Shown piece after piece: positions 1 through 64,000 of a stretch of DNA of 64,000 nucleotides (positions within the stretch are counted from its first letter, which is position 1; the number at the start of each line of letters is the position of its first letter). The notes under the pieces were generated by a model. That model saw only the letters and a list, made by a program, of their open reading frames with translations, made no database searches and had not been told where the DNA came from. Where the stretch lies: contig CAVQMO010000012.1 in NCBI GenBank assembly GCA_963713605.1, forward strand, positions 1-64,000, in the 5' to 3' direction. The position numbers and the translations under genes were made by a program. This stretch comes from an uncultured Nitrososphaerales archaeon. Lineage in GTDB: Archaea; Thermoproteota; Nitrososphaeria; Nitrososphaerales; Nitrososphaeraceae.

Positions 1-57
1 CGGCCAGGCCGAGGGTGAGCGGCCAGGGACGATCCCGAGCGCGGCTCGTCGGGCCAT
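1..57 (-). CDS. 5' end of the next high-GC gene (signal-peptide-like MARRAALGIV...)
   Basis: ATG at 55-57 overlaps the upstream TGA; basic then hydrophobic N-terminus; runs off the window. Confidence 0.35.
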   Translation of the reverse strand, partial: MARRAALGIVPGRSPSAWP

Positions 58-614
58 CAGCCGACCGTCACCTTCCGCGGGAAGGCCTGGACGAGGCCGG
101 GCCGCTCGGCGCGCAGCGTGAGCGTTCCCCGGCAGCCGGCGCGGTCACCGTCGGCGGTGCCGCCCGCATCGTCGACGGCGCCCGGCGCGACCTCGATGCC
201 CGCGACGGGCACGCCCGCGCCGTTCTCGTCGTAGCCGCGCACGGTGGCCCGGAAGGCGGCACCGGGCGCGACGGTCCGCGGCGCGGCGATCTCGAGCGTC
301 CGCTGGCAGGCATACGGCCGCGTCCTTCACGCACCAGAACCACAGCACCCTCTGGCCCGAGCGGAGCTTGTGCCCGGTTCCGAACGGACCGGACGGATCG
401 GCGGCGCCGGTGGAGCCGACGCGGCGGCCGACCTTGTAGACCCAGCCGTCGGCCCCCTGCGCCCGCTCGCCGGCGATTGAGCGCACGTAGAGCGAGCCGG
501 ACTCGGCGGGCCGCTTCGAGCACGCGCCGTAGTCCTTGAACGTGAGCGGCAGCTTCGTCGCCGCGAGCGCGGAGAGCGGGTGCGCGCGCCGGTCGCGCAG
601 CGCTTCCCGCGCAC
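57..614 (-). CDS. Partial hypothetical exported protein of a high-GC bacterium (5' end missing, frameshifted)
   Basis: Very GC-rich DNA. Joining frames gives ...PLSALAATKLPLTFKDYGACS...DGWVYKVGRRVGSTGAADPSGPFG...VLWFWC...TLRAERPGLVQAFPRKVTVG*. Its stop overlaps the next start (TGATG at 55-59). Confidence 0.55.
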
Positions 615-1457
615 ACCATCCCACTAAGCCGTGACATCTGCCGTATCGAAGCCTCCGTTCTAGTAATTATTCTTATGGTTATTTCGTCACCTACTTTCAT
701 ATTAGTTAATCCAGTGGTATTAGCGAAAACTGACTCTGAAACTTCATCATCATCGCCTATGCCTACTATAAGTACTATTCCAACTGCACCTTCAACAATC
801 GGTCAAGACGGCAAAGATGGCGACTTTACCACGCAAGCAGCTTTGGGTTCTCTGACCGCCAGACCCACAAATAATATTGTTAATACTAAGTCTTTCTATG
901 ATGTCGTATTTCTAACCGCCTTGACAGGTGCAATCAAGACGATTCAGGTTACATTTCCGGCTGGTACCACGGTACCCACTAGCGCTTTTTTTAATGAAGC
1001 AGAAGGTATAGGTCCAGGCACAGTTAGTAAATCCGGACAGACAATAACTTACAGTGACTAACGCTGTTTCAATACCAGCAGGTACAAAGATAAGACTTGA
1101 GTTTGCAAATATCAATAATCCAGTAAATCCCAGTACCTCGTATCAGGTAACAGTTACAACCAGAAATGCGCCAATGCTATCATAGATGGACCAACACAAT
1201 CTACAGCCTATACGATGAAGCAGATAGGCGTAAATGTTATTGCCAACAATGCCGTCACAGAGACCTTTTCAATCTCTGATCCGGCTGTAGCAAGTACCGC
1301 TGTAATAACTGTTAATATCGATGACCTTGGTTTCGATGCTCAATGTGAGGTTAGAGTAGTCAATCAAGGAGGGGGAGCGTTCAGTATGACATGCGGTTTT
1401 CCGCCACCTGATGGAAGTAAATTAAAATACACAGCAATTAATCTACCATTGTCTTGA
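615..1457 (+). CDS. Exported beta-sandwich/adhesin-like protein, paralogue 1 (5' truncated, frameshifted near 1050 and 1170)
   Basis: ORFs 675-1061 and 1215-1457 plus the intervening frame (VTNAVSIPAGTKIRLEFANINNP) align with the paralogues at 1712-2599 and 19277-20300; shared motif ARPTNNIVNTxSFYDxVF. Confidence 0.7.
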
Positions 1458-1568
1458 ATGCCGTCGCTTCACCATCTCACAACCACCCGCAATCTTTTAA
1501 CGTGTTTCTCGAAATCTATCATGAAACATACGGGTAAGACCTAAGAATATTTGGCTTTCTATCGTCTA

Positions 1569-1673
1569 TGCAGTTCTGACACTAATCACAATCAAATCTA
1601 TATACTAAACAATACTTTGAATCTCCGAGATGAAATCTATGACTAATATGGGTGACAAGAGTCTCGAACTGCA
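1569..1673. repeat. ~105 bp intergenic segment bounded by imperfect inverted repeats (possible MITE-like relic)
   Basis: Left end TGCAGTTCTGACACT (1569-1583); right end AGTCTCGAACTGCA (1660-1673), whose reverse complement is TGCAGTTCGAGACT. No clear target-site duplication. Confidence 0.3.
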
Positions 1674-1711
1674 GATAAGTTGGATTATCCAATCATAGCC
1701 TGCAGTAATGT

Positions 1712-2599
1712 ATGAAAGTAGGAAGCCAATCAATCCCGTCAAGTCCTAGGCTTGGTTTAACTTTGATTATTGTGCTTATGGTTATTTCGTCGCCTATTGT
1801 CATGCTGACTAATCCTGCTCTAATAGCAGCACCCTTATCAGCACCTTCAACGATAGGTCAAGATGGAAGTGATTTCACTACTCAAGCAACTATTTCTTCG
1901 CTTACCGCCAGACCAACAAACAACATTGTAAACACGAATTCCTTTTATGACATTGTTTTTCTAACAGCGACTGCAGGAACAATAAAAACGATACAGGTTA
2001 CATTCCCTGCAGATACCACAATACCAAGTGGTGCGTTCTTTAATGAAGCAGAGGGTATTGGCCATGGCAGTGTAAGTAAGTCTGGACAGACCATAACGTA
2101 TACTGTTACTAATGCTGTAAATGTACCGGCAGGAACAAAGATAAGACTAGAGTTTGCAAATATCAATAATCCGCTGAATCCCAGTCTAGCCTGAAGGTTA
2201 CAGTTACAACTAGAAATGCAAATAATGCATATAGATGGACCAACACAATCCACGGGTTATAACATAAAGCAGATAGGTGCTAATGCTATTGCTGATAACA
2301 GTATAACATCAACGAAGCCTGCTGAGAGTTTTATGAAGAGAGTCACTGTGAATGACAATGGTCCTGGACACGCCGTGGGATGGGATCCTGATGGTGTTAC
2401 AAATAATTTCCTAATAACCGAACCATCTGTAGGCTCTGCCGATGGAACTTTTGTAAGTGTTCGTCTAGATTTTGACTTAGGATGTGAAGCAACTAGTGCT
2501 TCCTCTGGGCAATTCTTTATGATTTGCGAGTTATCACCTTCAGAAGGTGATGTGCTGTATTATCTTGTTGAAAACCTGCCACCCCACGTGGTTTCCTGA
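1712..2599 (+). CDS. Exported beta-sandwich/adhesin-like protein, paralogue 2 (frameshifted near 2190-2220)
   Basis: Signal-peptide-like N-terminus, ARPTNNIVNT domain, IGANAIADNSITSTK linker, Cys-containing C-terminal domain. Confidence 0.75.
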
Positions 2600-2881
2600 T
2601 AATATTTCTCAGACTCATAGATTCACGTATCGAACTAGTGGATTCATGAGGGTAAATAAGAGACTCTGGATTTGTCTCTTCAAAATTTGGTGGTTGTATA
2701 ATCGAGTTAGTTGATGGTGGTTCGATTTTATCTCTCCTGCTATGGTTAATTGAGGAGGTTCTATCCTATATGCCAAACAACTATGCAGTCAAGATGGTTT
2801 TTGCAGAATCGGAGATTCCTTATTTTGGATTTGCCGCTTTGCTGCTTAAATAGAAGGCTTGGGTACAATGTGTGTTTTGTA

Positions 2882-3127
2882 ATGAAGACGATACCGAATC
2901 TCGATAAGCTCACTCATGCTGAGCGTATGAGGATTGCGATTCAACGCTCCATGACTTACAGGCGTCTGAATTATCCGGATGGTTATAGTATTATGTTGAT
3001 AAAAAACTTCATTAACCAACTTAGAATCGAAGGATTTACAGAAGAGGAGATTAAATATGCAATCAATAGGGCATACATGAAGAGAATGCTAAAATACGAA
3101 TGTATAGATCAATATCCTTCTCAATAA
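2882..3127 (+). CDS. Small hypothetical protein
   Basis: ORF 2750-3127; the likelier start is the ATG at 2882 (MKTIPNLDKL...). Confidence 0.45.
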   Translation: MKTIPNLDKLTHAERMRIAIQRSMTYRRLNYPDGYSIMLIKNFINQLRIEGFTEEEIKYAINRAYMKRMLKYECIDQYPSQ

Positions 3128-3727
3128 GGCTTTTCATTTCGATATCGCTGCAAATTTCTGGATTATGTTTTTCATGCTGAATATAGTTCTCACCTATCGA
3201 ATATAGTTCGCTAACTTAATGACCGTTCTTTTGCAAGCGGGGTTATTGTATAACTATGAATGGCGCTAGGGCTGAAACCACTTGAGAGTTAAAATTACTC
3301 GAATTATAATATTTTGAGTCAAGTTATAGGAGGAGGTTATTATTGACCTGAGGGTAAAATTCTGTGTTAGGAAATATCCGCAGGCCAGGAGCCGTAGTAT
3401 TAACCCATATAGATAGTTGTGCATTAAACTAAGGCGCTAACTAACGGAATCTAATATCAAACTGAATAGGCAAAAAAGACTCAAGGAATGACTTGAAATC
3501 GACTATGTAGATCAAGTGTTACTAGTTAGAAACAATCCTTGATCCATTTGGTTATGATGTGACCATAGCACGATAGTGGTCCATACTACCAGTAGCAACA
3601 AAGGGCATAAGCATATGCCAGCCACTTACAAGGAGCAGGTGGATTGCGAAGATGGAGTGTGACCTTAGCCCCAAGACACACAACGAATTCGTCTGCTGGA
3701 TACCTCTCTGCATGCAAAGGCAGACGC

Positions 3728-4401
3728 CTAAATAAATCGGAATGACTCTATTATTTTCTCTGCTATAGGTAGCATGTTAGGAACATTCAATGGCTGTGTA
3801 TTGAAGGACAGGCGATATAGTATGTTGTTATGGATAACATAGACATTAGATCCAAATCCATACTGTTCATTATTTACATTCCCTATCACGTCTAATCGCC
3901 AAGCATTGGTTTCATTCGAAATGATGACAGGACTGTCCTTGACATAATCGGATCTAAATTTGCCATTTGATGGCATATCAATCCTCGCATTAGTGTTTTT
4001 CTCCAAAGTTGCATAATCCATCGCAGTTGGCGTTAAAGTCTTCACCTCTAAAGGGACGAGGATCCAAAGTAAGACGATGGGTTAATAATGCTCGCATTCA
4101 CTATAAACCCTGTTCTCATCTCGCTTGTTTGTGGGATCCTGTTGGCTTCTTCGTTAGGGGGTGTTATATGAAGAAGTTGATTTAGAGTCAGGATATTTTG
4201 GCTGATTTGCCAATCTATAGGAAAATCAAAAGCAATGCCGTATGCCTTGTTGGTATAAGTTGTAAGCCCTGTGCTTTGGTTTGTTGTCAATGTTGCTGGA
4301 GGTATCTGCGTAGTTGGCGTTGCTAAAGACGGAAAAGATAAAGGTAATGCTAGTATTCCCCAGATCAACAACCCACCGAATATAATCCCCGTTACAATCA
4401 C
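3728..4401 (-). CDS. PsbP-like exported protein (one frameshift at ~4047)
   Basis: N-terminal TM/signal; motif TYTNKAYGIAFDFPIDW; C-terminal YRLSF...LPIAEKIIESFRF typical of PsbP/Mog1-fold proteins. Confidence 0.7.
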
Positions 4402-4566
4402 TAATATCCGAGACGCTGCTACTCTTGGGTAAACAAACTCCTGCAGAGCTTTTTAAGTGAAGTATTATGTAAACTTTCAGCCAAAAAGTTGTATATCTTG
4501 TTAAGCGCCGGATTAGTAGACGGACGGGCAAGCAGAAGAGATATGTAACTTAATTAGTGTGGTGAC

Positions 4567-5710
4567 TTAACTTTCTACAAAAAAGGTAATCGTTATAAAA
4601 CAAGTTGCGCTTTCCCCTGCTGCAAGTTGCCCTGTGCAACTACTGCTGTGACGTGGAATGGAATCCAATCCTGCTGGTTCTACATAGCCGAAATTGACCC
4701 CGTATGGCACATTTGCTACTATGGTGCCAGGTGTCCCTTCCGATGACCCAGGGAAAGACGTCAACAAGCAGCACCCATGGAATATTGCAACACTAACTTC
4801 TTCTGATGTTGGACAATCAAATCCTTGAGGGCATATTACGTTTACTATCACATTAAGTGTCGCCGTATCTGGCTCGGTGTTTAGAAAAATAACAATTTTC
4901 TGTCTCGCCAGTTTCTACAAAACCGACCACTGTGGGGGGATCATACGTCGTTAATTCGCAAGCGCCAGAGACCAATGGGAATCTGCCATTTTCTATCCCG
5001 CCATTATCCTCTGAAATCCTGTAACCGCTTTGACCGACGTTAACGTCCAGACACTCGCCGGGCATAAGTGAAAATTGAGGAGGAGATGGATTATCACCTA
5101 AAGTTACGCTAAACTGATAGATGCCTTCCGAGGAACCAGGATCCTTGCATACCTGTAAAATTCCGGTCGCTGAAGGGGGCCCTGGTGGTCCAGGTGGTCC
5201 AGGTGGTCCTTCCGGTCCTTGTTCTCCTTGAATTCCTTGCTGACCTTGAGGTCCTTGTGCTCCTTGAGGTCCAGCTTCACCCGTATCTCCTTTAGGTCCA
5301 ACTGGACCCTGAGGTCCAAGTAGTCCTTGCGGTCCTTGTGGCCCTGCTACCCCTTGTAGCCCTTGAGGTCCAGTTGCGCCTGCTGGTCCTGCCGGTCCTT
5401 GTTGACCTGCGGGACCAATATCACCAGTATCTCCCTTAGGTCCTGCAGGTCCCTGTTCTCCTGGAGGTCCTTGAGGACCAGGAGTTCCCCCACCGTTACC
5501 ATCATCATCAATATTTATCGTACATCGGTTACATATTATCTGTCCACGGTCATGCCCCTGTGAACTTATACCCTCTAATGGAATATCAGAAAGGTGCGAA
5601 CTAGAATAGGCAGATGCGAATAATTGTGGTATCGAGACATAGAATGCACTACCGCTCAAGAGTACTAGCGTCAAGAGAAATATTGAGCCGATCGTGAGGA
5701 GTAGCACCAA
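4567..5710 (-). CDS. Collagen triple-helix repeat surface protein with two C-terminal Ig/prealbumin-like domains (frameshift ~4860)
   Basis: Signal peptide, more than 30 Gly-X-Y triplets, then two similar Cys-bounded beta domains (...GACEL...GETENCYF; ...[17 protein letters not shown]). Confidence 0.8.
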
Positions 5711-5870
5711 TTATATCAAAATAGGAGTATGCCAAAACCATTTATTTCGATTAGGACAGATATTGATATCACTAATATCTTATTTATCTTCTATTTGTAG
5801 CATAGTAGTCTTCATTGATACCGCGATTCTGGCATTGACTGACTAGACTGGTTTTTAGGTACTTCAACTA
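5648..5870. repeat. Duplicated segment, copy 1 (leader and upstream region of collagen-like gene); copy 2 at ~14821-15040
   Basis: Contains a ~40 bp identical run CACTAATATCTTATTTATCTTCTATTTGTAGCATAGTAGT (5770-5809 and 14938-14977) with similar flanks. Confidence 0.85.
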
Positions 5871-6026
5871 AGTAATGATGATGAAGACGAGGAAGTTATT
5901 GTCGCTTGCCTGTCTCTCAGATAGACATGAGTATTGTTTACATAGTTTTGCTAGTGGTAGTGGCCGCCAATGCAACTGTCACCTTGGAAATCGATAATAG
6001 GGCCTAATTCTAGGTATTCATCAAGC

Positions 6027-6038
6027 GTTCTGGCACTA
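6027..6038 (+). repeat. Recurring intergenic motif GTTCTGGCACTA
   Basis: Exact second copy at 7719-7730; variants at 1573, 5826, 9380 and 14995. Confidence 0.6.
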
Positions 6039-6055
6039 AAAAACATAAAAAAGAG

Positions 6056-6097
6056 TCAGGGTGCGTCGACTAATTTGGCGCATTGTGCAAATACCTG
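6056..6097 (-). pseudogene. Orphan C-terminal fragment of a collagen-family protein (QVFAQCAKLVDAP*)
   Basis: Matches the end of the 6518-7602 gene ([11 protein letters not shown]) and is followed on the minus strand by a T-rich terminator-like run. Confidence 0.65.
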
Positions 6098-6105
6098 TTT
6101 ATCCC

Positions 6106-6340
6106 TTATTCCTCACAGCCAATGCCATCGTTATCTCCATCGAAGTTATGCAGATCAAGTCCAATTATTCTGAAGTTTCTTGCTGAAATGTCATCACAGT
6201 TCAACACGGGGGGCGGCGGTGGTATGCATACATCAGGATACAAAGGGCTCGCAGTTTCCGCTTGCGGGGCGAACCTCATTTGTTATTATACATGTCTTGG
6301 ATTCACCGAGAGAAATGCTGCCGCTACAGTCTGGCGACAA
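6106..6340 (-). pseudogene. Fragment: end of a prealbumin-like domain plus Excalibur-like Ca-binding domain
   Basis: Manual translation SPDCSGSISLGESKTCIITNEVRPASGNCEP/(shift)/YPDVCIPPPPPVLNCDDISARNFRIIGLDLHNFDGDNDGIGCEE*; DxDxDGxGCE motif. Not in the ORF track. Confidence 0.7.
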
Positions 6341-6517
6341 ATGTTAACCAAGTAGCATCCCAGTCTAGAAGGTATTTTTTACTTAAATCTGAACAAAAAA
6401 TAAAGGACGGAGGCGTTGGTTGTTCCGACGCAACGCGCTGCTGTATCATGGATTCGTACTGATTCAGCCCAAGTTTCACCTGCTGACGGAGATCCCTGTG
6501 GTCAGAGGATCGCCTTA

Positions 6518-7602
6518 TCATGGTACGTCAACTAATTGTGCGCATTCTGCAATTGGCTCTATACCCATTGACCCAGGACCAGGATTAAAAACAGCCACTT
6601 CCCACGTGTTATCGACAGTATTGGCTGTTCCATGGCTTGGGTTTATTAGGTTGCCGGAGTCAGCGTAAAAACCGCCACCTCCCGTAAGAACCTCGCCAGG
6701 GCCGCATTCAGCTCGAGGCATCACCGAATAGCCCTGGGGGCACGATCACAATTGGTCCGCGAACTTCTCTTACTTGCAATTCCTTATTCGGTCCGGGTGG
6801 ACCTTGTTCTCCTTGAATTCCTTGTATCCCTTGTATACCCTGAGGTCCTGGTGCTCCTGCTGCTCCTGCTGCTCCTGGTGCTCCTGCTGCTCCTGGTGCT
6901 CCTGCTGCTCCTGGTGCTCCTGGTGCTCCTGCTGCTCCTGGTGCTCCTGCTGCTCCTGCTGCTCCTGGTGCTCCTGCTGCTCCTGGTGCTCCTGGTGCTC
7001 CTGCTGCTCCTGGTGCTCCTGGTGCTCCTGGTGCTCCTGCTCGCTCCTGCTGGCTCCTGGTGCTCCTGCTGCTCCTGGGTCTCCTTCCGGTCCTTGTGCT
7101 CCTGCTGGTCCCGCCGGTCCTGGGGTTCCATCGTTACCTGGTGGTCCTTGAGCCCCTGCGGCACCTGTAGCACCTGCTGGTCCTGTACTCCGGCTGGTCC
7201 AGTGTCACCCGTATCTCCTTTAGGTCCAACTGGTCCACTTGCGCCTGCTGGTCCGGCTGGTCCTTGTTCGCCTGGATCCCCTTTATCGCCCTTAGGTCCT
7301 TGTTCTCCTTGTCCTTCAGCATTTGAGACTATTGGTATGGCAGTTGCTGAACCATCAGCCTGTGTCTGAGGACCGCTTGCTATGCAGTTAATCCCGGAGG
7401 ATCTACCTTCACCACACTCATTAACAAAAGATTGTGCCTGGCTATTAGAATAGGCATAGACTATGCTACCATTAGATAGTACCATAGATGATAACTGTAT
7501 TGTCGATACTGCTGCGACAAGTAGTATCATGATTACAGACTTAGATAGTGTCAGATTCTCTTTGGCTCTTTCATTATTATCTACCATGTTTTTTGACAAC
7601 AA
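6518..7602 (-). CDS. Collagen triple-helix repeat surface protein 2 (several frameshifts)
   Basis: Signal peptide, [11 protein letters not shown] leader, Gly-X-Y run including GAA/GAP repeats, C-terminal domain [15 protein letters not shown]...[11 protein letters not shown]...[10 protein letters not shown]. Confidence 0.8.
6847..7078. repeat. 9-bp tandem repeat (CCTGCTGCT / CCTGGTGCT) encoding Gly-Ala-Ala / Gly-Ala-Pro on the minus strand
   Basis: About 25 near-perfect units, with phase breaks near 7040-7060. Confidence 0.9.
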
Positions 7603-7713
7603 AAAGAGACGGCTAGTTAATTTATCTGGATTCTGGAGAATATGATTGCTACTTTAATCTGATTTATAATCAATAGTTTATATCAAAGAAGCCTAGACGC
7701 TGCCAGATTGTCT

Positions 7714-7730
7714 CTGCAGTTCTGGCACTA
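7714..7730 (+). repeat. Recurring intergenic motif CTGCAGTTCTGGCACTA, in an inverted repeat with TGCCAGA at 7701-7707
   Basis: Read directly: TGCCAGA-ttgtctctgcagt-TCTGGCA. Confidence 0.6.
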
Positions 7731-7922
7731 GTAATTAATAAAAGAAGGTGGAAAACTTCATTAGTACATCAGATACAGTGTTGTTGGCCTAGAGCGTCAT
7801 CGTTTAAACCGTTGGGGTCCTACATTGATCATCGAATGTCGCTGCCACGCAGTAAATCGTCGATAAACGAAGTTGTCCAACACTGACGGCCACCTACTAC
7901 CAACTGAAGAAGGGATAAATGA

Positions 7923-9066
7923 ATGGACCAGAAGGTCAAGGAAGGAAGGCTTATGTGGTATAGTAAATTGCTACCACAACAAGCAAATCACTCAATGTAA
8001 ATCTTCCTGAGAGAGATGGTCAAGTTGTTTCATCAATTTCAACAAATGTTACTAAACCCCAGGACATTGTAGTTCTTCTTTCCGATTTGATCCTGCGGAT
8101 TAATCAGGAGTATTCCGGACGGCCTGTTACAGAGTCAGAAGTACTATGTGTAGATAAACTAGTGAATTCGATTGTGCACGATAGCGTGATAGTTTCGCAT
8201 TTCAAGGATACCGGAAACTCTCTAGAGAATATCATAAACTTTTCTACCTTTAGAGATGAATTCAATGAAAAACTGTCTAAGGTATTACGGTACAATGAAG
8301 AATTGTATGTTAGTATCAAAAATAACGACAGTTGGAGAGAGAAATTACTCGAAACTATTGCACAGAAGATCAAAGAAAATATTAGTAAGACCGGTGAACT
8401 GGAACTTCCACTAATCTCAGTCTGATATTGCTGAAAACAAAGCATCATGTAGAAAAACATTTGAGTCATGTGAAGACTATATTTGGTTCGAGGATCGGTT
8501 TCTTAATATAGATTCACTTATTCTGCTGGAAAGAGTATTAGGAAATCTCAATGTAAAATCAGTTCGAATTCTTACTTCCCTAATACGAAATTATGGAATA
8601 AATGAGGAATTCCTGAATAAAATCAAGAGACTTTATGCGAATTTTACATGATAACGGTATTGCACTCGAAGTAAAAATAGTATCCTCAAGGGACTTGCAT
8701 AGAAAAATGCATGATAGGTACCTTATTGGAAGTAACACACTATGGAGTCTGCCTCCAACAGGTTCAGTATTAGAGGGACAAAGTAGTGCATTTAAGGAAT
8801 TCAGAGCCGGTACTGAAAACTATGAACAAGGATCAAAAGATTATGCAGATTGGTGGAATAACCCAGATGCCTTAGAAATTATGACAAAATGGAATGAAAT
8901 TAAGACTTTAACTGAACAATATGCTAAAAGGACTGATGATCAAAGGTATATAGTCTATTGCGCAATCTGTGGTGAGCAGACCAATATACCATTTCCACCA
9001 ACCCATGGCAAGAGTTATTATTGTCCTAAACATCTGAGGATATATCGAAATAGAAGACAGAAATAG
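7923..9066 (+). CDS. Protein with PLD-like (HDR-motif) domain and C-terminal CxxC-x17-CxxH zinc ribbon (frameshifted)
   Basis: Joined frames read ...CEDYIWFEDRFLNIDSLILL...VRILTS...LEVKIV...MHDRYLIG...LWSLPP..., then YCAICGEQTNIPFPPTHGKSYYCPKH. Confidence 0.55.
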
Positions 9067-9834
9067 GAAGAAACGCTTCCATAATCCATTTCTATTCATG
9101 AAGCTATGAATTCAGATGCTGCTACCGACTAGTCATTGTCAAAGGTGATAGTAAACTCCTGAATTGGCAGCTCCAAGTTCTATTTGACAGAACAGGGGAC
9201 CTTCTTCTGTAGAAGCACATTTAGGTATCTAGACCGAATGACTAACTTCATGACATTAGCTCTATCAAGTTGTTATTATGATGGAGACCATCTGTATATT
9301 TTCTAAAAAACAAATCGTATAGGTATATCCCAATGTTTTAAAGCCAATCTTTCTTGTATCTCTGGCTTGTAGCTCTTCAGTTTTGGCACTGAAGTTCATG
9401 ATTCGGATCTACCTACTACCCAGCCTAAGTCTAGTATGACAGCACCGACATACTATATCATGAGTCTCTACTCTAATCTGACACGTTTTACACATCGGCC
9501 CATACTTATAATTTGAATGAGGAGATCTTATCCTGTTATATAGTCTGCCACACATGCCTTTACAAAAGGTCATTATTGGTTAGTTTTACTTCACAGTGAT
9601 ATAATCATGTCGAGACAATATGCGTCACATTCATGACCATTTTTGGTTTATATCTGATAAGCCTCTCTCAACACCCAAGGCATCTTGTAGATAAATCAAG
9701 TATCTGTTGTATACTACTATCATAGTATTGATTATATCTACTATTTTGCAATAGCTCTAAAGTCTAGCCATTTGAGAATCTAAGTATTGACATACATTGT
9801 CAATATTGCCAGGAGGATTACCATTATCTCCATT

Positions 9835-10317
9835 TCAGTTCTCATCGTTTTGAATAGGAGGGACGTATACTAATGGCTCAGCTATTCCATCAACATCATC
9901 AGTAAAGTATCCTCCTCTTCCTTGTTGATCGCATATAGAAGATGGCTTATTTGCCATTTGTATAAGAGTATTTTTTACATCCGCTGCAGAAGCACTGGGA
10001 TTTGCTGCCTAAATCAAACCAGCTACTCCGGAAACATGTGCTGCAGACATACTTGTACCACTGACTGTTGCATATCCTCCTCCGACGTATGTGGACAAAA
10101 TGTCGACTCCAGGAGCAGCCAAAGATATTATAGACCCGTAATTACTAAAGCTCGCACAGTTTGGAGCGCCGCCTGAATTATCTGTATGACAGTCTATGGC
10201 TTGAGATTGAGCCTGACTGTTTGAATACTTTGCATCTACAGCGGGGCTAGGAATTAGTACTATTAAAAAGGCTAAAGAAGCATCAATTGCTGCATACAAT
10301 GTATTCATTGTCATCAT
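9835..10317 (-). pseudogene. Chimeric/truncated S8 subtilase: collagen-family leader fused to subtilase C-terminal part
   Basis: ASFSNYG...[11 protein letters not shown]...[16 protein letters not shown], then after a shift CDQQGRGGYFTDDVDGIAEPLVY, like the end of the 28660 subtilase. The catalytic Asp and His regions are absent. Confidence 0.75.
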
Positions 10318-10401
10318 TCTATTTTATTAACTCGCAACTATATTGGTTACTAGTGGATATTGGTGACAATAATTACCAAACAACAACAGAAAATAATAAC
10401 G

Positions 10402-10737
10402 ATGTCTGTTGTCATGATTGCATTTTTTGCGACTGCAATTCTAGCGACAGAACAACAGGTACAAGCAGAAGAAAGTACCGTTTTTCGGAGACTTAGGCAG
10501 GGGACTCGATGAGGCAGGGAATGATTATGGCAACGGCTATCAGAATGGATTGAATGCAGGAGTAAATGGCGGAGCAGCAGTTCATGTCCACGTCACGGAT
10601 TAGAATGGGTGGCATATTGTTTCGGGTATGATGGAGGATATGCTCGAGGTTCTAATTCTGCTAGTGATGTGCAACAAGTCCGAGGTAGCGACAACGACAA
10701 TGATGATGACGACGATGACGACCACGACAATAATTAG
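10402..10737 (+). CDS. Small exported Gly/Tyr/Cys protein with poly-Asp tail (frameshifted), paralogue of 10750-11061
   Basis: MSVVMIAFFATAILATEQQVQA...YCFGYDGGY...DNDNDDDDDDD; leader nearly identical to the downstream gene. Confidence 0.65.
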
Positions 10738-10749
10738 AGGCTGAAGAAA

Positions 10750-11061
10750 TTGAAGAAAGCAAAAATAATAATGGCTATTGGCATGGTTGCATTCTTTGCA
10801 ACTGCAGCCTTAGCAACAGAACAACAGGTACAAGCGAATATTCTGCATGACTTAGGTGACGGAGTAGAGAATTATAGGCAAGGCGCTCCTGACGGTAGAG
10901 GAGCAGGAGCAAGAGGTGAATATAGTGAATGTCCATATACTGACTTGGTATATTGTGTAGGCTGGAACGGTGGATATTCTGATGGTGAGAGATCACGGGG
11001 CATTGTAGATCAAGCAAATGGCAACGACAACGACAACGACGACGATGAGGATGATGATTAA
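10750..11061 (+). CDS. Small exported Gly/Tyr/Cys protein with poly-Asp tail
   Basis: Intact ORF; signal peptide; ECPYTDLVYCVGWNGGY; acidic tail. Confidence 0.75.
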   Translation: MKKAKIIMAIGMVAFFATAALATEQQVQANILHDLGDGVENYRQGAPDGRGAGARGEYSECPYTDLVYCVGWNGGYSDGERSRGIVDQANGNDNDNDDDEDDD

Positions 11062-11131
11062 CGGTGAGTATCTTCCCCTCCTCCTACAATAGTCAGACGC
11101 CACCACCGCCACCAAAACCAGAAAGAAAAGA

Positions 11132-11566
11132 ATGGGTAAAGGTAAGAAAGTAGCAATTGTCCTAATCCCTATTGTTGGCTTTGTTACCTTCTTGATGATA
11201 GTGGGATCACAGCCATACATTAACACCAATGTATCTGACATAGAAGGAATCAAATCATTCGTTGTCTTGCATGATGAGGGTAATCTGTACAATGCACGAT
11301 TCAGTCTGATAGATAACGGAAATCATGCGGCTGCTAGTGATGCCAAAGTATCATTTAGAATATGCAATATGGAAGGCAAATTAGACGTATCAGCATCAGA
11401 GTTCAAAACGTATCAATTACAACTGACAGGACAGGAATTTATCGCATATGCATGGTTTATAAACGAACCAGAGACGGTTTGTGATGACTTTGATTATGCA
11501 TATCTGACGGTTACATTACCAGATGGTCGAGTCTTCAAAGCAGACGAAAGAGTATTTAGTGGATGA
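11132..11566 (+). CDS. Membrane-anchored hypothetical protein
   Basis: Intact 144 aa ORF; N-terminal TM helix and beta-rich body. Confidence 0.7.
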   Translation: MGKGKKVAIVLIPIVGFVTFLMIVGSQPYINTNVSDIEGIKSFVVLHDEGNLYNARFSLIDNGNHAAASDAKVSFRICNMEGKLDVSASEFKTYQLQLTGQEFIAYAWFINEPETVCDDFDYAYLTVTLPDGRVFKADERVFSG

Positions 11567-11702
11567 TTAACTTGGCAAGAAAAGCAAATCAACAAACTGA
11601 AAGACAAATTATAGAGATACCCTTTGCGGGTGTTTCTACAGGTATCAAGAAAGCCGTAGACATGCCTATTAATTATGCAAAGGCGGACAGGACTTGGGCA
11701 TA

Positions 11703-11955
11703 ATGGCAGCAATAAACAGAGATTACATCAAGGAAAGGAAACAAAGAGATATCGAATACAATTACAAGACAAGAGCACACAAAGCCGGAAAGGTCTTTGG
11801 GTACTTCTTCAGCACTATAGTGATAATCGCAGGATTATTTCTATTCGTGGGTGCGATGAATGTAACGATCTTTCATGGCATATTCTTGTTGATTATGTCA
11901 CTCGCTGTGATTGTTGGGCGGCGCGTTGCTATTGAAGTGGGTGTATCACAAATGA
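11703..11955 (+). CDS. Small two-TM membrane protein
   Basis: Removing one G near 11917 gives ...VIVGGALLLKWVYHK*, with an ATGA overlap onto the next gene; the ORF track fuses the two. Confidence 0.55.
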
Positions 11956-12322
11956 GTTTCACAAGACGCGATAAGATAACGATAGGATTAGTAGTATCAC
12001 TGGTGGGATTTGTTGTAGTGACTGCTATTCTAGGATTTGTTACGACTCATGTGAAGGCTGAAAAGTCACCGTACGACTCAGGCCATAGCCATGGCTGAGT
12101 GATGCAGGCGAAGATCCAGATGATAGGTATATCAACGAGAAAGGTAAGGGACCATCATTCCATACAAATGAGTTTATGAATGGGTACAATGACGGATATA
12201 ATGATTGTTCTGGCTCTAGTAGTGGTGGTGGTAACGAAAATTACTTAGACAACGATAATGCGAACTCTAATGCTAATAGCAATCGCAACGACAACAGACT
12301 GTGTATAATCGGACCGTGTTAG
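11952..12322 (+). CDS. Exported protein with YDSG-HGC...RYIN...EFMxGY domain (frameshift ~12096)
   Basis: SPYDSGHSHG/SDAGEDPDDRYINEKGKGPSFHTNEFMNGYNDGYNDCSG...LCIIGPC*. Confidence 0.7.
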
Positions 12323-12785
12323 GAGAGCAGTATGTATGTTATTATGAATGAAGAGATTGAAAGACAGATCCGGAATCTGCGACAATAGAAGAGGACTTGG
12401 GATTTTTGATAGACCGCACCTCTAAAAGTCCGAACGACCGACCTGAGAACTTGAAGGCTATCCGACTACTGAATGTAGTACAACTCAAGAAGTTACAGTT
12501 GCAGGTGAATAATCTGCAATGACAGAGAACACAGAAACGACAAGAGATCCCTTCATTAACTATAATACCAGTTTCATTGAAGGCTTTCCATCATCATGCC
12601 AGTTCCAATCAATCTAACGGCAGATTCCTTTTTCTAGGATTTGGTCAATTAGGCTATATATTAAATCATAGATTTCTTCTTAACTGGATCTAGGTATTTG
12701 GCTCTTAATCTGCCTATTATGTTAATAATTAGACTTTTTCACTCGAAAGTATTTGGCCAAGTTATCACTATAATATGGTACAAAA

Positions 12786-13547
12786 ATGGATAAGACCATT
12801 TTTCTGGGATTAATGAAAGGAATTATTACAATAGTTACAATGACAATCGTCATACCTGGTTTAGTTGCTAATCCTGCTTATTCACAGACCTATGATGAAT
12901 GGTTTGCAGAGGGATGGGACTTGGGCTGCGGAGATAAGATAAGTGGCTCTCTCAACAACACTGAAGTAAGAAATACACCATTTATCAAAGGATATAACTT
13001 GGGATTTGCAGAATGCTCAACGGGCGACACAGGGAACAACTCAATCATGACAAATATGACGCGAGATATCGATGGCAGTACTACCCAAGCAACGCCCACA
13101 GAGTCAACATATGATATTGGCTGTAGAGACGTAAAATTGTACGGGGATGAAAGGTATATTAACCAACCAGGAAATGAGCCGTCGTCCCAAACAGATGAGT
13201 TTATGAAGGAATATTATAGGGGTTACTATGAGTGTGGAGGGAGTTTTCCGGCTGAAACAGGACTTGAGTCTGAACAACCATCTGAACCATTGTACACACT
13301 ACAACCCTCTGAACTAGACCCTCGACCAACTCAGACCTCCCGGGGAGGAATCTATTGGCTGGGTATCTGCAACAACCCTATAGTGGATGCTGTGATCACA
13401 GAACCATGTAGCACATTGGTAACTCCTGATGGATACGGACTTACTAGCGAAGGTGAGAGGGTCTTGTATTGCGTCGTGGGAGGCGGTGCTTTGTATCTAA
13501 TTGACCCAGCAGCGGGCAGGCGGCTAGACAGTTGGGTCCCTCAGTAG
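12786..13547 (+). CDS. Exported Cys-containing protein with the same RYINQP..EFM domain
   Basis: 253 aa ORF; signal peptide; YDIGCRD...RYINQPGNEPSSQTDEFMKEYYRGYYEC. The true C-terminus may be LGPSVGCG* after a late frameshift. Confidence 0.75.
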   Translation: MDKTIFLGLMKGIITIVTMTIVIPGLVANPAYSQTYDEWFAEGWDLGCGDKISGSLNNTEVRNTPFIKGYNLGFAECSTGDTGNNSIMTNMTRDIDGSTTQATPTESTYDIGCRDVKLYGDERYINQPGNEPSSQTDEFMKEYYRGYYECGGSFPAETGLESEQPSEPLYTLQPSELDPRPTQTSRGGIYWLGICNNPIVDAVITEPCSTLVTPDGYGLTSEGERVLYCVVGGGALYLIDPAAGRRLDSWVPQ

Positions 13548-13601
13548 GCTGCGGGTAGTAGTTTTGCAATTCCGGCGATATTCGATATTTAGTGGCAAGA
13601 A

Positions 13602-13919
13602 ATGACTAAGGGAAACGATCTAATCATTATTGGGCTTATCAGCGTGATTCTATTCCTAGGACTAAGAATACAACCGGCGTTTAGTCAGTCGCTTATAGAA
13701 AATGCATCAAACGGAAATAGCAGTACGATTAGTAATAGTACAGCGGAATCAATAGCAGAGAAGGTTGTAGATCCAGAGTCACTAATACTAGGCATACCTG
13801 ATCAGGCCGGAGAGAATGACACACTAAATCGAATGATTGGTGAATGCGGAATAATCGAGCCCAGTAGTGAGATGGAAGAAGTTGAGGAAATGGCTGAGTG
13901 TCAAGAGAGGGATTCTTAA
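13602..13919 (+). CDS. Small acidic exported protein
   Basis: Intact 105 aa ORF with signal peptide. Confidence 0.65.
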   Translation: MTKGNDLIIIGLISVILFLGLRIQPAFSQSLIENASNGNSSTISNSTAESIAEKVVDPESLILGIPDQAGENDTLNRMIGECGIIEPSSEMEEVEEMAECQERDS

Positions 13920-14505
13920 TGACACTGACTGACATCGCCACAAACACAGAAGGAAATGAAGGATAACCATAGATATTTTGCAAACGAGGCTTGGCAAATA
14001 AATTACTAGTATCGAGGATGGCCGTTGAGAGCGGCCCGGGGTTGGGTAGGCTCTTCTCATTATTAGGATCGCCTGGTTAGTTATGGAAGTATGAAATATG
14101 GTAAAGAGTAGAGTTGGCGTAGTCAAGTCACTAGCATGCATAACTGAAGCACACTCTCAATGCAGCGGTAAGGATTGCGGCTGTAAATGCCACTACTAGT
14201 CCTATTACTTGTCAGACGATATTATTATTCATCAATTCACTGCATATTCATTCCTGCGTCAACTGCTTGATGTCCGAAGAGAGAAGATAAAGTTATTGCC
14301 CCTGTCAACAGAGCAGACAAGAGGATGAAGAGTTTTCTCATTACAGGAAAACTCCCGTTCTATTGCATATAAGGTCATTTCAAGAACTGTTAGAATATCT
14401 TAAGAACGATGACGAACTCATTATTACCCTTCGAACTGCAGTAGAAAAAAGAGACAGATTCCTTGACTAGAGAGGCAACGAGTCATGATGATTTGTTTGA
14501 CGCCT

Positions 14506-14882
14506 TTAGGACACAGCACATCGGTTATTCGCGGAAGTCTGTGGGCCTGGTTTCTCAACGGTTGCGGACCATGCGACACTTCCGCTAGCGTGGCTAGGAC
14601 TAACGAATGGATTTAGTTCATTGAGGAGTTGTTGAGGACCAGTAAGTGGTGGTCCTTGCTCTCCTGTATCTCCTCTAGGTCCAACTGGTCCTTGAGTTCC
14701 TGCTGGTCCAGGTATGTCTTCAGGTCCTGCCGGTCCCTGAGGTCCTATAAGATACGCGCGGTATGCATGTTATACCCCTCTTGCCTGCAAACACGCCGTC
14801 TGTAGTCACAAGTGCAGTTACACTACCGGCGAGAACTAGCGTCGAGAGAAATATTAGGCCGACCGTGGAGGATAGGTACCAT
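14506..14882 (-). pseudogene. Degenerate, internally deleted collagen-like gene
   Basis: Leader homologous to the 5710 gene; [33 protein letters not shown]; tail [19 protein letters not shown]; at least two frameshifts. Not in the ORF track. Confidence 0.75.
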
Positions 14883-15040
14883 TACTTCGGAATAGTGTGC
14901 CAAAACTGTTTATTTCAATTAGGACAGATATTGATACCACTAATATCTTATTTATCTTCTATTTGTAGCATAGTAGTGTATCATTGACAATGCAATTCTG
15001 GCATTGATTGTCTATTCCAGTTTTTAGGATCTTCGACTAT
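14821..15040. repeat. Duplicated segment, copy 2 (see 5648-5870)
   Basis: Direct sequence similarity including the ~40 bp identical run. Confidence 0.85.
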
Positions 15041-15126
15041 TTTATACTAAGTACTCTGGTGGAAGATTATCGCAGTAATATTGACCAGGGTATGAAGGAT
15101 TGCTTTCCGGGATTTCATAATCACCT

Positions 15127-15309
15127 TCAGGAAATGTACATCATTTGAGAGATAGCTTTTACTTTCTTTTCATTCAGAAAATTAGGATTCTTTCTGATAA
15201 AGAGAATTAAACCTACAATAGCTATAATAGCACCAATGATGAGGAGATAGCTAGTGCCACCACCAGCTCCAGGAAAATTAATTACAGAAGTCCCATAACT
15301 TCTAGCCAC
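15127..15309 (-). CDS. Small single-TM protein or C-terminal anchor fragment
   Basis: GGGTSYLLIIGAIIAIVGLILFIRK. Confidence 0.4.
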   Translation of the reverse strand: MARSYGTSVINFPGAGGGTSYLLIIGAIIAIVGLILFIRKNPNFLNEKKVKAISQMMYIS

Positions 15310-15406
15310 ACATAAAGTTAAAAAAAGAGATTTCTAATCAGTTCTGGTTTGGTTTAGTTCTGCTCTTGCTTCCAAGTAGTCTTCACACTCTGGATGATCT
15401 GGGTGA

Positions 15407-16099
15407 TCAGGACAATAACGAGTTGGATATTGCACAATTGTCTCCTCTGCCATCTTCTCCATCAGTCACCAAGATGTCCTCGAAACGTCCATCTATAAGT
15501 GCTGGCATGACCCAAGCGTCACATCCCTCATCATTTGGATAGCATTGACCAGTTTCATCATCATCTGTATCATGATAGCCTTCAGGACATCCTTCTCGAT
15601 GTAAAGGGAAGCAATAATCATCTTCATTTGTTCCAAAACCTTCAGGGCATTGCTCCCTGGCAGTCTCATTCATGTTGGGAAATGATTGACATTTTATTTG
15701 ATATACATCAAAGAGACAGCTTTCATCTGGTCCTCCTGTCTTTGCATATTCAAAATACTCTTCACTCCCTGGAACATTTCTACAGTACTCATAGGTATTG
15801 GTTAAATCATCAAATTCTTCACAGAATTTTATTGGATTGTGTTCTCTAGACAAACAATGACTTGGATTTGTAAGATTAGGAAACTGTTCAGCTCTCTGTG
15901 TTGAATTATACTTATCGCAGAATGGTATGCCTGTTGCTCCATTATTACCACCACAAAGAAAATCGTAGTCGCTTCTCTCTTCACATTCTTCCTGCTCTTC
16001 TGGCTCATCATCATAGTCTACTATTGAGGCAGATACATTAGGTACTAACAGCATTAAGACAGGAATTAAGCCTAAGAAAATTAGCTTATTATTATTCAT
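15407..16099 (-). CDS. Cys/Asp-rich exported protein
   Basis: Signal peptide; repeated CPEG(F/Y)...DD...CYP motifs; probably continues past a frameshift to ~15335. Start overlaps the upstream stop. Confidence 0.75.
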   Translation of the reverse strand: MNNNKLIFLGLIPVLMLLVPNVSASIVDYDDEPEEQEECEERSDYDFLCGGNNGATGIPFCDKYNSTQRAEQFPNLTNPSHCLSREHNPIKFCEEFDDLTNTYEYCRNVPGSEEYFEYAKTGGPDESCLFDVYQIKCQSFPNMNETAREQCPEGFGTNEDDYCFPLHREGCPEGYHDTDDDETGQCYPNDEGCDAWVMPALIDGRFEDILVTDGEDGRGDNCAISNSLLS

Positions 16100-16443
16100 T
16101 TTCTGTATTCATTCTCAATGATGTCACATACCAAGCCTACACTCCGTTCTTCACATGTGTCATAACGTTCTCCCTGGTCTAGTTCAGGGAAATATGCAGT
16201 ATTCTCATAACCTTTGTCATTACACGCATTGAATCCATCTTCATAGCCATTCATGAATTCATCTGATTGCTTACTTGGTCCATTCCCAGGTTGATTTATG
16301 TATCTGTCACCAGGATATCTAAAGTCTGAGTCGTCACATCCGTGATCGTATCCCGAATCATATGCATCACTAGGAGTAGCAAATACGCTTGCCGTAGAGG
16401 TCGTTAATATTATTATTAATCCAACGATTATTGATATATACAT
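16096..16443 (-). CDS. Exported protein with YDSGYDHGC...RYINQP...EFMNGY domain
   Basis: Intact 115 aa ORF; third copy of the domain. Confidence 0.75.
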   Translation of the reverse strand: MYISIIVGLIIILTTSTASVFATPSDAYDSGYDHGCDDSDFRYPGDRYINQPGNGPSKQSDEFMNGYEDGFNACNDKGYENTAYFPELDQGERYDTCEERSVGLVCDIIENEYRK

Positions 16444-16852
16444 AGTGTATAGTATTGTATATGTTATATATTAGAAATTAGAAAAAAGAGATTTTTAAAA
16501 TTAGTCGGATTTACAAAACTTGTAGCCAGGGTCTAGTGAGATAAAAGAGATGCGTGAATTCTACGATATATACAGGAATGATACATTATCGAAGCGTGGT
16601 GGGGGGGTCCTTTAGTTGTTTCGGTGAGATTGTAAGAAGCTCGATCATTTCTTGCTATACTTAGACTAGTCTAGCCAAGAATTTGAAATAATGGAATGAG
16701 ATTATAAGCATTGTTACATAAGTTCATCAAATTGTAAACTCTTGTCCGATTCAAATCATGATATTATTAAATGTTAGTTGTGATCATGCACTCTCTCCCC
16801 CAGCTCTCTTGGTATTTTATTGATTATATCACAAACTGGTAAGTCATTGGGT

Positions 16853-17509
16853 ATGTCTAAACACAAACTCGTCGAGCTTCAAAAGATTGTAGATGAAAAA
16901 ATCGGAACGCTCAAAGAAGAAGTAGAAATCGGAACTAACATAAAATTGAATGCATTATACATAGCTGACCGGCGAGATGAAATACAATTTCTCCAATGAC
17001 TACAAGAATTATTCAATCAATACTAAACCGGGATATTGACGATCGTCTACAACTTGAAGCGCCCAAAAAGCGCCTAGAAATGATGGAAACGATAGAATTT
17101 GAGAACTCGCTTCAAGAACGAGTTCAGGAGCTGAAATTTGAAATTAAAAGATTGTAATAATTTGCGAGAGTCAGACATCTTGATAAACGAGATAGATACG
17201 CTTGAAAGTATTCTGGGGCGTTTGTCTGATCTGAAATATGGCGCAGAGACACGAGCAATAGAAGTCGCAAATGCTAACAATGACTTCAAACAATCAAATC
17301 GTTTGAGAAAGAAATTAATTAAATTCCAAGATACTGAAGATGAGATCAGTGCTCAATATTCAAATACTAAATCAAGATTGACATCTGAAAATAGAGATAG
17401 TCTTCTCTTTAAACACATTTCAGCAAGTAACTGCAGCTCTCACAAGAGTACTCTAACTTATCGAAAGCTGGAGCACAATTCCATAATATCATTACATCTC
17501 ATTCATTGA
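16853..17509 (+). CDS. Coiled-coil hypothetical protein (frameshift at ~16999)
   Basis: MSKHKLVELQKIVDEKIGTLKEE... joins ORF 17138-17509 after one shift; C-terminal end uncertain. Confidence 0.5.
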
Positions 17510-17660
17510 GTTTCAATGTCTAGCTCAGACAACTCCAGCTCTTCTCTCTGCTCTGATATACTGGATTCTTCTATAGTTTCGAGACCTTGGTTTTCCGGGG
17601 AAACTAGTTTCGCACGGCTTTGTCTGGACATATCTTACTCTTATCAAAAATGACTATTAT

Positions 17661-19085
17661 ATGAGTGATGACTTGTAAGTGGGGGAGAGAGGTGTACCTG
17701 TATACGACCATTCTGTAGAAGATATTAATCTAATTATAAAGTTACAAGATGAAGTCATCAATTTCAAACAAAGACTCAAATAATATACTTTCTATATACA
17801 TCCAAAGTCTCAGTTTGGGGAGAAGATCTCTATCATCAATTATCAAGAAAGGTCAAGCAATCAAGAAAATATTCTGGGATGAGAAGTATGTAGATCTTGC
17901 TGATAGGAACAAGATAAGATTGATTGGAATAAGTATGGCAAATATCTATTCAAAAGACTTTCAAATACTCATCAAGAAACTAGAAATAGATTCTAGAGTC
18001 CGCTCATTGTACAACACAGAATTATCTGTGACTCATTATTTCGTTTATAATAAGGCGAAAGATTGCGCCTACAAGCAAAGTTAGAATCGAGTATAATAAT
18101 GAAGAATTATTGTCTATATCAAAAATAGATGATGGACAAGAGATAGTGGCCCACCATTTAAAATGGTACATATCAGGATCGGCGATGATAGAATAAAACT
18201 TAACCTAAGACTCGAAAATCAGACATCGATTATGTTTGAAGTAGAGTCTGATGAGAATTTTATTTCTTATTTCAAAGAGAACAAGCCAGATATTGCTGTC
18301 ATCTATGGCGATCACCAACTGGCACGTAGCACTCTCTATTTACTGGGAGACATCATTAACCAATATTCCAAGCAAATTGTGGTAATGTACGCTCGAGAGT
18401 CGATTGAAGATATTACTCTAGTTGAATTAGTTGAGAATGCTCGGTTTAGTATCTACCTCTAAAACTTGTTTCGAAGTATGGAATGCTAAGACTTATCGAT
18501 AGTAGGATTACGTACGAGTTGCTTAAGGGAGATTTTGTTATTCCAAAGAAGAAGTCAATATCAAAACACCAGCAGATCAGAACATTAGAAGATGTAATAG
18601 ATATGGATAAACTGGAATGATAATATCCCCAGAGATTGGGTTGCACGAAAATGTCGCAGTCCTCGATTTTAATGACGAATAGGCAAACATAATTACAAGA
18701 TACAATATTAGTGAGGAGAATCAATTTACCGATCCTGGAATAAATGCGTCGGCAGATAACAAGCAGGAAGCCATACTTCCATCCATAGTACAAGAACTTG
18801 TCGAGAGACATGTTCATCTAAAACAAATTCTAAAAATCCAACAGCCAGATAGTCTTTCATATTTGAACTGTGAAACTCGCTTGGATATATTAAAACAAAT
18901 ACTTGTTTGTCTATATGGCACTTCTGGTTCAATTTGGAACCGCTATAGTAATGTACGGGTATTTGAGCAGATAAACAAGCACTCCAGAGAGATTCTTTTA
19001 AAGACAAAAGATATTGTAGCGAGCTGGCTTCGAACTAATCTATGCCGACACAGATGCAGTTTTTCTGAAAAAGATGTTTATTTAA
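17661..19085 (+). pseudogene. polB: Decayed and truncated family-B DNA polymerase (PolB2-like)
   Basis: Across frames: GMIISPEIGLHENVAVLDFNDE*ANII (motif A-like), LKQILVCLYGTSGSIWNRY (motif B-like), AGFELIYADTDAVFLKK (motif C). Multiple shifts, in-frame stops, and no sequence after motif C. Confidence 0.75.
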
Positions 19086-19276
19086 GAATTATTTGTGCTA
19101 CTCATCACGTCGACAATTAGTCCAGGGCGGTTAAAGATTATTCTCTGAATTAAAACCTAATGTTAGCTATTATACACATTTATTTTCTCCCCACATTAAC
19201 AGTGTTATAATCAGATGAATAGCCCGAACTAGATTCACCAAAAATGTCAAAAATGGAAACAGTCTTTGTCAGGTTA

Positions 19277-20300
19277 TTATGGCTCTTTTGAATATTATAT
19301 AGTAACCTCCACTATCTGGGAACTCGAAACAAAGTGATGTTGATTTTCAAATCCAAAACCTACCTGACTGCTACCTACAACCGAATTCATGAGGTACGGG
19401 TGCAGGTAGTGATCTGGGATTACTCCATGTAGTGACTATCATGTCACCAAAATTCGCATTTGGATCAAACAGAAGAATTGTGAGAATCCACCTGGCCCAA
19501 AATTGGGTACACTTCCTAAGCAACTGCCAAATATCAGCTTGTTAATACCTGATATTTTATTTCCGGTAATAGCACCATTGGCTATCTTATTTGTTGTTAT
19601 TGCATTATTTGCTATTGCATTCGGGCCCGATATCTGCTTCATGGTATAAGCTATTGATTGTGTTGGTCCGTCTATTATCCATTAGCTGCATTCCTGGTCG
19701 TAACTGTAACTTTATAGTTAGCACTGGGACTCAGCGGATTATTGATATTGGCAAATTCCAGTCTTATCAGTGCGCCAGCCGGTATATTTACAGCACTAGT
19801 AACTGTATATGTTAATGTTCGCCCCAATTTGCTAACTTACCTGGACCTATCCCCTCGGCTTCATTGAAATTAGCACTGGAAGGTACAGTGGTACCAGCAG
19901 GAAAAGTTACCTCTATTCTCTTGATTGCACCAGTTGTAGAGGTGACAAATACCACATCGTAGAAAGAGTTAGTATTTACAATATTATTTGTTGGTCTAGC
20001 AGTAAGAGATGAAAGTGTTTCCTGAGTAGTGAAATCACTCGTATGTTGGTTTGATGTTGATGGTGCACTAGTTGTAGGCGTCGCTGATGAGGACGATGAC
20101 GAAATAGTCTCTGGTATGAGGGGGGTTGAATGATAACTGCTCCTCATCAACTCTATTTGGATTAATAGCAGGAAACACTTGAGCTGGATTAGCAAGCATG
20201 AAAACAGGTGATAATATTACCATAACAGCAAAAATGAATGTAATAGAACCCTGTGGTTTTAGGATCTTCTTAATCTCGAAGCAGACAAACCTATGGTCAT
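19277..20300 (-). CDS. Exported beta-sandwich/adhesin-like protein, paralogue 3 (many frameshifts; possibly a pseudogene)
   Basis: ARPTNNIVNTNSFYDVVF...FNEAEGIGPG; IANNAITTNKIANGAITGNKI repeats; distinct C-terminus. Confidence 0.7.
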
Positions 20301-21064
20301 TGCGTGTTATAGAATGTCCCTGTACGCTTATTGTAAATTAGTGGGTATCCCACCCCGATTTATGGTACATTTATTACTTAAATTTGGAGGTCTTTGAGTA
20401 CCAATACCCATGCGTGGATTCATCGAAAAATTTCCTATTGATGTAGATTAAGCTTGTATTTGGTTACTTTATCGCTATTAGGGATTTGAATTAGTCTTGA
20501 TTGGATGAACGACTTAACCAGACTTATTCACAAGAGATCAGTCTCATCCAGTATGATATAGAACATCAGTATGTTATAGATAACGAGAAACAATATCTAA
20601 GTACCAGAAGCCGGTTGTCCCAACGGGGAAGCCGTATCGTGGCCTAGCCAAGATAGTCGTAGCGATTTTTTGGGTGGGCCTTTTAAGGCTTCCTCTACTG
20701 CTTATAGGAATTGTTTATCCCTTATCTCTGTTGGATCGAATGGACCAACTGCCTTACCCCTTTTGAAGAACTGGTACCGACAGATCGTGTTCTGTTGCTA
20801 ATCCTGTCCTCTTCCTGATGCCTGTAACGCTATCTTCTTTTGGAACGTCAATGCTTTCAAAGTTCTCTTTTCTCCATTTTGCATCGTATAACATTTGATG
20901 TGCTCTGTTGGTGATTTTATATTCTGTATATTGTGGACACTGTGTCATCGAGCATTCTTTGCGGCTGGCCGTTGATACTAACAGTGATATACACACGGTC
21001 GTTTGAAAAGACCTGGGCGACAGGTGGAAGCTGGGGATTCTCTGCTCCATGAATCGTAACTAAG

Positions 21065-21893
21065 TCGAATTCTGAACTAGCGGATACTTTTTTGGTAAAG
21101 GAACAGGAAAGTTATATGGGAGATATCATTGCGATGTTTGATAAACGATTATACAAAGCCTGGGATAAGCTTATTGAATCACTGAGGACAAACAAACCTA
21201 TTCCTTTAAACGAAGGAGGGAATGCAGAAAGTCTTTTTCGTATGGCTATTGCCGGGAATAACCAGCCCCCGCCCTCGGCTGAAATACAACAGATTCAAAG
21301 TTTTACGAATGCGATGTATGGGATAAGCGTAGGCCCCGCACTAGCATTGAGCAGAACTATTGATTTCTCCAAGCATAATCGCATGATGGATATAGGAGGC
21401 GGGTCAGGAGTATATGCTTATAGAGGTAGTGAAGGCACATCATAACATGTCTGCTATTGTCATAGATTTAGAGCCAGTGTGCCAGATAGCAAATCAGTAT
21501 ATCAAAAAGTTCGGTATTCATGAAAATAGAATCAAAACTAAATCATTAGATATTTTTAATCAAGATCTTCCAAATGATTGTGATGTAGCATTCCTTTCCT
21601 TTATTCTACATGACTATAACGAATTAAAAAATAGGTCACTAGTCCAAAAATATTTTTGATAGTCTCCCTGAGGAGGAATTATTATTATTAGTGAATGGTT
21701 ACTAAATGATGAAAAAATAGGGCCGATTTCATCAGCATTGATGGGTCTGAATATGATGATAGAGACTGAAGGAGGAAGAGGCTATACTTTTGTTGAGATC
21801 AATAAAATGCTGAAAGATATTGGATTCATAGACATACAGAAACATACTCTAGCAAGACCAACTTCCATCGTGGTTGGACACAGTAGTCAGTAG
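21065..21893 (+). pseudogene. SAM-dependent O-methyltransferase (methyltransferase_2 family), N-terminally truncated and frameshifted
   Basis: MMDIGGGSG, IDLEPV, DIFNQDLP..CDVAFLSFILHDY, GIIIISEWLL, MMIETEGGRGYT. The dimerisation domain is mostly missing. Confidence 0.8.
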
Positions 21894-22644
21894 TACTAGC
21901 GCAAATATTTTATCATGCAATATTTTTTACACGTAAATAGAAATATGTGCAGGATATCCTGAATAGTTCTATAGGAATGGGGCCGCATGGTCCGTGGAAG
22001 AATATACTTGAGGAACAATAGGAGGTACCAGCATAACAAATTCCACAATCGGTATTACATGCACACGGCATTGAAAGTATATATGAAGCAAAATTAGCCG
22101 CCTACCCTTCTATATGAAGGGAGATAAAAATAATGTCCACTTTCCAATCGGAGAATGTCTTAGAAGGAGACTATTGTTCTAGCAAGTGAATTGTCTCGAT
22201 ACTTCTAACGGAGTGAAAATAAATCTCGCCTGTAGGCTCTAGACGATGGCAAACTCCTCTAACGTCAATTCTATCTCCAGCGTTAAGCCTTCGAATGGCG
22301 TTTGTATACCAAGTATGATATTCTATTTCCCCGGTGGCGTCTTTAATTTTTTTCTCACTTCCCCCTCTTGGGATTCATCATGAAGCTACTAAACCCTTTA
22401 CCTATCCTATAAAATTAATAAAACGGGCATAATTTATCATGAATGTTCTTAACTGGACTACTCTCACACAAGTAGAACAACACGGCAGGTAGGTTGTTTA
22501 TGCCTGCTTGCCTTATCATTACACCTTACCAATTAATTGGTACCAGTTAATTGGGTTAAGTTCAGATCATTAGAGAGTAGCTTCGCCGAGATTGCACTAA
22601 TCTATGACCTATTCTCGTACGCCTTATCCAATAGCTACGTTCCA

Positions 22645-23139
22645 TTATACAAGCTTCGTTTTCGACATTCCTTCGAAGAATGCTTCCCCCGCTTTTCTAA
22701 GTTCATCCGACGAGAGATCCTTTTTGTGAGTTGCTATTGACCAGAAATGTCCGAATGGATCTCTCAAGTACCCAGAACGGTCTCCGTAGAATTGGTCCCT
22801 GACAGGACTTAGTACCGTGGCACCTTCAGAGACAGCCTGATTAAATACGACATCTACATCCTTAACATACAGATACATGCTAACCGGACTTCCGCCTATA
22901 GATTCAGGAGAGAGAGTTTTCATCTCAGTAGATTCTTCTGTTAGCATAAAGACGGAGTCCCCTAGTTTGAGATCTGCGTGCATAATAGTCTTACCATCGG
23001 GCCCATGCATGCGAAAACGCTCTTCAGCACCGAACGCTTTTTTGTAGAACTCTATTGCCCTAACTCCGTTTCTCACAACCAAATAAGGATTGATCGAATG
23101 ATACCCATCTGGGATTATCTTATTATCACTCTCGCTCAT
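22645..23139 (-). CDS. VOC/glyoxalase (PhnB-like) protein
   Basis: IPDGYHSINPYL...AIEFYKKAFGA...MHADLKLGDS...DQFYGDRSGYLRDPFGHFWSIATH. Confidence 0.9.
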   Translation of the reverse strand: MSESDNKIIPDGYHSINPYLVVRNGVRAIEFYKKAFGAEERFRMHGPDGKTIMHADLKLGDSVFMLTEESTEMKTLSPESIGGSPVSMYLYVKDVDVVFNQAVSEGATVLSPVRDQFYGDRSGYLRDPFGHFWSIATHKKDLSSDELRKAGEAFFEGMSKTKLV

Positions 23140-23807
23140 TATTATCTAATTATGATGATGAGTATTATAAAGTCATCTTTGGATTCCTATGCAGTAATTA
23201 ATCAATGAATAGTGATTATTACAATAAAATTTAATTGATATCGCCTCTCGTTGGCCGAAGTCATGACTGTATAAATAATGCTATCAATTAGGTGCTTCCA
23301 CTAGGAGATAATTTTAGTTGTTGACCTTTGGATGTTTTTGCGGCTATAAGTCTGTGGGCACATACAAGTCATCACTTAGAATAACTCACATAAAACTAGT
23401 TACCTCAAAACAAAACAGTTAGACTATCCATGTATTTTATGTATAGTGTGTACGCAAATTGAACTTCGCTAAATAGCATACCAACATGTTAACAGTTATG
23501 GAAGAATGCTAGATAAGTCAAGTTTAATTTGTCCGGACCCAGGATGTACAAAACCTAATTTTGCCCAAGATATCCAATACACAATAACTGCAGAATATAT
23601 TTGCGTCATTCGACCTGAAGGCATTGAGGAAGAATAAGGGAGATAGACGAGATAAATCCATAATCAGCTAAGATAATAAGTACGTTGAGAAAAGACAACA
23701 GGCAAATAACGCCTAAACGATTTTCATTCATAGTCCAGAAGATCAAATATTGTTGAGTTTTTTCACGGAAAGACCTAATAGCTAGTCTATGAATTATTCA
23801 ATAAGTA

Positions 23808-24066
23808 ATGACACCAGAAATTTATGATTGGGAAGCTACTCTGCATAAGATGGTAACATCTAAGACGGGAGATCTAGTAGGAAATGTAGACGCTGTTGAT
23901 GATACTTCGCTGCCTAGTTTCAACCGAAGGCGCACGAACACATTATAAAATTCCTAAGCACATAGTAGAGGGATATGATGGTCATTCAGTGTCACTCAAA
24001 GTCGAGAAGAGCGAATTAGAAAGGTTCAAAACGGATCGCGGAGAGGGATTTGGCGACGTAAAATAA
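23808..24066 (+). CDS. Small PRC-barrel-like protein (one frameshift)
   Basis: MTPEIYDWEATLHKMVTSKDGDLVGNVDAVDDT/VSTEGARTHYKIPKHIVEGYDGHSVSLKV; not in the ORF track. Confidence 0.55.
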
Positions 24067-24611
24067 TAGGATCTTCAGGTTGATAGATAATAAATCTCTG
24101 ATAAACCAGTTCCAGGATAGTAGTATAGAAATGGGGCATCAACTTCATCAGCGACAGCCTTTCCCAGGTTGCAACTGTCCTACGCTCAAACCTGTAAAAT
24201 AATCACTGATGAGATTGGCAAAATAATCAAATCTCCAACTGTATCTACAGAAAGTATAAATATGATTGGTAAATCCCTTGCTGCCCTTTTACGTCTTCCA
24301 CGTTCACCTAATTCTTTGTAAAAGCATTTCACCATTCTTAATTATGACATCTTCTTTCTCCTTTTCATTTGAATATTTTATGCTTTAGATGAGGCAGTCG
24401 TGGATATAAAATATCAGCCATTCATTTATTTTCATTCCACCACTCTGCTAATTTTCATACCTATAATAGTGCTATCTGATTCATTCTTTGTTAATTTCCT
24501 AGAATCAATTAATTTGCGAAAAGATCTTCGCTTATAGGTATGTATAGCCGAGGAATTCCTATCTTTTGATTTTGCGATTGCCTTCATTTATCTAATTAGC
24601 AAATAGTAAAT

Positions 24612-24824
24612 CTACTTTAATTCGTAAAATCTATTCCGGCGCCTTAATTCTCCTAATATTGCTTGTGTTTGTGTGTGGTAACGCTTGTCTAGCATTTCAT
24701 TCTTCTTCTTACATAGGATTAGATCTTCGTCGCTTAATTCTTTGACGTTTGCATCATTTATCCTATGCAGAAATTCTTTCCATACATTTAATGGTGCGTC
24801 GTCTGCTGGTACTGGTGGATTCAT
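24612..24824 (-). CDS. Small hypothetical protein
   Basis: 70 aa ORF with plausible composition. Confidence 0.45.
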   Translation of the reverse strand: MNPPVPADDAPLNVWKEFLHRINDANVKELSDEDLILCKKKNEMLDKRYHTQTQAILGELRRRNRFYELK

Positions 24825-25435
24825 TTCTTATTTCAAAGCACGTGTCCTTTCTTAAATCTTGCACTTGTAGGATTGTGTCCTTTCATTGCCCCTTAATGTT
24901 ATTACTGGCATAAGTTCATGCTTAGGGCATCCACATCTGGCAAAGAATCATAGAGGCTGTACATCTATCTGTTCATTATCTATCCGTCATTTCTCTAGTA
25001 GCCACTCCCGAGGCGGAACATTATCTGGGGCTCTTGCTGTGACTATCATTGGCTTAGGTACATTTAATTCTGTTAGGTCATGCTTTAGCGAAATTAATAT
25101 TGTTTTGCTAATCTTAAGACACACATATTCCATGAACGTTGCCCCTTGGATAGGTAAGGGCACTTGTCTTTTGGCTCGCAGCATTCGTCTCACACTTGCA
25201 AACCAAGTAATTTTGGCATATGCATAAGTAAGGCACCCCTCTGATAAGACGAACTCGTTTTGCTCTATAAGGGAGTGCGATATGGCACTAGCTCCGCCAT
25301 TCTTGACGGCCCAAGCGCGTCTTCCAGCATAATAATAATATTGAGAACGTGGAGACTTAGGACTTTATTACACTAGAACTTTATTTTCTGAGTGCTGCTT
25401 TTGCTTCCATATTATCTTTTAATTTTCAATGACCT

Positions 25436-27547
25436 CTAGTCCAGTGGCAAACTAAAACTAAATGTAGATCCTTCCCCTTTCCTATTGTTCTCAGACCAGA
25501 TTCTGCCGCTATGAGCATCTATGATATTTTTAGAGATATACAGACCTAAACCTGTGCCTCCCATTTCAGATTTTGAAGCAAACTTCGTAAATAGTCTAGG
25601 TAACATTTCTGAATCAATTCCAGCGCCAGTATCCTTCACGGAGACGACAACAATATTTTTGTCAGTATCTTTTTTTCGTTCAGCGGAAATAAGGATGCTG
25701 CCTTCTTCTTCACTGAACTTAATTGCGTTACTAAGTAGATTGGAAACGACTTGTGATATCCTCCCTTTATCCCCTGTTGTGTTAATGTCATCCTTAGAGT
25801 TAAATACTATTTTCTTGTGACTTTGTTGTCTTTCAATTAGACTCTTATGCTCCGAAACTACATTCAATATCAAATCATTTAGATTGAATTTCTGCGTCTT
25901 TAAATGAAGAGACCGGCTCTCAATTTTTGTTACATCAAGTATATCTTCGATAAGGTGATGTAACCTTTCGGCGTTTCTATTAATCACACGCAATAACTCC
26001 GAGCGTTCCCCACCTTTTTTCTCAGATAGAAGGACTTGAGACAAACCCAGTATTGGCTGCACTGGAGTTCGCAATTCGTGTGCGGCTATGTTGATAAACT
26101 CTTTTTGCATTGCGTTGTATGCTTTCAGTTGTTCATAGAGTTCTCCTTGTTTCCAAAGAGTCTCAAAAATAGATGCATAGGAAAGCGCAATAGGTCTGCT
26201 ATTAGAATAGGAGGCTAATCCTGCTGCGTCATAATAGTTCTCTTTTGCATCGTCTTTTAGTTCAATGATAATCGATTTTTTTCTATCTACTACTATTATA
26301 CCGATCTGAGTTTGTAAACTCTTATCCAATCCTCTTATCTCAAGCTTCGGCAATGCCAATTCTAGCCCATTCATTATCTCGTCTATTTGTTGTTTATCAG
26401 CAGGAACAAGTATCCTTACGCTTACACTACGTTCCAATACTTCTCTGAATAAGTGCAGCGCGCCGATTCGAATTTGGCGCTGAAATCCGTTGAAAGATGG
26501 GTATATCCTTAACACCTCATGTTTTGCTGTTTTAATCAGGTCGCGAGAAAGTTTCAGTGCTTCTTTAGGATTTCTGATAATCTCTATTTTAGCCGTTTCA
26601 ATTCCTTCTTCAATCTCTTTTATTCTTACTACCGCATCAATACCGTTTTCCCATAATTCACGGAAAACAGATGCAAAATGATTTAGGTAGTGTGGATCAT
26701 TACTTAATAGAAGACTCTGAACCAATTTATCCTCCTCCATCTTCTCTATAGTTACTGCTATTTTCTTGTCTGAAATCCCAAAACTCATTGGCGGCAGGTT
26801 CTGAACATGTCTAACTTCCATACCACAATCTAGATATTGTTTCACAAGGTTCAGATTCTGATCATCTATGTATGTGATGTACCTGATACCCTTATGTTCC
26901 CCCCTTTTTTGCTTATCTAACAACTTTTTCTTCACATTAAAGAAGTACTTATGACTATAATGCATACCACCTGAAGTCAGACAAGTAGCTAACTCCTTTG
27001 AATTAGCTGTGAGATTAGAAATCTCCCTTATGATCTCTTCTGGGTTGTCTATTACAATTGTTTCATAACGTATTACCCCTTTTTCAATCTCCCTTATTCT
27101 TTGGTCTGCTGGAAGAGTCTTGCTCCATAGAGTCTCAAAAAGATATCGACCCTGTTCAACAACCTCTCTGACGTTGCTGTATACTACATGAGAAGCTGGT
27201 TTTCCTTCTTTGTATAGAGTTGCAGGTGACACATATTCCTTTTCACTAACATAGAAGTTGCCTTTAATGCCATCGAGATGACGAAGCTCATTTACACTGG
27301 ACTTCATTAGCTCTTTGCAGTGAGTAATATTGTCATCCGTTATTTCTGTAACAAGTCTTATTTTTACCCCTCGTTCTCTTGCATCGCTAAAGGTCATCCT
27401 TAGTGTTTCAATATCATTGAGCAATAAAGGGTGGGTGTTATCAACAAACCCGTCAATTCTTTCAGTGGCATTATCTATAAATTTAATAACGGTATTCATT
27501 ACACCATAGGGACTGCGATAAACCTCTGTTTTTTCGGTGCCTCTCAT
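25436..27547 (-). CDS. Soluble sensor histidine kinase with repeated N-terminal sensor domains
   Basis: H-box FINIAAHELRTP, N-box NLLSNAIKF, G1 DTGAGI, G2 GTGLGL; no TM segments; intact 703 aa. Confidence 0.95.
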   Translation of the reverse strand: MRGTEKTEVYRSPYGVMNTVIKFIDNATERIDGFVDNTHPLLLNDIETLRMTFSDARERGVKIRLVTEITDDNITHCKELMKSSVNELRHLDGIKGNFYVSEKEYVSPATLYKEGKPASHVVYSNVREVVEQGRYLFETLWSKTLPADQRIREIEKGVIRYETIVIDNPEEIIREISNLTANSKELATCLTSGGMHYSHKYFFNVKKKLLDKQKRGEHKGIRYITYIDDQNLNLVKQYLDCGMEVRHVQNLPPMSFGISDKKIAVTIEKMEEDKLVQSLLLSNDPHYLNHFASVFRELWENGIDAVVRIKEIEEGIETAKIEIIRNPKEALKLSRDLIKTAKHEVLRIYPSFNGFQRQIRIGALHLFREVLERSVSVRILVPADKQQIDEIMNGLELALPKLEIRGLDKSLQTQIGIIVVDRKKSIIIELKDDAKENYYDAAGLASYSNSRPIALSYASIFETLWKQGELYEQLKAYNAMQKEFINIAAHELRTPVQPILGLSQVLLSEKKGGERSELLRVINRNAERLHHLIEDILDVTKIESRSLHLKTQKFNLNDLILNVVSEHKSLIERQQSHKKIVFNSKDDINTTGDKGRISQVVSNLLSNAIKFSEEEGSILISAERKKDTDKNIVVVSVKDTGAGIDSEMLPRLFTKFASKSEMGGTGLGLYISKNIIDAHSGRIWSENNRKGEGSTFSFSLPLD

Positions 27548-27727
27548 AGCAAGATGTTGGCCGTTTAGACAAGATAAGCTAAACTGGTACTTATCAATTG
27601 CTGATGAATGGTGTGATCAATATATCCACGATCAACAGCGATAGGGTCTCGTATCTAACTCGAAAAAGATACAGCAGATTGTATATTTTCAATCTTAAAT
27701 TCTAAAAGTATAAGAATATTAGAAAGT

Positions 27728-28492
27728 ATGCATCTATATGTAATCAAAATAATGAAAAATTATATTAGCGGGTTTTATTGCCGTGATGACCTTCATTTGC
27801 AAATTATGAACAAAGATAGCAATAGAAGAATTTTGGAAGCTTTGAGAGAGGCATATCCTGATGGATTAACGGTTGAAGAACTCGCAAAGAAGACAAGATT
27901 GCCTATAAAAACAATTTATGCTCAGAAAGCTGAACTTTACCGCGAATATTATATCAGTCATCTCGTAGAACAAGAAGGGGAGTATAAACACCTAAGAGGC
28001 AGACCTTCTGCTGCATCAAGGTCTAGTGAAGAAGCTCGAAGGAAACGAGTGAGAATTGTTATAGAAGATGCAAGTGGATATCATGATCCTTATGAGGGCA
28101 AAAAACCAACTCCTCTTCCACCTGGAAATGTAAAATTTTCAGATGGGTTTACTAAAGCTTGGGATAGTATAGTTGGAAATGAGCAAGAAGAGATATTATG
28201 CAACGAACTCTTACGGTTCATACAAAGAGTGTTCGATAGGCTAGATGAATTAACATCTGAAAGTAAGAATGGAAAAATAGTTAAAAATTGGATGCCAGAT
28301 AGAACGGTAGAATTACTCTGTACTCAGTGTGGATTGAATCATGAAGCAAGGGATTTTATTCGTGCTGTGTTACTTCATTTAATAGACAAACTAGAAAAAA
28401 ATGATAAATTCATTGATTATCTAAAGTACAGTCAATTGCTCACGCGGGAAGCGTATGAACAGGTTAAAACGCGGGCAAGAAACGAACAATAA
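27728..28492 (+). CDS. Winged-HTH protein (putative transcription regulator)
   Basis: RRILEALREAYPDGLTVEELAKKTRLPIKTIY; CTQC motif; likely start at 27806; divergent from the kinase. Confidence 0.7.
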   Translation: MHLYVIKIMKNYISGFYCRDDLHLQIMNKDSNRRILEALREAYPDGLTVEELAKKTRLPIKTIYAQKAELYREYYISHLVEQEGEYKHLRGRPSAASRSSEEARRKRVRIVIEDASGYHDPYEGKKPTPLPPGNVKFSDGFTKAWDSIVGNEQEEILCNELLRFIQRVFDRLDELTSESKNGKIVKNWMPDRTVELLCTQCGLNHEARDFIRAVLLHLIDKLEKNDKFIDYLKYSQLLTREAYEQVKTRARNEQ

Positions 28493-28659
28493 TTCCTTAT
28501 AAGTATTCTCTTTGAGTTCTATTCATCTGACTCTAACCCTTGATTTCTGCGTAGTTTTACTTTTCTGACGATATGTTATTTCTTACTGTAAAAAACTTAT
28601 GATAAGAATAATTTGTAACTATTGATTTTAATTCTGTAATATCATAATAATTTGTAACT

Positions 28660-30762
28660 CTAATCACTGTTACCCATATACAATAAAGGTTCTTCAATGT
28701 CATCTATATCTTCCTGAAAGTAGCCATGACCGTTTCCATTACACTTAGTAGAAGATACGGAAGCTGAAGCCATAAGTGTATCATAAACTTCAGATGGTGG
28801 TGATAATGGATGAGTGGCTTTGTATAATGCTACCGCTCCAGTAACATGTGGAGCTGCAGTACTCGTTCCTGTATATACTGCATATTCAGTTCCATTATAG
28901 GTTGAGAATATATCAACACCCGGAGCTGCTATATCAATAGCAGGACCAAAATTACTGAAATTAGCAAAGGTATCATCCTGTCCAATGAACGTAGATCGTC
29001 CTATTCCTCCACACTTCCCGTCACTATCACCGATAGCTGATACAGTAATAACAGAAGGATTGGACGCAGGAGAATACAATGAAGCATTTTTACCACTATT
29101 TCCCGCTGCAGCAACATAAGTGACCCCTCCTTCAATAATGGATTGGTTAATCGTTCTATCTAATAGAGGAGAAAGAGGATTCTCTATACTGATATTAGCT
29201 ACATCTATTTCATCTGAATGTTTTGTTACATATTCAACTCCTTTTATTTGAGCGGATACTGGACAGTTGCCTAATCTGTCACAGACTTTAACAGCCCACA
29301 ACCTAGCTCCTGGTGCAGTTCCTATCATTCCAACAGAATTTTCCTTACCTGCTGCGATTCCCGCTATATGCGAACCATGGCCTTGATCATCGTCTGCAGA
29401 TTCTGTGTCATTCACAAAACTAATGCCTTGATATACATTTAGATCTGGATGAGTAAAGCTGATCCCTGTGTCCAAAATCGCAATATCTACATCAACTTCT
29501 GATTCAAATACTTGTCGAATATTAGATCCATTTATGTAATGAGTATTATTACTTACCTCACTATCTATATTTATATTAGAAACGGTTTGATTATAATTTA
29601 ATAATGAAGAAAAAACATTATTTAAATCTGCATCAATTCTGTCAATCCCTCTTGGAATAGTTTCAAATTCGTTATTTATAGCAGATATAACATCATCATC
29701 ATTTGATGATGCTATTTGTCCCATCTTATCTTGTTCAATGAATGCCATCCTGGAGTCATTTTCTATCTCCCTAAATAATTCTTCTCTGTTATTTTTTATA
29801 TTTATCGCAAACCCTTTGAATATAGAAGAATCATCATATATATGAAGTACCCTGATCTCCTTTACCTGCAAATTCTTGAGCTATAGACTTGATATCTTGC
29901 TCTTCAATATCATCATTCAAGGCTATTATGTACTGATCAGGTATTATTCGTAACCTATCATCGTTGTTGGCTGGAGTAATGATGTTGTTGAAATGTCTTT
30001 CGACAAAGTTTATCACTGGATTAGCAAAGTTTTTATGAATATATAGATCTGTTTCATGTAATACAATAAGGTCGTCATCTGAGGGAGTTGGTCGTATTTC
30101 TTGTATATTATACGCGGAGAATGGAATGTCTTCTAAATGTATAACACCTTTTCTAGGACTACAATCTAGGTTGGTTATGTCTTCATTCTCATTCAGTATG
30201 AGGGAACCGTCCAAAGTATAAGGGTTAGGAGTTATTCTGAATAGTGTTCCAGGATTTAGCTCTACTGTGTTCGCAAATATCTTGTTTATCGTTAACGATC
30301 CATTGTTATCCTCATTATCTTCATCTTTCTCATTCTGATGGGGAAGCTCTATGCATGTTATTTTCCTCTCCTGTTCCTTAACGCTCCTTTGATCTGTTTC
30401 TTTCTCATCGTCTTCTGAAAAATCTTCTCTCTCACCTTGTAGAGTACCATCTGGCGCCTGCCTATCTTCTCTACCATTTACGTCAGATGGATTCTCATCT
30501 TCTCCTCTTCCTTCTCTTGACACAAGAGTGTCAGCGGGATCATCATTTTCATTTCGATCACCTCTATCTGGAGGTGGAGAAGAATCATTATTATCGTCTT
30601 CAGAAGGATCATCATCTCCTGTCACTAAATCTGAGGCCGCCGCTGAAAATGTATTGATGGGAGAATTAGAATTAAATAATATTAAGAGTAGTGTACCACT
30701 TAATACCGAAATTGTTAGTATAGAATGACTGTTATTAGGCGTGTTTCAACAGCTCCGTCCAT
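28660..30762 (-). CDS. Exported S8 subtilisin-like serine protease with acidic N-terminal extension and I9-type prodomain (frameshifts ~29860, ~30720)
   Basis: Catalytic motifs AILDTG, GHGSHIAG, AAAGNSG, GTSTAAPHV; prodomain IPDQYIIAL...FKGFAI. Confidence 0.9.
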
Positions 30763-30816
30763 ATTGCTGCTAATCTTAGAATCTGAAGAGCATCAACTAT
30801 AATCATTTAATGTTAC

Positions 30817-31096
30817 TCAAGAAGGCGCATGTCGTCTATCTTTGATTTCTTGAGGAGTGATTATTGAAATACTGCCATTAGCGGCAGTTGTATCGGTTGA
30901 ATTTGTTGTTGGAGCAGAAATATTGGAGCTCAAGATTGAGTTACTACCTTCACTACTTATGGTACTGTTTGGAGTTGAAAACAGCTAATGCAGTATTTAA
31001 GTCAAGTAATGGATCATTTGTTTCTAATTGTAAAAATTCTCCTGCAGAAAATAAAAGTGATACGAGAGAAATTCCTGTAATCAAGATGAACACCAT
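30817..31096 (-). CDS. Small Ser/Thr-rich exported protein (frameshifted)
   Basis: MVFILITGISLVSLLFSAG... then SSNISAPTTNSTDTTAANG. Confidence 0.35.
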
Positions 31097-31461
31097 ATTG
31101 CACGTCATCTACTTATTGGATAACACCGTATCGTATATCATGAGGGAAAAATATTTATACTTTTATGAATAATCGCTATAGTCTTATATTCTAATATTCT
31201 TCGACTATATGAATATGACACACCGTATTGTTGATGGAGGTCATTATTTGTACCTCTGTGATAATAACATTGACTGAGATACATACACATTTCATGCAGC
31301 CATAGATGTAGGAAGATGCATTATGAAATGAGTTATAGTCTACTACAATAGAAAGACTTGATGATTTCTTAAATATCATGAATACATTCTAAATCCCTTA
31401 GAATATGAGAGTTTAATATATTGTTAGATAACTATATCAATTTTATATTGGATGGTCTTGT

Positions 31462-31764
31462 ATGACAAAAGTCATACAAAAAATTGTGAAGACGCCAATG
31501 GTGATGATGGTGGTCTTAATGGCAACAGCGGCAGTAGTTACAGCATCGATTCCATATACTACAACAGAAAATACGTATGCAAAAAGTCCAGCTGCAAATA
31601 CCGACAACGTGAAAGTTAAGCAATGCGTACAAGAAGAGATAGACGGATCTCCCCCAGGAAGCCTTTGCGGTCCGAGTGAACGGAGTATTGACGAAGATGA
31701 TGTAGATGAGATCTTTGATGATAGATTAGATGGAATATCAGTACCCTTACCACCGCCATCGTAA
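31462..31764 (+). CDS. Small exported protein
   Basis: Signal peptide and two Cys; followed by a T-rich run. Confidence 0.65.
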   Translation: MTKVIQKIVKTPMVMMVVLMATAAVVTASIPYTTTENTYAKSPAANTDNVKVKQCVQEEIDGSPPGSLCGPSERSIDEDDVDEIFDDRLDGISVPLPPPS

Positions 31765-31773
31765 CCATCCAAT

Positions 31774-31795
31774 ATTTTTTTGTTATTTTTGTTTC
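31774..31795 (+). terminator. Oligo-T archaeal-type terminator candidate
   Basis: TTTTTTTTGTTATTTTTGTTT about 10 bp after the stop at 31764. Confidence 0.4.
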
Positions 31796-32256
31796 TCATT
31801 CATATCATCATTTGTCTGGTATTTGTTAGGGGTACTTAAACAATACATCCTCTTAAACATAAGAAACCAAAGGGGATTAAAAACCAGAAGAAAAGAAAAA
31901 AGGTTAGCCTTTGAAATATAATATTTGATTATTCAACGTTAGCATCAATTAGGAATTAGAAGATGATTGAAGACCAGCACAAATAGTATCAATGACCAGC
32001 TCTGCCCAGGATAATCGTTGAATATTTAAGCTTAGGATAATAATCATACACTCAGACTAGAAATCAGATTTATCTTCATATTACGAATGCACTAAGAAGG
32101 GGCGTCAGTGTGTAAAGTTATTCGCTAAATGAAAGCCTTTGGTAGACGTTGAAAGTATTACAAACAGGATAACATGATTACAAATGGAATTATCAACTAC
32201 ATAGCCTAGAGTTAACTAGAACATGTCCGTTCTCGAATGTTGCAAGCAATTTCGAA

Positions 32257-32511
32257 TCACTCTTTTAGCTTCAAAAGTCTTACATACTCTCTTAATGCAC
32301 TAGCTTCCTCTCTATATGCCCTAATAGTATTGGTTTCCCCCTGTGGACAAATAACGGTGACAGTTACCATGTTCACCTCTGCATCAGAAGCAAGGACCGT
32401 GGGATGAAGGCTTTTTATTTTGCAATTCATCGAAAGCAATTTTTGAAGTTCCATGATAGGTTGAATAGTGCTATTCAAGACTAGAATTACTACAATATGT
32501 GATAACCACAT
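32257..32511 (-). CDS. Small hypothetical protein
   Basis: ORF; likely start MELQKLLSMNC. Confidence 0.4.
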   Translation of the reverse strand: MWLSHIVVILVLNSTIQPIMELQKLLSMNCKIKSLHPTVLASDAEVNMVTVTVICPQGETNTIRAYREEASALREYVRLLKLKE

Positions 32512-32701
32512 ATAAAAATGTCACAATACTCGAATATTGATGCTTTCCTTACTAAACCAAACTGCTATTGGAATGCTAGCCCAATAATTTCTTGCAACAT
32601 GAGTGTGTCTTGTCTTTCCAAAGGCATTTTCTAGTAGTTGAATAATTTCTCCGATTTTTATTGTATGATAATTATTATATCCTAGTTCTTACATTTACTA
32701 G

Positions 32702-33250
32702 ATGTTGGCGCAGAGGCTACAGACACTTGAAGTAGGAAACCATGTAATTGCAGTATACTCCACTAAAGAAGAAAAATATAATGAAGCCTTTGCCTTTCTG
32801 AAAGAGGGTCTGAAACGAAATGAAGTGATTGTTTTCACGACTACCGATCTAACAAAAGATGAAATTCGGGCCAGGATGAGAAATGAATGGAAAGTCGAAG
32901 TTTCAGAACTTGAATCAAATGGTGAAATCATCATAAGAACCACTGAAGAACTATACTTTCCCGATGGTGTACCAAATATTCCACGAACAATCGCATTATG
33001 GTCTACTTTAGTAGAAAACTCACTTCACAAAGGCAAAAGGGGCTTACGAGTAGTTGGGGATATGGCCGCATTTTTTAGGAATGGATTTACCAAAGAATTG
33101 CTCGAATATGAAACATGCTTGGAACAAAAATTTGACTTTCCTGTTATTGGTATATGCGCGTACGATTCTATAGATATCGAGAATATGACGACAGGGCAAT
33201 TAAAGCAGCTTCGGGAGCGTCATAACCCAGTTTGGATGGACGACCAATAG
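32702..33250 (+). CDS. MEDS-domain sensory protein
   Basis: GNHVIAVY...AFAFLKEGLKRNE...GLRVVGDM...LLEYE...ICAYD. Confidence 0.9.
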   Translation: MLAQRLQTLEVGNHVIAVYSTKEEKYNEAFAFLKEGLKRNEVIVFTTTDLTKDEIRARMRNEWKVEVSELESNGEIIIRTTEELYFPDGVPNIPRTIALWSTLVENSLHKGKRGLRVVGDMAAFFRNGFTKELLEYETCLEQKFDFPVIGICAYDSIDIENMTTGQLKQLRERHNPVWMDDQ

Positions 33251-33316
33251 CATCAATAATATAGTTACTATCCCTGAAAGAAAAAGCCCCGTTTATTATA
33301 ACCCTTGATTTTATTA

Positions 33317-34573
33317 TCAAGCTGCTGGAAAAATCATTCCAAATGTAGTTCCCTTCGTATGGTCTTTGTATACTTTATCTCCAACCCAAATTTTCCCATT
33401 GTATCTTTCAACTAATGCTCTTACTATAGATAGACCTAATCCTCCACCTTTTGCTTTAGAATAAAAACGTTCGAACAGCTCTTTTTTAATTGAATCTGGT
33501 ATACCCCTACCATAATCAGATGCAGCTATCATCCAATACTTTGTTTCACCAATAAAATAATCCTTTATAGTCACATCAATCTTTACCTCTGATAAATCAG
33601 TATATTTTACTATATTAGAAAACAAGTTTATAAAAATTTCATCAAGCAAGTCTTCAGCCATTATATTTATATCTGGAGGATATCCATCATGCATCAAATT
33701 TAACGAAATTATTTTGCCGTGAGGATTATTATCATATAGAGTCCGTTCTATAGTGGAATACGCATTGTTAATTGCATCTGGAATGTTTCTTAATACTAAT
33801 TTTAAATCCTTTTGTCTATATAGCCGTTCTAGTCTTCGAATGTTGTCGACAAATGATTGACTCCTAGCAAGTGAAACTTTTGCAGTATTAAGAAGAGAAG
33901 AAATTTTTTCATTGTCTTGTGGCGATACATTTGTCTTATTTTTCTTAAGAAGAGAAATCACAAGTCCTAAACTACTTTGTACTATTTGATGATAATTTCC
34001 TATATCATGTGTAATTAAATCAACTAGAAGCTCAGAGTGCCTTTTCTCTTTAATAATTTTATCATAATTATCTTTTTCTTCCCATATGACTTCGAAACTA
34101 GAAACGGCGTTTTTGACTAAAGAGATGTTCTTTGAATACCTCCAATCAACAATAGAAAAAATATTATTATCGTTTTTTTCATTTTCAATATCATCTTTAT
34201 TCATTTTATCATATTGCCGCATAACGATTGATATAGAAAAAATATCTTGCTTATCTCTTATAAAGACCAATGACACATCTGCTGTTTTAGTAAATACTGG
34301 TTTTATAGATTTATAACCTATAAAAGGAACTATCTTTCTTATTATCTTGGTAGTATTATCATCAAAAGCACATAACGACCTGATGATGATATTTTTCCGA
34401 CGTCTCTGTGTTATCAGATAGTCAATTACTTTATAATACGATAGAAATTGTAAAGATGAGGAATGAGGTAACATTATATCCAGTTCGGATTCAACTGAAT
34501 GTATAAATTCAAGCAATGCATCAAAGAATCCTTTGTCTATTGTCCGTGGGTTATTATTAGGCCCCTTATGCAC
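33317..34573 (-). CDS. Soluble sensor histidine kinase
   Basis: LITHDIGNY H-box, NLFSNIVKY, DYGRGI, GGGLGL. Confidence 0.9.
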   Translation of the reverse strand: MHKGPNNNPRTIDKGFFDALLEFIHSVESELDIMLPHSSSLQFLSYYKVIDYLITQRRRKNIIIRSLCAFDDNTTKIIRKIVPFIGYKSIKPVFTKTADVSLVFIRDKQDIFSISIVMRQYDKMNKDDIENEKNDNNIFSIVDWRYSKNISLVKNAVSSFEVIWEEKDNYDKIIKEKRHSELLVDLITHDIGNYHQIVQSSLGLVISLLKKNKTNVSPQDNEKISSLLNTAKVSLARSQSFVDNIRRLERLYRQKDLKLVLRNIPDAINNAYSTIERTLYDNNPHGKIISLNLMHDGYPPDINIMAEDLLDEIFINLFSNIVKYTDLSEVKIDVTIKDYFIGETKYWMIAASDYGRGIPDSIKKELFERFYSKAKGGGLGLSIVRALVERYNGKIWVGDKVYKDHTKGTTFGMIFPAA

Positions 34574-34997
34574 TTTTCATATCTACGCTCCTAGCCTTCC
34601 CAAATGTTTGTGGTCATGGATGTAGATAACACTATAAATATGTAATCATTCCATCAAACTTTTTTCAAATATCATAGCCAATTAAATGATAATTACCAAA
34701 AAATCAATTCAATGAGTATTCATATCGATGTATGAAATACTCAATATTAGAACAAATCTTCACCACCCCATATGGGGAAGAAATTTTTTCTTGTAAAGGC
34801 TTATTTTTCAAATCAAAGGATTAGGAAGAGTTACCGACGAACAGATTTCCATCTAAGTGTTATTATTGTAATAAACTTGTACTTTGTTATCTAGGTCCAA
34901 TGGATATCAGTATTATCGGATAGAACACTGGGAACGTGAAGTAAATACCGAAATTGAATGGAAATAAAATAAAAAAAAGAAGAAGTTTGTCTAATTG

Positions 34998-35141
34998 CTA
35001 GACTTCATCCACACTTACGAAGTAACCACTTGATGTACTATGGGTTAATACTCTCTCATGGTTGTATGCATGCATGATTGCATCATCTTCTTCGAAAAAT
35101 TGCTCTCGTATCCCACAAGGGAGACAAGTTACCTCATACAT
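34998..35141 (-). CDS. Small C2H2-like zinc-finger protein
   Basis: MYEVTCLPCG...AIMHAYNH. Confidence 0.45.
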   Translation of the reverse strand: MYEVTCLPCGIREQFFEEDDAIMHAYNHERVLTHSTSSGYFVSVDEV

Positions 35142-35571
35142 ATGTGCTCTTAAAATACACCTTTTCAATATTATATACAAACTCCATGTATTTAAGTTCT
35201 ATGGCCAGCCAAGAATTGGCTATTTATTAGAAAAAGAAATTTATGATGCATATAACTAGGTAGCAACCCGATCTAGTAATTGTCACAGACTGAGTCAATG
35301 TCTAACATAAGCCTTTCAACAGAACCTTATGTTTTTGAGGTTTAGACGAAATACAAGACTGTTTTCACGTCGTCCTCTAGTATTCCAAGCCAGCTGCTGT
35401 AAGTGATATTTTATATTTTCAGGATGATAATCTCTGTGGTCCGCCTACTGCTTGTACGACATTCTGCAGGACGTATATCATTTTTGTCACTATTTTCTAC
35501 AATTTTTCTATGCCTATTTTTATGAAATTTTTGATATCATGTGCAATTTATACCCGGTATTTCAATGCAGT

Positions 35572-36462
35572 TCAGAAGATTATGACAATTTGCGTGTCTT
35601 CAAATAATAGGTCGGGAGGATGACCTCTTTCAAAATAGTTTTTGGAAATATTCGGAAGCAATGATAATATCATATTGGAAACTCCGTACGCTAATCCCAG
35701 TGGTGCCACGCCATACAAAGGGCCTTTGGTCAACTTGTACAAGTTTGTTGGCATTCCCTCCTTGTACACGGTAGTCATTGTCGAAATAACCTGTTGCGCC
35801 ATACCTATTACTTCTCCATCGCTCGGATCTATAATAGGAGACCCGCTAGAACCCCCAATAGCAACGATATCTGTTTGAATTCCCCATGGCGAAGAACTCT
35901 CATCATGAGGCATTAACCCAGCAATATGTCCGAATTGAATAATTGGGTTCAAATGCATTCCAACCCCATCTTCATTCCTGTATAGTATCAACGACAATCT
36001 TCCACTAGGATAACCACACATTGCAATGTCGCGATAAAGTTCTAAGCGGCAGGGTTCCTTAATAGACAAGAAACTATCCGATGTACGATCCAGTTTTCCG
36101 AGCCCTATATCTAGATCTATTGAACCATTAAACCCAGCAACTTCCTTGACTGGTGGTAATCTGATCGACTCACTTATGCGATAAGTATCGAGATCTAATT
36201 TTTGTCCTCTTCTGAAAATGCGGAATGCTGAATAGATACCTTCGAAGCTGTTGTTTTTTTCCTTATACAGAGAGTTATAATTTAGGCATTGACTAAAAAC
36301 GTGTGCAGAACTGACAATATACTTACCACCTAGGAAAAAACCTGTGCCAAAGGTGCTTATGACTTCTTTTGTATCCTTGTTGAGGAGACCTATTGCAACT
36401 GTTGAAGCTTTGACTCGATTCAACAAACCAGCTTTGAACATCAGCATAATATTGTTAGACAA
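35572..36462 (-). CDS. Trypsin-like (S1/PA clan) serine protease
   Basis: GTGFF, SSAHVF (His), DIGL (Asp), GYP, GGSSGSPI (Ser). Confidence 0.85.
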   Translation of the reverse strand: MSNNIMLMFKAGLLNRVKASTVAIGLLNKDTKEVISTFGTGFFLGGKYIVSSAHVFSQCLNYNSLYKEKNNSFEGIYSAFRIFRRGQKLDLDTYRISESIRLPPVKEVAGFNGSIDLDIGLGKLDRTSDSFLSIKEPCRLELYRDIAMCGYPSGRLSLILYRNEDGVGMHLNPIIQFGHIAGLMPHDESSSPWGIQTDIVAIGGSSGSPIIDPSDGEVIGMAQQVISTMTTVYKEGMPTNLYKLTKGPLYGVAPLGLAYGVSNMILSLLPNISKNYFERGHPPDLLFEDTQIVIIF

Positions 36463-37377
36463 TTTAATAATCTTATAATCTCGAATGGTTGAAAATTCTT
36501 ATAGCTTAAAGATAGTTTGGCCTCTGGCGAGTATTTTAATGGAGAAAATAAAATTATTATATAATTGAGGGCTTGGAGAAATTACCTGATCACTGTGATA
36601 TAATTGATTGAAGGATACTAGAACGGACATTCCTTTGCTTATTCTAGTTAAAAGCTAGCGAGTATCTTCACGATTGAGATTTTCGTTGCCGTAAGCTGAT
36701 AACGCTATACTCCAGTTTATCTAAAACGGGACTCATGTCCATCATATTTGCACATTTACTTTTGTAAGTTCCTTGAACCATAATAGGTTGCATGGTTAAT
36801 TGCAAACATTGGGGTTGTATTGTAAAGAATTATACATGTACAGGTTGTGGCGCATCTATCTCTAAATTGTGTTTACAAGAGTCGCTAAATTGTAAATGTA
36901 TTAATAAGGACTGTTATTGCAATGACGACGATTCTCTTTAACAATATCTATAACGCTTCAACTCGTATGTTATGTCCTACTATTACGACAAACATTAAAC
37001 CAAATCTTATTCCAATCGAAGTACAGCTTCAGCCTTGTAATATACTCCAACCAATAGCATATAATGATTAGTGCGAGATCCCACTACTCCCGTTATGCTA
37101 GCCAAAATTAGGTTCAAAGGACTGCATATGAATTTAGGTTCGTGAAAGTTTGTGTAGTAGCTCAAGTCATCCATTTTAATTCCTGCATGCGACAATTTGA
37201 ATGACATTAAGTAAACTCATTCATTCCCTTTTTCATATCCAAGCTTGATAGTAACAAAAACATCAATCTATAATTTTACAAATATTTGTAATTTCACAAG
37301 AAGAGAACTTACTTTACTAGCTCTTTATAAGTCTCCAAAGTTATAACATCAACGATTTATACAGTGGATTTTCAGAG

Positions 37378-37608
37378 TTGACGTCAAAAGTATTGACTAC
37401 ATACAAAAAATGCTTAAAAAACCTAGAAGAATCTGAAGATCATTTCACAATCAACGAATGGGCTAATCGTATTGCAGACACAGCAAAACAAATTTGTAAT
37501 GATCCTGATTGTAAACGTATAAAGATTATCGAGACAGATCAAGGTAGAAGTAATATCGAATTTGTAGATAAAGAAGCAATCAACTGTGTTATTCAATCAA
37601 TACAATAA
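37378..37608 (+). CDS. Hypothetical protein (may extend past the stop to ~37690)
   Basis: 76 aa ORF with helical composition. Confidence 0.4.
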   Translation: MTSKVLTTYKKCLKNLEESEDHFTINEWANRIADTAKQICNDPDCKRIKIIETDQGRSNIEFVDKEAINCVIQSIQ

Positions 37609-38083
37609 CATTTAACAGCAATGCCTGGCACCCAACAAGAGATCTTTAAAAGCCTGATAGAGAATTTGAAACCAAAAAGATGCACTATTAAATGTCAATC
37701 AGTTTGGTTCCTGCAACCCATGAGATAATTCATATTTCTTTTCTTGCGATCTAATTAAGTACAAGGAACTAATGGCTGCCGATCGCCAGAGCCGCGTTGG
37801 CGGAGTTCATAGCTATAATGTGTTTCAATCTACCGCAGTACCCAGTTACATTGCCTCGTCATATAATTACTAGACTCAGTAACATTTACTATAAAATCCT
37901 CTATCAATAATCTCTTGTGGGTGTATTAGGAAGGCGTTCTCGTGGAGCAGGGAAGCTATTTCTCTTGAACAATTTCAAGAATGGTCTTACAATTCTCATT
38001 GCAATTCACGATCCGATTAATACATGCTTCTAATTTAATTGCGAACATTAACTTGAACTTGAACTTTAGCCCTTGTTACGCTG

Positions 38084-38422
38084 CTATCCAAGATTTTCAA
38101 GACATTGGAGAAGCAGATCCTTCCGATCTTTTTTTAGAATCGATTTTGTAAACTTATCTATTGTGTGGATACGTACACGTTGAAATTCAGAGGGAATAAA
38201 CCCCCCGTAGGCATAAAGTAAAATAATAACATAGTTTTCAGCTAATAAACAGACTTCTTCTTCTGCTGCACAATTACTTTCTTCAATGGTATCCCTATAC
38301 AGTAGGAGAGGTTTACGAGAATGCTGAAAAATCATGTTCGCTTTTTTTAGTTTAGATCTGAACTTATGAATCAGCCATTCTTCAAAAGGCTGTGCTTTAC
38401 CGCTATCACAGAGTACGTGCAA
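38084..38422 (-). CDS. Hypothetical protein
   Basis: 112 aa ORF. Confidence 0.5.
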   Translation of the reverse strand: MHVLCDSGKAQPFEEWLIHKFRSKLKKANMIFQHSRKPLLLYRDTIEESNCAAEEEVCLLAENYVIILLYAYGGFIPSEFQRVRIHTIDKFTKSILKKDRKDLLLQCLENLG

Positions 38423-39439
38423 TCACTATTATGGTATTATGAGTATATAAATGAGTGTATCAATAATCAAATACATACTAGGTTCCAATTATACAGTAAA
38501 ATAATCTATTTAAGGCTGTTAACAGCTTCTTCTTTTTCCTAACAGATTACTTATTCTATTTATATATATAGCTTAATTAAAGTAATTAATATGGTCAATT
38601 ACATCCGATGGGTATGTCTGATCGAAATGTAGTTCATTATTCAAGCCTACTTTGAATTATAAGGAGAATCTCACCGAAAAAATGATGCTGTAATTAGAAA
38701 CCTAAAGACAGAACGTAGGAAATGGGATCGGCCTATCCTTCTTTAGGACAAGTTTCTTGATCTTTCAAGATTTTTCAGAGATTTGTTGTTAGATATCTTG
38801 GGAATCGAAATATTAGCTTTCCATTATTTATTATCATATGACATCTACTATGAATAATATCTTCAAATAGGCTATTCGGAGCTATGGTTGCGCGTCTGAT
38901 ACGGATAATAATAATAGCTTGACACCGGATTGGGTTTTTCTTCTTTCCTTTTGAATCTGAAAAGACTACGTATTTGCATCTTCATACATATACTAGCGCT
39001 TCAATGACATATACGTTTGTTGGTAAGTAGTTGTTACTCTACACAGACTACGATTATGATGGTAGGTAGCGTAATAACAGATCCTCCTACAATCAGCAAT
39101 TTTCCTTATTTTCTTACCTTTATCGCTCAATTTTCATCCTCCATTGAAGCCTAAAAGCCTGTTGCAGTGTATGAACATAACCGCTCATAAATGAATCAAT
39201 TGGCTGAGTGTGAAACAAAATATGCTGTTTGAAGGAAAGACCAAGGTCATCGATCAATGCGTCTTGAAAATCAGTTTTGGAGTGATTTGATGGGGGCTGA
39301 TGATTTTTATTACTTTTTCCTCAATCATCAAATATAAGCATGATATTGATTACTTTGATGTTTAGATTCAGTAAACATAAACTTATTTATGAATAAATTA
39401 CAATTCTAGCGGCGTTTTAAAGCCTTTAATGGAGGGTAG

Positions 39440-40372
39440 GTGTATATATATGTTATGTTAGCAAGCAAATTAGTATGTAGAACGTGTAGTCGACCTTCCG
39501 ATGTAATCACAGACGCAGAGTCTGGCGAAATAATCTGTACCAATTGCGGCATGGTTAATTCTAATGACAAGGCATTTCAAATGAATACTGCGGAGTGGCG
39601 TGCTTTTGATCATAAACAAATGAGAGATAGAAGTAGAGTAGGAATGCCTATGACACTAACACGTCATGATAAAGGTCTTTCCACAGTAATTGGTAGACCA
39701 AATAAAGATGCTAGTGGAAAAGAGCTTGACGATTCAATGCGATCTATGATGCAAAGATTAAGGACTTGGGATCATAGAATTCAAGTAAGTTCACCAACAG
39801 ACAGGAATCTTGCAAGGGCATTTCAGAGACTTGAAATGTTAAGAGGAAAGTTGGGACTACCGGATAATGTAATAGAAAAGGCAGCTTATGTCTATAGAAA
39901 GGTACAGCAACTAGGAATGGTTAAAGGAAGAACAATCGCAGCTACATTATCTGCGTCTATTTATGTTGCCTCTAGAGAGGCTGGCGTTCCTAGAACATTA
40001 GCAGAGATAGCATCTCTTAGTAATATATCATACAAGGAACTCTCCAGGGTGTATAGATTGATAGTCTTAAACCTAGATTTGAAGGTTCCAATGGTAGATC
40101 CAGTAAAGTGTATTGCAAAGATTGCAAATAAAATAGAGGTAAGCGAGAAAACAAAAAGACACGCTATAAGCTATATGCACAATGTAATAGCAACAGGGAT
40201 AGCAGCAGGAAAAGATCCCATGGGAATAGCAGGAGCCGTTCTTTACTTGTCGTGCTTACAAAGCAATGAGCATAGAACTCAGTTAGATGTTGCGGCTGCC
40301 TCTGGAGTAACAGAAGTAACTCTAAGAAATAGATGTAAAGAACTCAATACAAAGCTACCTCAGCTTAATTAG
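39440..40372 (+). CDS. tfb: Transcription initiation factor IIB (TFB)
   Basis: Zn ribbon CRTC...CTNCG, EWRAF, two cyclin repeats, GKDPMGIAGA, GVTEVTLRNR. Start probably 39455. Confidence 0.97.
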   Translation: MYIYVMLASKLVCRTCSRPSDVITDAESGEIICTNCGMVNSNDKAFQMNTAEWRAFDHKQMRDRSRVGMPMTLTRHDKGLSTVIGRPNKDASGKELDDSMRSMMQRLRTWDHRIQVSSPTDRNLARAFQRLEMLRGKLGLPDNVIEKAAYVYRKVQQLGMVKGRTIAATLSASIYVASREAGVPRTLAEIASLSNISYKELSRVYRLIVLNLDLKVPMVDPVKCIAKIANKIEVSEKTKRHAISYMHNVIATGIAAGKDPMGIAGAVLYLSCLQSNEHRTQLDVAAASGVTEVTLRNRCKELNTKLPQLN

Positions 40373-40589
40373 AACAAATAAAGGTAGAATCCATCTTATA
40401 GGTGGGCGGCAAAAGCACTTAACTACGGGTAGTATGAGACTAGAAAATAGATGGATATCATAATTCTAATTGCATTGAGCAAGCAAGTAATACACTCCTC
40501 ATTGACTCTCTGCAGACAATGAATCAATTAAGCAAACTTTTTCTAACATAGAATCATCACAGTAGAACTAAAATAGCCAGGGATCAGGT

Positions 40590-40997
40590 TTAAACTTTAA
40601 TCTTAATCAAGTCCCCATCTACTTTGGTCTCATAAGTCTGTTGATCATAGGTCTTAATATGAGACATAAGTTGTCCAGCATATTCCATAAATTTCTGCCA
40701 TTTTTGTGGTAGTGGTTCCATTTCTTGAGAAGGGGTTAGATTAGGTTCCCTTACTTTTCTACCAGTAGTAACGTCGAAGCTTGCTCCATGAAATGGACAT
40801 GTCACGATTCGCTCATTGGAGATATTACCCATCGAAAGCAGAGCACTCATATGTCCACATCTATCATCGATTGCATAGAATTTGCCTCCTATATTAGAGA
40901 TTACAATTTCCTTTCCCTTTACTTCCACATGCTTCATCTTGCCCTGAGGTATCTCGTCAATACTTCCAACAACAATCATGTCATTACTATCTGACAT
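40590..40997 (-). CDS. Rieske (2Fe-2S) ferredoxin-like protein
   Basis: CGH...CPFHGASFD motifs. Confidence 0.92.
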   Translation of the reverse strand: MSDSNDMIVVGSIDEIPQGKMKHVEVKGKEIVISNIGGKFYAIDDRCGHMSALLSMGNISNERIVTCPFHGASFDVTTGRKVREPNLTPSQEMEPLPQKWQKFMEYAGQLMSHIKTYDQQTYETKVDGDLIKIKV

Positions 40998-41143
40998 ACT
41001 AAGGGAGGTATGAAGCCATTTATATAAAGTTGCCCACCGTTAGAGTGTATGATCTAAACAACAAGAGTGTGCCATCTAATATAGTATTTAAATTTGAGCT
41101 CAGATAGACCCTCTAGGTTACACTGCCTCGAACATTCCAGAAT

Positions 41144-41392
41144 CTAATACCTTTTATGCTGACCTTTACTTAATAGCCAATTGTCTGCCGCTACACCAAG
41201 GCACACTCCTCCAATTACCCAGACAGGCACACTTACCATTATAACTAAAGACAACAGACTTTGTTCTCCGAATCCTAAACCAGGCGGGCTCCCATGTACA
41301 ACAAATGCTAAAACAAAAAAAATACCTCCACTTACTACAAGTTTAACCCCAATACTAACTTGCTTTTTAATCGCATAACTCTCAAAAGTCAT
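41144..41392 (-). CDS. Small two-TM membrane protein
   Basis: Two hydrophobic segments. Confidence 0.6.
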   Translation of the reverse strand: MTFESYAIKKQVSIGVKLVVSGGIFFVLAFVVHGSPPGLGFGEQSLLSLVIMVSVPVWVIGGVCLGVAADNWLLSKGQHKRY

Positions 41393-41902
41393 TTCTTACC
41401 TTCTCCTAACTAGAAACAGTTCAAATGTTAAGCCTAGACTCGTTGTAACTACAGTATGTCCGTCGAATACCTAATGCTTAACCTTTTCATGATTACTTTT
41501 AACCTTGACTCTATCTACACACATTAATCTCGCTTTCATAGCGTTTAATATAGAGCGTCTTTTTATATTAAGCTTCTAATGGTTATGCCTCGTCGGTTAC
41601 AATATCACGAATTTAATTGAAGAAGAATAGTCCCAATTACCTATTTAGAAATAATACACAACAACATGGCATGTCAGGTAAGATAAACTAGACCGGCAGG
41701 TAGGCGGCCTAAAAACTCTAATATTTCTACCATCATACCTTTTTTGTTACTGATCCAGATCCAAGCATAACAAAGTTTAAGTGTAAAAGTGAATAGGTAT
41801 CGCTGCTAATGTTAGCAATAAATTAGCTAAACCCCATAATTCCATTGTGATATTACAATACCAAATTAGGTTAGCAGTCAATATATTTTGATAGCGACGT
41901 TA

Positions 41903-42427
41903 CTATTGCGGATTTTGAATTGCTTTAAACGCTTCTATTTCATATTTTAGTGAGTCAGTTAAAAGATCAGTTGATGTTTCATTTAACACAGTATTCCCTG
42001 TCTTGATAAAGTCGCCGAACTGTTTATAACTGTCTTGTTCTGATTCCAAGCTTTTTATATATAGTGAAACACCATTTTTGAATTTTTCTGGTATTTGAAG
42101 ATTATTAGTTTCATCAATCAGATTATTTATTTGTGCTATAGTGTCGTTTGTTATCATCATAATCGTGGTATTGCTGTATTGATTATTTTCCCATTTTCCA
42201 ATTTCTTGCTGATATGAATTAGTCAAGGCGCCAGACTTATTTGTCAATTCTATAAAGTTGCTTAGAAATTCCTCATCAGCGATATCTTCTAATTGAGCAG
42301 TAACGTCTTCGACTTCCGAAAGAATTATGTACAAAAGTGAAATAGTTATGGACACGATCATCGTCCAATTCCTAATTTGATTTTTATAGGAAATACAAGA
42401 CTTAACCTGTGATAAATAATACGTCAT
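41903..42427 (-). CDS. Exported helical-bundle hypothetical protein
   Basis: N-terminal TM/signal; intact ORF. Confidence 0.7.
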   Translation of the reverse strand: MTYYLSQVKSCISYKNQIRNWTMIVSITISLLYIILSEVEDVTAQLEDIADEEFLSNFIELTNKSGALTNSYQQEIGKWENNQYSNTTIMMITNDTIAQINNLIDETNNLQIPEKFKNGVSLYIKSLESEQDSYKQFGDFIKTGNTVLNETSTDLLTDSLKYEIEAFKAIQNPQ

Positions 42428-42807
42428 TGTTGTGACAAAAATTAATAATGATTCTGTAGTTAAATTTGTTGTACCTGAGTGTGGTCTTGAAGAAGATGGA
42501 GATCCACAAGTTTCCTAAGTGATCGCTTTGCGGAACTCACTAATATTAGCGCAACAATATCTCTTTCTAGGGAAATTTAGAAATGACTCCTGAACCTCAG
42601 GTTGTGATTGGGTGGTTCATATCTATATAAGGAAGAATTATTTTTTGCAATATTTATACTAACGCACTGTGATTTATAAAATATTGCATGACGAAATGCG
42701 CTTGTTCAAGCCCTTTATTTTGTAATTCATTATCCTCTTAACTGCCTAAAATTACCCCGAATAAAGATATATCTTATATAAATGTTAAAGCATTAATAAT
42801 ATCAGAA

Positions 42808-43349
42808 ATGACTTATCCTAAGGGCACAACAAGACCAAGTAATGTATCTGGCACTAGTGACACGACTAGCTCTACAGAATTGGCTGAATCGGCACCAGAA
42901 GCAGAGGTAGCAGAAGTAGCAGAAGTAGCAGAAGCTGAAACAACGACGACAACTACAACGTCAACCGTGGATCCAAATGTTCAACAAAAAATAGATTCAA
43001 TAAAGAATGTCGCAAGTACAATAAGGGATATATCGGCAAGTATTAGGGATACTGTGCGAGCTCTACGAGAAAGCGGAGCGATTGATGAGTTGATTGCAGC
43101 GGTCCATGAAGCGACTATTACAATGAGAGATACCACAATAGAGATAAGTAAAATATCTAGGGATCTCAAGGAAAGGGGAATGATCAAGGATACTGCGAAG
43201 ACATTAGACGAAACCGTTGCAGACAGCAAATGAAGGCAGCAGAATCATTCAAACAAACGGTGGAAGATATGAAGGAAGCGGCTCCTCAGACGGCTGAAGT
43301 AATAAAGAAAGCTAGAGAGCGTGTAAAAACTAAAAAAGACAATAGATAA
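42808..43349 (+). CDS. Coiled-coil (LEA/apolipoprotein-like) hypothetical protein (frameshift ~43225)
   Basis: EVA repeats, poly-Thr and amphipathic helical repeats; continues TANEGSRIIQ/AAESFKQTVEDMKEAAPQ...*. Confidence 0.6.
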
Positions 43350-43587
43350 AATTTGCTAAGCTAGATTTGACAATAGCTAAATTCTAGCGAAGAATTTTTT
43401 TTATTGATCTTTACGACTAATGTGTTTCACTCTGTGGAGTGCATTTATAGTGCACTTCATAAAGGTGTAAGTTTCTCTCCTATTCGAACAGGGTGATTTA
43501 TCTTGAGCTCTCGTATTCGTGTTCACTTCCCCGTATCATAAGATTTTTTACCTTAATTCCCATGTAGTCTTATTAGTAGACATGTAC

Positions 43588-45045
43588 ATGAGCGAGAAAA
43601 TGGATATACCAGAGAAGGAAAGGGCGATAGTACTTCAAGGTGGGGGATCTCTTGGCGCCTATGAGGCTGGAGCTTACAGGGCTCTATATGAATCTCTCTC
43701 TAATGAAGGGAGAAAAGGAAGATCTACATTTGATATAGTTGCAGGCACTTCAATCGGTGCTATCAATGCTGCTGTTCTTGTGAGTTATGTCACAGAAAAT
43801 CAGACTTATGATGGGTCAGCTGAGAAGCTTGTTGATTTCTGGAATTACCTCTCCAAAGAATCGATGGTGGATACTAATCCTTTTTTTAAACCTTGGTGGG
43901 ATTATTGGCATGCAATAAATGGCGGGATAGCCTCAGGAGAAGCAGCAAGAAGGTACTTTTCAGCCAAAGAGTTTGCGATATTTGGAGTACCAAACGTCTT
44001 TTTATCCTCATCGACCTACCGGTGACAGTAAATTTTACGATTCAGACAACACTTGGTTTTGTTATAGCAACGAACCTCTAAGACGGAGTCTAGAACGATT
44101 TGCAAAATTTCCAATAGCTACTACTAAGGAAGACAATCAGCCAAGACTCTTACTGGTGGCAGTCGACGTAGCAGATGGTATACCCGTTACATTCGATAGT
44201 TATCCTAAAAAGGACGGAACACGAAAAACAGAATACGGCAGATTCCTCAGTAACTACGATGGGGAAATTGGATTTGGACATGTTGTCCACTATGACTAGG
44301 GGATCACATCTGATCAAGTCATGGCAAGCGGATCATATCCAGTCAATTTTGATTTTGCTAAAATAGAAGTTGAAAGCTATCCTCTGAACCGACTAGTAGT
44401 CGACTGGCTGACGCGAAGACTCCTAGTCCTGTGAACGCTGACGGTTACAGGAAAGGTATGCGTTATTTCTGGGACGGAGGACTTATGACTAATACTCCAT
44501 TAATGCAGCTAGTTCTAATGCATAGACATTATTGGTGGAAGGTAAGAGGATTAAAAGATAAGGTTCCTCGATTAGGCATCTGCGTAATTAATTTACATCC
44601 TAGAAAACAGACAGAGATTCCATCTGATAAGGACGGTGTTATCAATAGAAATAGTGATATAACTTTTTCAGATAGGACGCAGCAAGAGGAGACCATGCTC
44701 CTGCTAGTATCTGATTATATTGATTTGATAAGGGAGCTATTAAAGGCTGCAACGGAAAAAGGAGTGGACAAGAACTTTATCGCCAATCTCTTGAACAGGA
44801 AAACAAATTTCCATGGTCAGTTCTTGAAGCCAAGACGATACCAAGACATACTTGAAGGACGGTTTCAGATCGATGAAATAATACGCGTAGACAGGGAAAA
44901 CGATTTTGACACTATTTCTAACAAGATATTTGATTTTTCTTCCGAAACTATAAACCTATTGCTTGAACGAGGATACAATGACGCAATCAATGGATTTGAA
45001 GAGTATATGCGAAATCAGCCCAGCAAAACAGCTGATAACAAGTAA
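43588..45045 (+). CDS. Patatin-like phospholipase (frameshifts ~44000 and ~44400; in-frame TAG at 44297)
   Basis: LQGGGSLGAY, GTSIG nucleophile, VMASGSYP, WDGG; C-terminal FDFSSETI..L...GY. Confidence 0.88.
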
Positions 45046-45279
45046 AAGGTATTTCCAATAAGAATGCATTTGAGGCCTTTGAGAACAAAATTTGATATGT
45101 TGACTAGGTGTAGGATGGCATTGCCAATCGAATGACCTCTGTATGAGAAACGAATTTGGCAGACTGTGATGAGCAGACAACATTCACACTTTAGATTTAA
45201 TACCATAACTCATCTCAAATCCAATTTGGAATTATTGTTGTCTAGAGCTATAGTGAAAATACATTTCTAAAAGAACTAC

Positions 45280-45660
45280 TCAGATATCTTTCTTATTCGT
45301 ATTCAATTCCTCTTTGGTACTCATCTCTACTTCTTTTGAGAGGGACCAGCTTAGTAATATTCTTAAAACTACTATCAATGCGAACCCTGCAGTTTCCTCT
45401 AGCGTCGGATCTAGAATAGTCTGGAGTAAATCAGCGGCAATCAAGAAATCTAGTGCGATGAGAAGGCCCCTTAACATTCTTGCGACAATTTTATGAACAT
45501 ATACCTGTCGCTGCTCCTTCCTTATTCTAGAGAGAAGCAACTTGACCAAATTGGCCAATGTAATAATAACTATCGCAGTTACAAGAACTCCAACAATTAT
45601 TTCTATGATGATAACTATGTATTCGACGAATAAGTGAAAAATTTCAGGGCTTACCACCAA
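45280..45660 (-). CDS. DUF1622-type membrane protein
   Basis: GLLIALDFLIAADLLQTI..P......ALIVVLRILLSWSLSKE. Confidence 0.85.
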   Translation of the reverse strand: MVVSPEIFHLFVEYIVIIIEIIVGVLVTAIVIITLANLVKLLLSRIRKEQRQVYVHKIVARMLRGLLIALDFLIAADLLQTILDPTLEETAGFALIVVLRILLSWSLSKEVEMSTKEELNTNKKDI

Positions 45661-45927
45661 GCTCTAGGACTTACTTTATAGTGTGTATACTTATACTTTT
45701 GTTAAATCCGGCTTTTGATATCATAACTCGGAGTAGATCACTATACATGATATCCCTATACAGGATGGGATTTGCACCTATGCCTAATTCGATCAAGTTT
45801 CAGCCATTGTAAACAGGATGGGATGTCAGTGGATTCAATCTACTTCTTACCTAGGTTATTGACTGAGGCAGAGTTAAAACACAAGCCATAAGTAATCCGA
45901 TGACGTTATCTTGTATACAGGTGAGCA

Positions 45928-46254
45928 ATGTGTATGTCTTGGACTGATATGTACAACCAGTATGTAAAAAGTTATGAAAGCATGAATGAATTCTATAATG
46001 ACTATGTCAATAAAATGAAAAAGCTTAATGAGTTATTCGAAGATGCGTCACGAAACATTAGTAAAATGAATGACCTGTATCGGGATCTGGTTAAAGTCAA
46101 TGAAAATATGTACAATCTATATACTCAGTACCTCAATCATTTCCAGAAATTGAATCAACAGTGGATGGAGTCAGTGTGGGGTCCTTTTTTAGCAAAAGTA
46201 CAAGTACAAGGGAAGGAAGAGATAAAGGCCACAGCGGAAGAAAAGAAGGAATAA
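45928..46254 (+). CDS. Amphipathic helical protein (phasin-like by composition)
   Basis: Heptad Tyr/Met/Asn-rich repeats; C-terminal W..W.PFL. Confidence 0.6.
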   Translation: MCMSWTDMYNQYVKSYESMNEFYNDYVNKMKKLNELFEDASRNISKMNDLYRDLVKVNENMYNLYTQYLNHFQKLNQQWMESVWGPFLAKVQVQGKEEIKATAEEKKE

Positions 46255-46580
46255 GATTTCGCAGAGAAGGACAAAAACTAGAACGAAACTCGAGGAAAGC
46301 AAATATTGAATCTGCATACAAGATGAACTGATAAACAGATTCTTCACTTACCTAGTACCACTAATCAACAGAGCACCAATGTTTGGTCTTTTTTCTCAAA
46401 TGCAGGCTGAGGAACAAGAATGTACATAATAAATACTTAGACCTTCCTGGCATGCTGATATGAGGAATTAAACTTTAACACAAGTTGGTTGTTGTAGATA
46501 ACTGGATGTAGCCCAGATATATTATTAGTAGCTAACAACTAAGGAGCATACACGTGCATCATTGTTCTGTAACGGCCCAT

Positions 46581-47492
46581 TTAACCTCTAATAGCTCCCA
46601 ATGTTAGCCCTCTCACCATATTTTTCTGAAAACTCAACATTAACACAAGCACAGGGATTATAGCAATCGTTATTCCCGCACTTAGATATCCCCAATCAAT
46701 CCTATATAATGAAATAAATTGGTAAAGTGCAACCTGAAATACCGTCGAATCAGGATGATTTGCAAGCACCACAGCTAAAATGAATTCGTTCCATGCAAAT
46801 CTAAAGGAAAGAACGGCTGCGATAGCAAATCCTGGCATCGATAGAGGGATGGTAATTCTACGCAATACACCTAACCTTGAGCATCCGTCTAGAAGAGCGC
46901 TCTCCTCAAGATCCTTGGGTATAGTTTCAAAATAGCTCTTTAGCAACAATATGTTCAGAGGAATAATGAGTATTTGAAACGTTAACATCAATGCGAATAA
47001 GGAATTTAACAAGCCTAAATCTGCCAACATTATGTAAAGAGGTACTATGTTAATAACAACAGGGATCATAAAAAGCCCTAAAATAATACTTATGATCAAG
47101 TTTTTACCCTTGAATTCAAATCGTGCAAATGAGTAACCCCCTAGTGCGCTAACTGTCACGCTTAAGAGCGTACTTCCGATGCTTACGATAAAGCTATTTG
47201 ATAGACTCTGAACTAGAGTGGGATCAGTCAGAACAAAAACAAAATTCTCTAGAGTAGGGTCTTCTGGAATTAACTTAGGGGGAAAACTCATTGCTTCTTG
47301 ATTTTGCTTCAATGACGTTGAAAATATCCAAACTATTGGAGTAAAAGTAATAAAAAGAAAAATAGCTATTAGGCCATAAAGCATCAATCTCTCACCTAAA
47401 GTTGACCTTGTGCTTTCGTGATTGATTTTGTCAGCTGACCTGAAATAGCGAGTAAATTCATGATTTCCGTTTTTGCTTTCGTCTTGTTTCAT
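46581..47492 (-). CDS. Carbohydrate ABC transporter permease (MalG-like)
   Basis: GYSFARFEFKG; EAA loop IPKDLEESALLDG; WNEF. Confidence 0.95.
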   Translation of the reverse strand: MKQDESKNGNHEFTRYFRSADKINHESTRSTLGERLMLYGLIAIFLFITFTPIVWIFSTSLKQNQEAMSFPPKLIPEDPTLENFVFVLTDPTLVQSLSNSFIVSIGSTLLSVTVSALGGYSFARFEFKGKNLIISIILGLFMIPVVINIVPLYIMLADLGLLNSLFALMLTFQILIIPLNILLLKSYFETIPKDLEESALLDGCSRLGVLRRITIPLSMPGFAIAAVLSFRFAWNEFILAVVLANHPDSTVFQVALYQFISLYRIDWGYLSAGITIAIIPVLVLMLSFQKNMVRGLTLGAIRG

Positions 47493-47510
47493 TTCAGGAT
47501 TCTCAGTATT

Positions 47511-48383
47511 TTATCTCCTTAGAAATTTTACATAAATGATCGCTACTGTTAAATTGATCAAGATCAGGATTATACCTGCAGCAGCACCTTTAGATAGTAA
47601 TCCAAACTCAAACGCCTGTCTGTACATATATAGCGACGCAGTGGTGATCGAAAATAAAGGTCCTCCGCCAGTCATGATCAATTGTATGTCAAAGAGGTTT
47701 ACCGACCACATAGTGATCAGAATAAGATTAATTATCATAAACGGTTTCAATAATGGTAGCGTAATGTGAAAAAGAGAGCGCATTTTAGACGCTCCGTCTA
47801 TTCGGGCTGCCTCATATAAGGAAGGATTTATGGATAGTAATCCTGCAGTTAGAAACAACAAGGTAAATGGGGTACCGTACCACATATTTGCGATTACAAG
47901 TGACCATACCACTATATTGGGATCAGAAAGCCATCCAACTGATTCAACACCCATTTGGTTCAGAATGTAATTCAGTATACCAAAATTATCGTCAAGTATG
48001 AATTTGAAAGAGAATGCAGCTATAACTGCGGATATTGTCCATGGTATGATCAGGATTGCTCTATATACACCTGAACCACGAATCTGTTGATTCAAGACAA
48101 TCGCCATCAACATCCCCACACCAAACTGCAAAACCACAGACCCTCCGACAAACATCAAAGTTACTTTCAGTGACGTATAGAAATTTGGATCTTTAAAAAG
48201 GGTAACGAAGTTTTCAGGCCCTACGTATTCCCAGTCCCTGAGAAGTGTAGTAAGACTTACATCATGTAATGCGATGTAAATATTCCAGGATAATGGAAAA
48301 ACAAGAAATACAAGAAGTATTGCAAATGAAGGTGCGAGAAAGAGATATGGCTGTAACTTAGATATTTGAGCCATATTTGACAT
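47511..48383 (-). CDS. Carbohydrate ABC transporter permease (MalF-like)
   Basis: YVGPENF; EAA loop LYEAARIDGAS; MTGGGP. Confidence 0.95.
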   Translation of the reverse strand: MSNMAQISKLQPYLFLAPSFAILLVFLVFPLSWNIYIALHDVSLTTLLRDWEYVGPENFVTLFKDPNFYTSLKVTLMFVGGSVVLQFGVGMLMAIVLNQQIRGSGVYRAILIIPWTISAVIAAFSFKFILDDNFGILNYILNQMGVESVGWLSDPNIVVWSLVIANMWYGTPFTLLFLTAGLLSINPSLYEAARIDGASKMRSLFHITLPLLKPFMIINLILITMWSVNLFDIQLIMTGGGPLFSITTASLYMYRQAFEFGLLSKGAAAGIILILINLTVAIIYVKFLRR

Positions 48384-48487
48384 TCAAATAAATACTGGTT
48401 TTCTGTTGCTACACCATTATCTGTACCCTTCTCTTGAGATGGCCAAGATTTGGTGATTATTATAAACAGCTTGAAAGGATATGCCTT

Positions 48488-49827
48488 TTACCACCCAAGA
48501 ACTTCAGCTGATTTGATGGCGCTTTCCTGCAATGCCTGACTTGGATCCTTGCCGCCAAAGTAAACCCCATCTATTGCTTCGCGAATATTATCGGCTATTT
48601 GTGGATATTCTGGAATGTTTGGTCTGCTATGGCCAATTGGGATCATGGAAATCATATCTGAGTAGTATGGTATTGTAGCATTAAGGCTTTGAGAATAGGG
48701 TCCTTCAGCAATGGGCTTTTGGGTAGGTAGGTAGCCTTCTTTTTCGAGCATAGGCGCAAGGATTTCGGGATCCACCAATAATGTAAGTAATTCCCAAGAG
48801 AGTTGCTTATTCTGAGACGTTTCAGGAATGCTTAGAATCCATCCACCCATCATGGTGGCAGATTTATTTCCCTCGTTTGGAACCGGAAACATTGGTATCA
48901 TACCCACACTCTGGTTGAGACCCGCCCATTGCCCACGAGGGAAAGTGCCCAGTAACCACGAACCTTCTAACATCATAGCAAACTTCTTATCAGCAAACTC
49001 TTGGCCCCAAAAATGATTGACTTGCGGCTTGATACCTGCATCTACCTGTCTCTTGATGAACTCTAATGACTGTACTCCCTCAGGTACCTGTTGTAGGATG
49101 GAAACCAGTAGGTTCCCTGAGTAGGGTGTCCACTCCTTTGCTCTAATATATCGCCCCCTAACATCCATAGGTAGGGGTACCACATGTCCGGCGAGTGACT
49201 TGCACCAACTAGATGCGCTCCCTGAATTCCCTGTTGACCCAGGGCATCATTAAGTTTCTTTGCAGCTGATAGATATCCGTCCCATGTTTCAAGAGTGCCT
49301 GGATCCACACCAGCATCTTTCAAAAGATCCTTCCAGTACCACAATGCTCGTACATCAGTCCATGCCCATATTCCATAGATCTTGTCCTCATACTTTCCTC
49401 CTTCCCAGTTGACAGGGTACCAGTCACCCTCTCTTCCCCAAGAAGTCGCATTCTGTGTGAGATTGGTCAAAAAACCTCCTTCAGCAAATTCCCCCAACCA
49501 TATTTGGTCTACTGAAATTAGGTCGATCGGTGTTCTTCCAGCCATCGAAGTGAGAATCTGTGTGCGTGTTGCATCGTAGGGCAGGACCCTGTAATCTATC
49601 TTGATATCCATATCGGGATGATTTTCATTAAGTTTCTTTGTAGCATTATCAAACAAAACGTCCCACCTCTCCTTCGGTTCAGCCACAATGGCAGTTAGAG
49701 TGACTTTTTCCTTTTGAGCATCCAAGGAATTAACCAATCCTGTAAAAATTACGCTAATTAAGAAGGCCGAACTAAGTATAAACACCATTTTCTTATTTAT
49801 GTATAAAATATTCATTAGAAACAACAA
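48488..49827 (-). CDS. Carbohydrate ABC transporter substrate-binding protein (frameshift ~49085)
   Basis: Two ORFs join; DQIWLGEFAEGG, ETWD, MGGW, RPNIPEY motifs of family-1 solute-binding proteins. Confidence 0.92.
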
Positions 49828-50210
49828 AGACGCGGCATCTTTTTAAATGTTTTTGTCAAAGGAATGATCGTTCGGATTATATTTCATTCTATGATTTACA
49901 TCGCAGGCTTATTTGCCCTGATCCTTGTTTATTCAAAGATTATTATATGATAATAGGTACAAAGACTGAGTGGCTGGATCTAGATTGGATTGGCGAAAAT
50001 AGGCACCATTGATTGGCTAGAACCTATTGCATTCACACAAAATAAATTGCAGAGACCAAAGCCACTTGAGTGAGCCCATACATGCAATTCTTTTTACCTA
50101 CGTGAAGCTCCTTTGTTCGAGTCTAGAATTTCAATGATAGCCCTTTAATCAATACTAATAAGTATGATACTTAATCTGTACCGTCCTGGAAAGGGCGAAC
50201 ACGTATATCC

Positions 50211-51365
50211 ATGTCCACTCGCGTAAGGATTGAAAATTTAACCAAGAATTACGGAAATGTTAATGCTCTTGCTAACTTTTCGTTAGAAGTTGATCCTGGT
50301 GAATTTATGGTTCTGCTTGGCCCTTCTGGGTGTGGAAAGACTACCGCAGTTAGATGCATAGCAGGCCTTAGCGATCCAAGCAGCGGGACCATACATATAG
50401 GAGACCAGTTAGTCAACGGTTTACCTCCAAGAGACAGAGATATTGCTATGGTGTTTCAAAACTATGCTCTCTACCCCCATATGTCAGTATATGATAATAT
50501 AGCATTTCCCTTGAAGATGAGAAAGGAATCTAAAGGAAATATAAAGGAAAAAGTAGAAAAGATTTCCAAACTCCTAGAAATCTCACAATTTATCGATCGA
50601 AAGCCGAAGGAGCTTAGCGGAGGACAGATGCAGAGAGTTGCGTTGGGAAGGGCATTAGTTCGCGAACCCAAGGTTTTCCTAATGGACGAACCTCTCAGCA
50701 ACCTTGATGCAAAAATGCGTGTATACATGAGAACAGAAATAAAAAAACTGCAAAGAAAAGTGGGGATCACCACTATTTACATAACACACGATCAGATCGA
50801 GGCAATGAGTATGGCCGATAGAATTGTCATCATGGATCATGGGTTAATTCAGCAAGTGGGCACACCCCAAGAGGTGTACTCTAAACCATCAAATACTTTT
50901 GTGGCAGGATTTATAGGTAGTCCCCCAATGAATTTACTCGAATGTGAAGTCAGCCGTAGCGATGCTCATTTGCTTTTTGAAATTTCAGGTAGTTTGGTTA
51001 GATCAGAATCCGGTGCCTTACGAAATGTTTTCGATCGATTGTACAGAAAGGAAGAGTCATCTACGAAAGTAACTCTTGGAATCAGACCACGCGATATCTA
51101 TATTGGTAGCGACCGGCTACATTCAGATCTAACCATGGAGTGTATTTTGTCTTTTGTCGAAATGTTAGGTGACGATACAGTTTTGGAAGTGAATATAGGT
51201 AAAAATAGTATGAAAGTACTTACCAATAGTATGACGACTGAAACACACCAAAATTTGTCAGTTGGCCAACGTGTTTTAATAGGAATATCACATGAGAAAC
51301 TACATTTCTTTAACTCTCAAACTGGTGTTAGGAAGGAGGGAAAATTAAACAATAACATACCATAA
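50211..51365 (+). CDS. Carbohydrate ABC transporter ATPase (MalK/MsmX-like)
   Basis: GPSGCGKT, VFQNYALYPH, LSGGQ, DEPLSNLD, THDQ, FIGSP, C-terminal TOBE region. Confidence 0.97.
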   Translation: MSTRVRIENLTKNYGNVNALANFSLEVDPGEFMVLLGPSGCGKTTAVRCIAGLSDPSSGTIHIGDQLVNGLPPRDRDIAMVFQNYALYPHMSVYDNIAFPLKMRKESKGNIKEKVEKISKLLEISQFIDRKPKELSGGQMQRVALGRALVREPKVFLMDEPLSNLDAKMRVYMRTEIKKLQRKVGITTIYITHDQIEAMSMADRIVIMDHGLIQQVGTPQEVYSKPSNTFVAGFIGSPPMNLLECEVSRSDAHLLFEISGSLVRSESGALRNVFDRLYRKEESSTKVTLGIRPRDIYIGSDRLHSDLTMECILSFVEMLGDDTVLEVNIGKNSMKVLTNSMTTETHQNLSVGQRVLIGISHEKLHFFNSQTGVRKEGKLNNNIP

Positions 51366-51620
51366 ATGAACTTTACTGCAGTTTATATCAAACCATGTAG
51401 TCTCAATATCAATTGATGACCCATTTTAGTATCGGTTAAATTAATCAACAACTTTCGTTTACCCAGGGACCAAAATCCTAAATCCTAAAATTCACAATCT
51501 ATTTTTAGATTGTGATTGTAGCATGTTCTACAGCAACGGTCAAACGGATAATTAAAAAAGGTCATTATATGAAGTTAGTATATAAATAGATAGGATAATA
51601 GAAAATATGGTCGATTAGCG

Positions 51621-52319
51621 TTGGAAGAGAATAATCATTCCCATTGGCGTAATAGCGTAGTGAAAATAAAAATTAACCAACAGAATATGATTGAAGGTGA
51701 TCTAATGCTTCCCGCCTCTGGTACCACTATGAAAGGTATTGTTATTTTTGCTCATGGAAGTGGTAGCAGTAGGCATAGTCCAAGAAGCAAGTATGTTGCA
51801 CAAGTGCTGAATAATGTTGGTTTCGCTACACTCGTGGTTGACCTACTTACTCTAGAGGAAGAAACTGTGGATAACCTTACAAAGGAACATAGATTCAATA
51901 TTGTATTACTAGCTCAAAGATTAATTTCTTGTACAGACTGGACTTTACAGAATCCCGAATTGAAAAATTTGAAGATTGGATATTTTGGTGCTAGTACAGG
52001 AGCTGCAGCTGCATTAGTGGCGGCTGCGGCTCGTCCAAATGCAATCAGTGCAATCGTATCACGCGGAGGTAGACCTGACTTAGCTGGTAAAGAGGTATTA
52101 GATCAAATTGAAGCTCCTACGTTGTTAATAGTAGGCGAAAATGATAAGACAGTAATTGAACTTAATCAAAATGCGTTAAAGCTGCTTACACGAATCGAAA
52201 AAAGGAAGAAAATTATCTTAATCCCCAACGCAACACACTTATTTGAAGAGGATGGTGCCCTCGAAGAAGTTGCTAGACGAGCTAGTGGCTGGTTTGAATG
52301 TTTCTTTCTAGAACAATGA
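51621..52319 (+). CDS. Dienelactone-hydrolase-family alpha/beta hydrolase
   Basis: FAHGSGSSRHSPR, GYFGASTG, SRGGRPDL, ATHLFEE. Confidence 0.9.
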   Translation: MEENNHSHWRNSVVKIKINQQNMIEGDLMLPASGTTMKGIVIFAHGSGSSRHSPRSKYVAQVLNNVGFATLVVDLLTLEEETVDNLTKEHRFNIVLLAQRLISCTDWTLQNPELKNLKIGYFGASTGAAAALVAAAARPNAISAIVSRGGRPDLAGKEVLDQIEAPTLLIVGENDKTVIELNQNALKLLTRIEKRKKIILIPNATHLFEEDGALEEVARRASGWFECFFLEQ

Positions 52320-52720
52320 GATTGTTGGACCATTATAACCTACACCTCTCAATCTTGATAGACCCCAATGAGCGGAAGGGTTAGAGATGAATTTGAAAGA
52401 ATTGATGAAGCCTACATGGCATACGTGCATTGTTGTTGTTACTAACACCTAAAATCTGCACTTTGACCGATTATTGGAAGTAAAGTGCGTTAATTCGAAA
52501 GATCTCAGTTATTTTTGAAGACTCTACTCTTTGTCCCAGTTGTACCTACCAATCAGATATTTTTTATTATTAGTTGGATAGATTACCAGGTATCTACGAA
52601 TTATCTGTGAAGCTGCATGAGTCAATTGACTACTTGGCCTGTGCCTGTTTGTATCACAACTTGAATTTGAAGCTATATCAATATGGAAATACATTACAAT
52701 ACTGAACAACACAGATTAAG

Positions 52721-53173
52721 TCATTGTTCAGAATGCTTTATCCTCTTAGGAAATTCAGATAATGTACTTGAATTGCATCTCAAACAAGCTAACTCTTCTG
52801 CTTCAGCAAGATAGGATACATAGTAACATTTGGAACATTGCATACGCCTCAAAGTGCTACCTAGCTCGAATGAACGACCATCCTTCATCTTTATGACACG
52901 CTGGTGGAGGAAATTACCAACCACAATATCTACTAATTGAGAAATCTGATCAATATCATCATTTCTATATCTTAGATATGTTTTGGTTATTTCTGATGGA
53001 AGCATTCTCAGTTCAAATTCTAGTCTTCCTTTATTTGACTGCCTAAAGAGATGATCTCGCAAATACCAATCTAACTCCCTAATTTTCAAGTCTGTCATCC
53101 CAAATCCAAATAATGTTAGAGTATACAGGTGTAAAATACTTATGTTACCTTGGTGGCTAATTCTGATGAGCAA
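52721..53173 (-). CDS. Hypothetical protein with C-terminal CxxC...CxxC zinc ribbon
   Basis: QCSKCYY...CLRC; likely start MTDLKIRELDWYLRD. Confidence 0.7.
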   Translation of the reverse strand: MLIRISHQGNISILHLYTLTLFGFGMTDLKIRELDWYLRDHLFRQSNKGRLEFELRMLPSEITKTYLRYRNDDIDQISQLVDIVVGNFLHQRVIKMKDGRSFELGSTLRRMQCSKCYYVSYLAEAEELACLRCNSSTLSEFPKRIKHSEQ

Positions 53174-53255
53174 GGATTAATTTCCGAATACCAACCATTA
53201 TTCATTGCTTCTGATCAATGGAATTGTTGTCATCAATGTTATTGTTATTGTAATA

Positions 53256-55003
53256 CTAAGTATGTAAATTAACTAATTGCTCTCTGGTTAATATGACTGG
53301 CAATACTGTCCCAGGTCGTGCCTTATATCCAGGAACTCCTACTCCCACGGCGATCATCGGTCCTCTTATTAGCCGCATGTGGAGCAAAGAATTCGGTCGT
53401 CGCATCATCGAAGAATGTTGTTCCAGATGCCCCTATAGAGTGTGCATAGCTTGACAAGTATATTTTACCTGTAATGATCCCTGCTTCAAGCTGAGCAACC
53501 CGATATCCTCTGTTACCAAGTTCATCGAGCACCTTATGAAGATCCGCCATCAAGAATATCACTGCACTTGCATCACTAAAAAGAGACTGGCCTAGACAAA
53601 GATAACCGGAGATCTGCCTTGATGCATTTCTTTTTAACAAATCGAACGCTTTGAGTTTGCGATTAAAGAAATATGCCCCAGGTTCTAGACCAACCACACT
53701 ATTAGAGATAAGATAAGCGTCGATTACCGATGACATAGCTTGTTCATTTGCGAAGACATCCATTGGCACTCCCCGTGTGGAGCTGTCAAGTATAGAGAAA
53801 AGTGTGGAAATTGAAATAGACGAACGCTTATCAAACCTTCGAGTTGATCCTCGTCTCAATATTACTTCGCCGATAGTCATCCTTGTAGGTGTACCTGTGA
53901 CATCTGACATCTCTTTTCGGTCCAAAATGGGTTCAGTGTTGTTTTCCAATTCAATGTTTTGATGTCGTTGTTCTAAATGTTGCTTGGAAATTGAGCTCGT
54001 ATTGTGATTAGTTTGGATTTGCTGGCCAGATAGAGGTATTATTTGTTTGAATGTCGATCCAAGATTCGACATCTCCTCTATCTAAAAGTTTTGAATTTTG
54101 GTGCACTTTCCAAATATCAGGATAATCTATCTCTTCTCCTTGTGACACCGATACAATCTTTGGAATGGGTAGATCACCAATTTCTTTTTGGATATTGCTA
54201 TCTGTCTTGGAGTCAGATTTTGGGCAATAGCCTATCCCAATCGACGCAATTACTATCGAAGCTTCTTTTAGAGCCTCCAAGCGCAATAGTCTATCAACTA
54301 TATCGTCGACATACCCCATAATCAATTTGGTAGGAAGCTTCATCGATGCAGTAGTTGCCAAGAGATTAGCAACAATCACACCACAGTCCCAGAACCAATG
54401 ACGATAAGATCTTGCCTGATATTTCCATGAATTTCTCCATGCCAAAGAAGAAAATATTATGGAAAGAGGCGACGTAAAGATTGTGTCATATTCTCTTTTT
54501 GCTAACGCGGTGGAAGCCAATGCATGTCTGTAATCTCCGCTTCTTAGCTGAGTTAAGCTGAAATCGGCTGGACCAAAATGATACACTCCAGCAGTTAGAT
54601 CTGGAGTTATGTCACCACAAACGACGTATAATTCTATAGGATAGAGGGCCCCTGTAGCAGAGGCAGCACGCATGAAATAGGTGCCGTAACTATATCTCAT
54701 CACCCTTGTTATGCCAGCAGCAAAAAATAGGATCTCAGATATATCCGTGGCAGAAACAGATTCCTTGGCTTTTATTGTATTATAATCTGCAGGTTGCTTG
54801 ACATCTGAGATTGAAGTGATCGAATCTAAATTTGGGATAGGGAAATTATTCGTAAGAGGGTAACGTGGTTGTTCAAGATATGTTTTAAAAGGCATCGGAC
54901 GGTTATCGTAGTCTAAATAATGTCTAGAGGTCATTATGCTGACTTCTGAATGTTTAGTTGCTTCATGATAATCTAACGCGTGTTGAATCTCCTTATTGTT
55001 CAT
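53256..55003 (-). CDS. SagB/ThcOx-family tandem nitroreductase-domain dehydrogenase (frameshifts ~54020, ~53370)
   Basis: YHEATKHS, RAASATGALYPIELY, WKYQARSYRH, second domain RRGSTRRF...RGYRVAQLEAG. Confidence 0.9.
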
Positions 55004-55386
55004 TGATTTGTAATGATTGAAGACTGATATAATTTTTACAAATGGATAGGACTCGAATAGTGGATACATATGATGATGGTCTTGAAAATTGCGTCATAGC
55101 TAGCTATAATATCTAATTCTATTCAAGAAATCAGCTACACCTTGATAGACGCTTTTCAAAACAGACAGAATCTACCTAGGTTCTACGGACTAGCAAAGTG
55201 AACTTGTGCAGGATTTTGGATTAGACTGTTCTACACAATTCGCATGAATTTTGCCAAAAACATGGAAAGTCTTAAAATGATATGCATTTACGAAAAAAGC
55301 TATTGTCCCCTTATCAACTTCGATAAAAATATCTTTATACTCCTCAGGAATATTGTATTATTGAATGTCAAACCCAAACGACAAGT

Positions 55387-55791
55387 ATGTCGGTCAAGAC
55401 AGTAAAAGTACTAACGATGAGATACGAGCGAACAAATGCAGCCAATATTAGCTACAGTAGCAAGGATAAAAATGAGGAACGAGCTCAATCAGTTGACCCA
55501 TCAGGGAAGTCTTCTTTTACAGATAGAATCATGAACAAGGTTAGCCCCGGTTCTAGGCGAGAGACAAGTGAATATTCTGAATCTGAGAGAATTTCCAATA
55601 ATGTCACAAAAATAATCATAAGTTTATTCCTGCTCGTCGGCTTTATTGTGTTAGTCACTGCGATTTTTGTTGCAGCCCTAGGCAACGATGACGCTCAACA
55701 AGCACAGATTCTCGGAAACGTGTTTGTAGCAGCAATTGTCGGTGGATTTACGATAGTTGGAACTATCATATACCAGGTTCGTGGGAGATGA
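55387..55791 (+). CDS. Two-TM membrane protein
   Basis: Two C-terminal hydrophobic helices. Confidence 0.65.
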   Translation: MSVKTVKVLTMRYERTNAANISYSSKDKNEERAQSVDPSGKSSFTDRIMNKVSPGSRRETSEYSESERISNNVTKIIISLFLLVGFIVLVTAIFVAALGNDDAQQAQILGNVFVAAIVGGFTIVGTIIYQVRGR

Positions 55792-56133
55792 TAACATAAT
55801 GTCGTGAACTGATCATGCAAGAATTTGCTAAAAATCCACCTTTTATTTTGCTGATAGTGCTAGCATGATCAACGTTTAGACTTTTTTAGTTTTTGCATTC
55901 TCATCATCAACTTCTTTCTTCTCTTCAAGAATATTCATGGTTTGAACTAGTATTCATCTGGCGTAATATTACTTATTTTGATATTCATTCAGCCACAGCT
56001 ACTTCACAATTACCCATTAATCAGAGCTAATATCAAAGATGTCTCCACTAAATTAGGTTTATGACCTATGCAAATTCGAGGATTTGATAACAGAAAATTT
56101 TTCTTAATCCCAAGCTTGCCACCATTAAACCCC

Positions 56134-58310
56134 TCAAGGCTTATTCTTGCTAGGTGATTCATCGTCAAGGAAAAAATCCGAGTCCTGATCAGTAACTTCT
56201 CTGATCGTATTGGAATCAGAACGATGAGAAGCAGGAGTGATTTTAGCGTTAGATTTTTTTTCTTCTTTCTTCCTCTTGTTTCTACGTCTGATCAAAAACA
56301 ATACAACTATAATTACAATGATGATAATGATCACAATTGGAAAGATACCCGAAAATCCATTCGCAAAAGTGAATGCGTCGCTAGTACTGTCATTGTTATT
56401 GGACGCCGACACCTGTCCTTCATATACAACTGTATCATTTAATAGCAATTCATGAACCATTCTAAGATTATCACTATAAGTAACGTTTAGGCTCACAGGG
56501 TAGTTACCTGCTGGTAGATCACTGTCAAGGCTAAGAGGAATACTAAATGGAAGTGGAGAGTTCTCGGAGAGATCCCCTAGATATTGTTGTTGGGATGGAC
56601 CTTTAACCAAAGATTTGTTCAAGCTGCTCTGCGATGATGATTCTGCCCTATTTGCAGGATTGACTAAATCTATTGTCGTAAATAGTGCGACTGTATTTCC
56701 TTCATTCAATAAATTACCGACTAGATTTGGGGCACCACCTACGTAATTTAAGTCAAGATCGTATGTCCTAATCCGTATTTGGCCGTCAACGTAAGCGCCA
56801 ATGTTTAGAGTGTCTGTTTTGGACTGTCCCCTTTCTATGGTACTCGGCATTTATTTCAAATTCCGTAGGCGTATTAATCACGTCCGCGGCGGCATAAACG
56901 GTTGTAGACATTGGGAAATTTGATAGAGGAGCCATATAATCTACCCTCCATCTCGAGTCTCCTAATATCTTGACAGAATTTGTCCCTGACGAAAGGGAAA
57001 AAACGATATCTGTAAGCGGTAAACTCCCATTGTTGGTTATACTAAACCTAAGGTTTTCTAACCTACCTGCTGTAAGTTTTATCGGGTCTTCGTTAATTTC
57101 TTCTTCAGCTTCATTTACATTACTCTTACTATCATTGGCAACATAATCCTGGCTACTGGACGTAGTTGAAATTATCCCTGGATTTATGCTGAGCACAGAC
57201 TCCGGCGGATTTGGCGCTACGATCATTCCTATTGAATAATCGGAATCGGTACGTATGCCATATGCGTTATTGTAGGCTATCTCCAGATCCAAAGTCTGTA
57301 TCGTTCCTCCAGAAGAATAGTCAGGATATATAATCGGAGTGATTAAGACTGAGCTGCCGGCCGGAATATTTCCGATGTTAAAAGATTCTGAATCGACAGT
57401 TGTAGTAGAAGAGCCATTTACCGAATTGCTGTCAGAAGATACTGTTTGCGGCAGTCGTTCCCCCAGAAACTCCTACCACCGTAACTACTGCTCCTGTTGC
57501 GTTAGCTGTTCCATCATTTGTTATAGGAATTTGTAATGGATTTGGATAACCGGCAGTTAGATTTTGATTTAATAATGTGGTATCTAAAATTACTTTACCG
57601 GTCACTCTAAATGGGATCATCATTGAGGTTGAAATCTGCCCGACCTCAAGAATCTTCGAATATGATAATGTTAGGTCACCAGTGTATGGACCCACTCTGG
57701 CTTGTGGAAGAACATCCATTGTGAAGTACATAGTGAAAGTGTCACCTGCCTTAATGATAGAATCGTAGCTGGCCACTGCAACATTTGGAGAGGTGACATT
57801 ATTCTCACCTTCAATCGCTCTAAATCCAGGGGGAAGGGTTAGATATCCAGTTACCCCTGTAATATCAGTTCTTCCTCTATTTACGAATACTATCGCAAGA
57901 GTAGAGGTTCCTTCTCCAGGGCCAATTTCCTTCTTGGAGTTGTTTGTGGTTGACGTGGAGGTAGAGATAGAATCTTCTGTCCAATATGCTTCAAGAAAAG
58001 AAGGAGCTCTATCAGTTTGAACAGAGATGGGAATAATAGTGGGAGGAGATGAATTAGACGGTTGAGCAAATACATTCGCTCCAAATATTGTAAATAGTAC
58101 CAAATATGCGACTAGTGATATTAATAAGGGACATAACCCTAAACTGATAAGAGCACTTGAGTTTTTTCTGTTCCGCTTAGATGCAGCAATATTTCTATAC
58201 CGCCTCAGTAGGTTTCCTCTTCGCATGGGCTCCAAAGTACATCCTTCGAAAAAGGAACAAGGAACATTGTCATATTTCTCCCTTAGGTTATATCTTCCCT
58301 GTTCCATCAT
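56134..58310 (-). CDS. COG1361-type S-layer/CARDB-like multi-Ig-domain membrane protein (at least two frameshifts)
   Basis: Signal/TM, repeated beta domains (LAIVFVNRG, ITNDGTANA, ITNNG, NLLNEGN), C-terminal TM plus RRRNKRKK. Confidence 0.82.
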
Positions 58311-59071
58311 ATTCTATTTATTATCTCTTTTTCAATGGCCCCATCCCGGATGAAAATGGTCCTATCTGTCCTAGATGAAAGGTCAGAGTTGTGTGTTACA
58401 AATACGATAGTTCTTTTGAACTTATTAGCAAGCATTCTTAATAGATCAAAAACCTCTTCTCCTGTCTTCGTATCTAAATTTCCAGTTGGTTCATCTGCAA
58501 GAATTATGGCAGGATTATTCATAAGAGATCTAGCAATGGCTACCCGTTGTTGCTGTCCTCCACTTAAATTTACTGGCTTAAGCCTTGCTTTATTTTCGAT
58601 ACCTAATATTCTTAGCAGTTTTAGTGACCGTCTATGTCGCACTTCACTATTCATTCCTGAGATAACAGCTGGAATCTCAACATTCTTCTGAACCGATGTT
58701 CTGTTAATTAAATTAAAGGATTGAAATATGAAACCTATTAGAGAATTTCGCATTTGAGCAATCTGACTATCTTTTAGGGAAAAAATATCTACATTATCGA
58801 TGAAAACTCTTCCACTGGATGGTCGATCCAATGCACCGATAATGTTTAGTAACGTTGACTTACCACTTCCAGAAGGGCCTACAATTGAGATAAATTCACC
58901 TTTTCTAACTGAAAAACTAATTTCCTTAAGAGCAATCAATTCTCCTGCTGGAGACTTAAAGACCTTTGAAACATTTTCCATTTTTAATGCGACAGGCAAT
59001 AAAAGATCATCGACTTCATTATTAGCGTTAGGTTCCGCCTTTTGATTATATCTTATAACATTGTCACGCAT
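58307..59071 (-). CDS. ABC ATPase, LolD/MacB-like
   Basis: GPSGSGKST, IGFIFQSFNL, LSGGQQQRVAIAR, ADEPTGNLD, VTH. Stop overlaps the next gene's start. Confidence 0.95.
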   Translation of the reverse strand: MRDNVIRYNQKAEPNANNEVDDLLLPVALKMENVSKVFKSPAGELIALKEISFSVRKGEFISIVGPSGSGKSTLLNIIGALDRPSSGRVFIDNVDIFSLKDSQIAQMRNSLIGFIFQSFNLINRTSVQKNVEIPAVISGMNSEVRHRRSLKLLRILGIENKARLKPVNLSGGQQQRVAIARSLMNNPAIILADEPTGNLDTKTGEEVFDLLRMLANKFKRTIVFVTHNSDLSSRTDRTIFIRDGAIEKEIINRI

Positions 59072-59679
59072 AGCTGATAGCCCTATTTATTGTTAATCTT
59101 GTTTTTTGATTATCTCCAACGTCTATTTCTCCCTCTTTATCCAATTTTAAGGATGATTTATAAGCAGTCCTACAGGCATTTATAGTTGACTTCAACCTAC
59201 TCGAATGGTTGACATTGTAGCTCGAAGGGAAATTTAATGATTAACAAGATTCAAAATAAGTTGACCTGTCTTATGGAAGTAACAGCTATGTTTAGAGAAC
59301 TATGTTCAATAAACTGGCTATATATTTTTGTTCTATGAGAGTAAAAGGTAGGAGTCAGTTTTATTATATTGCCAATAGGACCGATAATACAGTACTGCTA
59401 ATCTTATGAGCATTTTTTATTTCTGTTATCCGTTACCTGACTTTTTTCCGCTGATGTGTCCAAGAAAGTGATGCCTGTTATAGGTGTCTAAAATATGTAT
59501 GGCGTAGAACATGTGCTTACGCACATCTCATTTCTTGTGAATATTGGTATCCCGTCGACGTCTTAAACAACATGAAAAAATTCAAGATGGACTATGATTG
59601 CTAGAATATTCTTGTTATTGATTTGATAATTCTCCAATTAATTCACAGTGAATAGAAAATATAAAAAAATGAGGCGAAA

Positions 59680-60354
59680 CTAGCTATTTACCATCTTCTC
59701 GAATTTTGCATCTTTAGCTGTAACAAGTCCTCTATCCACTAATGGTTTTTCTCCTAACGCCTTCTCTATAGCTCGATCGCTTAATTGGACGGCTTGAGCA
59801 ATGGTTATATCTTCGGTATATTCTTTCTGAATTATGTCGATAGCTGTGTCCGAATACTGTCCTATTGCGAAACCAGATCCACTGAAGTATGTACCGCTAG
59901 GATCAACTTGATACAATTGAACCCCTGTCGGATCAAGTCCAGCAATAATTATCGATGCTGCCTGAGGTCTTACTGCATAAATTGTAAAGTCGTGCAAGTA
60001 GGAGCTGAGCTGTCTTGCGAGCGACTTTATATCTATGGGACTATCATAAGTGAATCTGTATTTCTGTGCTGCAATTCTCATCTCATCAATTAGCTGAAGT
60101 ATGTCTCCTATGTATCCAGAACCAGTAGCACCCACATGTCCATCTATTGCAAATATCTTCTCTGATGGTTCTACCAAAGGCTTTGTAGGCTTAATGTGAC
60201 TAGAGATCAGGGCAAAAGTTGACGTTTTGATTCCTATTGTGGTTGAACCCCTACCAACTGCCTCAAGAGCACTATCTACTAATAACAGTCTTCCTTCAGG
60301 TCCATAGTAGTAAGGATATCTCGTGTTAATTCCTGAGCTACCTAAATCGGCCAT
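59680..60354 (-). CDS. psmA: 20S proteasome alpha subunit, divergent
   Basis: GPEGRL...ALEAVGRGSTTIGI, EKIFAIDGHVG, RPQAASIIIAG, LYQVDPSG, AIG. Confidence 0.9.
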   Translation of the reverse strand: MADLGSSGINTRYPYYYGPEGRLLLVDSALEAVGRGSTTIGIKTSTFALISSHIKPTKPLVEPSEKIFAIDGHVGATGSGYIGDILQLIDEMRIAAQKYRFTYDSPIDIKSLARQLSSYLHDFTIYAVRPQAASIIIAGLDPTGVQLYQVDPSGTYFSGSGFAIGQYSDTAIDIIQKEYTEDITIAQAVQLSDRAIEKALGEKPLVDRGLVTAKDAKFEKMVNS

Positions 60355-60359
60355 TTCTA

Positions 60360-60946
60360 TTATCTCTCCCTCTCCTTCACTACTAAGGAAAGGTTTGGGA
60401 TCGTCAATACATCTATACCGTTTCCAGAACCAGGATCTCTTTCCATTGCTGCAGCTACGGCTTTAGTAGCTATCTCCTTTGCTTGTTCATTGGTCAAGTC
60501 TTTGTGAAATATGCTTTCAAGGACTCCATATGCAATGGGAGAGCCCGAACCAGAGGAAGCAAATTCCTCACCGGTAATGGCTCCACTCATATCTGCAACA
60601 AATATGTGTCCACCTTCTTGATCTACTCCACCTACCAGTAATTCCACGAAGTATGGTTGATAGTTCTTGAGCCCGGTGTATGCCTGATTAGCGATTAGCC
60701 TCGCTGATTCTTTTACCGTGACTGGAAATCCTCTTCGTAACTCGATTAGATTTCTTTCAGCCTTTACAAGCTTAACCATGTAATCTGCATCGGATAGCTC
60801 GCCCAGCAATTGCTACTGCTAAGGTTTCATCTATTTTTGTTATCTTTTGCGTAATCTTAGAACCTATAAAGAATCCCTTACTGGCTCTTCTGTCAGAGCC
60901 CAGTACCGACTCCTTCTTTTGTTCTTATACCAACTATTGTGGTCAT
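60360..60946 (-). CDS. psmB: 20S proteasome beta subunit without propeptide (two single-G frameshifts at ~60907 and ~60803)
   Basis: Corrected reading MTTIVGIRTKEGVVLGSDRRASKGFFIGSKITQKITKID...AGELSDAD...LLVGGVD...SSGSGSPIAYGVLE...AMERDPGSGNG; GGTGAAAGGAG RBS-like sequence before the ATG. Confidence 0.9.
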
Positions 60947-61112
60947 TTTCTTTCTCCTTTCACCAGATATATCTACGCAAGAGAAGTATTAATTGACCAG
61001 CATCTATGGAAATGAGTCACAGTCATTGTACCAGATCATATAAGAGTGAAAGCAACTAAGTTACCCTTGGTGCATCTTTAATACTTGGAAATCCATATCA
61101 TGGCGATCCGAA

Positions 61113-61580
61113 ATGCAAATGAAATTTGATAAGATCATGGTAGCAATCGATGGTTCAAAGGAATCAATGCATGCTGCGAATTGTGCCATAGGAATTGCAA
61201 AGAAGTATGATGCAACGTTGGTTGTCCTCACTGTATTACCACAGGAATTAAGATATGAGTATGAAATTGATCAAGTAGATCCGGAAATTCCTATGGCCCC
61301 TGTGAAGGGTGTGGTTGAATTATCTCGCATGGAGATTGAAAATAAGTGGTTTACAGACATCAGAGAAAATGCTTTGGCTAGTAATGTCAGGATCGAGACT
61401 GAAATCGCAATGGAAGGGAAATCTGTTGTATCAGATATTATAGAGTATTCTGAAAAGCAGGGTATTGATTTGATAGTAATCGGTACAAAAGGAAAAACGG
61501 GATTAAGAAGGTTATTACTCGGTAGTGTAGGTCAAGGAGTATTGGCTTATGCTCACTGCCCTGTACTACTTGTAAGATAG
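61113..61580 (+). CDS. Universal stress protein (UspA family)
   Basis: KIMVAIDGS, DLIVIGTKGKTG...LLGSV...AHCPVLLVR. Confidence 0.95.
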   Translation: MQMKFDKIMVAIDGSKESMHAANCAIGIAKKYDATLVVLTVLPQELRYEYEIDQVDPEIPMAPVKGVVELSRMEIENKWFTDIRENALASNVRIETEIAMEGKSVVSDIIEYSEKQGIDLIVIGTKGKTGLRRLLLGSVGQGVLAYAHCPVLLVR

Positions 61581-61807
61581 AGAGGGAACTCATACTTAAT
61601 TATTTGAGCTTCCTCTGGTAGATGGGGAGCTCAAATTGGTCAACAAGAACACACGTTGGATTAGTGCGATACAGCTACATGTTGTCTATTACCCGGAATG
61701 ATTATAGAGCCATGCAATTGGAATCATCATAATGGTACCCTGTCCGTTCACTTATTGTCATAAATAGCTAAATAAATGAAACCCCTGACCCACGCTTGAT
61801 TTAGTGC

Positions 61808-62317
61808 CTATCTTATTTTAATTGTCGCGATCATTTCCATGAATTGTGGAAGATAAGCTGAAAATTTATCAGGCAAATTTGTATATGTTATTACGTAAGT
61901 TCTTTGAGGCCTTTCTATCCACAGTTGCAATTTGTGAAATTCTTGATGTGCTGTACTGACCATGTACTCCAACACATGTGCAGTTACATTCAACTCGCTA
62001 AGTTTCATGGTTGTGGAGTTTACCTGGATATCCTCTAATTCATCTATAACCTCGTTTACTGCTTGTTCAACTGATTGATTTCCTGACTGAAATATAAATA
62101 CATTTACTGACGGGGTACAAGGTTCAACCCCTGTAGACGGACCGAGAAACTCTATAATGGAACTATTCTCAGCAGCCGGAAACTCCCTCTTTTCCCAAGA
62201 AGACGGGTAGTTGATTTCGAAACTACCTCCTGGATTTGTATATAAGGACATCGTCTCATTGGATTCCTGTGCAAAAACCAAGTTAGAATTCACTGCAGCT
62301 AAATGAGTCGCAAACAA
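61808..62317 (-). CDS. PsbP-like exported protein
   Basis: LYTNPGGSFEINYPSSW...TYVITYT...YLPQFMEMIATIKI; the signal region upstream is probably frameshifted. Confidence 0.75.
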   Translation of the reverse strand: MFATHLAAVNSNLVFAQESNETMSLYTNPGGSFEINYPSSWEKREFPAAENSSIIEFLGPSTGVEPCTPSVNVFIFQSGNQSVEQAVNEVIDELEDIQVNSTTMKLSELNVTAHVLEYMVSTAHQEFHKLQLWIERPQRTYVITYTNLPDKFSAYLPQFMEMIATIKIR

Positions 62318-62689
62318 TAGAATGCCTAGTACAGGTACTTAGCGTTACCACACCAGAGATACATAAATAAATCAGAGGAAAGGCTTTGTCCTTCATATTG
62401 ATAATTTTCTATAAGTTAACGTTTATTTTTGTATTACAGATATTACTCGCAAGACTTTTAATACTTAATTTTGTGTTATTAATTGTAATTAAATTGAGTA
62501 TAAGTAAATTCTTCTGAGATTATACATCTAACTATTGCTGTCCACTTTGTCCCCTATTTTTTCTTCAAATACAAAACCTAAGTTTTGAATGCATAGCTGT
62601 AACTAACCATTCATTCATCAGAGCTTTAAAGGCTAGAGTTCCAGAAGACAAGAATCATGAACAACTAACGACACATCTTATGGTGGTAA

Positions 62690-62985
62690 CTTTGGCCTAA
62701 ATCTATATGATCTGACCCTATCCCGGCCGTCAAGATCAGCTTTAGGTTGGGTGCTTGTGAAATTCATTCCTTTGTCATATAGGCCGCCAAAAAGGAGTCA
62801 TTATCATAATATCAGTTGAAGGAGATGTTTGTCTAATTCTGCCTCTCTATTGGTTAATACGGCAAATTCGTGTCCTTTTCCTGCAAGAAATTCCCTAATC
62901 CGAGAGCATTTTCTGCAGAACCTAATAGTGCTGGGGTTCGGTTAGCTATCTCTCCTCCCGAATAAAGAACGGCTACAATTTTCAT
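62690..62985 (-). pseudogene. fdh: N-terminal remnant of NAD-dependent formate dehydrogenase
   Basis: Manual translation MKIVAVLYSGGEIANRTPALLGSAENALGLGNFLQEKGHEFAVLT...TPFW..YMTKE*ISQAPNLKLILTAGIGSDHIDL; similarity stops there. Not in the ORF track. Confidence 0.8.
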
Positions 62986-63088
62986 AGACTCGTATTAAAA
63001 GTGCTTCTTTTAAGGTTATTGAAGGCAATAAGCCAGTTAACTTGGTTAACTAAAGAATATATTTCCCTCCTCGTTACAAGCATTTCCA

Positions 63089-63607
63089 TTGAATACAGAA
63101 GATCTTTTAAAAGGTATTCTCAAGCTTGACACGAACATCAGATTCATAGGATTGTTGGAAAAGTCAGGTCATCTCTATTCTGGTGGCCCCATAGAAGGCA
63201 TTGTGCAACACCTGATAGGTAGGAATTCTGAAGTCAGCCTTTCGCAGACGGCCCACATAGTTCAGATGAGGAAAAATTTTTCCACAGACTTGGGAGATCT
63301 CAAGTATATGGTCTATGCCCATGATAAAGTACTAGTATTTAGTATACCCATTCTAGAAGATCTTATATTGGTATTTTCTACTGAGAAAGAAGTAAATGTA
63401 AATAGCATCGTGACCACGATTACAGCTTATGTCAAGAGCGTTGAACCAGAACTAAAACTTGAGAAACCACGAAAAATGGTAGATGAGGAAAAGAGAAGGA
63501 TGGTTAGAAACCTTTATGATTCTGGTATTACTGAAGACCTGATTGCTGAACAAATGGATCTAGACATTAATACAGTTAAAATTCTAATTCAAGAGCCTAT
63601 CGCATAG
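63089..63607 (+). CDS. Roadblock/profilin-like (DUF6659-type) domain protein with C-terminal HTH
   Basis: ILKLDTNIRFIGL...LGDLKYMVYAHDKV...LVFSTE; tail LYDSGITEDLIAEQMDLDINTVK. Confidence 0.65.
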   Translation: MNTEDLLKGILKLDTNIRFIGLLEKSGHLYSGGPIEGIVQHLIGRNSEVSLSQTAHIVQMRKNFSTDLGDLKYMVYAHDKVLVFSIPILEDLILVFSTEKEVNVNSIVTTITAYVKSVEPELKLEKPRKMVDEEKRRMVRNLYDSGITEDLIAEQMDLDINTVKILIQEPIA

Positions 63608-64000
63608 AATTATCTTGTAGTACATACCATACCTGACAGCTACATGTCGTCCTGATTCAGGTTTTTCGCTAAATAATATTGACATAATATCTTTACAGCC
63701 CTGATAAATCTTCAAAAATTAGGCTAACTGATAGTATTAGTAAATTTGTTGTTAGGGTAGACTGATGTGTATGAAAGGATTAAAAAACAAGATAAATTGC
63801 TAAAATTTATTCATGATATACTAAGAGTCTCAATTTAGCTAATCTTGTAAACATTTAAATCTAAATTCTATTACCTTCTTCCTGATGAAAATAATAGGTA
63901 CGCAAAAATTCTCTAGTCATATGTACATAGCCTACCTTACAATTACATCGATAGCTTTTGGCTCACTGTTTGCAACACCACAATTATTGTTCGCGCAAGG

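Follow-up and report, generated by a model that had tools for sequence, protein, structure and literature searches.

Archaeal proteasomes are regarded as a single, constitutive particle whose gating depends on the YDR motif and HbYX activators. Extra subunits can allow a second particle type, as they do in Haloferax volcanii, where alpha2 (PsmC) gives alpha1/alpha2 particles, and in the eukaryotic immunoproteasome. The beta-then-alpha gene order is that of prcBA in the actinobacterial Pup-proteasome.

Gating has been described for T. acidophilum, where the open gate is stabilised by the YDR motif and Ile12 and Thr13 switch between the states (PMC10349882, PMC12352868). Single changes at Ile12 or Thr13 of this proteasome were reported to increase basal activity by about 2- to 6-fold and to weaken the response to PAN or PA26 (PMC10349882). 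According to PMC8665760, the archaeal propeptide has no known function.

Here we describe a beta-alpha gene pair in a stretch of 64,000 nucleotides (the window) from an uncultured archaeon whose nearest named relatives are Nitrososphaeraceae. The features of the locus, in positions of the window, are:

60360..60946, minus strand: beta gene of the psmB3 type (beta3), without a propeptide; 194 aa long in relatives, while the window copy carries two one-base insertions
59680..60354, minus strand: alpha gene of the divergent psmA2 type (alpha2); 224 aa, intact open reading frame
alpha2 protein: Gly/Ser-rich flexible N-terminal tail, then an aromatic motif replacing the YDR/IT gate; HbYX pocket kept
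60992..61020, minus strand: conserved inverted-repeat site GTGAC-N18-GTCAAT, the likely operator of a winged-helix regulator
60987..60993, minus strand: AT-rich TATA-like box directly after the site, the putative promoter of the beta-alpha unit, based on sequence and conservation columns
about 60954..60964, minus strand: purine-rich RBS-like run before beta, kept in the genus and missing from many relatives
60364..60376, minus strand: purine-rich RBS-like run before alpha, within the last beta codons
61113..61580, plus strand: Usp gene, a divergent neighbour outside the conserved system

The window alpha scored 137 bits with PF00227, and the window beta opens with Met-Thr-Thr, its reading being spread over three frames. 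A first-pass annotation of this DNA had taken the two genes for a self-contained operon of co-oriented beta and alpha genes 5 bp apart, and the beta stop codon is indeed separated from the alpha ATG by 5 bp. Inspection of the neighbouring genes also confirmed that no pup or ATPase gene adjoins the pair. Both RBS-like purine runs that it had pointed out are present. Many relatives, however, lack the run before beta, and their beta ATG follows the promoter site by about 30 nt. The divergent Usp gene is likewise in place; this arrangement is, however, confined to the genus and the link is incidental. As a member of the system Usp was ruled out, being local to the genus and preceded by the site in none of five relatives' Usp genes. 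Downstream of the pair, at 56134-59071 (minus strand), come an ABC ATPase gene and then a gene for a large surface protein, which is broken into three frames; both are conserved there only in this genus. A SagB-like double nitroreductase gene in two frames (53323-55069, minus strand) is in one piece in relatives and is likely a further assembly error. Ten short contig pieces of low depth, from four metatranscriptome runs of two studies and taken without a silent-stretch control, lie over alpha, beta and Usp; we do not count them as evidence of expression.

Alignment with five relatives showed that two single-base insertions, at 60906 and 60800, are unique to the window beta. The extra base at 60800 is missing in contigs of four out of four public DNA runs, and that at 60906 in all three DNA runs covering the position and in one RNA run; the pieces without extra bases include one of 263 bases with a single other differing letter. 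Across the three frames, the window retains the codons for Thr1, Asp17, Lys33, Gly47, Ser129, Asp166 and Ser169. The two breaks are probably assembly errors: neither relatives nor near-identical public contigs have them, and the source assembly is rich in splits, with broken frames in 4/10 genes for which relatives of the genus provided a comparison. A true pseudogene in the source strain, as part of a decaying unit, would explain the two frameshifts as assembled, and broken betas do occur at two of the 68 named-record loci. We consider this very improbable, since both extra bases are missing from the public-run contigs, the assembly splits so many of its other genes, and the promoter site and regulator are intact; moreover, it would concern the strain alone and not the family. 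At the level of the family, the concern raised with the first annotation, that the frameshifts might be real and intact homologous operons lacking, was dispelled by the relatives, which have such operons.

The source genome (4.09 Mb, 87% complete) also holds one ordinary alpha with the YDR motif, on contig C1, and two ordinary betas. Ordinary alpha and alpha2 are 36% identical, and ordinary beta and beta3 39%. One ordinary alpha and two ordinary betas were also found in 10/10 further genomes, picked for having the pair, so that the pair is extra to a full ordinary set, as had been proposed. The accompanying expectation of psmA in the exosome/SBDS cluster is untrue of the source genome: ordinary psmA (L001:4282-5019 of contig C1) lies between purine-synthesis genes and rpl3-rpl4-rpl23, the neighbours being named by eye from translations. 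Ala replaces Thr1 in one of the two ordinary betas at several loci (L142, L146-L149, L174, L177, L178), so that this subunit is probably inactive; the source genome's copy of this type (L003) has its frame broken at the start. PAN was not found in the source genome, where the best match reached 314 bits against a cut-off of 500, its absence being unproven at this completeness. The genome has at least seven Cdc48-like loci, two of which end in Tyr-Arg and several of which are frame-broken, and five PAC2-type assembly chaperone homologues.

Among 119 Nitrososphaeraceae genomes that are at least 90% complete, alpha2 occurs in 73, representing 10 of 14 genera. A beta3 profile run against a 301-genome sample of the phylum gave 32 matches of at least 266 bits, with the next at 181 bits. 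These matches came from the source genome, 2/43 genomes of family f13 and members of families f24 and f26; the pair occurs in two further families of the phylum besides Nitrososphaeraceae. For proteins of the f24/f26 type, records carry Methanomethylicaceae/Methanosuratincola and Caldarchaeum names; further pair proteins are filed as Nitrosotalea and Nitrosocosmicus, and a single 61% match is filed as Thermoplasmata. A plasmid search found ordinary haloarchaeal alphas alone, at 21-36% identity. One genome of the genus (G011, contigs C262 and C110; L011/L041, L039) has two copies of the beta-alpha pair.

The conserved linkage suggested at the outset was clearly recovered: beta lies directly before alpha at 66 of 68 named-record loci, where the two exceptions are at contig ends, and at 29/29 other loci of the phylum sample. 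The gap between the genes is -4 to 6 bases in 65 of 68 measured pairs. The named-record betas comprise 58 that are complete, six cut by contig ends and two that are broken. Both subunits also proved to form the clades of their own that had been foreseen. Alpha2 is one clade with support of 100/99 (28 vs 16 rows, after removal of rows more than 85% identical and with a thin outgroup), and beta3 is one clade with an SH-aLRT of 97 (17 vs 139 rows, 120 of the latter being library representatives); the tree labels were set by profile score and are therefore partly circular, and they coincide with linkage. The pair is under purifying selection: median dN/dS in two groups was 0.051 and 0.041 for beta3 and 0.087 and 0.069 for alpha2, with about 0.01 for ordinary alpha. 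Two unpublished genomes (G013 and G398) are included in some tallies, and the conclusions are independent of them.

Within 72 beta3 rows, where some genomes are counted twice, Thr1, Asp17, Lys33, Gly47, Asp166 and Ser169 are present throughout and Ser129 in 71. A start codon immediately precedes Thr1 in 71/71 matched rows; these were chosen by that motif, and independent support comes from the unconserved upstream residues and from in-frame stops, which lie at most eight codons upstream of the start in 24 of the 71 rows (counted by eye). Beta3 has no propeptide, unlike the ordinary betas encoded in these genomes, whose propeptide ends in Gly(-1). Outside the beta3 clade, 11 of 120 library representatives share the Met-Thr start, which is therefore not diagnostic on its own. 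For Connectase, Met removal by methionine aminopeptidase is presumed in PMC7980362, and Thr1 of beta3 would be exposed by removal of the initiator Met in the same way. The C-terminal tail of beta3 extends a median of 26 residues past the Arg-Asp motif, as compared to 32 in ordinary active betas. Scored as a 149-aa piece only, the window beta reached 136.6 bits with the archaeal and 35.8 bits with the bacterial model.

A missing propeptide is a trait of Anbu, BPH and Connectase (PMC8665760, PMC7980362), and together with the shorter tail of beta3 it would be consistent with an assembly other than a barrel, such as a half-barrel, an open ring or a specific peptidase or transpeptidase like these proteins. 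We hold such an assembly to be quite improbable, as by their scores the two subunits are of the ordinary archaeal alpha and beta type, the nearest solved chains are 20S alphas, and beta3 has a full alpha partner that retains helix H0 and the Pro17 loop.

The AF2 model of alpha2 predicts a proteasome fold (pLDDT 74.8) with helix H0 at 26-34 and residues 1-17 at low confidence, and all listed Foldseek matches to this model are 20S alphas (TM about 0.68). Compared with ordinary alpha, alpha2 lacks about 20 aa at its C-terminal end. Its score of 158.3 bits with the curated equivalog model TIGR03633 is under the cut-off of 287.35, and the bacterial proteasome model gave no match to the window alpha. 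The actinobacterial likeness that had been noted for this locus therefore stands for the gene order but not for the subunit sequences, which fit archaeal models far better. For a resemblance between the aromatic gate motif and the N-terminus of the actinobacterial alpha, the literature searched offered no confirmation.

The gate residues Tyr8, Asp9, Ile12, Thr13 and Tyr26 are canonical in 30/30 ordinary alphas. Among 71 Nitrososphaerales alpha2 rows, positions 8-9 are for the most part occupied by Gly, Asn, Ser or Thr, Ile12 is changed to Pro in 69 and Thr13 to Tyr in 64, and position 26 is never Tyr. Lys66, Gly19, Gly34, Gly80 and Val24 are kept in 97/97 alpha2 rows and Pro17 in 96, the roles of the HbYX pocket residues being those given in PMC10349882. 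With the residues of the YDR motif, the IT switch and Tyr26 replaced, the canonical gate cannot work unchanged in this alpha2; the activator pocket persists. Because Lys66, Gly19, Gly34, Gly80 and Val24 are retained, alpha2 may still be bound by activators and by ordinary subunits. The rebuilt gate is not clade-wide, since the alpha2 form of family f24 keeps Tyr26 (17/17) and often Tyr8 (11/17). The first-pass annotation had further proposed a core particle perhaps independent of ATPase regulators. This is not supported: Lys66 and the remaining HbYX pocket are kept, though the gate residues are replaced.

Upstream of beta, a GTGAC-N18-GTC(A/G/T) site with an immediate AT-rich box was found in 99 of 102 regions, the three regions without the site being cut or masked; the spacer is 18 in 98. 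The site at 60992-61020 is the sole match in the window, where 0.05 would be expected. A weight matrix built without this genus gave it 38.3 bits, and the next match in the source genome scored 18.4, within the range of shuffled sequences, which reach above 22 bits with this matrix. Searching the source genome for a wider regulon with the short consensus yielded nine strict matches vs 6-13 in shuffles, which is not above chance, so that the window site is singled out by the weight matrix only.

At 28 of the 29 phylum-sample loci, the gene immediately upstream of beta encodes a winged-helix protein. In the source genome this regulator is 263 aa long, with an N-terminal wHTH and a C-terminal domain with conserved Trp residues, and searches of Atlas, PDB and NCBIfam match the winged helix only, below cut-offs. 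The regulator is single-copy in the source genome and is found there alone on contig C10 (321348-322139; L138:7346-8137, minus strand). Though unlinked, it is kept in 9/9 genomes of the genus that have the pair and in 11/14 of the genus overall; in two genomes of the genus it lies on the same contig as the pair, at a distance of 15-28 kb. Across the 301 genomes it is present in 32/32 with beta3 and in eight without the pair. Site, regulator and pair travel together, and from this co-occurrence we infer that the winged-helix regulator binds the site. The description of the operon as self-contained thus misses a dedicated DNA site and a regulator that is encoded on another contig of the source genome. 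What is new in the source contig is that pair and site are intact while the regulator has moved away.

The same site precedes other genes as well. At the named-record loci it was found before 24 of 27 HtrA genes, the three without it being the second genes of tandem pairs, before 14 of 19 FMN reductase genes and before none of the 192 other neighbouring genes scored; these loci are related, and the counts are therefore not independent. The HtrA orthologue of the source genome has no site upstream. In five regulator-only genomes of family f28 (L213, L215, L217, L218, L220), a variant with a 19-base spacer lies directly before HtrA (5/5 by eye), and the regulator adjoins HtrA in four of the five. 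In family f49 (L214, L216, L219) a variant site comes after the regulator, and L214 and L219 additionally have a small Pro-rich ORF (about 50 aa) there. In genome G214, a second strong site (L221:8151, minus strand; 32 bits) is located about 390 bases upstream of the regulator gene, which may point to autoregulation; at the named-record loci, none of 26 regulator genes had one.

Expression data exist for Nitrososphaera viennensis, whose psmA2 (NVIE_022230) and psmB3 (NVIE_022240) are adjacent extra genes that we take as orthologues by gene order alone. N. viennensis and Nitrososphaera loci share the order HxlR, alpha, beta, unknown gene, SUI1, protease DO, FMN reductase and pirin; compared to this region, regulator and HtrA are no longer adjacent in the window. 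The names psmA2 and psmB3 appear as annotation labels in the supplement of PMC7785015, and the main text of that paper, as far as consulted, does not discuss them. In copper-replete cells, psmA2 is given as 7.39, psmB3 as 5.22, protease DO as 5.25 and the ordinary subunits as 10.5-11.0 (PMC7785015, supplement 3), in columns that appear to be log2-scaled. Upon copper limitation, the same source lists log2 fold changes of +0.51 for psmA2, +0.85 for psmB3 and +0.64 for protease DO (adjusted p of 3e-8, 1e-6 and 2e-5, respectively), a decrease of psmB1 and psmB2 by about 0.3, no significant change for FMN reductase, and +0.66 for SUI1, which has no site. Its proteome lists psmB3 with one peptide at an intensity of 8e5, compared to 2.9e9 for psmA1, and does not list psmA2. 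These data fit a unit that is mostly off and shows a small, less than 2-fold stress response, and do not indicate strong induction. The stress induction proposed earlier is thus reduced to a hint: psmB3 and psmA2 do rise together with HtrA under copper limitation, but by less than 2-fold.

Our findings make us lean, if only slightly, towards the pair building a separate and separately switched barrel of the 20S type, whose assembly is a prediction. The main rival is that alpha2 and beta3 are exchange subunits, co-induced and built into hybrid particles with ordinary subunits, where they would alter the gate and the cleavage preference. Their 36-39% identity to ordinary subunits, with the core fold kept, is consistent with such mixing, as are the PAC2-type homologues of the genome and the unequal transcript values of psmA2 and psmB3, which depart from the 1:1 ratio expected of one transcript (PMC7785015). 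We nevertheless judge hybrid particles unlikely: alpha and beta are retained together at every informative locus, which replacement of a single subunit would not require, the C-termini of both are shortened, and both sit on long separate branches in the trees.

In this reading, the regulator would act on the site, which covers the position where TFB would bind, immediately upstream of the TATA-like box, and would probably repress the unit, with activation being possible. A protein-damage or redox signal would release the regulator and switch on the low unit. Removal of the initiator Met would then free Thr1 of beta3, so that no self-cleavage step would be needed, and alpha2 and beta3 would prefer each other and assemble into their own barrel. 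The rebuilt gate, consisting of a flexible Gly/Ser tail and a tyrosine ring, would presumably be leakier and might admit unfolded or oxidised chains with little need for an ATPase, while partners of the Cdc48 type may still dock. In its fullest form this proposal is possible, if doubtful: a fully separate, propeptide- and ATPase-free second proteasome with a tyrosine-lined gate that selects unfolded proteins, forming the core of a protein-damage regulon (a new winged-helix sensor family, the GTGAC-N18-GTC operator, HtrA and FMN reductase) in soil ammonia-oxidising archaea and some hot-spring or methanogen-like relatives.

A second particle, if real, would allow a direct test of what the archaeal propeptide is for and would test whether a 20S core can specialise in the ATP-independent removal of damaged proteins. 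The analysis further outlines a candidate stress regulon of ammonia-oxidising archaea, which are abundant soil organisms, and for a cultured model that has the pair, transcriptome and proteome data are already available.

We found no description of the pair, the site or the regulator as a system in the literature searched, whose scope left most subscription journals outside, and the genes carry annotation labels only. Term searches of PMC8665760, PMC3082918, PMC7554672 and bioRxiv 10.1101/2025.02.13.638070 returned no such description from the text accessible to them; in that of PMC8665760, the terms Thaumarch, Nitroso and operon were absent.

Compared to the known systems, the pair is closest to the canonical archaeal 20S proteasome of PsmA and PsmB (T. 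acidophilum 1PMA, A. fulgidus 1J2P/1J2Q, M. jannaschii 3H4P), which has the same fold, gives the nearest sequence matches and has the beta catalytic residues, the alpha Pro17 loop and the HbYX pocket in common with it. It differs in being extra to the ordinary set, in its beta-alpha operon, in the lack of a propeptide and in an operator and regulator of its own; in Nitrososphaerales alpha2, the YDR motif, IT switch and Tyr26 are replaced, and the window alpha scores below the TIGR03633 cut-off. With actinobacterial prcBA the pair shares the gene order, but its neighbour clusters hold no pup, pafA/dop, ligase or ARC/Mpa/ATPase gene. Anbu, BPH and Connectase, together with the 22 homologues that Fuchs, Alva and Lupas described in 2021 (PMC8665760), have Thr1 exposed by Met removal, as may be the case for beta3; proteins of the Anbu/BPH/Connectase type are, however, beta-like, stand alone and are distant from the proteasome clusters, whereas beta3 always occurs with an alpha and is 39% identical to ordinary beta. 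In contrast to Haloferax alpha2 and the immunoproteasome, finally, it is here a complete alpha and beta pair that comes with a dedicated operator and regulator, as predicted from the locus.
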